From a virus (Duplodnaviria; Heunggongvirae; Uroviricota; Caudoviricetes): a stretch of 9,195 nt of DNA. How positions within the stretch are numbered: position 1 is the stretch's first letter; each line of letters begins with the position of its first letter. The position numbers were made by a program, and so were the translations under genes. Positions 1 through 9,195 of the stretch are shown here, piece by piece. The stretch spans positions 1 to 9,195 of IMG/VR virus record IMGVR_UViG_3300010279_000202; one strand, given 5' to 3'. The notes under the pieces were generated by a model. The model did not search any database. It had not been told where the DNA came from and was given only the letters and a program-made list of their open reading frames with translations.

Positions 1-706
1 CCACAGGGCATACTTTTGCACGCATCGGCGCGGCGCGTTCTTCCATCATCTGAACATATGCTGTAGCGCGATCGTCATACGGGCGAATATCCGCCTCTTT
101 CAGAGGTCCGCTATCCTGCGTTGCGGCTTTCATCTTATTTATTGATATACGGCAAACTTCTTCCGGCATCAGGTGCATCATGTTGCGCATGAAAGCCCAC
201 CAGCACAGTTCCTGAATACTTAAATCATGGCCATCTGAAAGCCCCATTTCCTGACGGGCGACATCCAGTATCCAGTTAACGCGATTATTATGCAGCGTTT
301 CTTTCAGCTCATTAAAACCACGCATCCGGTAATGGTTATCGTGATGCCAGCACAACAACACCGCGCTATTGTCTCGTTCAGCGTGGACAATATGGTTGTC
401 ACACCAACTACGATCTGCGGCCTGGCATTGACCCTCTTTCCTACGCAACCACGCCACCAGCGCGTCAATTCCACCAATACGGCGAAACAGTTCATCGCTG
501 TTAAAAAACGGCTGCAACGCCTCATTTGTTGCCATAGTCTGCTCGGAAACAACGAGGCCGTCGTCCATGTGCTCGATTAACTCACGCGGCACCGGCTCCA
601 TAATAAATTTACGGCCAGCCTCCACCAGCTTTCTGACTTCCTGATCCACTTTGAATGTGGCGACGCCAAGCTCTTTTTGTACAAAGGGAGTAATTACGGC
701 TTTCAC
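1..706 (-). CDS. Post-doc gene, Cys/His-rich hypothetical protein (possibly P1 pdcB-like); N-terminal 235 codons, C-terminus beyond window
   Basis: Hand translation of the third minus frame is open from 706 to the window edge ([34 protein letters not shown]...[39 protein letters not shown]...). Probable GTG start at 706 with AAAGGTG SD upstream; in-frame TAA at 734-736. Absent from the ORF track, probably because it has no stop in the window. Position after doc and the small ORF fits my recollection of P1 order doc-pdcA-pdcB; identity not verified. Confidence 0.6.
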
Positions 707-733
707 ATCACACCTTTCATCACTGATTGGGCT

Positions 734-913
734 TTATCTGCTGCCCGGCATTCTCTGTTTAAGCACAACCATTTCCTGACGGCATAACACAGCAATAGCG
801 GTCCTGGCACCAATTTGCTTACCAACCAGGTATTGCTTTACCTCGCGGCGACTCACGCCATCAAGAAGCATCTTTAACGCTTCACGGGACAATTTGTTGT
901 ATTTACGTGCCAT
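734..913 (-). CDS. Small post-doc protein, 59 aa (possibly pdcA-like)
   Basis: Track ORF 734..934; ATG at 913 (MARKYNKLSREALK...) lies 5 nt after the doc stop (TAG 918-920), whereas the 934 start would overlap doc by 17 nt. No strong SD for either start. Confidence 0.45.
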   Translation of the reverse strand: MARKYNKLSREALKMLLDGVSRREVKQYLVGKQIGARTAIAVLCRQEMVVLKQRMPGSR

Positions 914-917
914 TAAT

Positions 918-1298
918 CTACTCTGCGGAACCATACAATCTACGTAACGTGTCGGCGACAGAAGATACAGATATCTCTCCGGTCGCAGCCCCTACGGTAA
1001 GGTCTGCCAGTTCAGGTGAATCAAATACCTGCACCCCGTTACGGCGTAGAAATAACAGCGCACTGTTTAGCGCGGTACGCTTATTGGCATCATTGAATAT
1101 ATGCCCTCTCGCTGTAGCCACCAGGTAGGTGGCGGAGACTTCGAAAAGGTCGGTGATCTCTTCGTAGGCAACTCTGGCCTGAACTCTCCCGATAATGGCC
1201 TCTGCCCTACCCGGATCAGACATTCCCGGCAGGCCGCCGTAGCGGCTTATATTCGCATCATGAAGCGCAATAAGTTCTTCCGGTGATATATGCCTCAT
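918..1298 (-). CDS. doc: Doc toxin (death on curing; Fic-fold kinase)
   Basis: 126-aa [25 protein letters not shown]... containing the Fic-type motif HIFNDANKR; matches P1 Doc as I recall it, including its 126-aa length. Start ATG overlaps the phd stop by 1 nt (TAATG at 1296-1300). Confidence 0.93.
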
Positions 1299-1519
1299 TA
1301 TCGGTTAACCAGTTCCTTGTTGGTGGAGTCCAGGGTGTCAAACAGGGATGCAAATTCAGCATCCAGCGCCGCTTTTTTGTAGGCTTCGAAAGTAGCCTTG
1401 CTGACAATTACTGCTGGCTCACGGCCTCTGCGGGTGATTTCAACCTCTTCCCCGGCTTCAACATTGTTGAGCACTTCAGAAAGGTTGCCACGCGCGGTAC
1501 GGAAGTTAATGGATTGCAT
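1298..1519 (-). CDS. phd: Phd antitoxin (prevents host death)
   Basis: 73-aa product [73 protein letters not shown], matching recalled P1 Phd. ATG at 1519 preceded by AGGTG SD; the track's GTG at 1525 adds two residues and is less likely. Confidence 0.93.
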
Positions 1520-1525
1520 AAACAC

Positions 1526-1556
1526 CTCGTGTACTCGTTATGTGTACACAATTATA
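1526..1556 (-). promoter_or_regulatory. phd-doc promoter/operator: two GTGTAC-core palindromic sites next to a TATAAT -10
   Basis: Between the phd SD and a perfect minus-strand TATAAT (plus coords 1551-1556) lie TGTGTACACA (1541-1550) and a second GTGTAC core (1530-1535). This matches the known arrangement in which Phd/Doc autorepress via palindromic operators; the -35 is not obvious. Confidence 0.55.
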
Positions 1557-1591
1557 AACTTCACAGGCATAAAGCACCAGCACTTTGCAGC

Positions 1592-1981
1592 TTAAATAAC
1601 CGGACAATCATCAAATTCCCCACTTCGGGCATCATTGATGACATGAGTGATCACACCAAAAACAGCATTACTGCCCGTGTATCCATCGTCATCTACTGGT
1701 AACGCCTCTTTCTTCCCGGTGCTTAAATCCTCCAGGTGCTGGCGCGGATACTTCCTGTATCTCTTTATGCGATATTCACCCTCCATAGCGCACACAAGCA
1801 GAGAACCATCAACCGGAGTAAGCGAGGAATCAACCACCAGCAAAGCACCCTGCAATATTCCCTCACGGTGATGGCTATCAGCTGCCCGCATGAAGTAGGT
1901 TGCTGATGGATGCCTGATTAGTTGCTGATCAAGAGAAATTCGGCTTTCAACATAATCCGCCGCAGGAGAAGGGAAGCCCAT
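1592..1981 (-). CDS. humD: HumD, UmuD'-like translesion-synthesis accessory protein (S24 LexA-type fold)
   Basis: 129-aa ORF starting MGFPSPAADYVE..., resembling the N-terminus of processed UmuD'. GAGGTG SD about 9 nt upstream of the ATG at 1981; LexA box 22 nt further upstream; lies directly upstream of phd-doc as in P1. Confidence 0.85.
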   Translation of the reverse strand: MGFPSPAADYVESRISLDQQLIRHPSATYFMRAADSHHREGILQGALLVVDSSLTPVDGSLLVCAMEGEYRIKRYRKYPRQHLEDLSTGKKEALPVDDDGYTGSNAVFGVITHVINDARSGEFDDCPVI

Positions 1982-2000
1982 AGCGTTTTCACCTCAATAA

Positions 2001-2020
2001 TACTGTTCATTTATACAGTA
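2001..2020. promoter_or_regulatory. LexA (SOS) box
   Basis: TACTGTTCATTTATACAGTA matches the consensus TACTGTATATATATACAGTA at 17/20 with both CTGT and ACAG arms intact (CTGT 2003-2006, ACAG 2015-2018). Sits in the divergent region between humD (start 1981) and the plus-strand operon (start 2156). Confidence 0.75.
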
Positions 2021-2155
2021 TACATTAAAGAGGCACCTTTGGTGCAAACGCGTTACGTACATCAACCACCGCTGATGATTTTGTGCTCTTTGCTACTATT
2101 CATCACCAACGGATCAGCGTAACCTCGTTGCCAATCAGTTAATAAGGAATTAGCT

Positions 2156-2740
2156 ATGCCTAATCGCATTCCTCTCGATCCTGTATTGCCCAAAAATTTT
2201 GACTGCACTCCTAACGAGAAACGCTCTAAAGCTCAGCTGGACGCCTGGTGGGACCATCCATATGGGGTTACACAACCTGACGGGAAAATTGTAGTTTATT
2301 GTCTGAATGGTGGGGCGTGGGACCGTCCATCCGTGCTTTGTTTGGCAGATAACTATGATGAAGCCTGTGAACTTGCCGAAAGACAGCAGGCAAGCTGGGT
2401 AAAAACACGGTCTGAACCGACATTCATGTTTTCAAAAGAACCGCCATTTATACTGGCGAGGATGCCGCAGCGACCGGATCATCAACAAGAAATTGTTGCT
2501 GAATTTTCCTCAAGGGATGAGATAAATCTCTTCTCATTAAAGCAGGAAGAAAGGGATCGCGTCGAAGTGTCTCCAACTCTCGACCACAACCGGATGAACC
2601 TGGCCCAGCTCGCCTGGTACAGCAAAGAATTAGAGATGTCTATTGCCCGGCTTGAAAACGAAAAAGCCGCTATCCAAGTCCAGCACGAAGTAGTTCTGAA
2701 CCGGATTAGAGAAATGCAAAACGATAACAGGGGATTTTGA
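2156..2740 (+). CDS. Hypothetical protein, 194 aa (N-terminal globular region plus C-terminal predicted coiled coil)
   Basis: Long ORF with AAGGAA SD 7-12 nt upstream of the ATG; stop TGA at 2738-2740 abuts the next ATG. No antisense ORF of at least 60 aa spans it. No catalytic motif recognised. Confidence 0.75.
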   Translation: MPNRIPLDPVLPKNFDCTPNEKRSKAQLDAWWDHPYGVTQPDGKIVVYCLNGGAWDRPSVLCLADNYDEACELAERQQASWVKTRSEPTFMFSKEPPFILARMPQRPDHQQEIVAEFSSRDEINLFSLKQEERDRVEVSPTLDHNRMNLAQLAWYSKELEMSIARLENEKAAIQVQHEVVLNRIREMQNDNRGF

Positions 2741-3097
2741 ATGGCTAAAATCGAGTACCATCGTGATCGCGGTAATTACCTGGAAATATACGATCATGAA
2801 TCTCTTAACGATATCAACGATGCGTTATATGAATACTGTGAAAAAACGAGCATCACAGATGCACCTGATGCATTTGTCGAGCTGCCGGTATATCTCCGCG
2901 ACATCTATGCAATACGAACACCGCCCGTATCGGTGATTCACATTGGCTATGTCCGCCTGTCCATCGAAGAAGATGAAGATCGTTATATCGTGCGCCACTA
3001 TACATTGGACAGAAAAGAACTTCCTAATGAATGGAACATGAGTAATTTCTACAACGGTGAATATGGCTTAAAATCCGCTAATAATTTACGGTCATAA
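2741..3097 (+). CDS. Hypothetical acidic protein, 118 aa
   Basis: ATG directly follows the upstream TGA (TGAATG), with AGGGGA SD inside the end of the upstream gene, indicating translational coupling. Product has net negative charge (about 23 D/E versus 13 K/R). No recognisable motif. Confidence 0.75.
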   Translation: MAKIEYHRDRGNYLEIYDHESLNDINDALYEYCEKTSITDAPDAFVELPVYLRDIYAIRTPPVSVIHIGYVRLSIEEDEDRYIVRHYTLDRKELPNEWNMSNFYNGEYGLKSANNLRS

Positions 3098-3186
3098 TCT
3101 ATACAGGCATGTATAACAACAACGAGCCTATTAGCTGTCAACAACGTTATTTCCTCAAATAAGAAAAAGCAGAAAACAAATTGTTT

Positions 3187-3207
3187 AAGGTCACAAATTG
3201 TGGCCTT
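3187..3207. other. Hairpin: 9-bp stem (one U-G wobble) with 3-nt loop, flanked by the palindrome AAACAAATTGTTT
   Basis: AAGGTCACA-AAT-TGTGGCCTT. On the minus strand the stem is followed by AAACAATTTGTTTTCTGCTTTTTC, so it could terminate leftward transcripts, but the T-run is not immediately adjacent. Confidence 0.3.
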
Positions 3208-3856
3208 GATGGAGGAGGGAGGCTTATTGGCTATGGCTAAAAATCAAATTAGACACTTCATGTTGCTGTAGCTCATCAAGATCCGAGGCCACAAAACCTT
3301 TTCCGAAAAACTTCACAAGTAACTCACTAGCCGCATCATTGTCACCTATTACACGAAAGTCATACGGCAACGTCGCAAGTTGACGATGTAATCCTGCTGA
3401 GAAAGTCGAATCTAACAGCGCCCAGAATTCCCACCGCAGGATAATACTCGCCTCTTAATACTGTATATATGTTGTTACGATATGTTTTTCTGTCTCTAAA
3501 AAAAGATGTTAATAGAATGCTAACCATTGAAGTGGATAAAAATATACAATTCCAACAAACGTTATTTTTAACAATTTTTTTCTTTGCGTTGACTTTCCCG
3601 GACACCTTGTCTGACCGAAGGTGCGCGAAAGCCACTTTTTCCTTCCTGAGTTATCCACAAAGTTATGCACTTGCAAGAGGGCCATTTTCTACATATTGTG
3701 GTGGCTAACAGATGAAATGAATGTAGATTAATTGAAGATAAGGAGAAAATTTGAGATGCAATCATGACGTTAATAGATAGGGTCTGCATTACAGACCCCA
3801 CCCGCATCAAGGAATTAGCCGTTCCCTGATGTTTTTCCGAAAACATGTGCCGTAAG

Positions 3857-3923
3857 CTCACGTTAACGACTTTCATTCACCGAATCCAACTATATAGGGG
3901 TTGGGTTTCTACGTCAACGTGAG
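3857..3923. promoter_or_regulatory. Inverted-repeat pair: 13-bp arms (12/13 match) separated by about 41 bp; candidate operator
   Basis: Left arm CTCACGTTAACGA (3857-3869); reverse complement of right arm (3911-3923) is CTCACGTTGACGT. The arms flank an AT-rich spacer with TATATA (3891-3896) and lie about 40 bp upstream of the small ORF at 3960. Confidence 0.35.
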
Positions 3924-3959
3924 CAAGTGCACCTTTACATTTGACAAGGAACCACCTGA

Positions 3960-4097
3960 ATGAACGCTTTTTTTCAGTTCCTGAGTGCATTTTTAGATGC
4001 GCCTATTATTAGCCAGATTCTGGCTATTATCCTCATCATCGTTTTGATTTTGCTTTTAAGGTCAGTAAAAAATGGAATTATGCACTGGCTTACTTAA
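3960..4097 (+). CDS. Small hydrophobic (single-TM-like) protein, 45 aa
   Basis: ATG at 3960 with AAGGAA SD 9-14 nt upstream; product MNAFFQFLSAFLDAPIISQILAIILIIVLILLLRSVKNGIMHWLT has an uninterrupted hydrophobic core and basic tail. Stop is embedded in the palindrome ATGTTTCAGTGAAACAT. Below the track's size cutoff. Confidence 0.35.
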   Translation: MNAFFQFLSAFLDAPIISQILAIILIIVLILLLRSVKNGIMHWLT

Positions 4098-4172
4098 TGT
4101 TTCAGTGAAACATTAAAATCTCCTTGATGTGGAAACAATCATTTTCTGTATGTGCTGGTGGGCACCTGTAGT

Positions 4173-4535
4173 TCAGCTTTCGTTGGCATTTAACTTCGTC
4201 TTTGCTTTCTCCACCAGCAACTTCCAGATGCCTATTTCATTAGCAGCCGCCTTGATGGCGGCATAAAAAGCATCTTGCTGATCGTAACGCTGGATCTGTT
4301 TTTTCAGTTTTGCCTCCACCAATTTAATTTCATTACGTGCTTTCTGAAGCCGCATCACCGCCCGGTTACGTCTGTTCTTGTATAGCGTGTTAATCTCTGA
4401 CAATTGCTTTAATTTACCAGCCTGACTGTGGATTATCGCCTCCCTGGCTTCTGCCGTGCGTCTCATCTGATCTCTTAAGAGTTCACCGTTTTCGATAATT
4501 CTTTCAAGGTGTTTGATGTGATCTGCAACTCTCAT
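4173..4535 (-). CDS. Hypothetical coiled-coil protein, 120 aa
   Basis: ORF rich in heptad-like K/E/R/L/A/Q stretches; start ATG overlaps the upstream stop (ATGA at 4532-4535). Last gene of the minus-strand operon. Confidence 0.65.
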   Translation of the reverse strand: MRVADHIKHLERIIENGELLRDQMRRTAEAREAIIHSQAGKLKQLSEINTLYKNRRNRAVMRLQKARNEIKLVEAKLKKQIQRYDQQDAFYAAIKAAANEIGIWKLLVEKAKTKLNANES

Positions 4536-5161
4536 ACTTCACCCTCGCTTGTATCACCAGCGTCCACCAACGACAATAAAGCCCTGGCCATCTTATGAAC
4601 CAACAGTGCATCAATAATGCCAAGCGTATGCCCCGGCTTAATGTTTAATGCTGCCTCAAGATGACACCTTTCCAGACCGCTTTTCTCGGCTTGTTTATGA
4701 TGATATGGCGTAATAACGTCGCCCAAAACACGGCTAATTCTTTCTCGTAATTGCTGGGTGCCAGCACACTTGATCGCTGTATCGTGGAGACGGTTAACCA
4801 GTTCGCGATAAACATGCGGCTTAATGCGGATACGTTCACCGGTGACGCCCTTTCCTGGCGCTGGCACCGAACTATCCGGAATATCCGGATAGTTGCCAGC
4901 CTCGTAAGCTACCCGCAGCCAGTGCATGAATGTTTCAGTGGACACACAACCACAGTCCACATCGATTTTTCCGCGTTGCTGTTCCAGCCACTGCTCAAAA
5001 TTCAATCTACACGTATTACTTTCATGTTGCTCTTTTTGTCTCAAGGCCAGCATCTGCTGGGCTATTTCCAATACTTCATCTGCCGTATATCCAGCACCGT
5101 GACCATACATTTCGATACGGGAAATAATCTCTGATATACGCTCTTCAGTTATTCTGGTCAT
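4532..5161 (-). CDS. Hypothetical protein, about 209 aa
   Basis: Track ORF 4532..5176; I prefer the ATG at 5161 (MTRITEERISE...) because it forms an ATGA overlap with the upstream stop (5158-5160), the pattern used throughout this operon. The ATG at 5176 remains possible. Confidence 0.65.
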   Translation of the reverse strand: MTRITEERISEIISRIEMYGHGAGYTADEVLEIAQQMLALRQKEQHESNTCRLNFEQWLEQQRGKIDVDCGCVSTETFMHWLRVAYEAGNYPDIPDSSVPAPGKGVTGERIRIKPHVYRELVNRLHDTAIKCAGTQQLRERISRVLGDVITPYHHKQAEKSGLERCHLEAALNIKPGHTLGIIDALLVHKMARALLSLVDAGDTSEGEV

Positions 5162-5532
5162 TTCTTTTTGCGCCATTTCTTTTCACATTCCTTAGTCCAT
5201 TTTTCAATGTTCATTTTGGCAATATCAGTCATTCCATCACCTAAGAAATACTTTCTCCGGTACGTCTTGCACTTAAACCACACTACAACAGCCACCAGCC
5301 AGAAAATAAAAGGCCATACAGCAATACCAACTCCAGCCGCGATAAAGCCCAATAGCCATAAATGAAGCTCTCCAACTTCTGTTTGCGGCAATATTCTTAA
5401 AGAATTAAGCAGCAGACTGAAGGAATGGTCGTATGCATTGGCGGTATAAGACATGCAATCCATATAATTAAAGTCATAGCCTGCGGCTGCCGCCCATAAT
5501 GGGCGGTCAAGAAAATGTTTTAGTGTCATCAT
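5158..5532 (-). CDS. Small membrane protein, 124 aa, two predicted TM helices plus lysine-rich C-tail; superinfection-exclusion-like by architecture
   Basis: Hydrophobic stretches LHLWLLGFIAAGVGIAVWPFIFWLVAVVVWF followed by the charged tail KWTKECEKKWRKKK. Functional guess rests on architecture only. Confidence 0.6.
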   Translation of the reverse strand: MMTLKHFLDRPLWAAAAGYDFNYMDCMSYTANAYDHSFSLLLNSLRILPQTEVGELHLWLLGFIAAGVGIAVWPFIFWLVAVVVWFKCKTYRRKYFLGDGMTDIAKMNIEKWTKECEKKWRKKK

Positions 5533-5538
5533 ATAAAT

Positions 5539-5832
5539 TTAAGGTTCAGACCAGTTATCTTCAATAGCAATGCTTAATCTTTGTAGCCATTCTGCTAATT
5601 TCAGCATTGCTTCTCTTTCGCTTAAACCACGAGGAAAATCATCAAGCGAAATTGTTGGCTTGAAGCCCCCGTAATTATCCATTTCAACAGTCAGATTTTG
5701 CTCCAGCACGGTATTCCTTACGCGGCTGTTGTGTCGAAGCAAATATACTGAACGTGATTTATTGGTTTTATGGTCAAACTGATATTCGGTAAGTATCATC
5801 TGGCTTTTGCCATGACTATTACCTCTCCACAT
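5539..5832 (-). CDS. Hypothetical protein, 97 aa
   Basis: Track ORF 5539..5919; preferred start is the ATG at 5832 (MWRGNSHGKSQ...) preceded by TGAGGT SD. The longer N-terminal extension is hydrophobic, out-of-pattern, and overlaps the small ORF at 5840-5962. Confidence 0.55.
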   Translation of the reverse strand: MWRGNSHGKSQMILTEYQFDHKTNKSRSVYLLRHNSRVRNTVLEQNLTVEMDNYGGFKPTISLDDFPRGLSEREAMLKLAEWLQRLSIAIEDNWSEP

Positions 5833-5839
5833 ACTTACC

Positions 5840-5962
5840 TCACTTAATAAAACAACTCCATACGTAGTTGATGATTTTTTCCCACGTAATATAAATATGC
5901 ACTCCAGCAGAAAAACCAAAACCTACAATTACTGAAAAAATCAAAACATTTACTTTTGACAT
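5840..5962 (-). CDS. Possible small membrane peptide, 40 aa
   Basis: ATG at 5962; product MSKVNVLIFSVIVGFGFSAGVHIYITWEKIINYVWSCFIK. Its TGA stop lies inside the SD of the next gene. It fills an otherwise unexplained 180-bp gap in a tightly packed operon, but its own SD is weak. Confidence 0.3.
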   Translation of the reverse strand: MSKVNVLIFSVIVGFGFSAGVHIYITWEKIINYVWSCFIK

Positions 5963-6010
5963 TATAAATTTTCTCTCGGTGTCGTAGGTGATAGCACCAT
6001 AATTGATAAT

Positions 6011-6244
6011 TTAGTGAGTTAGCAGTTCCATTTTTTGGATGATTTCCGCATGAGCATCATCGTTATCAACACTTAACTCGTTTAATGCCTCTCGCACCAC
6101 ATCAACTTCTTCTGGTTGGAAGAAATCATCTCGGTAGTCACCAAATAGAACCGAAACAAGCCTGCCACCAGCAACATCAAGATTGGCGCTAACAGGTGGC
6201 TCTTTACCATCCTCAAATTCGACTACAAAAGTTATTTTTCCCAT
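6011..6244 (-). CDS. Hypothetical acidic protein, 77 aa
   Basis: Track ORF 6011..6262; preferred ATG at 6244 (MGKITFVVEFEDGK...) preceded by GGTGG SD. Confidence 0.6.
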   Translation of the reverse strand: MGKITFVVEFEDGKEPPVSANLDVAGGRLVSVLFGDYRDDFFQPEEVDVVREALNELSVDNDDAHAEIIQKMELLTH

Positions 6245-6246
6245 CG

Positions 6247-6330
6247 TTACCACCAACGACAAATTGAATACAAACCCAGTGCTGCCGCCATCACAATTCC
6301 TACCGTGGTGAATGCTTCAGGCCAGCTCAT
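6247..6330 (-). CDS. Possible hydrophobic micro-ORF, 27 aa
   Basis: ATG at 6330 overlaps the upstream stop (TAATG); product MSWPEAFTTVGIVMAAALGLYSICRWW; stop is 2 nt before the next start. Fits the coupling pattern but is very short. Confidence 0.25.
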   Translation of the reverse strand: MSWPEAFTTVGIVMAAALGLYSICRWW

Positions 6331-6590
6331 TATCTCACCTCCAGTCTCCATACCGCCTGACCAATCCGGCTGGCATGGGTATCTTTGGATACTGTTCCGT
6401 CTTTAGCCATCTCCATAAGAATTTTGCGCAAATCTGCCGAACGCCATTCTTCATCAGGAAATTCCTTCTCCATTGCCAACCGCAGATTCCAGGTTGCCAT
6501 CCTGAATGGATATTCCCCGCCGAGAGCTTTATCTTGCAGGGCAGCCCGGGAACGCATCACCTGCAAAACCTTCTCTTTTACATCCATCAT
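6330..6590 (-). CDS. Hypothetical protein, 86 aa
   Basis: Track ORF 6330..6662; preferred ATG at 6590 (MMDVKEKVLQ...) forms an ATGA overlap with the upstream stop and follows a strong AGGAGG SD. Confidence 0.65.
   Translation of the reverse strand: MMDVKEKVLQVMRSRAALQDKALGGEYPFRMATWNLRLAMEKEFPDEEWRSADLRKILMEMAKDGTVSKDTHASRIGQAVWRLEVR

Positions 6591-9195: not shown

Follow-up and report, generated by a model that had tools for sequence, protein, structure and literature searches.

Does a stretch of tailed-phage DNA that carries P1-type addiction and SOS genes at one end and small lambdoid-style genes at the other come from a P1-like phage-plasmid whose variable slot has been replaced, or from another element that has captured a P1 module? 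The stretch, 9,195 nt at its full length, is called the window here. An earlier note, made from the letters alone, offered both readings and placed the junction near position 2020. We find that the window very probably belongs to a P1-like phage-plasmid (Punavirus) of the P7/SJ46 type, spanning the hypervariable accessory region from pdcB/phd-doc/humD to pap, and that it differs from P1 by a substitution and by a deletion on the side of P1. The first reading thus stands, with the position and description of the junction revised below.

Identity of the element

All 9195 bases align in one piece, at 99.6% identity, to the E. coli plasmid pRHBSTW-00313_2, a complete plasmid of 110.7 kb. To the left of the equivalent stretch this plasmid carries cre, c1, coi, pacAB, lpa and pdcB, and to the right pap, pmgS, ppp, tail genes, ban, dmt, a RepB-type initiator, parA, parB, repL and kilA. 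The maintenance genes annotated there (RepB-family initiator, ParA, ParB) bear on the window indirectly, as does the rest of the backbone, since pdcB and an ead-like gene form the two ends of the window; we infer its P1 backbone context from this near-identical public plasmid. Colinearity with the window at 98-99% identity extends from 1 to ~5025 in SJ46, P7 and six other plasmids, so that positions 1-4172 are a conserved block in their own lineage and hold no junction. A scan of 20 ORFs against Pfam and PHROGs gave no match to a transposase family, and PADLOC defence models gave 0 matches for 10 proteins from unannotated ORFs.

An assembly chimera, in which a P1-like plasmid and a lambdoid prophage of one sample were joined, has a virtually nil chance of explaining the mosaic. 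Its lambdoid-like segments are near-identical to prophage copies, repeats of a kind able to mislead assemblers, but the arrangement from 1 to ~5025 recurs in at least 8 independently sequenced complete plasmids or phages, and the whole window lies within one complete plasmid.

The left block: addiction and SOS genes

P1 aligns to positions 1-2723 without a gap at 97.1% identity, across the following features.

1-706, minus strand: 5' part of pdcB, cut by the window's left edge (N-terminal 235 aa; DUF968/HNH-type, Pfam DUF968, phrog_96)
734-934, minus strand: pdcA (fdc in P7; phrog_3345)
918-1298, minus strand: doc, toxin of the P1 addiction module (Pfam Fic/DOC)
1298-1519, minus strand: phd, antitoxin (Pfam PhdYeFM_antitox)
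1528-1579, minus strand: phd promoter with operator palindromes
1592-1981, minus strand: humD, UmuD'-like (Pfam Peptidase_S24)
2001-2020, unstranded: LexA box TACTGTTCATTTATACAGTA, between the divergent humD and lxr
2033-2047, minus strand: hairpin GCACC-AAA-GGTGC, a terminator-like match
2156-2740, plus strand: lxr, P1 'LexA regulated function' (upf94.2 in P7), 194 aa (phrog_6164)

Phd (73/73 aa) and Doc (126/126 aa) are identical to their P1 counterparts, as the earlier note had supposed, and HumD differs at a single residue (128/129). The fragment of PdcB (226/235 aa identical) and PdcA (63/66), both overlooked by the earlier note, extend the P1-type block to the window's left edge. The antitoxin gene lies directly upstream of the gene for the Fic-fold Doc and overlaps it, the phd stop and the doc start having base 1298 in common. 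In front of phd, the palindromic operator reported before is present: TGTGTACACA stands at 1541-1550 with an imperfect copy at 1528-1537, and the promoter/operator stretch 1520-1594, annotated as the Pphd region in NC_005856, is base-for-base the same as in P1. These are the features of a Phd/Doc type II toxin-antitoxin system; with identity seen here and function taken from established P1 work, we regard phd-doc as an autoregulated addiction module.

HumD has the S24 peptidase fold and the length of UmuD', and its gene has a LexA box in front that is the same as the LexA site annotated in P1. This box is the single match to CTGT-N8-ACAG in the 400 bases upstream of lxr, with the lxr start codon 135 bp downstream of it; no convincing lxr promoter was found, and those lxr homologues of other elements that were checked had no LexA box in the 400 bp before them. 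As in P1, lxr diverges from humD across the box. The gene abuts that of upf93.6 downstream, whose start follows directly on the lxr stop codon, so the two probably form an operon; and since humD and the lxr-upf93.6 pair diverge from a common LexA box, both are probably SOS-induced. Lxr matches P1 Lxr at 176/189 aa, with the difference confined to the C-terminal tail, and its AF2 model (pLDDT 87.6) has a conserved N-terminal domain and a long C-terminal helix. The family of the N-terminal domain is widely spread.

No break against P1 occurs near 2020. Breaks against P1 lie at 2723/2724, 3551/3552 and 4907/4908, and P1-type genes continue to the right of 2020, where none had been recognised: lxr, the upfO/N/M region, pmgV and part of pmgU are all present. 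Positions 2000-9195 are not colinear with P1 over their full length, yet ~2.1 kb of them are. The hairpin does mark a recurrent recombination breakpoint, which holds against other relatives, not against P1: alignments to the window stop at 2035 for D6 and pF16EC0319-1 and at 2047 for pRHBSTW-00176_2. When the humD-lxr stretch was used as a query, 183 of 651 matching plasmid records covered at least 80% of it, and the remaining rows that were sampled stop near 2035.

These observations bear on the second reading, in which a non-P1 element (plasmid or lambdoid prophage) captured pdcA-doc-phd-humD and the window is a true fusion between elements. Such capture is known elsewhere, humD having another neighbourhood in D6, there with pdcA-doc-phd too, and in pRHBSTW-00176_2, and humD-phd-doc is also found in a more distant subgroup (PMC9603915). 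Against it, the window matches in one piece, at 99.6%, a complete plasmid where the full P1 backbone flanks it, pdcB is present at 1-706 whereas D6 is without it at this site, and P1-type genes run on to 2723 and again over 3552-4907. We therefore set capture aside for this window as very improbable.

The segment in place of hot

Between the first two breaks, at 2724-3551, P1 has no match. The features from here to the end of pmgV are these.

2741-3097, plus strand: upf93.6 homologue, 118 aa, acidic, pI 4.8 (phrog_5797; annotated in P7 and SJ46)
2048-3142, plus strand: lxr-upf93.6 cassette, 1,095 bp
3143-3435, minus strand: relic of a toprim-domain gene, last 66 codons only (3227-3424)
3352-3360, unstranded: empty target site of the P7 IS903 (9-bp duplication in P7)
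3436-3551, unstranded: spacer of 28% GC, right end of the hot-replacing segment 2724-3551
3552-4172, minus strand: equivalent of the P1 upfO/upfN/upfM region (P1 alignment; tblastn of UpfO/N/M)
3561-3689, plus strand: captured copy of E. coli chromosomal nrdA-upstream DNA (ypaB), 124/130 identical to the chromosome
3960-4097, plus strand: 45-aa hydrophobic ORF (SJ46 gp085), within the upfO/upfN/upfM region
4173-4535, minus strand: pmgV, 115/120 aa identical to P1 PmgV

The absence of a theta-like ORF is borne out: P1 Hot (DNA polymerase III theta/HolE homologue) gave nothing better than E=0.16 by tblastn in the window, and no match at E<=1e-3 in the surrounding 49 kb of the near-identical plasmid. 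In a substitution, 828 bp (2724-3551) stand where P1 has its 306-bp hot segment, and they hold upf93.6, the relic of a toprim gene that has lost its 5' part, and an AT-rich spacer. What had been called a novel operon is P1 lxr followed by P7 upf93.6, which has 18 homologue clusters and no counterpart in P1. In pRHBSTW-00176_2 the toprim gene follows humD with no such two-gene cassette in between, and there the cassette's flanks in the window, 1593-2047 and 3143-3435, match adjoining stretches (5521-5972 and 6001-6294 of our locus L006). The relic corresponds to residues 109-174 of that plasmid's toprim protein (174 aa), with 89% identity in DNA and 85% in aa, and an ORF within it (3224-3370) matches phrog_17952. 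Alignments of P7 to 1-3360 and 3352-5022 overlap by 9 bp on either side of the annotated IS903. The AT-rich island described here earlier is real, with 34-37% GC over 3301-3750 in 300-bp windows.

P1 colinearity resumes over 3552-4907 at 94.4% identity, through the upfO/N/M region, pmgV and part of pmgU. The 45-aa ORF is intact in all panel elements that align across it, P1 included. The nrdA-upstream segment, 56 bp of which are mentioned in P1's record, was matched in 5426/5426 E. coli genomes. Two DnaA boxes (3651-3659 and 3663-3671) lie inside the captured copy.

The ea gene string and a probable deletion in P1

Rightwards of pmgV the window holds a pmgU-like gene and a long string of small accessory genes.

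4532-5176, minus strand: pmgU-like gene, 214 aa (phrog_21459, phrog_60)
5158-9195, minus strand: string of small lambdoid/P22-type 'ea' accessory genes, not in P1
5158-5532, 5539-5832, 6011-6244 and eaa at 6330-6590, minus strand: first part of the string
6587-7543 (DUF551), 7540-8055 and 8057-8245, minus strand: middle of the string
8418-8780, 8777-8986 and an ead/Ea22-like gene from 8988 onwards, minus strand: last part of the string

The string was assigned from Pfam, PHROG families, identity to Stx phages and the annotation of the near-identical plasmid. Its lambdoid character had been correctly perceived: DUF551 (Pfam, E=6.8e-21), EaA and Ead/Ea22-like genes are present, and Stx phages share 96-99% nucleotide identity with the window over 6318-6812 and 7400-8429. 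In lambdoid genomes, ea genes lie between int/xis and the recombination genes. No C1 operator occurs within the window; one with a single mismatch lies upstream of the gene string in the near-identical plasmid (32251-32267 of our locus L004). Because this operator sits at the homologous place, the minus-strand string is probably repressed by C1, and would be transcribed from a C1-repressed promoter just beyond the window's edge.

The pmgU-like product is composite. Its C-terminal 111 aa are P1 PmgU (104/111 identical), its N-terminus is an Ea-type 'MxxITxER' module, and the break against P1 at 4907/4908 falls within its gene. P1 (locus L001) follows the near-identical plasmid up to 9619, equivalent to 24907 of L004, and again from 9618, equivalent to 31377, with a 2-nt overlap at the junction and 98.3% identity over the 2783 bp beyond. 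Residues 1-232 of PmgT are 100% identical to the first 232 residues of a 241-aa gene product in L004, and residues 232-307 are read from the pmgU-like gene in an alternative frame. Of 218 plasmid records with a match to either side, only 5 have the P1-type junction intact; the three P1 reference entries are the only phage records that do. ORF structure and frequency together indicate that a clean deletion of 6,469 bp in reference P1 made its pmgT/pmgU overlap. The deletion would have fused the first gene to follow the C1 operator near pap, the source of PmgT aa 1-232, out of frame to the middle of the pmgU-like gene. Given such a 6.47-kb loss in P1, the ea string at 4908-9195 appears as the common state and not as inserted cargo; the supposed "foreign cargo" is for the most part DNA that was deleted from the laboratory reference P1.

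The opposite polarity, with a P1-like ancestor and insertion of the ea string (4908 onwards) into pmgT in the P7/SJ46 lineage, is unlikely, and were it true, 'non-P1 cargo' would be apt wording. One natural E. albertii plasmid has the P1-type junction at 100% identity, and parts of the string (7400-8429) are 97-99% identical to Stx prophages, pointing to recent import of some modules at least. However, in the window type each of the two interrupted genes is an intact open reading frame, P1 PmgT reads 76 codons into the alternative pmgU-like frame, which is the signature of a deletion-fusion, and the P1 junction is rare. The S. Typhi PmgT relative cited in P1's record also aligns only to ~residue 239, consistent with a native length close to the 241 aa of the L004 gene.

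Breakpoints and probable sources of diversity

Counting breakpoint clusters, which are not independent events, we found 11 of 25 within 15 bp of a gene boundary (2.3 expected) and 10 of 25 at internal direct repeats (2.2 expected), the latter enrichment being in part a product of the method, as an alignment runs on through any repeat that both sequences share. P7 alignments join window ~8074 to 8982 at a 24-bp repeat. Diversity in the region probably arises where short conserved sequences at gene boundaries allow the element to recombine with resident lambdoid prophages, and also through illegitimate deletion and the insertion of IS elements.

Comparison with known systems

P7 (AF503408 / NC_050152) is colinear with window 1-5022 at 98-99%, in the order upf95.7-fdc-doc-phd-humD-upf94.2-upf93.6 ... 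upf90.8-upf89.5. Like the window it has upf94.2 (the lxr homologue), upf93.6, the toprim relic, the upfO/N/M-type region and pmgV, and lacks hot; unlike the window it has IS903 inserted at 3352-3360 and a longer pmgU-like gene (432 aa), and its ea string gives patchy matches only (6805-7132, 7400-8074). Salmonella phage SJ46 (NC_031129, gp078-gp093) has the same gene order, at 99.0% over 1-5028 and 95.6% over 5058-7132; it is without window 7133-8435, and its flanks 7132 and 8436 are joined exactly at a 30-bp direct repeat (7103-7132 / 8436-8465).

P1 (NC_005856) is colinear at 94-97% over pdcB-lxr (1-2723) and upfO-pmgU (3552-4907). It differs in having hot in place of upf93.6 and the toprim relic, and in missing 6,469 bp of ea-type genes, with pmgT as the resulting fusion ORF. 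Its order, pdcB-pdcA-doc-phd-humD-lxr-hot-upfONM-pmgV-pmgU-pmgT, is that of the published variable regions, region 8 (pmgT...lxr, humD) and RD-5 (pap-lxr) (PMC9603915, PMC6906374). From pmgT to doc in P1, every assayed gene is non-essential for lytic growth, upfM lying outside the assay (PMC10695390), and ~30% of genes recombine in P1-like phage-plasmids (PMC10879196).

The lambdoid/P22-like ea genes of Stx-converting prophages (EaA, Ead/Ea22, DUF551/HkaE) are similar small genes that share the N-terminal 'MxxITKER...LARIALASLEAE' modules with the window's string. Unlike them, the string here is part of a plasmid prophage of P1 type, where a P1 C1 operator lies upstream of it. The variable region is the already known "RD-5" or "region 8", and the stretch is the ordinary P7/SJ46-type form of this described hypervariable region of P1-like phage-plasmids.

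Identity of the element

P1-like phages are the top matches to the whole window in a megablast search of phage records: SJ46 covers 81% of it at 98.1% identity, several isolates named 'P1' cover 78%, P7 66% and reference P1 43%. At least 80% of the window is covered in 20 plasmid records, and the E. coli plasmid pRHBSTW-00313_2 (CP056619.1, 110,691 bp) matches 100% of it in a single alignment at 99.6% identity. Left of the window this plasmid carries the P1 backbone genes cre, coi, c1, pacB, pacA and lpa, and right of it pap, pmgS, ppp, tail and baseplate genes, ban and dmt; the remainder holds a RepB-family initiator, parA, parB, repL, kilA-type antirepressors and icd, together with tail fibre, lysis, portal and head-processing genes. 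The earlier note had offered two readings, a P1-like phage-plasmid with a replaced variable slot or another element that had captured the P1 module. The check it proposed for plasmid markers finds the RepB-family initiator, parA and parB in pRHBSTW-00313_2, with P1 backbone flanking the window, and the first alternative is right. Judged from this matching plasmid, the element is a complete P1-like phage-plasmid. Because colinearity with the window extends from 1 to about 5025, at 98-99% identity, in eight P7/SJ46-type elements, the whole range 1-4172, which had been described as a fusion to non-P1 cargo, is a conserved block in the window's own lineage.

pRHBSTW-00313_2 also carries tet(A)-tetR on a TnAs1-type transposon outside the window (3713-12878 in the coordinates of its extracted locus, L004), sited between the ref/lysogeny-establishment genes and cre/c1.

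Colinearity with reference P1

The phd, doc and humD genes and the palindromic phd operator are, as the earlier note had it, those of P1. Phd (73/73 residues) and Doc (126/126) are 100% identical, HumD matches at 128 of 129 residues, PdcA at 63 of 66 and the visible part of PdcB at 226 of 235. The phd promoter/operator is identical to that of P1, as is the LexA box at 2001-2020; within the former, the palindrome TGTGTACACA occupies 1541-1550 and an imperfect repeat of it 1528-1537. Pfam domains in this block (PhdYeFM_antitox, Fic, Peptidase_S24, DUF968) are as expected. Promoter-like sites in a promoter/terminator scan of 1400-4300 are not in excess over shuffles, and searching the full window against Rfam at E<=1 gave no RNA family.

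Colinearity with P1 is not broken at about 2020, where the earlier note had placed the junction: an ungapped alignment runs from 1 to 2723 at 97.1% identity and takes in lxr, the P1 'LexA regulated function' (2156-2740), whose product is identical at 176 of 189 residues and differs in the last few residues only. A second alignment (3552-4907, 94.4%) holds the upfO/N/M region, pmgV (115/120 identical) and the PmgU-equal part of the next gene (104/111). The claim that no other P1-type gene lies right of 2020 is therefore wrong, with lxr, upfO/N/M, pmgV and part of pmgU all present, and because the colinearity includes lxr, the supposed novel operon is P1 lxr plus upf93.6 (annotated in P7 and SJ46), the latter adjoining the lxr stop codon. 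The lack of a theta-like ORF was borne out, hot being absent from the window when searched with P1 Hot, and the AT-rich island is real by measured GC.

A copy of the E. coli core-chromosome sequence that directly precedes nrdA (the ypaB ORF) lies at 3561-3700; it extends over 130 bp at 95% identity, and the segment is matched in 5426 of 5426 E. coli genomes. The ypaB homologue is P1 'upfO'. Both DnaA boxes are kept (3651-3659 and 3663-3671), and a promoter-like TTGCAA-17-TATTGT comes after them on the plus strand. The P1 record marks only 56 bp of the segment, and the window copy is longer and closer to the chromosome than the P1 copy. Downstream lies a strongly hydrophobic 45-aa ORF (SJ46 gp085; 3960-4097, plus strand), intact in all panel elements aligned across it, P1 included (with 2 aa changes there); the P1 annotation omits it and places upfM on the opposite strand.

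The slot at 2724-3551 and its population alleles

This slot measures 828 bp in the window as against 306 bp, with hot, in P1. Its parts are:

2741-3097, upf93.6, the first part of the slot
3143-3435, toprim-gene relic, matching a 174-aa toprim gene (3' end plus downstream flank) at 89% identity
116 bp, spacer of 28% GC, the third part

The toprim gene is found in plasmid pRHBSTW-00176_2, where it encodes 174 aa and directly adjoins humD. Only its last 66 codons remain in the window, at 85% amino acid identity, and this relic accounts for the 'DNA primase' PHROG match of the ORF at 3224-3370; the toprim protein has no Pfam match. Relative to pRHBSTW-00176_2, lxr and upf93.6 together form a 1,095-bp cassette (2048-3142) that has the humD LexA box on one side and the toprim-gene end on the other. 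In P7 the relic is interrupted by IS903, at 3352-3360 with 9 bp duplicated; the window has the empty site.

PLSDB plasmid records matching each segment

Segment; records matching; records covering at least 80%
humD-lxr (1592-2740); 651; 183
upf93.6 plus AT-rich island (2741-3551); 183; 95
P1 hot segment; 368; 259

Among the humD-lxr matches below 80% coverage, the rows sampled end near 2035, just beyond the LexA box, and in the commonest alternative allele (D6, pF16EC0319-1) hot lies directly beside humD, without lxr. From these two observations we recognize a recurrent breakpoint at 2035-2047, at a small hairpin, which splits the window from D6/pF16EC0319-1-type relatives and not from P1.

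Lxr and Upf93.6

Searches of Pfam, NCBIfam and PADLOC with Lxr, Upf93.6, PmgV and the small minus-strand ORFs returned only DUF551 and a sub-threshold DndD coiled-coil match (to PmgV); Lxr and Upf93.6 had no match in any of the three. The AF2 model of Lxr is confident and has no relative among solved or viral structures; that of Upf93.6 is weak (pLDDT 58).

Conservation of Lxr is striking from residue 1 to about 125, an N-terminal domain (window 2156-2560 encodes residues 1-135) whose family comprises 469 clusters at 50% identity in a profile search. Many clusters have an N-terminal extension of about 60 residues, one of which matches the PaaA2 'stability determinant' motif. Homologues 52-62% identical to Lxr occur in Klebsiella, Pseudomonas, Xanthomonas, Burkholderia, Bradyrhizobium and Mesorhizobium, those of Xanthomonas, Burkholderia and Mesorhizobium being known by record name and those of Klebsiella, P. 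aeruginosa and Bradyrhizobium seen in context. In every context examined the homologue is on a plasmid: beside a HEPN/Toprim_N gene in Klebsiella phage-plasmids, beside a resolvase gene in P. aeruginosa plasmids, and on a repABC plasmid in Bradyrhizobium. Homologues are also found in environmental metagenome contigs, and the family spans enterobacteria to alpha- and beta-proteobacteria on plasmids and phage-plasmids. In four Klebsiella phage-plasmid contigs (L009-L012, 6001-7763) the Lxr-domain gene is followed by one with HEPN_Toprim_N and HEPN_RiboL-PSP domains, the pair sitting between genes of recombination and replication (gp32-like, 5'-3' exonuclease, RecA) and a DNA polymerase III alpha gene.

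In P1-type elements the Lxr domain has acquired a long helix at its C-terminus, together with a LexA box and an acidic partner. The idea that lxr is LexA-regulated wherever it is found was rejected, since in 11 other loci the homologues have no LexA box upstream; any SOS control would thus be confined to the P1-type arrangement. That lxr and upf93.6 form an obligate pair is only partly supported: a divergent P1-like element without humD keeps them adjacent (Lxr 69%, Upf93.6 58% identity), and in a Salmonella plasmid the gene preceding the Upf93.6 homologue is an unrelated one of 320 aa. We consider it rather unlikely that lxr-upf93.6 is a mobile cassette of two genes (1.1 kb) with an as yet undescribed function; candidate functions may include SOS-response or replication modulation, anti-defence and stability. 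In favour of this reading are the breadth of the Lxr domain family, the plasmid setting of its homologues, the lack of structural relatives and the additions seen in P1-type elements.

The minus-strand gene string

The genes of 5158-9195, all small and on the minus strand, encode one DUF551 protein, an eaa protein, Ead/Ea22-like proteins and members of several PHROG families of unknown function. Within the string, 6318-6812 and 7400-8429 are 97-99% identical to Stx-converting prophages, and weaker matches lie in P22-like and HK620-type phages, in which the matched genes are annotated EaA, Ead or DUF551. As a description of the gene content, 'lambdoid-style early operon' was fair. The window contains no C1 operator, and in pRHBSTW-00313_2 one with a single mismatch stands upstream of the string, where P1 and P7 annotate OpmgT / Op(hea). 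From the place of this operator we infer that the string down to pmgV is probably a C1-repressed early operon. The ORFs at 8057-8245 and 7540-8127 both match phrog_9263, and we considered whether they are one frameshifted gene; an Stx phage shows this layout of two ORFs too, again with a separate ribosome-binding site and ATG, which ruled the idea out.

A probable deletion scar in reference P1

Aligned to pRHBSTW-00313_2, reference P1 (NC_005856) is continuous to L004 24907, corresponding to window 4907, and resumes at L004 31377 at 98.3% identity across 2783 bp; where they meet, the two alignments overlap by only 2 nt (9618-9620 of the P1 locus, L001). Over residues 1-232 PmgT shows 100% identity to the N-terminal 232 residues encoded by a 241-aa gene in L004, the first gene downstream of the C1 operator beside pap, and PmgT residues 232-307 come from the pmgU-like gene read in an alternative frame; PmgT and its relatives have no Pfam match. 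The P1-type junction is intact in 5 of the 218 plasmid records that match either side and, among phage records, only in the three P1 reference entries. On this evidence we have fair but not complete confidence that 6,469 bp were lost from reference P1 and that the window, with its gene string, shows the usual state. P1 pmgT looks like a fusion ORF arising from this deletion at a 2-nt microhomology, and such a fusion across the join would explain the overlap of pmgT and pmgU in the P1 annotation. We did not find this origin of pmgT stated in the searchable literature; it is a detail, not a discovery.

How the mosaic may arise

Near-identical gene starts, ATGATCACTATTACCAAAGAGCG and variants, occur in three genes of the string (5139-5161, 7521-7543, 8758-8780), two further genes have in common a ribosome-binding-site-plus-ATG box (8051-8074, 8982-9005), and internal repeats of 30-45 bp connect the two Ea-type genes (among them 7103-7132 and 8436-8465). 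Alignment ends against 12 relatives across 4173-9195 were grouped into 25 breakpoint clusters; 11 lie within 15 bp of a gene boundary (2.3 expected) and 10 at direct repeats of the string (2.2 expected), an enrichment to be read with the caveats that alignments naturally run through shared repeats and that breakpoints are non-independent events. SJ46 alignments connect window 7132 to 8436 exactly at the 30-bp repeat, and those of P7 connect near 8074 to 8982 at the 24-bp box. Several breakpoints against relatives land exactly on the start-of-gene or internal boxes of paralogous Ea-type genes. The pattern fits a scheme in which homologous exchange at short conserved boundary sequences would build the mosaic, supplemented in P1 by a single illegitimate deletion and in P7 by the insertion of one IS.

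Significance and relation to known variable regions

Taken as a whole, the earlier observation is partly confirmed and its interpretation partly supported, in the first of its alternatives. As a finding it carries little weight, concerning a published recombination hot spot whose genes are dispensable for P1 lytic growth. Its main use is to correct reference P1 as a yardstick: the pmgT/pmgU overlap would be a deletion scar, and P1 is without about 6.5 kb carried by most relatives. Because P1 itself appears to carry this deletion, 'non-P1' DNA at the site should not be taken as acquired cargo. The region illustrates, in a small space, the small early genes that phage-plasmids trade with lambdoid prophages, and the conserved gene-boundary sequences that would serve as exchange sites. 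Two leads in it are the Lxr domain family and the captured nrdA-upstream DnaA-box segment.

In a CRISPRi screen of P1, the assayed genes from pmgT to doc were non-essential for lytic growth, upfM having been left out (PMC10695390), and about 30% of the genes of P1-like phage-plasmids are recombining (PMC10879196). RD-5 (pap to lxr) belongs to a set of five hot spots linked to low-GC loci, and in other elements it has been described as 'closer to P7' or as bearing deletions (PMC6906374). Since the region is already published as a recombination hot spot, our observation is a rediscovery, and the window region is an ordinary member of this known variable region.

Follow-up and report, generated by a model that had tools for sequence, protein, structure and literature searches.

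Two adjacent genes that diverge from the UmuD'-like gene humD, with a LexA box in the shared intergenic region, raise the question of whether they form a new SOS-linked two-gene system, as a sequence-only reading of this DNA had proposed, or belong to a locus that is already known. The stretch analysed, called the window below, is 9,195 nucleotides long and is a segment of a P1-like (Punavirus) phage-plasmid. Over positions 1500-3400 it shows 99.9% DNA identity to Salmonella phage SJ46 and 99.0-99.5% identity to P7 and several isolates named 'P1'. Our analysis makes it very likely that what lies here is the known humD-lxr locus in its P7/SJ46-type allele, with separate accessory modules occupying a variable region, rather than a new SOS two-gene system. 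The features concerned are listed below, with the basis of each in brackets.

918-1298, minus strand: doc (ORF list and sequence).
1298-1525, minus strand: phd (ORF list and sequence).
1592-1981, minus strand: humD, UmuD'-like S24 peptidase (PF00717, E 5.7e-9; phrog_811 UmuD-like, E 4e-55).
1982-2155, no strand: divergent intergenic region of 174 bp (humD/lxr spacer).
2001-2020, no strand: LexA box TACTGTTCATTTATACAGTA (17/20 against the consensus).
2156-2740, plus strand: lxr, 194 aa, the 'LexA regulated function' of P1 and upf94.2 of P7 (similarity to P1 Lxr and P7 Upf94.2; phrog_6164).
2156-2539, plus strand: LxrN, the acidic N-terminal domain of Lxr, residues 1-128 (pI 5.0; conserved motifs).
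2600-2728, plus strand: C-terminal coiled-coil-like helix of Lxr, residues 149-191 (AF2 model).
2720-2743, plus strand: lineage-specific lxr/gene B junction (comparison of Lxr ends among relatives).
2741-3097, plus strand: gene B, upf93.6 of P7, a 118-aa acidic alpha/beta protein (match to P7 Upf93.6; phrog_5797).
2724-3551, no strand: segment differing from P1, made up of gene B and an AT-rich spacer of about 450 bp (blastn of the window against P1).

The gene layout first described for the pair was confirmed. Both reading frames, of 194 and 118 aa, lie on the plus strand and diverge from humD, which is so named in the P1, P7 and SJ46 annotations, and the TGA of the first (2738-2740) abuts the ATG of the second (2741-2743) to give TGAATG. 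The description of a co-directional, uncharacterised pair diverging from the LexA box of humD also stands, and lxr and gene B almost certainly share a transcript. An Rfam scan of window positions 1500-4200 returned no structured RNA.

The identity of the two genes was described less accurately. P1 hot and lxr had been placed on the humD strand and both were regarded as absent here, with the pair in their place. The absence of hot is correct. lxr, on the other hand, is present, since the first gene is the lxr ortholog itself, and in the P1 record (NC_005856) lxr is divergent from humD, with an annotated LexA site between the two genes and hot after lxr on the opposite strand. The window Lxr is 93% identical over 189 aa to P1 Lxr (P1_gp102, YP_006568.1) and 99% identical to P7 Upf94.2 (AAQ07574.1), and it matches phrog_6164 of PHROGs over residues 1-194 with an E value of 3.5e-135. 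The product of gene B shares 117 of its 118 residues (99%) with P7 Upf93.6 (AAQ07573.1) and matches phrog_5797 (E 3.8e-77). Both phrogs are families without an assigned function. Protein comparison thus leads to known accessory genes of P1/P7-type phage-plasmids, annotated since the P1 and P7 genome records without an assigned function. The exact Lxr sequence is on record in more than 600 contigs and that of gene B in at least 1000, and the two proteins are unchanged in hundreds of E. coli and Salmonella assemblies. A literature search found no functional study of lxr or Upf93.6.

By blastn, window positions 1-2723 and 3552-4907 align collinearly with P1, and the part in between is unmatched. 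Here positions 2724-3551 stand in place of the 306-bp hot segment of P1. The spacer behind gene B has a GC content of 0.38; in P7, IS903 sits in this spacer after upf93.6, and the window is free of IS903.

This position is known to vary. A published survey (PMC9603915) counts the stretch from pmgT through hot, lxr and humD among eight regions that vary in P1-like phage-plasmids, and we found four arrangements of the slot among relatives. RCS47 and D6 carry hot and humD in the same direction and no lxr. P1 and L076, an abundant variant of 80% identity, have lxr divergent from humD and followed by a convergent hot. L113-L119 have gene B co-directional behind lxr and then the convergent hot, while the window, P7 and SJ46 have lxr and gene B and no hot. 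Decayed forms, with lxr deleted and gene B truncated, occur in L121, L125 and L126. Because L113-L119 carry both gene B and hot, gene B is an insertion and the loss of hot a separate event. Among PLSDB records, gene B DNA was found in 138, hot in 420, and lxr-like DNA, taken at 80% identity or more, in about 215.

A survey of what lies between humD and the next conserved gene had been suggested as a check, and its outcome is divided. Adjacency and co-orientation of lxr and gene B are kept in the diverged P1-like loci L074, L075 and L122-L124, in which Lxr is 64-68% and the gene B product 54-58% identical to those of the window. Such retention is the strongest point in favour of a functional link, and the two products may interact, perhaps by way of the coiled coil, which only the Lxr forms associated with gene B carry. 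Elsewhere the genes are separate. L017 and L018, sisters of L075, share with it a 70-aa gene downstream of lxr and have no gene B in between, and lxr is likewise without gene B in P1 and L076, with the LxrN domain occurring on its own in hundreds of plasmids. Relatives of gene B are found without lxr, beside unrelated genes, in L012, L016, L085 and L088. Since each gene occurs without the other, they are not an obligate pair, and the claim of a two-gene system is not supported; from their distribution, lxr and gene B are separable modules rather than a two-component system.

The tight TGAATG junction was examined in the same relatives. Lxr of P1, L076, L074 and L075 ends in REVQNG followed by the stop codon, and in L074 and L075 spacers of 9 and 15 nt separate lxr from gene B. 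In the window and P7 allele this canonical stop is lost and the frame reads on to QNDNRGF and the TGA that abuts the gene B start, and so the window Lxr is 4 aa longer at its C-terminus. Compared across these alleles, the zero-spacer junction is a derived, recent and lineage-specific change.

We now consider the SOS link. The 17/20 LexA box was said to be the only recognisable regulatory element, and this was borne out: TACTGTTCATTTATACAGTA is the single LexA-like site in the window, none of 200 shuffles gave one, and a promoter scan found no consensus sigma-70 promoter in the 174-bp humD/lxr intergenic region. The box is identical to that of P1, and a LexA site is annotated in both the P1 and P7 records. 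Its distance is 19 nt to the humD ATG and 135 nt to that of lxr. The best -10 candidates on the humD strand (2022-2017 and 2002-1997) overlap the box and score no better than background in a PWM scan. For lxr, the best candidate is an extended -10 element, TGcTACTAT, at 2091-2099 (promoter 2072-2099), about 75 bp downstream of the box; its score is at or below the window-wide median, and the diverged intergenic region of L074 has an element that aligns with this TGCTA(C)TAT. A weaker candidate on the lxr strand, TTCACC-18-TATACA at 1988-2017, overlaps the LexA box and has a background-level score. The putative Shine-Dalgarno sequence of lxr is AAGGA at 2144-2148.

Comparison with relatives indicates which gene the box serves. 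In RCS47 and D6, which have no lxr, the same box is found 19 nt before humD, and RCS47 ceases to match the window DNA at about 2035, just beyond the box. The lxr intergenic region of L074 contains a 19/20 box, which precedes an unrelated 84-aa gene by 20 nt, and the homologs of that gene in L017 and L123 (50-52% identity), which are located 1-2.3 kb from lxr, have their own box 15 nt upstream. The box of L122 belongs to a humD-like gene downstream of lxr and gene B. Every box near lxr is thus placed 15-20 nt before humD or a gene of the 84-92-aa family, and no LexA box was found upstream of lxr in L075, L017, L018, L019 or L122-L124. Stand-alone LxrN genes have neither a gamma-type nor an alpha-type (GTTC-N7-GTTC) SOS box within 400 bp. 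Because the box is kept 19 nt before humD where lxr is missing, and the boxes of relatives follow other genes, we assign it to humD, and it is most likely mainly the humD operator. Since it travels with humD or the 84-92-aa gene and not with lxr, the SOS link of the pair is one of neighbourhood only, and the proposal of an SOS-linked pair is not upheld. LexA control of lxr and gene B is possible, and we would put it at about one chance in three.

Lxr itself consists of two parts. Residues 149-191 form a single long helix in the AlphaFold model (pLDDT 87.9), in which the a/d heptad positions, read from the sequence, are mostly hydrophobic; this agrees with the coiled-coil tail first proposed, and a weak match to the coiled-coil family DUF7491 of Pfam (E 0.054) was also obtained. 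Lxr is presumably dimeric through this predicted coiled coil. The tail is found only in the 190-198-aa forms of P1-like and IncHI-like elements and is absent from stand-alone homologs. The N-terminal part, LxrN, has a pI of 5.0 and a net charge of -5, and contains the motifs TPNExRSKxQLDxWWDHPYG, CLNGGAWDR and QRPD. Residues 1-125 recur as stand-alone proteins of 130-136 aa with 50-69% identity and 24-29 invariant columns in Klebsiella, Citrobacter, Salmonella, Pseudomonas, Xanthomonas, Burkholderia, Paraburkholderia, Bradyrhizobium, Mesorhizobium and sphingomonads. By tblastn, LxrN is present in 923 of 72,556 plasmid records (about 1.3%), 564 of them typed as conjugative, across Alpha-, Beta- and Gammaproteobacteria. 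Large Klebsiella IncFIB/IncHI1B plasmids are among its carriers, as are phage-plasmids of the SSU5-like and P1-like types and conjugative elements of rhizobia.

The neighbours of LxrN differ among these carriers. In SSU5-like phage-plasmids it is flanked by a gp32/RecA-like block on one side and a HEPN-Toprim gene on the other, and in 47-kb PromA-like plasmids it is the middle gene of an operon of a 66-aa ORF, LxrN and a serine resolvase, with a 4-bp overlap with the resolvase start. Hypothetical genes surround it in IncFIB/IncHI1B and MOBH plasmids. In Rhizobiales the order is traD, traG, an SNase-like nuclease and LxrN, near ArdC and parAB. LxrN adjoins umuC in sphingomonad loci and is near umuDC in Serratia, Kluyvera and Citrobacter plasmids.

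Searches of Lxr and the gene B product against Pfam, NCBIfam and PADLOC gave no significant match, nothing was found in PDB by single-sequence or profile search, and a fold search gave no convincing solved fold; the statement that neither protein has an assignable motif therefore agrees with all of them. A profile search with LxrN returned 253 matches, all within the same tight family and none to a distant annotated relative. As far as these alignments go, LxrN is a very strongly conserved protein family for which neither Pfam nor NCBIfam has a model, an acidic plasmid/ICE domain of about 125 aa with a wide distribution, to which P1-like elements add a C-terminal coiled coil. Two candidate motifs in this protein were rejected: a beta-clamp-binding motif, QLDAWW, whose Q is not conserved (E in the homolog P0062) and whose segment is helical and buried in the model, and a Cys/His/Asp catalytic triad in LxrN, of which H34 is replaced by R in some members.

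The gene B product is acidic, as the sequence-only reading stated, with a pI of 4.8 and a net charge of about -9, and the gene has a Shine-Dalgarno sequence of its own, GGGGA at 2730-2734, 6 nt before the ATG. A HMMER profile search gave 58 matches, about 25 of which are proteins of 100-117 aa that share the motifs PVY, IGYV, HYTLD and W..FY.G.YG. Weak multi-stretch matches to BspA-type LRR_5 repeat proteins were also seen, but such a kinship was rejected, the gene B model being a compact alpha/beta fold and not a solenoid. The distant relatives of gene B follow a 320-aa ORF in a Salmonella ccdAB plasmid, a 65-aa ORF in a series of small ORFs, an Mrr_cat gene whose surroundings resemble a defence island, or a 136-aa ORF. 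We also considered whether an Lxr-like partner precedes these relatives, and rejected it, as the preceding 320-aa and 136-aa genes are unrelated to Lxr. Gene B behaves, to judge from these varied neighbours, as an independently mobile small cassette from a family of acidic proteins of about 110 aa.

Three other explanations were weighed against this picture. If lxr and gene B were one LexA-repressed unit, DNA damage would lead to LexA cleavage and production of both proteins, which would act together, for instance against defence or restriction systems. In favour of this are the LexA box between humD and lxr and the choice of 'LexA regulated function' as a name by the P1 annotators, together with the adjacency and co-orientation conserved in diverged P1-like lineages, the acidity of both proteins, and the Tad2-like and dUTPase genes that related elements carry in the adjoining accessory region (locus L079). 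However, each gene is often found alone, the box goes with humD or the 84-92-aa gene rather than with lxr, and the best promoter candidate for lxr lies downstream of it. PADLOC gave no match, and the fold search linked neither protein to ArdA/Ocr, ArdB/KlcA, PsiB or another solved inhibitor. We consider a single SOS unit quite improbable. Still less probable, by far, is a type II toxin-antitoxin or abortive-infection pair in which the small acidic partner neutralises a toxic product. Two small, tightly juxtaposed genes near phd-doc would suit such a pair, but the obligate co-occurrence fails, with lxr or LxrN free of gene B in P1 and hundreds of plasmids and gene B found without lxr, and this distribution largely refutes the reading. 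In addition, neither protein has a toxin or antitoxin match in Pfam or any match in PADLOC, the gene B product is acidic and does not resemble HicA, the zero-spacer junction is recent and lineage-specific, and knock-down of P1 lxr in a CRISPRi screen of lytic growth gave no phenotype (PMC10695390), lxr being non-essential for lytic growth in that screen.

Lxr may instead be a sequence- or structure-specific DNA-binding accessory protein, acting in recombination/resolution or damage tolerance, with gene B as unrelated cargo. PGAP labels some members 'DNA-binding protein', and the 4-bp overlap with the serine resolvase in PromA-like plasmids, the SNase-like nuclease and traG beside LxrN in Rhizobiales, the umuC or umuDC neighbours in sphingomonads, Serratia, Kluyvera and Citrobacter plasmids, and the position of P1 lxr between humD and hot all point in this direction. 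Against it, the domain is acidic (pI 5.0, net charge -5), no HTH, RHH or other DNA-binding model of Pfam or NCBIfam matches it, the PGAP name alternates with 'hypothetical protein' between records and has no traceable model, and the neighbourhoods of LxrN are heterogeneous; we regard DNA binding as unlikely. For the suggestion that the pair fits patterns of anti-restriction or anti-defence, toxin-antitoxin or abortive-infection genes, the family searches gave no support: there was no toxin-antitoxin or anti-restriction family match, and PADLOC-DB v2 returned 0 families at E <= 1 for either protein. An anti-defence role is compatible with the context, and positive evidence for it was not obtained.

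Under the preferred reading, that of a P7/SJ46-type allele with separate modules, LexA on the box, 19 nt from the humD ATG, would keep humD repressed, and repression of lxr and gene B would hinge on the site of the lxr promoter, whose best candidate is placed downstream of the box. Gene B, lying directly after lxr, would share its transcript and use a Shine-Dalgarno sequence of its own for translation. The lineage of the window would have lost hot and read through the lxr stop, leaving the TGAATG junction. The two acidic proteins are most likely non-essential accessory factors that bind a conserved host or mobile-element macromolecule, as suggested by their context and composition. On the same grounds, we give roughly a third of the weight to a role in anti-defence or establishment and about a quarter to one linked to DNA damage or replication, and leave the remainder unassigned. 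As a tentative and rather doubtful proposal, LxrN might represent a novel kind of factor with which mobile elements establish themselves or counter defences, directed at a universally conserved host component, and the Upf93.6 type a second new family of small acidic inhibitors, repeatedly placed behind LxrN by P1-like elements.

The genes have been known since the P1 and P7 annotations (lxr, Upf94.2, Upf93.6), and therefore little is new for this window. lxr owes the name 'LexA regulated function' solely to its closeness to a box that the comparative data give to humD, and caution is advised with the SOS role propagated in lxr annotations. The remaining interest is in the uncurated LxrN family, a broad and highly conserved plasmid/ICE domain outside curated families and a reasonable target for functional work. 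The humD-lxr-hot slot also illustrates stepwise gain and loss of cassettes in a variable region of P1 where resistance genes and IS elements also land.

When compared with known systems, the closest structural suggestions for these proteins were the N-terminal domain of HicB-type antitoxins and small beta-beta-beta-alpha modules (AP2 and the integrase arm-binding domain), with all matches below the usual significance level; the proteins share no sequence similarity with them, and both a HicA partner and a C-terminal DNA-binding domain are missing here. The DNA mimics ArdA/Ocr, PsiB and KlcA/ArdB are likewise small, acidic and found among mobile-element accessory genes, but they have no sequence, profile or fold similarity to Lxr or the gene B product, and the likeness is one of style only. 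Hot of P1, a theta-subunit homolog, fills the slot after lxr in P1-type alleles and is unrelated to gene B in sequence and orientation. P1 lxr and the window lxr are placed and oriented alike with respect to humD, phd-doc and the LexA box; the window allele differs in its C-terminus, which is longer by 4 aa, and in being followed by gene B rather than the convergent hot. P7 Upf94.2 and Upf93.6, together with the hypothetical proteins of SJ46, are essentially identical to the window in both genes and arrangement.

At the slot, the variable humD-lxr-hot region of P1-like elements, variant LexA boxes such as TACTGTTTATCTATACAGCA and TACTGTTTATCCGTACAGTA, which match 16-17 of 20 positions, were found in six close IMG/VR relatives (L091, L094, L097, L098, L107 and L120), and humD retains at least 97.7% identity in all of them despite these variants. 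Judged from this comparison, the flanking humD coding sequence is evolving more slowly than its operator. In the deletion variants L121, L125 and L126, lxr is gone and gene B, the gene for the 118-aa acidic protein, is truncated (residues 21-118 or 63-115) and directly adjoins the humD LexA box. These deletions are evidence that decay is still under way at the slot.

The AT-rich spacer 3' of gene B contains an imperfect hairpin, AAGGTCACA-AAT-TGTGGCCTT, at 3187-3207 of the window; read on the minus strand, it leads into T-rich sequence. The hairpin was not called by the terminator scan. In P7, IS903 is inserted about 150 bp beyond the position of this hairpin.

When the gene B profile was used, matches in multiple stretches, with E down to 1e-10, were obtained within the BspA-type LRR_5 repeat regions of P0148, P0152-P0154, P0158 and others, which are very large proteins. 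A short sequence pattern common to both, not homology, probably accounts for them.

Further P1-like elements encode 84-92-aa proteins that share a GGGYWLG motif with 50-52% identity and returned no match in the Pfam search. A LexA box matching 16-19 of 20 positions lies 15-20 nt 5' of the start of every gene in this family, wherever the gene sits, and the gene looks like an undescribed small one associated with an SOS box. The window encodes no homolog of the family, of which three members are:

L074, 4018-4272, minus strand, LexA box 4293-4312
L017, 6050-6316, minus strand, LexA box 6332-6351
L123, 4708-4986, minus strand, LexA box 4990-5009

Several ORFs of the window and L123 that otherwise differ resemble one another at the start, where each has a version of the N-terminal module M(I/T)TITKER...ELARIALASLEAE:

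Window, 4532-5176, minus strand
Window, 6587-7543, minus strand
Window, 8418-8780, minus strand
L123, 5850-6605

One of these ORFs ends with a DUF551 domain. The module looks like one that is shuffled within the downstream variable region. Just past doc/pdcA, related P1-like elements carry a dUTPase gene and a Tad2-like/DUF2829 gene, the latter of the anti-Thoeris family (L079, 559-1745; L084, 1-901), and therefore the wider neighbourhood hosts counter-defence cargo.

LxrN, the Lxr N-terminal domain, also occurs as a stand-alone plasmid gene. The PromA-like plasmids of about 47 kb from Pseudomonas and Agrobacterium carry a three-gene unit in which the resolvase start overlaps the LxrN stop by 4 bp:

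L008-L011, 7790-9040, 66-aa ORF, LxrN, then serine resolvase

In the sphingomonad loci L036-L038 and L042, umuC follows LxrN immediately and is convergent with it, and umuDC lies about 5.3 kb upstream of LxrN in Serratia, Kluyvera and Citrobacter plasmids (L020-L022; L082). With humD in P1, the proximity of translesion-polymerase genes to Lxr or LxrN is recurring but loose.

What the first reader, a model, noticed from the sequence alone, without database searches (positions are those of the whole stretch)
3098..4172. 1.07-kb AT-rich non-coding island at the convergence of two operons
Coding density collapses between the plus-strand operon and the minus-strand operon, and several 100-bp stretches are below about 30% GC. 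The island holds a 9-bp-stem hairpin (3187-3207), a 7-bp-stem hairpin GGGTCTG-CATTA-CAGACCC (3780-3798), an AT-rich hairpin (3830-3847), a 13-bp inverted-repeat pair (3857-3923) and the palindrome ATGTTTCAGTGAAACAT (about 4087-4103). No intrinsic terminator with an adjacent T-run is evident. It could encode sRNAs, a type I toxin-antitoxin, a replication or recombination site, or be a decayed remnant.
Basis: seen in the sequence. Interest (0 to 1): 0.6.

Follow-up and report, generated by a model that had tools for sequence, protein, structure and literature searches.

The report
Recombination seam hiding a small-peptide cassette
The "empty" AT-rich kilobase in this P1/P7-type phage-plasmid is half dead gene fragments and half a conserved cassette, in which a promoter copied from the host nrdA gene faces a 45-residue membrane peptide gene with an opposing promoter in its leader, a layout like a type I toxin-antitoxin but unproven.

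Summary
The window is a P7/SJ46-type P1-like phage-plasmid. The gap 3098-4172 is real, and NCBI's pipeline annotates nothing in it. It is not one element and not fully non-coding.

The left part (3098-3558) is recombination debris. It holds the last 65 codons of a Toprim/primase gene with that gene's hairpin, then a decayed LexA-box leader of a umuD-type gene. Phages PhiR41_1 and Cyrano carry the intact counterparts.

Bases 3559-3699 are about 97% identical to the E. coli nrdA upstream region. They include both DnaA boxes and a -35/-10 pair that points right.

Bases 3700-4163 form a self-contained cassette. Three plasmid classes with different flanks share it. Its leader is 89-94% conserved against a class that is 53-63% identical in the spacer segments between the cassette's conserved parts. 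A 45-codon hydrophobic ORF (3960-4097) is intact in 76 of 77 loci. An invariant minus-strand promoter sits inside the leader.

My best reading is a DnaA-box-driven small membrane-peptide gene under antisense control, a candidate type I toxin-antitoxin. Nothing shows transcription, translation or toxicity. No known family matches. Tests for conserved RNA structure were weak. Interest is moderate.

The parts
3098..3223 (.). Remnant of an intergenic region from a PhiR41_1-like phage-plasmid. It includes hairpin 3187-3207, which in PhiR41_1 lies just downstream of the minus-strand primase-like gene.
   Evidence: aligns with L005 from about 2924 to 3053, and the hairpin is kept there (GGCCACTAATTGTGGCC); gene context in PhiR41_1.
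3224..3421 (-). Pseudogene. It is the last 65 or so codons, plus the stop, of a Toprim/DNA-primase-like gene. The 5' part of the gene is missing, and an in-frame stop lies upstream.
   Evidence: translation; the intact 174-aa PhiR41_1 protein. PHROG 17952 'DNA primase' E 6.5e-39 and PHROG 849 E 1.4e-6; phage P7 carries IS903 inserted at about 3360 inside this remnant.
3441..3558 (.). AT-rich remnant of the upstream region of a umuD-type gene, as found in phage Cyrano. It has a degenerate LexA half box at 3459-3478 (TACTGTATATATGTTGTTAC). It holds most of the only stretch in the island below 30% GC (3450-3599).
   Evidence: window 3441-3675 is 82% identical to L063 2437-2687. Cyrano has an intact LexA box and the start codon of its gene there. 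GC 27%.
3559..3699 (+). Captured copy of the E. coli nrdA promoter region. DnaA boxes are TTATCCACA (3651-3659) and TTATGCACT (3663-3671). The -35 is TTGCAA (3671-3676), followed by a 17-nt spacer and the -10 TATTGT (3694-3699). The predicted start is about 3706-3708, reading rightwards.
   Evidence: bases 3600-3696 are 95-97% identical to the chromosome in all 5426 E. coli genomes, at ypaB upstream of nrdA; same orientation as nrdA, and homology from about 3559; the P1 record M95666 already annotates 'nrdA-like promoter' and 'dnaA box'; bases 3650-3676 are invariant in all three plasmid classes.
3706..3959 (+). Predicted leader of the ORF45 mRNA. It contains the SD AAGGAG (3740-3745), a mini-ORF ATG-CAA-TCA-TGA (3756-3767) overlapping the start of a 21-codon ORF (3764-3829), hairpin 3780-3798, hairpin 3807-3829, and a long hairpin 3852-3938 (outer arms 3856-3868 / 3912-3924, inner stem 3882-3891 / 3899-3908).
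   Evidence: identity to the third plasmid class is 0.89 for 3738-3829 and 0.94 for 3856-3924, against 0.53-0.63 for the spacers; a compensatory change at 3783/3795 (U-A to C-G); substitutions at 3875, 3897, 3898 and 3925-3932 fall in predicted loops or bulges. Transcription is inferred, not shown.
3960..4097 (+). ORF45: MNAFFQFLSAFLDAPIISQILAIILIIVLILLLRSVKNGIMHWLT. It is a small single-pass hydrophobic peptide with an SD at 3946-3951 (AAGGAA) nine nt before the ATG.
   Evidence: same length, start and stop in all classes, with no indel while both flanks have indels. The SD is kept (GAGGA in the third class); 76 of 77 complete loci keep 45 codons; its best 19-aa hydropathy window (3.10) is the highest among 178 stop-free stretches of the window; annotated as WP_000123562.1 on P1-type plasmids.
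4094..4116 (+). Perfect palindrome or hairpin overlapping the ORF45 stop codon (TTAATGTTTCA / TGAAACATTAA).
   Evidence: one compensatory pair (4101/4109, U-A to C-G) and one wobble change in the third class.
4139..4163 (+). 3' element complementary to the predicted 5' end of the mRNA (3708-3720 with 4139-4149), followed by GCTGGTGG (4154-4161), which can pair with CCACCAGC (4211-4218). Homology with the third plasmid class ends here.
   Evidence: a 17-bp 5'-3' helix in the third class (1 of 500 shuffles as good); 11 bp with a bulge in the window (6% of shuffles as good); pair 3720/4139 changes from A-U to G-C; the 3' hairpin folds in both classes with weak z-scores. This part is inferred and weak.
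3889..3917 (-). Sigma-70-like promoter on the minus strand: TTGACG, 17 nt, TATAGT (10 of 12 matches to consensus). Both hexamers are invariant in all classes. The predicted start is about 3881, reading leftwards, antisense to the leader.
   Evidence: invariance; the same site is annotated as the predicted promoter 'PupfN' in NC_005856.
3772..3881 (-). Predicted antisense RNA of about 110 nt, fully complementary to the ORF45 leader. It would end at the GGGGTCTG-TAATG-CAGACCC hairpin, which has only a poor U tail.
   Evidence: MFE -43.2 kcal/mol, z -5.2, 0 of 200 shuffles as stable. Both ends are inferred. No transcript data exist.

Best explanation
The island is a recombination seam with three layers.

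(1) Bases 3098-3558 are dead DNA. They hold the 3' end of a primase/Toprim gene with its hairpin, fused to a decayed LexA-box leader of a umuD-type gene. PhiR41_1- and Cyrano-like phage-plasmids carry the intact versions.

(2) Bases 3559-3699 are a copy of the host nrdA promoter with both DnaA boxes, pointing right.

(3) Bases 3700-4163 are an autonomous cassette that this promoter most likely transcribes into an mRNA of about 450 nt. The mRNA would have a long hairpin-rich leader and a 45-codon ORF for a single-pass hydrophobic peptide.

Inside the leader, an invariant sigma-70-type promoter fires the other way. It would make an RNA of about 110 nt that is perfectly complementary to the leader.

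I read this as a small membrane-peptide gene under antisense control, laid out like a type I toxin-antitoxin of the hok/sok, ldr/rdl or tisB/istR kind. The DnaA-box promoter would tie peptide expression to the host's replication state. The antisense RNA would keep the mRNA silent or unstable.

Shown: the homologies, the conservation pattern, the intact ORF and the promoter motifs. Inferred: both transcripts, translation, toxicity and the regulatory logic.
For: - Identity of the window and its gene map.
- Debris: primase remnant; PHROG 17952, E 6.5e-39; Cyrano umuD-leader homology, 82%.
- nrdA promoter capture. The -35 and the 17-nt spacing are kept. The hexamers match consensus as well as the authentic nrd promoter does (8 of 12 by my count of the sequences). 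Earlier annotation.
- Cassette autonomy. The same 3621-4163 block sits between hot and hsd genes in a third plasmid class. One search shows a natural chimera whose crossover lies inside the block.
- Conservation profile. The leader scores 0.89-0.94, ORF45 0.76 and the spacers 0.53-0.63.
- ORF45: no indel and the same start and stop in every class. Substitutions are conservative, the SD is kept, and 76 of 77 loci are intact. It is the most hydrophobic stretch in the window.
- Minus-strand ORFs upfM/upf91.3 and upfN/upf91.4 are broken by frameshifts and stops in the third class.
- The opposing promoter matches consensus at 10 of 12 positions and is invariant.
- The predicted antisense RNA is unusually stable.
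- Hairpins are enriched.
- Three compensatory pairs were found, and the 5'-3' pairing begins at the predicted start site.
- The module sits in 216 of 5426 complete E. coli genomes, and 222 of its 223 places are on plasmids.
Against: - No transcript, ribosome or toxicity data exist, and the literature searches found none.
- ORF45 matches no toxin family in Pfam, NCBIfam, PHROGs (best E 0.058) or PADLOC. HMMER against 1.84 billion representatives finds only its own variants.
- The profile comparison with Ldr gives a probability of only 8%.
- Selection on the peptide sequence is weak: 8 synonymous against 19 non-synonymous codon changes, and no third-position bias.
- Only three lineages exist. 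Structure-transfer tests that avoid circularity are not significant.
- A natural chimera breaks the 3720/4139 pair.
- Neither strand has a convincing terminator.
- The antisense RNA would not cover the ORF45 ribosome-binding site, and no complementarity in trans was found.
- In P1 and the third class, the minus-strand promoter also points at hot, which could explain its conservation.
- Deletions of upfM, upfN and upfO, which overlap the cassette, are reported as non-essential for lytic growth (PMC10695390). This is compatible with the model but does not support it.
Confidence: 0.45

Rival explanations
1. Plain moron. ORF45 is an ordinary accessory small membrane protein, for example one acting in exclusion, lysis timing or host modulation. 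It is expressed from the captured nrdA-type promoter and is not a toxin. The minus-strand promoter is simply the promoter for hot/upfN-type transcripts, as annotated 'PupfN', and any antisense effect is incidental.
For: The ORF and promoter evidence is the same as for the best explanation. The minus-strand promoter points through the DnaA boxes towards hot in P1 and the third class. ORF45 has no similarity to any toxin family. Small membrane proteins with no toxic role are common (general knowledge).
Against: The P7-type window has lost hot, yet both hexamers of the minus-strand promoter remain unchanged. The leader (0.89-0.94) is far better conserved than the ORF (0.76). That is expected if both strands are constrained there and is unusual for a simple 5' UTR.
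Confidence: 0.25
2. RNA or DNA element only. The conserved block 3738-3924 acts as a regulatory RNA on either strand, or as a protein-binding DNA site using the 13-nt inverted repeats 43 bp apart. ORF45 is not translated and stays open by chance.
For: The block is the best-conserved part of the island. ORF45 shows weak purifying selection, and I estimate roughly a 20% chance that it stayed stop-free by luck. Hairpins are enriched, and three compensatory pairs were found.
Against: ORF45 keeps its start, stop, length and SD across 24% nucleotide divergence, with no indel, while both flanks carry indels. It keeps an extreme transmembrane profile and a 12-residue N-terminal stretch in which 2 of 3 changes are silent. 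There is no Rfam hit. I saw no match to the C1 operator or LexA box consensus in the block, checked by eye only.
Confidence: 0.15
3. Pure debris. The whole island is non-functional leftover from recombination in a known variable region of P1-like plasmids.
For: The left part is demonstrably debris. The pmgT-humD region is one of eight hypervariable, low-GC regions of P1-like plasmids (PMC9603915). P7 tolerates IS903 in it.
Against: The 3621-4163 block is retained in three classes with different neighbours on both sides. It has sharply uneven conservation and an intact ORF in 76 of 77 loci.
Confidence: 0.08
4. The minus-strand ORFs annotated in phage P7 (upf91.7, upf91.6, upf91.4, upf91.3) and in P1 (upfM, upfN) are the real genes of the island.
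For: They are annotated in AF503408 and NC_005856. PHROG 31823 matches upfM, but that family is built from these same annotations.
Against: They overlap one another. Their boundaries differ between P1 and P7. upfM and upfN/upf91.4 carry frameshifts and stops in the third class. upf91.7 and upf91.6 run across the promoter copy and the debris. PGAP calls none of them.
Confidence: 0.03

Closest known systems
hok/sok-type type I toxin-antitoxin modules of plasmids and prophages
   Same: Both have a small hydrophobic peptide ORF behind a long structured leader. Both have an upstream strong SD with a tiny leader ORF, and an opposing promoter inside the leader that would give a short, fully complementary RNA upstream of the toxin start. 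Both show predicted pairing of the mRNA 5' end with a 3' element. Both are self-contained cassettes on a plasmid-like element.
   Different: ORF45 has no sequence similarity to Hok. No leader ORF overlaps ORF45 as mok overlaps hok. No clear terminators were found. Structure conservation is not statistically supported. Toxicity and post-segregational killing are untested.
ldr/rdl (and the Fst/Ldr toxin group)
   Same: In both, the peptide has about 12 N-terminal residues, then an acidic residue, an A-P motif and a hydrophobic helix ending in basic residues (ORF45 FLDAPIISQILA; Ldr HDLAAPILAGII). In both, the antisense RNA is encoded opposite the 5' leader.
   Different: ORF45 gets no Pfam Ldr_toxin or Fst_toxin hit even at E up to 10, whereas authentic Ldr sequences score 1e-24 or better. 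hhalign gives a probability of 8%. ORF45 is 10 residues longer. The resemblance is a lead only.
tisB/istR-1 and dinQ/agrB (stress-promoter-driven type I toxins of E. coli)
   Same: A hydrophobic peptide sits behind a long 5' UTR, and its promoter is wired to a DNA-metabolism signal. The gene lies among SOS genes; here those are humD, an lxr-like gene and the LexA box. The matching island of phage Cyrano has a sub-threshold AgrB hit and a 27-aa hydrophobic ORF.
   Different: The promoter here is an nrdA/DnaA-box type, not LexA-controlled. The antisense RNA is cis-overlapping, not divergent. There is no sequence or Rfam match in the window.
E. coli nrdAB promoter region (DnaA boxes just upstream of the -35)
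   Same: About 135 bp are 95-97% identical. This covers both DnaA boxes, the AT-rich upstream part, the -35 TTGCAA and the 17-nt spacer. The P1 records already note this.
   Different: The -10 is TATTGT instead of TATCTT. Everything downstream, which in E. coli includes the second NrdR box region and the nrdA leader, is replaced by phage sequence. NrdR control is therefore probably lost, which is an inference.

Membership tests
Type I toxin-antitoxin system (generic) | Small (under about 60 aa) hydrophobic peptide with a predicted transmembrane helix | tested here: met
   ORF45 is 45 aa with GRAVY 1.56. Its 19-aa window at residues 15-33 scores 3.10, the highest of 178 stop-free stretches in the window. 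The ORF is conserved in three classes.
Type I toxin-antitoxin system (generic) | Antisense RNA that base-pairs with the toxin mRNA | tested here: inconclusive
   An invariant minus-strand promoter motif (10 of 12 matches) lies inside the leader. The predicted 110-nt RNA is very stable. No transcript data exist, the terminator is poor, and the promoter could instead serve hot.
Type I toxin-antitoxin system (generic) | The peptide is toxic when expressed, and the RNA counteracts it | not testable with these tools
   This needs expression experiments. None were found in the literature.
Type I toxin-antitoxin system (generic) | Structured toxin mRNA that limits translation (sequestered SD, 5'-3' pairing) | tested here: inconclusive
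   A consensus fold pairs the SD region 3945-3949 with 4122-4126, and 3708-3720 with 4139-4149. It contains three compensatory pairs. Single-sequence folds transferred between classes are no better than controls.
Hok/Gef family | Sequence match to Hok-type toxins | tested here: not met
   No Pfam or NCBIfam hit.
Ldr / Fst toxin families | Match to Pfam PF13940 or PF13955 | tested here: not met
   No hit at E up to 10, while LdrA and LdrD score 1.7e-24 and 6.5e-27. hhalign probability is 8%.
E. coli nrdA-type DnaA-box promoter | Two DnaA boxes directly upstream of a TTGCAA -35, a 17-nt spacer and a -10, in the same orientation | tested here: met
   collinear, 95-97% identical, and every E. coli genome has the counterpart upstream of nrdA.
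E. coli nrdA-type DnaA-box promoter | Activity and regulation by DnaA | not testable with these tools
   This needs promoter fusions in dnaA mutants.
Replication origin (DnaA boxes plus an AT-rich unwinding element) | Origin-specific arrangement that is not explained otherwise | tested here: not met
   The AT-rich DNA and the boxes are a copy of the nrdA upstream region and of a umuD-type leader. No iterons or other direct repeats were found.
Known RNA families (Rfam 15) | Covariance-model match | tested here: not met
   No match at E up to 1 in the window, nor in the P1 and third-class loci.

The most novel reading that the evidence does not exclude
P1-family phage-plasmids carry a previously unrecognised type I toxin-antitoxin whose toxin promoter was copied from the host nrdA gene. 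Production of the membrane peptide would then be gated by DnaA and the host's replication state, linking prophage-plasmid maintenance, or a dormancy or abortive response, to host replication stress. The module sits beside the LexA-controlled humD and lxr genes. The same promoter copy also occurs in unrelated Cyrano-type phage-plasmids, next to what looks like another type I module.
Probability: 0.25. Interest if true: 0.65.

Novelty: new member of a known kind. Interest (0 to 1): 0.4.

Why it matters
P1 is a classic model phage and its relatives spread resistance genes, yet this region is still annotated with guessed ORFs on the wrong strand. Showing that half the island is debris corrects those annotations.

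The other half is a portable cassette: a host-derived DnaA-box promoter, a small membrane peptide gene and an opposing promoter. It gives a concrete, cheaply testable candidate for a second addiction or stress module in P1-like plasmids, beside phd-doc. It is also an example of a phage copying a host cell-cycle promoter.

If the peptide is not toxic, the result is simply a better map of a variable region.

Tried and rejected
- Rfam scans of the window and of related loci found nothing. The only exception was a sub-threshold AgrB hit in phage Cyrano.
- ORF45 has no significant hit in Pfam, NCBIfam, PHROGs or PADLOC.
- A word-indexed protein search and a full HMMER scan of 1.84 billion representatives found only ORF45's own variants, some with altered C-termini.
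- Two scans of the genome collection found nothing.
- Viral and metagenome scans found only the same three classes, so covariation power could not be raised.
- tblastn against phages and plasmids gave the same three classes.
- A distant blastn against E. coli genomes found no chromosomal paralogue of the cassette.
- The Ldr relationship is only a motif-level resemblance: hhalign probability is 8%.
- Global RNA-structure conservation could not be shown. The consensus fold looks good but is circular, and unbiased transfer tests are not significant.
- The antisense RNA has no complementarity in trans to the ORF45 start region.
- The second minus-strand promoter-like site (4105 to 4077, 'P1upfM') is not conserved in the third class.
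- The AT-rich hairpin 3829-3846 is not conserved in the third class.
- The terminator-like hit at 3985-4002 lies inside ORF45 and is probably chance.
- The origin-of-replication idea was rejected because the DnaA boxes belong to the nrdA promoter copy.
- The minus-strand upf ORFs were rejected.
- The plus-strand 79-aa ORF 3469-3708 (PHROG 28987) runs across the promoter copy and is probably spurious.
- The P1 genome paper was not available in the library.
Full report
**What the window is.** Megablast places the window in the P1 family of phage-plasmids. It is 99.7-99.8% identical to phage P7, Salmonella phage SJ46 and many 90-110 kb E. coli plasmids. Mapping the P7 record onto the window gives this order:
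- humD at 1592-1981, minus strand
- an lxr-like gene, upf94.2, at 2156-2740, plus strand
- upf93.6 at 2741-3097, plus strand
- the island
- pmgV at 4173-4535, minus strand, followed by the rest of a minus-strand operon

The two operons therefore converge, and the gap coordinates are exact. PGAP annotates nothing in the gap of a plasmid 99.8% identical to the window over 3000-4300. The 2004-era P7 and P1 records fill it with overlapping minus-strand "unknown protein function" ORFs: upf91.7.6.4 and .3 in P7, and upfM and upfN in P1.

**Checking the observation.**
- Island GC is 39.3% against 47.0% elsewhere. Only 3450-3599 is below 30%, at 27%.
The exception is the palindrome, which is at 4094-4116 and not about 4087-4103.
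- Perfect hairpins are clearly enriched: six hits, equal to four sites, against 0.55 expected, with 0 of 300 shuffles reaching that number. All of them lie in 3780-4117.
- No convincing intrinsic terminator was found.

**The left part is debris.**
- On the minus strand, 3224-3421 encodes the last 65 or so residues of a Toprim/primase-like protein. It matches PHROG 17952 'DNA primase' at E 6.5e-39. Phage PhiR41_1 has the intact 174-aa gene next to its umuD homologue.
- The alignment also covers that gene's downstream hairpin (window 3187-3207) and the intergenic DNA.
- Phage P7 itself has IS903 inserted at about 3360, inside this remnant.
- From 3441 to 3675 the window is 82% identical to phage Cyrano. 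There, the sequence is the upstream region of a umuD-like gene with a perfect LexA box. In the window the box has decayed to a half site (3459-3478) and the start codon is gone.

**A copy of the host nrdA promoter.**
- Bases 3600-3696 match the chromosome of all 5426 complete E. coli genomes at 95-97% identity. The match lies at ypaB, just upstream of nrdA and in the same orientation. Homology starts at about 3559.
- The copy includes the two DnaA boxes (3651-3659 and 3663-3671), the -35 TTGCAA (3671-3676) and a 17-nt spacer. The -10 is TATTGT (3694-3699) instead of TATCTT. Everything downstream is phage DNA.
- By my count of the sequences, the hexamers match consensus as well as the authentic nrd promoter does (8 of 12). 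That is below the cut-off of the scan.
- This capture is not new. The P1 record M95666 annotates an 'nrdA-like promoter' and a 'dnaA box', and NC_005856 notes the similarity.
- The core 3650-3676 is invariant in all plasmid classes.
- The promoter points right, away from hot, which P1 has and this window lacks.
- The DnaA boxes plus AT-rich DNA are therefore not an origin. They are a promoter copy.

**The right half is a conserved cassette.**
- A distant blastn search found a third class of P1-like plasmids, such as pRHB27-C04_2, that is about 81% identical over 3737-4163. In that class the block lies between hot and a type I restriction-modification operon instead of pmgV. P1 shares 3621-4300.
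- The same block thus survives with three different neighbourhoods. A natural chimera, pUTME-7-2, has its crossover inside the block.
- Conservation against the third class is very uneven:

| Segment | Identity |
|---|---|
| 3650-3700 | 0.88 |
| 3701-3737 | 0.53 |
| 3738-3829 | 0.89 |
| 3856-3924 | 0.94 |
| 3925-3959 | 0.63 |
| 3960-4097 | 0.76 |
| 4098-4138 | 0.59 |
| 4139-4163 | 0.84 |

- Scans of viral, genome and metagenome collections found only these three classes.
- The module is present in 216 of 5426 complete E. coli genomes, and 222 of its 223 places are on plasmids.

**ORF45.**
- The plus-strand ORF 3960-4097 encodes MNAFFQFLSAFLDAPIISQILAIILIIVLILLLRSVKNGIMHWLT.
- In the third class it has the same start, stop and length despite 33 nucleotide differences. 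It has no indel, while both flanks do. Its SD is kept (AAGGAA against GAGGA).
- Substitutions are mostly conservative, such as I/V, L/F and R/K. Codon statistics are weak, though: 8 synonymous against 19 non-synonymous changes, with no third-position bias.
- 76 of 77 complete loci keep the 45 codons. A few database variants have altered C-termini.
- Its transmembrane segment is the most hydrophobic stretch in any frame of the window.
- PGAP annotates the P1-type allele as hypothetical protein WP_000123562.1.
- In contrast, upfM/upf91.3 and upfN/upf91.4 are broken by frameshifts and stops in the third class.
- ORF45 matches no known family. A motif-level likeness to Ldr toxins (xDxAPxxxxIL) is not significant: hhalign gives 8%.

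**Leader and opposing promoter.**
- The leader has a strong SD (3740-3745) and a three-codon mini-ORF whose stop overlaps the start of a 21-codon ORF. In the third class the mini-ORF is a bare start-stop.
- It also has hairpins at 3780-3798 and 3807-3829, and a long hairpin at 3852-3938.
- Inside the best-conserved block lies a minus-strand TTGACG-17-TATAGT motif (3917 to 3889) with 10 of 12 consensus matches. Both hexamers are invariant. The P1 record annotates it as the predicted 'PupfN'.
- From about 3881 it would give an RNA fully complementary to the leader. The 110-nt stretch down to the 3780-3798 hairpin folds at -43.2 kcal/mol, with z = -5.2.

**RNA structure evidence is thin.**
- A consensus fold gives three compensatory pairs (3783/3795, 4101/4109, 3720/4139) and about a dozen wobble-compatible changes.
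- The 5' end predicted from the promoter pairs with 4139-4149. That helix is 17 bp in the third class (1 of 500 shuffles as good) and 11 bp with a bulge in the window (6% of shuffles as good).
- That fold was derived from the same sequences, so it is circular. When a single-sequence fold from one class is judged in the other, kept pairs are no more frequent than in controls.
- The natural chimera also breaks 3720/4139.
- I therefore treat individual hairpins as plausible and the global fold as unproven.

**Interpretation.** The anatomy is that of a type I toxin-antitoxin or a similar small-protein-plus-antisense module:
- a self-contained cassette with its own host-derived promoter
- a long, highly conserved leader
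- a small hydrophobic ORF
- an invariant promoter firing antisense within the leader

The leader being better conserved than the ORF is what one expects when both strands are constrained. The location fits too. The cassette lies in a hypervariable, low-GC accessory region (PMC9603915), next to LexA-controlled humD and the lxr-like gene and to the phd-doc addiction genes. The matching island of phage Cyrano has its own nrdA-like promoter, a sub-threshold AgrB (dinQ antitoxin) hit and a 27-aa hydrophobic ORF.

Against this reading:
- There are no expression or toxicity data.
- There is no family match.
- There are no clear terminators.
- The antisense RNA would not cover the ORF45 start.
- The minus-strand promoter could simply serve hot in P1.
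- Deletions of upfM, upfN and upfO are reported as non-essential for lytic growth (PMC10695390). That fits an accessory module but proves nothing.

**Verdict.** Part of the island is a decayed remnant and part is a candidate type I toxin-antitoxin. It is not an origin and not purely non-coding. The nrdA-like promoter and the ORF are already in public annotation. Reading them together as a regulated small-peptide cassette is new but unproven. I give 0.45 to the antisense-controlled peptide cassette, 0.25 to a plain small-membrane-protein moron, and the rest to the RNA/DNA-only and debris readings. Interest is moderate (0.4).

Noticed in passing
L063 (phage Cyrano) 2439-3239: The unannotated gap next to Cyrano's umuD-like gene has its own nrdA-like DnaA-box promoter. 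About 85 nt downstream lies a strong bidirectional terminator (2773-2800). The gap also has a sub-threshold Rfam AgrB hit on the minus strand (2767-2848, 27.6 bits against a gathering score of 40), a direct repeat TAAGTATCTGGCGACT (2838-2855 and 3010-3027), and a 27-aa hydrophobic ORF (3101-3184) with an SD and a terminator. It looks like a dinQ/agrB-style type I module. NCBIfam gave no hit.
   Followed up: partly
L082 (pUTME-7-2) against window 3837-3925: This plasmid is a natural chimera. It is P7-type to the left of about 3924 and third-class to the right (ORF45, 3' region, hsd genes). The crossover lies inside the invariant leader block and breaks the 3720/4139 covarying pair.
   Followed up: partly
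window about 3360 (L001 4362-5418): The reference phage P7 genome carries IS903 inserted inside the primase-gene remnant. This window is the uninterrupted form.
   Followed up: yes
window 3459-3478: A degenerate LexA half box (TACTGTATATATGTTGTTAC). Cyrano has a perfect box at the matching place, in front of its umuD-like gene. In the window the gene and its start codon are gone.
   Followed up: yes
window 3559-3693 against L002 (P1) and L006: The P7-type copy of the nrdA upstream region is about 97% identical to E. coli over about 135 bp. The P1 and third-class copies have diverged strongly upstream of the DnaA boxes. This suggests a more recent exchange with the host chromosome, or with a Cyrano-like element, in the P7-type lineage.
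   Followed up: partly
window 3889-3917 minus strand, and L002 / L006: In P1 and third-class plasmids the invariant minus-strand promoter points through the two DnaA boxes towards hot, the DNA polymerase III theta homologue. DnaA bound there could act as a roadblock on that transcript. This window has lost hot.
   Followed up: no
P0001-P0004, L081: Some database copies of ORF45 have changed C-termini, through frameshifts or an insertion junction (...VMTPTY), after about residues 31 to 39. The N-terminal and transmembrane parts are kept.
   Followed up: partly
window 3469-3708 plus strand; L063 2529-2771: PHROG 28987 (E 3.6e-22) is built on an ORF of about 80 aa that runs across the AT-rich DNA and the nrdA promoter copy. 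It is probably a family of spurious ORF calls. E. coli ypaB on the opposite strand covers the same promoter DNA.
   Followed up: partly
L006 3400-5421: In the third plasmid class a type I restriction-modification operon (hsdM, hsdS) replaces the pmgV side of the island. Homology to the window stops at 4163.
   Followed up: no
window 4154-4161 and 4211-4218; L006 2912-2951: GCTGGTGG can pair with CCACCAGC across the pmgV stop codon. The third class has an equivalent stem (CTGGTGAGC ... GCCCACCAG) around unrelated loop sequence, followed there by a U-rich tail. It may be the cassette's terminator, but the fold z-scores are weak (-1.3 to -2.1).
   Followed up: partly

What the first reader, a model, noticed from the sequence alone, without database searches (positions are those of the whole stretch)
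3857..4103. Small hydrophobic ORF downstream of an inverted-repeat operator: possible membrane toxin or type I TA-like module
The 45-codon ORF 3960-4097 has a good SD and encodes an almost purely hydrophobic helix with a basic tail, an architecture typical of small membrane-active toxins or small membrane regulators. It is preceded by a near-perfect 13-bp inverted-repeat pair, and its stop codon lies in a perfect palindrome that could form an RNA hairpin or be targeted by an antisense RNA.
Basis: inference. Interest (0 to 1): 0.55.

Follow-up and report, generated by a model that had tools for sequence, protein, structure and literature searches.

The report
Unannotated small membrane-peptide gene in P1/P7
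Phage P1/P7-type plasmids carry a conserved, uncharacterised 45-codon gene for a tiny membrane peptide, fed by a promoter captured from the host nrdA gene and opposed by a strong antisense promoter; this looks like a type I toxin-antitoxin layout, but toxicity and transcripts are untested.

Summary
The 45-codon hydrophobic ORF (3960-4097), its SD, the 12/13 inverted repeat (3856-3868 / 3912-3924) and the perfect 11+11 palindrome over the stop codon (4094-4116) are all present. The window is a P7-type punavirus segment.

The ORF is absent from the P1/P7 reference annotations but is called "hypothetical protein" by PGAP. It is probably real: a lineage only 76% identical in DNA keeps the same start, stop and length. 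Omega is 0.41, TM-core codon-position changes are 8/1/6, and there are no indels. The annotated minus-strand ORFs upfM/upfN break in that lineage.

The "operator" reading fails. An IR of this quality is expected about once per window by chance. Its arms bracket a very strong, invariant minus-strand promoter (P1's predicted PupfN) that fires away from the ORF into a strongly folding RNA.

About 260 nt upstream, a captured E. coli nrdA-type promoter with two DnaA boxes points at the ORF, so the minus RNA would be antisense to the ORF's leader.

This is type I TA-like in architecture only. There is no homology to known toxins, no transcript data and no toxicity data. The peptide family is confined to P1-type phage-plasmids.

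The parts
3561..3689 (.). Segment homologous to the E. coli chromosomal nrdA upstream region (ypaB / nrdA promoter up to the spacer)
   Evidence: 94.6% identity over 130 bp and 98.9% over the last 90 bp; it hits all 5426 E. coli genomes. P1 (82%) and the 79% lineage (77%) share the same junction.
3651..3671 (+). Two DnaA boxes: TTATCCACA at 3651-3659 and TTATGCACT at 3663-3671
   Evidence: Read directly from the sequence. Invariant in all lineages. Annotated as a dnaA box in M95666 and as two predicted DnaA boxes in NC_005856.
3671..3699 (+). nrdA-like sigma-70 promoter TTGCAA-17-TATTGT, predicted TSS about 3706, pointing at the small ORF
   Evidence: PWM score 10.4, equal to the genuine E. 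coli nrdA promoter TTGCAA-17-TATCTT. Positionally conserved in P1 (10.4) and the 79% lineage (TACTGT, 9.1). M95666 annotates an 'nrdA-like promoter' on this strand.
3751..3779 (+). Weaker conserved promoter-like site TTGAGA-17-TAGATA, an alternative start for the ORF's leader
   Evidence: PWM score 7.6, identical in all three lineages.
3775..3882 (-). Putative structured antisense RNA (about 108 nt, possibly longer) made from the minus-strand promoter; three hairpins
   Evidence: -43 kcal/mol with z -4.76 on the minus strand, against -27.9 with z -2.85 on the plus strand. The same asymmetry holds in three lineages. The consensus fold has 43 pairs, 1 compensatory pair and two G.U to A-U changes, with most substitutions in loops and linkers. 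No Rfam family matches.
3780..3798 (-). Terminal hairpin GGGTCTG-cauua-CAGACCC; on the minus strand it is followed by UAUCUAUU (a weak terminator-like tail)
   Evidence: Compensatory change T3783>C with A3795>G in the 79% lineage. Stability -13.6 / -15.7 kcal/mol. It fails the strict T-tail rule of the terminator scan.
3805..3836 (.). Hairpin 3805-3831 with a conserved stem and variable loop; on the plus strand it is followed by TTTTT at 3832-3836 (possible attenuator of the leader)
   Evidence: The stem is kept and the loop changes CGGCUAA>CUGUGAA between lineages. Stability -11.5 on the minus strand (one G.U) against -9.5 on the plus strand (A.C mismatch).
3856..3924 (.).
   Evidence: The 11-nt core of both arms is invariant in all lineages. 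The motif TCACGTTRACG occurs nowhere else in 100 kb of P7. An IR of this quality is expected by chance.
3889..3917 (-). Strong sigma-70 promoter TTGACG-17-TATAGT (P1's predicted 'PupfN'), predicted TSS about 3882, firing away from the ORF
   Evidence: 10 of 12 consensus matches. PWM score 15.5, the best site on either strand and identical in three lineages. It lies in the 3836-3924 block, which is 84/89 identical between lineages whose flanks are about 60% identical.
3946..3951 (+). Shine-Dalgarno sequence of the small ORF (AAGGAA; GAGGAT in the 79% lineage)
   Evidence: The SD and the ATG are kept while the spacer between them varies and carries a 1-nt indel.
3960..4097 (+). 45-codon gene for a single-pass membrane peptide
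   Evidence: Same start, stop and length in the 79% lineage. Omega 0.41, TM-core codon-position differences 8/1/6, neutral simulation 14.6% intact and 2.5% intact with equal hydrophobicity. 68 of 69 copies intact. PGAP calls it WP_000123562.1 and WP_162883679.1. It is not annotated in P1 or P7.
4094..4116 (.). Perfect 11+11 palindrome spanning the stop codon
   Evidence: 0 of 60 shuffles. Weak as an RNA hairpin: -8.6 on the plus strand and -11.1 on the minus strand. In the 79% lineage an 8-bp stem survives with one T-A>C-G compensation and one G-C>G.T change (my own reading of the alignment). There is no U-tail.
4117..4163 (.). Conserved 3' flank; the right end of cross-lineage homology (module boundary)
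   Evidence: Homology between the window and L004 ends at 4163. The neighbouring genes differ: a pmgV homologue in the window, a lipoprotein-like gene in the other lineage.
3877..3990 (-). Annotated ORF upfM (P1) / upf91.3 (P7), judged spurious
   Evidence: In the 79% lineage the equivalent frame stops after 12 codons (my reading), and no equivalent ORF is listed there. Codon-position differences are 3/10/8.
3568..3876 (-). Annotated ORF upf91.4 (P7) / upfN (P1, shorter), judged spurious
   Evidence: The ATG at 3876 exists only in the P7 type (A3876>T elsewhere). The frame is interrupted in the 79% lineage. Changes in the hairpin are compensatory but non-synonymous.

Best explanation
Window 3561-4163 is a self-contained accessory module of about 600 bp found in P1-family phage-plasmids. 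Its only conserved ORF is a 45-residue single-pass membrane peptide (3960-4097), predicted N-terminus out and basic C-tail in.

The most likely expression logic is convergent-promoter and cis-antisense control:
1. A moderate promoter derived from the host nrdA promoter (DnaA boxes plus TTGCAA-17-TATTGT, TSS about 3706) makes a plus-strand mRNA with a structured leader of about 250 nt.
2. A much stronger, invariant promoter on the other strand (TTGACG-17-TATAGT, TSS about 3882) lies between the two IR arms, 40-100 nt upstream of the ORF. It fires back into that leader and makes a tightly folded RNA of about 110 nt or more that is perfectly complementary to it.
3. By default the strong antisense promoter and its RNA hold peptide synthesis down. 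The possible routes are transcriptional interference, duplex formation and degradation, or favouring the leader's hairpin-plus-U5 attenuator at 3805-3836.

This is the layout of a type I toxin-antitoxin locus of the hok/sok or ldr/rdl kind, with a weak toxin promoter, a long leader and a strong short antisense RNA against the leader.

Shown by sequence and comparison: ORF conservation, promoter motifs and their conservation, nrdA homology, strand-asymmetric RNA folding, and the module boundaries.

Inferred: that either promoter fires, where the RNAs end, that they interact, and that the peptide is toxic.

My estimates: P(ORF translated) about 0.7; P(minus-strand RNA is made) about 0.75; P(the pair is a genuine type I TA with a toxic peptide) about 0.3. 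The confidence given here (0.45) is for the combined statement that a real membrane-peptide gene is under convergent-promoter or antisense control.
For: ORF:
- Same ATG, same stop and 45 codons in a lineage with 33 of 138 nt changed.
- NG86 omega 0.41; TM-core substitutions 8/1/6 by codon position; the N-terminal 12 codons show 2 synonymous changes plus D>N.
- Neutral simulation: P(intact) = 0.146, and P(intact with TM score at least as high) = 0.025.
- No indel inside the ORF, while both flanks have indels.
- SD and ATG are kept while the spacer varies.
- 68 of 69 copies are intact, and PGAP calls the ORF.
- The competing minus-strand ORFs are not conserved.

Minus-strand promoter and RNA:
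- Best promoter score on either strand, 15.5, identical in three lineages.
- The 3836-3924 block is 94% identical against 60-76% around it.
- Fold z -4.76 on the minus strand against -2.85 on the plus strand; the minus strand is 13-16 kcal/mol more stable in all lineages.
- One compensatory pair, and substitutions biased toward loops.

Plus-strand promoter:
- 130 bp of E. coli nrdA upstream DNA with the -35 and DnaA boxes retained and a -10 in the equivalent position.
- It scores the same as the real nrdA promoter and is conserved in all lineages with the same junction.

Module integrity: cross-lineage homology runs from the nrdA segment to 65 nt past the ORF's stop, with different neighbouring genes.
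Against: - No transcript, TSS, ribosome-profiling or phenotype data were found for this locus.
- Only two deep lineages exist, so the comparative statistics are thin: one compensatory pair in the RNA, and ORF retention at p about 0.03-0.15.
- Overall codon-position differences in the ORF are nearly flat at 12/8/13.
- The ORF has no strong promoter of its own within 250 nt. The leader contains a terminator-like hairpin with U5, so the nrdA-like transcript may never reach the ORF.
- The minus-strand hairpin has a poor U-tail and fails the terminator scan, so the RNA may simply be the 5' leader of a longer transcript. In P1 and the 79% lineage hot lies downstream of it.
- There is no SD-sequestering structure (z -0.8 and +0.8) and no significant trans pairing with the ribosome-binding region.
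- There is no homology to any type I toxin family.
- At least four natural variants have a frameshifted or replaced C-tail.
- CRISPRi on upfN and upfO, and (as cited there) deletions of upfM, upfN and upfO, have no effect on lytic growth (PMC10695390). This is uninformative about a TA role.
Confidence: 0.45

Rival explanations
1. The ORF is a real but non-toxic accessory (moron-type) membrane peptide expressed in lysogens from the DnaA-regulated nrdA-like promoter. The strong minus-strand promoter is functionally separate. It would be the constitutive promoter, with a structured 5' leader, for the genes to its left (hot, the theta-subunit homologue, in P1 and the 79% lineage). The two units are merely back-to-back neighbours.
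For: hot lies directly downstream of the minus-strand promoter in P1 and in the 79% lineage. The minus-strand hairpin has only a weak U-tail, so read-through is plausible. There is no toxin homology. Tail-variant alleles are tolerated.
Against: In the P7-type window hot is absent, yet the promoter and the structured block are 100% retained. The two promoters are convergent, not back-to-back, so their transcripts must overlap by at least about 175 nt if both fire. The block is far more conserved than a plain leader would need to be.
Confidence: 0.3
2. The 45-codon ORF is not translated. Its relative conservation reflects overlapping regulatory DNA or RNA, such as an UP element or upstream region of the minus-strand promoter, 3' UTR or terminator sequences of the pmgV operon, or promoters for minus-strand transcripts. 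Its hydrophobicity would be a by-product of a T-rich strand.
For: Overall codon-position differences are flat at 12/8/13. ORF retention alone has p = 0.146 under neutrality. There is no dedicated promoter nearby. P1 and P7 annotators and many PGAP runs do not call it. The exact P1 and P7 peptides are absent from a 15-billion-protein collection. Frameshift alleles exist.
Against: - Start, stop, frame and SD are all preserved, with no indel in 138 nt, while the flanks diverge to about 60% and carry indels.
- Second codon positions in the TM core are protected: 1 change against 8 and 6.
- Omega is 0.41.
- P1's predicted minus-strand promoters over the ORF are not conserved.
- It is the only ORF conserved inside the module.
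Confidence: 0.2
3. The inverted repeat is a true protein operator. A dimeric or looping repressor would bind the two TCACGTTRACG arms, one over the -35 and one at about +14 to +26, and switch the strong minus-strand promoter off. That would indirectly license the convergent nrdA-like transcript and the peptide.
For: Both 11-nt cores are invariant in all lineages and the 43-nt spacing is constant in 53 of 53 viral contigs. The arms sit exactly on the -35 and on the early transcribed region. Each arm contains a short internal palindrome: CGTTAACG in one and ACGTcaACGT in the other.
Against: An IR of this quality is expected about once per window by chance. The whole 89-nt block is invariant, so the arms are not specifically conserved. 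The motif occurs nowhere else in 100 kb of P7. It resembles none of the P1 sites compared: the C1 operator and LexA box (recalled from memory) and the Lpa -22 region, whose sequence was read. No candidate binding protein was identified.
Confidence: 0.15

Closest known systems
hok/sok (plasmid R1) and ldr/rdl (E. coli) type I toxin-antitoxin loci
   Same: A small single-pass hydrophobic peptide of under 60 aa. A putative long structured leader. A short, strongly promoted, highly structured RNA encoded antisense to the leader rather than to the ORF. Carriage on a low-copy plasmid-prophage that already has an addiction system (phd/doc).
   Different: There is no sequence homology: no Pfam or NCBIfam hit, and pairwise shuffle p of 0.01-0.06 for Ldr and 0.07-0.85 for Hok. 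There is no mok-like overlapping reading frame, no fold-back SD sequestration, and no evidence of toxicity or of either transcript. The antisense promoter is 80-100 nt from the ORF, and the mRNA promoter is a captured host promoter.
E. coli nrdAB promoter (DnaA-box-containing, cell-cycle regulated)
   Same: 130 bp of near-identical upstream sequence, including both DnaA boxes and the -35 TTGCAA. A -10 sits at the same 17-nt spacing and the PWM score is the same.
   Different: Homology stops just before the -10. The nrdA 5' UTR and the downstream regulatory sequence are replaced by phage sequence, and the gene served is a 45-codon ORF about 250 nt downstream rather than ribonucleotide reductase.
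Convergent-promoter and antisense switches of temperate phages and plasmids (P1 c4/ant, the P1 repL antisense RNA, coliphage 186 pR/pL)
   Same: Face-to-face promoters about 175 bp apart, with a strong promoter opposing a weaker one. Structured antisense RNA in a temperate phage that is already known to use antisense RNAs (c4 is annotated in P7).
   Different: This locus lies outside the immunity and replication regions. No function is known, there is no sequence similarity to c4, and no Rfam family matches.
P1 upfM/upfN and P7 upf91.3/upf91.4 (the existing annotation of this DNA)
   Same: The same coordinates, and the predicted promoter PupfN is the same site as the strong minus-strand promoter found here.
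   Different: Those minus-strand ORFs are not conserved in the 79% lineage. The conserved coding frame is on the opposite strand.

Membership tests
Type I toxin-antitoxin system | Small (under about 60 aa) hydrophobic peptide with a predicted transmembrane helix | tested here: met
   45 aa; the maximum 19-residue hydropathy is 3.1, or 2.6 in the second lineage; basic C-tail.
Type I toxin-antitoxin system | An RNA antitoxin gene overlapping or adjacent to the toxin gene, with extended complementarity to the toxin mRNA | tested here: inconclusive
   A strong conserved promoter and a strand-specific, well-folding RNA are predicted. It is complementary to the toxin mRNA only if that mRNA starts upstream of 3882, for example at the nrdA-like promoter. 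No transcript data were found. Trans pairing with the RBS is not significant.
Type I toxin-antitoxin system | The peptide is toxic (growth arrest or membrane damage) when expressed without the RNA | not testable with these tools
   This needs inducible expression. The only phenotypic data found (CRISPRi and, as cited there, deletions of upfM, upfN and upfO) concern lytic growth.
Type I toxin-antitoxin system | The RNA represses toxin translation or destabilises its mRNA | not testable with these tools
   This requires reporter fusions or Northern blots.
Known type I toxin families (Hok/Gef, Ldr, Fst, TisB, Ibs, ShoB, ZorO, DinQ) | Detectable sequence homology to the family profile or its members | tested here: not met
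   Pfam and NCBIfam give no relevant hit at E<=10. Smith-Waterman against recalled sequences gives shuffle p of 0.012-0.06 for Ldr (a 'DxAPI'-like motif), not significant after 18 comparisons, and 0.02-0.85 for the others. HMMER against 1.84 billion representatives finds only P1-group peptides.
nrdA-type DnaA-regulated promoter | Two DnaA boxes immediately upstream of a TTGCAA -35 with a -10 at 17 nt | tested here: met
   Boxes at 3651-3659 and 3663-3671, -35 at 3671-3676 and -10 at 3694-3699. 98.9% identity to the E. coli locus up to 3689.
nrdA-type DnaA-regulated promoter | Promoter activity and DnaA responsiveness | not testable with these tools
   The only support is the 1993 annotation 'nrdA-like promoter' in M95666.
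Intrinsic (rho-independent) terminator at the ORF's stop codon | G+C-rich stem followed by a U-run | tested here: not met
   The palindrome at 4094-4116 is A+T-rich (-8.6 kcal/mol) and has no U-tail on either strand.
Known P1 regulatory sites (C1 operator, Lpa -22 box, LexA box) | IR arms match the site consensus or recur at other P1/P7 promoters | tested here: not met
   The arm motif is unique to this locus in 100 kb of P7. The annotated C1, LexA and Lpa sites lie elsewhere and differ from it.

The most novel reading that the evidence does not exclude
The module is a previously unrecognised type I toxin-antitoxin (or antisense-gated membrane-peptide switch) of phage P1/P7, founding a new toxin family. 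Its toxin promoter was captured from the host nrdA gene, so peptide expression would be wired to DnaA and replication status. A strong cis-antisense RNA, made from what is currently mis-annotated as the upfM/upfN coding region, would hold it off. This would be a second, RNA-based addiction or stress module next to phd/doc in a classic model phage.
Probability: 0.25. Interest if true: 0.65.

Novelty: new member of a known kind. Interest (0 to 1): 0.42.

Why it matters
P1 is a workhorse phage and the prototype of the phage-plasmids that now spread resistance genes in Enterobacteriaceae. In its reference annotation this 600-bp stretch carries only dubious minus-strand "upf" ORFs.

Comparison across lineages suggests a different content: a plus-strand membrane-peptide gene, a strong antisense promoter with a structured RNA, and a host-derived DnaA-box promoter. 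If the peptide is toxic and RNA-controlled, P1 would have a second, RNA-based maintenance or stress module, linked to the host's replication-status sensor.

Even if it is not toxic, the result corrects the annotation. It also provides a compact, testable example of promoter capture from the host chromosome.

Tried and rejected
- **Rfam** (evalue mode, 3300-4600): only noise, best hit E = 0.69.
- **Pfam, NCBIfam, PHROGs, PADLOC and PDB sequence searches** with the peptide: nothing meaningful. The best was phrog_1184 at E = 0.058, function unknown.
- **Ldr/Fst resemblance** ("DxAPI" motif, recalled from memory): shuffle p of 0.012-0.06 for Ldr and 0.07-0.40 for Fst across 18 comparisons, so I reject it as evidence of homology.
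- **Deeper homologues.** None of these found more than two deep lineages:
  - word-indexed protein search;
  - exhaustive HMMER over 1.84 billion representatives;
  - GTDB species-representative genomes by DNA pattern, 0 hits;
  - three IMG/VR pattern scans, which returned the same 53 loci;
  - a protein-guided metagenome scan.
- **Local SD-sequestering hairpin:** not significant and not conserved.
- **Trans pairing of the minus-strand RNA with the RBS region:** not significant.
- **An antisense RNA from P1's predicted P1upfM/P2upfM promoters over the ORF's 3' end:** these promoters are not conserved in the second lineage.
- **Arm motif as a regulon site:** it is unique in P7.
- **Small plus-strand ORFs in the leader** (21 codons at 3763-3828, 25 codons at 3846-3923): both stay open in both lineages. 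The 21-codon ORF shows mostly non-synonymous changes. The 25-codon ORF has no SD, and its few changes are mostly non-synonymous within an almost invariant block. I do not consider either to be coding.
- **Literature:** nothing on upfM/upfN function or transcripts. The Lobocka 2004 and Chikova & Schaaper 2007 papers are not held.
Full report
**Where the window comes from**

The window carries doc (918-1298, minus), phd (1298-1525, minus) and humD (1592-1981, minus). Region 3400-4600 is 99.8% identical to phage P7 and 96% identical to phage P1. So this is a P7-type punavirus (P1-family phage-plasmid) segment. It lacks the IS903 copy that P7 itself carries between the equivalents of 3097 and 3360.

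**Checking the observation**

- The ORF runs from ATG 3960 to TAA 4095-4097 and encodes MNAFFQFLSAFLDAPIISQILAIILIIVLILLLRSVKNGIMHWLT.
- AAGGAA lies at 3946-3951, and an in-frame TGA directly precedes the ATG.
- The inverted repeat is GCTCACGTTAACG (3856-3868) and CGTCAACGTGAGC (3912-3924), 12 of 13 complementary with 43 nt between the arms. The palindrome is 4094-4104 / 4106-4116, perfect, and contains the stop codon.

Two controls separate these features. A 13-nt inverted repeat with at most one mismatch within 150 nt turns up 1.1 times per dinucleotide-shuffled window, and half of the shuffles have one. A perfect 11+11 hairpin never appeared in 60 shuffles. The palindrome is therefore non-random as a repeat. 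The inverted repeat is not, and any case for it must rest on conservation and position.

**Existing annotation**

P1 (NC_005856) and P7 (AF503408) annotate only the minus strand here:
- upfM / upf91.3 (window 3877-3990);
- upfN / upf91.4 (to the left of 3876);
- predicted promoters PupfN, P1upfM and P2upfM.

The plus-strand ORF is not annotated in either record. PGAP does call it in some RefSeq plasmids: WP_000123562.1 (45 aa) in a P1-type plasmid, and WP_162883679.1 (49 aa) in a diverged lineage. No paper in the library discusses upfM or upfN beyond listing them. A CRISPRi screen found upfN and upfO non-essential for plaque formation and could not target upfM. The deletion survey it cites scored upfM, upfN and upfO as non-essential (PMC10695390; PMC9603915).

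**Comparative material**

These searches together yield only two deep lineages: the P1/P7 type, and a type about 79% identical in DNA (about 30 plasmids, e.g. NZ_AP022163 = L004 and NZ_CP030285 = L005).
- BLAST against plasmids and against complete E. coli genomes.
- Three pattern scans of IMG/VR.
- A protein-guided metagenome scan.
- A word-indexed protein search.
- An exhaustive HMMER search of 1.84 billion representatives.

The peptide family is thus confined to P1-type phage-plasmids. This limits all comparative statistics to essentially one deep comparison.

**Is the ORF a gene?**

In L004 the ORF has the same ATG, the same stop position and 45 codons (MIVFFQFLSAFLNAPVLSQVLAIVFIVVLIWFFKSVINRGVRWLI), despite 33 of 138 nucleotide changes.

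Evidence for a gene:
- The ORF has no indels, whereas the 35-nt 5' flank and the 3' flank do.
- The SD (AAGGA / GAGGA) and the ATG are kept while the spacer varies.
- Nei-Gojobori omega is 0.41.
- In the TM core (codons 14-33) substitutions fall 8/1/6 on codon positions 1/2/3. This is what is expected if the second-position T that specifies hydrophobic residues is protected.
- In codons 1-13, four of the seven changes are third-position.
- A neutral simulation with the same number of substitutions keeps start, stop and frame in 14.6% of trials, and additionally keeps hydrophobicity at least as high in 2.5%.
- 68 of 69 fetched copies are intact.

The annotated minus-strand ORFs do not survive. 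upfM stops after 12 codons in the 79% lineage. The ATG of P7's upf91.4 exists only in the P7 type, and the upfN frame is interrupted.

Evidence against:
- The overall codon-position profile is nearly flat at 12/8/13.
- Four natural alleles have a frameshifted or replaced C-tail (P0001-P0004).
- The exact P1 and P7 peptides are absent from a 15-billion-protein collection.

I put the probability that the ORF is translated at about 0.7.

**What the inverted repeat really brackets**

A consensus scan finds one outstanding promoter in the region, and it is on the minus strand: TTGACG (3917-3912), 17 nt, TATAGT (3894-3889), matching 10 of 12 consensus positions. It coincides with P1's predicted PupfN.

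A PWM scan ranks it first on either strand with a score of 15.5, identical in P7-type, P1 and the 79% lineage. The right IR arm overlaps its -35. The left arm lies at about +14 to +26 of its transcript. The promoter fires away from the ORF.

The block 3836-3924 is 84/89 identical between lineages, while the ORF is 105/138 and the remaining flanks are about 60%. Because the whole block is invariant, the arms themselves cannot be shown to be specifically constrained. The arm motif occurs nowhere else in 100 kb of P7 and differs from the annotated C1, LexA and Lpa sites. The "operator of the ORF" reading is not supported.

**The RNA downstream of that promoter**

The first 110 nt of the minus-strand transcript (3884->3775) fold to -43 kcal/mol (z = -4.76; 0 of 200 shuffles do as well). 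The same DNA read as plus-strand RNA gives -27.9 kcal/mol (z = -2.85). The 13-16 kcal/mol asymmetry recurs in all three lineages, because many pairs are G.U on the minus strand.

RNAalifold on the seven distinct variants gives three hairpins with 43 pairs:
- There is one compensatory pair: T3783>C with A3795>G in the terminal GGGTCTG / CAGACCC hairpin.
- Two G.U pairs change to A-U.
- Most substitutions fall in loops and linkers. For example, the loop of the 3805-3831 hairpin changes CGGCUAA>CUGUGAA while its stem stays.

The terminal hairpin (-13.6 to -15.7 kcal/mol) is followed by UAUCUAUU. This is a weak tail that fails the terminator scan, so the 3' end is uncertain. No Rfam family matches.

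**A promoter for the ORF**

No good plus-strand promoter lies within 250 nt of the ORF. However, the original P1 phd/doc record (M95666) annotates an "nrdA-like promoter" and a DnaA box that map to the window's plus strand at 3634-3689.
- Window 3561-3689 is 94.6% identical (98.9% over the last 90 nt) to the chromosomal ypaB/nrdA upstream region, and hits all 5426 E. coli genomes.
- It contains DnaA boxes TTATCCACA (3651-3659) and TTATGCACT (3663-3671), and the nrdA -35 TTGCAA (3671-3676).
- Homology ends just before the -10, but TATTGT (3694-3699) sits where nrdA has TATCTT.
- The site scores 10.4, the same as the genuine nrdA promoter, and is conserved in P1 (10.4) and in the 79% lineage (TACTGT, 9.1).
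- P1 (82%) and the 79% lineage (77%) share the same junction with the E. coli sequence. This points to one ancestral capture that has been kept.

A transcript from this promoter (TSS about 3706) would run through the structured block and the opposing promoter to the ORF, giving a leader of about 250 nt. A weaker, also invariant, TTGAGA-17-TAGATA site (3751-3779) is an alternative start. On the plus strand the 3805-3831 hairpin is followed by U5 (UUGUU in P1, UUUUUAU in the 79% lineage), which is a possible attenuator.

**Module boundaries**

Homology between the P7-type window and the 79% lineage runs from about 3599 to 4163. To the right the neighbours differ: a pmgV homologue in the window, a lipoprotein-like gene in the other lineage. 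To the left, hot is present in P1 and the 79% lineage but absent in the P7 type. The unit from the nrdA-like promoter to 65 nt past the ORF's stop is therefore inherited as a block, and the 45-codon ORF is its only conserved reading frame.

**Most likely mechanism**

Two convergent promoters lie about 175 bp apart. One is a moderate, host-derived, DnaA-box promoter aimed at a small membrane-peptide gene. The other is a much stronger promoter that makes a tightly folded RNA, perfectly complementary to that gene's leader.

This is the architecture of type I toxin-antitoxin loci whose antitoxin pairs with the leader (hok/sok, ldr/rdl). More generally it resembles phage and plasmid antisense or transcriptional-interference switches.

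The parts shown here are the sequence features and their conservation. Transcription, RNA ends, RNA-RNA interaction and toxicity are all inferred. Several tests that could have strengthened the TA reading were negative:
- no SD-sequestering structure;
- no trans pairing with the RBS;
- no homology to Hok, Ldr, Fst, TisB, Ibs, ShoB, ZorO or DinQ;
- a recalled "DxAPI" resemblance to Ldr is not significant (p 0.012-0.06 across 18 comparisons).

**The stop-codon palindrome**

It is statistically real, but A+T-rich (-8.6 / -11.1 kcal/mol) and without a U-tail. In the 79% lineage an 8-bp stem persists with one T-A>C-G compensation and one G-C>G.T change (my reading). This hints at a conserved structure or binding site of unknown role. 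P1's predicted promoter P1upfM (CTGAAA-17-CATAAT, 4105->4077), which could have made an antisense RNA there, is destroyed in the 79% lineage.

**Verdict**

A conserved small membrane-peptide gene, missing from the P1 and P7 reference annotations and uncharacterised, is probably there, and the locus has a type I TA-like layout. The inverted repeat, however, marks an opposing promoter rather than an operator for the ORF. The TA function is unproven (my estimate is about 0.25-0.3).

At best this is a new member of a known kind. Interest is moderate. It corrects the annotation of a classic phage, reveals a host-promoter capture, and is cheaply testable.

Noticed in passing
window 3561-3689: About 130 bp of E. 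coli chromosomal DNA (the ypaB / nrdA promoter region with two DnaA boxes and the -35) is embedded in the phage. Identity to E. coli is 95-99% in the P7 type but only 82% in P1 and 77% in the third lineage, with the same junction. This suggests one old capture plus a recent re-homogenisation against the host in the P7 type.
   Followed up: yes
window 3097-3360 (against P7 AF503408 92007-93063): The window is P7-like (99.8%) but lacks P7's IS903 insertion. The coordinate offset changes by 1066 bp (1057-bp IS903 plus 9 bp).
   Followed up: partly
window 4870-4894: A second perfect 11+11 palindrome, AACTATCCGGA-ata-TCCGGATAGTT, lies inside the 214-aa minus-strand ORF (4532-5176). None of this kind appeared in 60 shuffles.
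   Followed up: no
window 6587-7543 (-) and 8418-8780 (-): Two ORFs (318 aa and 120 aa) share an N-terminal 'ITKER...ARIALASLEAE' segment and a 'NACRAAMLQ' motif, so they look like paralogues or a partial duplication.
   Followed up: no
proteins P0001-P0004; L005 1381-1530: There are four independent natural alleles of the 45-aa peptide with an altered C-tail: frameshifts after K37 and K34, and fusions after L31 and V36. All keep the N-terminus and most or all of the TM segment.
   Followed up: partly
window 3763-3828 (+) and 3846-3923 (+): Two tiny plus-strand ORFs (21 and 25 codons) in the putative leader stay open in both lineages. The 21-codon ORF shows mostly non-synonymous changes. The 25-codon ORF has no SD, and its few changes are mostly non-synonymous within the near-invariant block. 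A strong SD (UAAGGAG, 3740-3746) precedes a 3-codon mini-ORF at 3757-3768 whose stop overlaps the 21-codon ORF's ATG.
   Followed up: partly
window 3100-3560 against L001 2138-2401 and L004 673-912: hot (the DNA polymerase III theta homologue) lies just left of the module in P1 and in the 79% lineage, but is absent from this P7-type window, where unrelated sequence takes its place.
   Followed up: partly
window 4153-4161 / 4211-4219; L004 about 1568-1610: The arms TGCTGGTGG / CCACCAGCA span the 3' end of the pmgV homologue. The 79% lineage has CTGGTG ... CACCAG with a different, non-homologous spacer. This may be a conserved hairpin or may be chance.
   Followed up: no

What the first reader, a model, noticed from the sequence alone, without database searches (positions are those of the whole stretch)
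5158..5532. Two-TM membrane protein with polybasic tail: candidate superinfection-exclusion or membrane-acting function
Within an early-operon-like cluster, a 124-aa protein with two strongly hydrophobic helices and a KKWRKKK tail resembles, by architecture only, small phage membrane proteins that block superinfection or DNA injection.
Basis: inference. Interest (0 to 1): 0.4.

Follow-up and report, generated by a model that had tools for sequence, protein, structure and literature searches.

The report
Uncharacterised small phage inner-membrane protein
The finding is a real, conserved 124-residue membrane protein gene in an accessory early operon of a P1-like phage-plasmid; it belongs to a phage protein family of unknown function, and nothing specifically supports a role in superinfection exclusion.

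Summary
The ORF at 5158-5532 (minus strand) is a genuine gene. It is identical to RefSeq WP_023356289 and is carried by 269 of 5426 complete E. coli genomes, almost always on P1-like plasmids. It matches PHROG family phrog_2638 (unknown function) over its full length.

The description is only partly right. There is one uncharged hydrophobic stretch (residues 56-86; family-wide core 63-86), not two helices. It contains a near-invariant Pro74, and AlphaFold2 models it as a single helix. The KKWRKKK tail exists but is conserved only among close relatives. The conserved parts are the N-terminal ~40 residues and the WP[FL]xFW motif in the membrane helix.

Charge bias predicts a single-pass protein with the N-terminus out and the C-terminus in.

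The gene is translationally coupled to its neighbours. In P1 and in a near-identical relative, the operon begins at a C1-repressor operator, so it is probably an early lytic operon. Relatives sit in early, replication or nin regions of lambdoid, P22-like and also virulent phages, and never in lysis cassettes.

No known exclusion, holin, defence or structural family matches. My best reading is a non-essential early factor acting on a host inner-membrane component. Exclusion is possible but unsupported. Interest is modest.

The parts
5158..5532 (-). Target CDS, 124 aa plus stop. Member of phrog_2638; identical to WP_023356289; RCS47 p0098 and SJ46 J46_0088 are the same gene.
5368..5532 (-). Residues 1-55: the most conserved part of the family. 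Motif M-x-T-[LF]-K-H-F-x-D-x-P-x-W-A-A-A-A-G-Y-D-F-N-x-x-D-C. P11, A14 and G18 are invariant, and F7, Y19 and D25 nearly so, even in distant members. Net acidic. AlphaFold2 predicts helices at 4-9, 11-16 and 23-46. Predicted periplasmic, which is an inference.
5275..5367 (-). Residues 56-86: the single hydrophobic membrane segment. The family-wide uncharged core is residues 63-86 (5275-5346). It carries Pro74, invariant in the closer relatives (39/39) and 88% conserved in the diverse set, and the motif W-P-[FL]-x-F-W.
5158..5274 (-). Residues 87-124 plus stop: basic juxtamembrane stretch (KCKTYRRKY), a turn, then an amphipathic helix (103-123) ending KKWRKKK. It holds 14 K/R. C88, N108, W112 and C-E-K-K-W are conserved in the closer subfamily only. 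The last 4-19 nt overlap the next gene.
5539..5832 (-). Upstream gene (phrog_1258, unknown function; 97 aa from Met30 of the listed ORF). Its stop lies 6 nt before the target's ATG.
4532..5176 (-). Downstream gene: an N-terminal 'MTRITEERI' module of the Ead/DUF551 type fused to P1 PmgU (93% identity over 111 aa). Its likely true start is the ATG at 5161, which forms an ATGA overlap with the target's stop.
4173..4535 (-). pmgV homologue (96% identical to P1 PmgV); last gene of the co-directional chain.
4173..9149 (-). Co-directional, mostly overlapping or abutting chain of accessory genes (DUF551, Ead-like and PHROGs of unknown function). It occupies the position of the P1 pmgT-pmgV operon, which is 'variable region 8' of P1-like phage-plasmids. 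No consensus terminator was found on this strand upstream of the target.

Best explanation
The gene encodes a single-pass inner-membrane protein of the uncharacterised phage family phrog_2638. It is co-transcribed and translationally coupled with a non-essential accessory operon. That operon is repressed by C1 in the plasmid prophage and switched on early after induction or infection.

Inferred mechanism:
- The protein inserts with its acidic, conserved N-terminal ~55-residue helical domain in the periplasm and its basic tail in the cytoplasm.
- It uses the conserved N-domain and the sequence-specific, Pro-kinked membrane helix (WP[FL]xFW) to bind a host inner-membrane or periplasmic component that is conserved across Gammaproteobacteria.
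- In this way it modulates the envelope during lytic growth, as a host-takeover factor. Blocking entry of a second phage is one possible consequence.
- The polybasic tail is a subfamily-specific topology or anchor element, not the functional core.

Shown here: the gene is real and conserved; it has one membrane-competent segment; the operon context and the operator in relatives; no membership of any known functional family.

Inferred: topology, timing of expression in this exact element, the existence of a host target, and the phenotype.
For: One hydrophobic segment. Hessa-scale sums are about 0 kcal/mol or below for a single 19-residue window per member, and at least +4 for any other segment. 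The family-wide uncharged core is 24 aa. AlphaFold2 gives a single helix at 53-97 with pLDDT 84.

Positive-inside rule. K+R in the 15-residue flanks average 0.95 on the N side and 5.10 on the C side, with C>N in 39 of 39 close members. In the diverse set the averages are 1.42 and 4.35, with C>N in 25 of 26. Net charge of the N-domain is -3.1 and of the tail +6.5.

Where conservation lies. It is concentrated in the N-domain and in the membrane helix: P74 is invariant in 39/39 and 88% in the diverse set, F77 is 92% and W78 is 87%. This argues for specific contacts rather than a generic anchor.

Early, operon-embedded expression.
- P1 annotates the C1 operator OpmgT/Op88 and promoters directly upstream of the equivalent operon.
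- The identical operator sequence follows pap in plasmid pKBN10P04869B, whose copy of the target is 100% identical.
- There is no consensus promoter or terminator around the gene on its strand.
- Junctions are stop/start overlaps or 6-nt gaps, both here and in homologues.

Accessory status. The region is one of eight variable regions of P1-like phage-plasmids (PMC9603915). The P1 genes at this position are non-essential (PMC10695390).

A host-directed rather than virion-specific role. The family occurs in P1-like myoviruses, a P22-like phage, lambdoid prophages, a Yersinia siphovirus and Proteus Gorganvirus. It also occurs in virulent Kagunavirus, Dickeya jumbo phages and Alteromonas N4-like phages. 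In all annotated cases it sits in early, replication, recombination, nin or ea regions.
Against: There is no experimental datum and no homologue of known function, so the mechanism is an inference from architecture and context.

Exporting a folded ~55-residue N-terminal domain without a signal peptide is uncommon in E. coli (established knowledge). The Kagunavirus-type member has its charge bias reversed. An N-in/C-in re-entrant hairpin around the near-invariant Pro therefore cannot be excluded.

The operator was seen in relatives, not in the window, which ends before that position. The window's gene array is a mosaic with no full-length match in the collections.

The AlphaFold2 alignment is shallow (39 sequences), and the model takes no account of the membrane.
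Confidence: 0.45

Rival explanations
1. Superinfection exclusion: the membrane protein blocks DNA entry of incoming phages. It would act either in the lysogen, like P22 SieA or HK97 gp15, or during lytic growth, like T4 Imm.
For: It is a small inner-membrane protein of a temperate element in a non-essential variable region. Known DNA-entry blockers are small inner-membrane proteins that share no common sequence family (PMC10883804; PMC11436027). Lack of homology therefore does not exclude the idea. Early expression fits a T4 Imm-like role.
Against: No match to Imm, SieB or any PHROG annotated as exclusion.

The gene is not organised like a prophage-expressed moron: it has no promoter or terminator of its own, is translationally coupled, and sits behind a C1 operator or in N-dependent nin/ea regions.

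The family is shared by phages with unrelated tails, receptors and ejection machinery, including virulent ones. Known injection blockers are specific to a phage type.
Confidence: 0.18
2. Lysis-timing function: a holin-like, antiholin-like or amurin-like protein. The membrane helix with a central proline and the basic cytoplasmic tail would gate or inhibit a membrane target, much as phiX174 E uses its Pro21-containing helix against MraY.
For: Small size, one membrane segment and a highly charged C-terminus are generic holin traits (established knowledge). There is a weak, non-significant hit of residues 84-123 to a holin PHROG (phrog_20, E 0.09). The Pro is near-invariant in the membrane helix.
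Against: The gene is never next to an endolysin. Every annotated context has a separate canonical holin/endolysin cassette several kilobases away. Early expression of a holin would be lethal. The charged tail is absent in distant members. There is no Pfam hit to holin or microvirus lysis families.
Confidence: 0.07
3. Membrane anchor for phage DNA replication or recombination, analogous to phi29 p16.7: the basic cytoplasmic tail binds DNA or replication proteins and tethers them to the membrane.
For: The gene recurs next to replication or recombination genes. It lies directly after, and overlapping, the helicase-primase gene in Kagunavirus ST20. It lies between helicase/exonuclease and primase genes in a Proteus phage. 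It lies after O/P/DnaB-type genes in prophages. The tail here holds 14 K/R in 38 residues.
Against: The tail is the least conserved part. It is reduced to about 12 non-basic residues in exactly the phage where linkage to the replication gene is tightest. The conserved N-domain is predicted to lie on the other side of the membrane. In lambdoid phages, proximity to replication genes simply reflects the position of the nin region.
Confidence: 0.08
4. The ORF is not a functional gene, or the hydrophobic stretch is not membrane-inserted (an annotation artefact, or a soluble helical bundle).
For: No Shine-Dalgarno sequence lies directly upstream in this window. AlphaFold2 packs helix 23-46 next to the start of the long helix.
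Against: Length and motifs are conserved over about 60 homologues down to about 25% identity. pN/pS is below 0.4. Homologues have GGAGG ribosome-binding sites and stop/start overlaps. A 19-residue window averages Kyte-Doolittle 2.4 within 31 consecutive uncharged residues, well above what a soluble protein core would be expected to show (established knowledge, not tested here).
Confidence: 0.03

Closest known systems
PHROG family phrog_2638 (function unknown); RefSeq WP_023356289; RCS47 p0098; SJ46 J46_0088; Yersinia phage P840 ORF53 (mislabelled 'conotoxin')
   Same: Full-length profile match at E 4.9e-63. All 26 diverse relatives tested hit the same PHROG. Length, N-terminal motif and membrane helix are the same.
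   Different: Nothing differs: this is the family the protein belongs to. It has no assigned function, no Pfam entry and no solved structure.
T4 Imm (Pfam PF14373, Imm_superinfect)
   Same: A small phage inner-membrane protein made early in the lytic cycle. This is a functional analogy only (PMC11436027).
   Different: No sequence similarity. One membrane segment here, not the two hydrophobic segments I recall for Imm (from memory, not tested). The conserved ~55-residue N-terminal domain has no counterpart.
P22 SieA and HK97 gp15 (prophage-expressed inner-membrane blockers of DNA injection)
   Same: Inner-membrane location is predicted. Both are carried by temperate elements and are non-essential.
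   Different: SieA has 162-164 residues and three predicted membrane segments, and is expressed from the prophage in the lysogen. The target has one segment, lies inside a repressor-controlled or delayed-early operon, and also occurs in virulent phages. No PHROG or Pfam link.
phiX174 lysis protein E (a membrane helix with an essential proline plus a basic cytoplasmic tail; inhibits MraY) - resemblance recalled from established knowledge
   Same: A membrane helix with a near-invariant central proline, followed by a basic cytoplasmic region. This suggests sequence-specific helix-helix binding to a host membrane protein.
   Different: No homology. E has no N-terminal extramembrane domain. The target is encoded in dsDNA phages that have their own holin/endolysin cassettes.
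phi29 p16.7 (early membrane protein that anchors replicating phage DNA) - recalled from established knowledge
   Same: An early gene near replication genes, membrane-anchored, with a basic cytoplasmic part in this subfamily.
   Different: p16.7 has an N-terminal anchor and a conserved C-terminal DNA-binding domain. Here the C-terminal part is variable or missing, and the conserved domain is N-terminal.

Membership tests
phrog_2638 (uncharacterised phage protein family) | Significant full-length match to the family profile | tested here: met
   E 4.9e-63, residues 1-122 against profile positions 1-120 of 120. All 26 diverse homologues hit the same PHROG.
phrog_2638 (uncharacterised phage protein family) | Shared architecture: ~100-135 aa, an N-terminal F-x3-P-x2-A-x3-G-Y-x5-D motif, and one hydrophobic helix with a central Pro | tested here: met
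   Alignments A2 and A3; per-column analysis.
T4 Imm superinfection immunity (PF14373) | Match to the Pfam model | tested here: not met
   No Pfam hit for the target. PF14373 is absent from the hits of all 26 members at E<=1.
T4 Imm superinfection immunity (PF14373) | Exclusion phenotype: block of DNA transfer by a superinfecting phage | not testable with these tools
   Needs efficiency-of-plating and DNA-entry assays.
Prophage-expressed injection blockers (P22 SieA, HK97 gp15) | Sequence or profile similarity to a known exclusion family | tested here: not met
   A PHROG scan at E<=10 returns only phrog_2638, a holin PHROG at E 0.09 and an unknown PHROG at E 0.13. No Pfam SieB hit.
Prophage-expressed injection blockers (P22 SieA, HK97 gp15) | Expressed from the prophage in the lysogen, as an independent transcription unit | tested here: not met
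   By sequence only. There is no consensus promoter or terminator flanking the gene. Junctions are coupled. The C1 operator heads the operon in P1 and in L001. Homologues sit in nin/ea regions. Expression itself was not measured.
Holins | Small protein with at least one membrane segment and a charged C-terminus | tested here: met
   These are generic traits and are not diagnostic.
Holins | Encoded in a lysis cassette next to an endolysin or spanin; match to a holin family | tested here: not met
   Holin/endolysin genes lie several kilobases (about 3-5 kb) away in L003, L004, L012 and L013. The only hit is a non-significant one to phrog_20, at E 0.09.
Known anti-phage defence systems (PADLOC-DB) | Match of the protein or its neighbours to a defence-system model | tested here: not met
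   No hits for the target or for nine neighbouring proteins at E<=0.01.
   There is a single segment. The second-best segment scores +4 kcal/mol or worse in every member. The uncharged core is 24 aa. AlphaFold2 gives one helix. A re-entrant hairpin around the near-invariant Pro cannot be formally excluded.

The most novel reading that the evidence does not exclude
phrog_2638 could be a previously unrecognised class of early phage effector. It would be a single-pass membrane protein, shared by temperate and virulent phages of Gammaproteobacteria with unrelated virions. Its conserved N-terminal domain and proline-kinked membrane helix would lock onto one conserved host inner-membrane machine, for example a sugar-transporter DNA-entry route, the divisome or elongasome, or FtsH/HflKC. 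The outcome could be a new mechanism of exclusion or of envelope takeover.
Probability: 0.2. Interest if true: 0.55.

Novelty: new member of a known kind. Interest (0 to 1): 0.3.

Why it matters
P1-like phage-plasmids are common in clinical and livestock E. coli and Salmonella, and they carry resistance genes. This gene is present in about 5% of complete E. coli genomes (269 of 5426), yet it has no assigned function.

The work here yields a defined candidate with testable features: the conserved N-domain, the near-invariant Pro74, and a predicted N-out/C-in topology. The gene is cheap to clone and screen.

If it turns out to target a conserved inner-membrane machine, it would add a tool or target for studying phage entry or envelope takeover. 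If it has no phenotype, it is one more accessory ORFan.

Tried and rejected
Searches that returned nothing useful:
- Pfam, NCBIfam and PADLOC scans of the target and its neighbours gave nothing for the target.
- A profile search of PDB sequences gave only chance hits to membrane segments, with E of 0.5 or more.
- Foldseek against BFVD gave one hit, R9RF93 (109 aa, 26% identity). It is unnamed and probably a family member (not checked), so it says nothing about function.
- The afdb50 library was not available.
- Rfam found no family in the window.
- A literature search for the accession, locus tags and PHROG number found no papers.

Ideas considered and dropped:
- A Zn or disulfide site formed by H6, C26, C88 and C116. 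C116 is replaced by Phe in members that keep C88, and C26 and C88 are lost independently in distant members.
- Conserved partner genes. Neighbours differ between contexts. Ead/Ea22- and DUF551-type genes recur beside the gene, but they are known mosaic-boundary modules, so I did not treat them as a functional partnership.
- The downstream gene as PmgT. It is in fact PmgU with an added N-terminal module.

Full report
WHAT THE WINDOW IS

The window matches P1-like phage-plasmids (Punavirus). Salmonella phage SJ46 covers 81% at 98% identity. P7, RCS47 and P1 itself cover smaller parts.

It contains doc (918-1298), phd (1298-1525) and the S24 peptidase humD (1592-1981), all on the minus strand. 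An lxr-like gene follows on the plus strand. From 9149 down to 4173 there is a chain of co-directional minus-strand genes.

That chain ends in close homologues of P1 PmgU (93%) and PmgV (96%). P1's pmgT is replaced by an array of lambdoid-type accessory genes: DUF551, Ead-like N-terminal modules, and PHROGs of unknown function.

The pmgT-humD segment is one of eight highly variable regions of P1-like phage-plasmids (PMC9603915). The P1 genes at this position are dispensable for lytic growth (PMC10695390).

CHECK OF THE OBSERVATION

The ORF at 5158-5532 is on the minus strand, starts with ATG-ATG and encodes 124 residues ending CEKKWRKKK.

It is a real gene:
- RefSeq annotates a 100% identical copy as WP_023356289. 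RCS47 and SJ46 annotate it too.
- 269 of 5426 complete E. coli genomes carry it, with 270 of 274 copies on plasmids.
- It matches phrog_2638 end to end at E 4.9e-63.
- About 60 homologues of similar length occur in Escherichia, Salmonella, Klebsiella, Citrobacter, Enterobacter, Yersinia, Rahnella and Xenorhabdus.
- pN/pS against RCS47 and SJ46 is 0.19-0.38, on few substitutions.

The 'two strongly hydrophobic helices' are not there:
- Kyte-Doolittle and Hessa-scale scans find one contiguous uncharged stretch, residues 56-86. No other segment comes close to being membrane-competent in any of 65 family members.
- In the diverse alignment, columns 58, 59 and 62 are charged in 23-31% of members. 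The universal hydrophobic core is therefore residues 63-86, 24 residues with Pro74 in the middle. That is one membrane span.
- AlphaFold2 on a 39-sequence alignment (pLDDT 84, pTM 0.67) gives helices at 4-9, 11-16 and 23-46, one long helix at 53-97, and a last helix at 103-123.

The polybasic tail is real but is a subfamily trait. Closer relatives keep C88, N108, W112 and C-E-K-K-W. Several distant members have short, non-basic or even net-acidic tails, and the Kagunavirus protein has only about 12 non-basic residues after the membrane segment.

WHAT IS CONSERVED

The strongest conservation lies in the first ~40 residues (M-x-T-L-K-H-F-L-D-R-P-x-W-A-A-A-A-G-Y-D-F-N-x-x-D-C). P11, A14 and G18 are invariant, and F7, Y19 and D25 are nearly invariant, even at 21-30% overall identity.

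Inside the membrane helix, P74 is invariant in the closer set and 88% conserved in the diverse set. F77 and W78 are about 90% conserved in the closer set. A generic anchor would not preserve a central proline and an aromatic motif. I therefore infer sequence-specific contacts within the membrane.

TOPOLOGY (INFERENCE)

K+R counts in the 15 residues flanking the core are 0.95 on the N side and 5.10 on the C side, with C>N in 39 of 39 close members. In the diverse set they are 1.42 and 4.35, with C>N in 25 of 26. The N-domain is net acidic (-3.1) and the tail net basic (+6.5). The positive-inside rule therefore predicts N-out/C-in.

Caveats:
- Export of a ~55-residue N-terminal domain without a signal peptide is unusual.
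- The Kagunavirus-type member has a reversed bias.
- A re-entrant hairpin around the near-invariant proline cannot be excluded without reporter fusions.

EXPRESSION CONTEXT

The target's ATG lies 6 nt after the stop of the upstream phrog_1258 gene. Its stop overlaps an ATGA start of the PmgU-fusion gene. Homologues in prophages show TGATG or ATGA overlaps and GGAGG ribosome-binding sites.

On the minus strand there is no consensus promoter immediately upstream of the gene, and no terminator between 9149 and the gene.

In P1, the equivalent operon is headed by promoters P1/P2pmgT, which overlap the C1 operator OpmgT (Op88) right after pap. The identical operator sequence (ATTGCTCTAATAAATCT) sits right after pap in plasmid pKBN10P04869B, whose copy of the target is identical. 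The window ends before that position and contains no operator itself.

I infer that the gene is repressed in the plasmid prophage and expressed early after derepression.

RELATIVES ELSEWHERE

The gene lies in:
- the nin region of a Rahnella prophage, between NinX and NinF, and after lambda-P-like replication genes in another enterobacterial prophage;
- the region between Ead/Ea22 and DUF551 genes in Klebsiella prophages, once in the leftward operon near int and once after replication genes;
- the leftward N/Kil operon of a Citrobacter prophage;
- the nin region of P22-like Klebsiella phage phiKp_30, after ninB;
- the recombination/Dam region of Yersinia phage P840;
- the region between helicase/exonuclease and primase genes in Proteus Gorganvirus.

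Distant members occur in virulent phages:
- Kagunavirus ST20, directly after and overlapping the helicase-primase gene;
- Dickeya jumbo phages;
- Alteromonas N4-like AD45 phages.

An exhaustive HMMER search of 1.84 billion representatives found only 35. The family is narrow but spans several virion types and both lifestyles. It is never in a lysis cassette or a structural module.

COMPARISON WITH KNOWN FAMILIES

- No Pfam, NCBIfam or PADLOC hit.
- For 26 diverse members at E<=1, Pfam returns only scattered single hits to membrane segments, and neither Imm_superinfect nor SieB.
- PHROGs returns only phrog_2638, plus a non-significant holin hit at E 0.09.
- There are no solved relatives by sequence and no meaningful fold match.

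Known injection blockers such as P22 SieA are larger, have three membrane segments, are expressed from the prophage, and are specific to one phage type (PMC10883804). None of that fits this gene. T4 Imm is an early-expressed analogy only.

INTERPRETATION

The best-supported account is a non-essential, early-expressed, single-pass inner-membrane protein. Its conserved N-domain and proline-kinked membrane helix would engage a conserved host envelope or inner-membrane component. I give this a confidence of about 0.45 as a class of mechanism.

The spread across phages with unrelated receptors and ejection machinery favours a host-directed role over a phage-type-specific block on entry.

Other readings, with my estimates:
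- superinfection exclusion: possible, about 0.18;
- a lysis-timing role: about 0.07;
- a phi29 p16.7-like replication anchor: about 0.08, disfavoured by the missing lysis-cassette linkage and the poorly conserved tail;
- an artefact: about 0.03.

VERDICT

The finding is a real gene of an already catalogued but functionally unknown phage family. The description needs correcting: one membrane segment, minus strand, and a tail that is not the conserved feature. The exclusion hypothesis is untested and has no specific support. Interest is modest, at 0.3. It is a cheap candidate for expression, topology and deletion experiments.

Noticed in passing
window 3558-3696 (within the unannotated stretch 3100-4170): About 140 bp are ~93% identical to the chromosomal ypaB / nrdA-upstream region present in all 5426 E. 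coli genomes. The P1 record notes a 56-bp piece of a host region with two predicted DnaA boxes in its corresponding upfN/upfO interval; whether it is the same host region was not checked. The surrounding ~1.07 kb has no annotated gene in RefSeq copies on P1-like plasmids.
   Followed up: partly
window 3960-4097 (+) and 3889-3917 (-): A 45-aa, very hydrophobic ORF (MNAFFQFLSAFLDAPIISQILAIILIIVLILLLRSVKNGIMHWLT; annotated in SJ46 as J46_0085). The best sigma-70-like promoter of the window (TTGACG-17-TATAGT) lies on the opposite strand, about 45-70 nt upstream of the ORF's start and firing away from it (divergent arrangement). By eye the ORF resembles a small toxic membrane peptide. No Pfam or Rfam match.
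   Followed up: partly
window 5840-5962 (-): A second small hydrophobic ORF (40 aa; SJ46 J46_0090). It lies in the ~180-nt low-GC gap upstream of the phrog_1258 gene, two genes before the target.
   Followed up: no
window 2003-2018: A LexA-box-like CTGT-N8-ACAG (CTGTTCATTTATACAG) between humD and the divergent lxr-like gene 2156-2740, at the same place where P1 annotates a LexA site.
   Followed up: partly
window 4532-5176 (-): The gene after the target is a fusion. Its first ~100 residues are an Ead/DUF551-type 'MTRITEERI...' module (phrog_60/924/3126). Its last 111 residues are P1 PmgU (93%). The same N-terminal module starts the genes at 6587-7543 and 8418-8780, which suggests recombination at these repeated gene heads.
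   Followed up: partly
window 7540-8127 (-): A 195-aa protein (phrog_9263/phrog_631, unknown function) with a D...E-x-K-like motif (PDAMGF...LIEAKC). By eye this resembles a PD-(D/E)xK nuclease. No Pfam, NCBIfam or PADLOC hit.
   Followed up: no
L003 5001-5360 (Yersinia phage vB_YenS-P840 ORF53): This homologue of the target is annotated 'conotoxin' in GenBank, which is almost certainly a spurious label. In Proteus phages 2207-N35 and Isfahan the homologous stretch lies under a feature named 'ribonucleotide reductase large subunit', which is probably another mis-annotation.
   Followed up: no
L001 1438-1524: Between the C1 operator Op88 and the first gene of the accessory operon in pKBN10P04869B there is a short ORF, read by eye from the sequence, encoding a hydrophobic peptide (MNTAFKIIMAAIYFWLFSITFGGIVAHG). 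It is not annotated.
   Followed up: no
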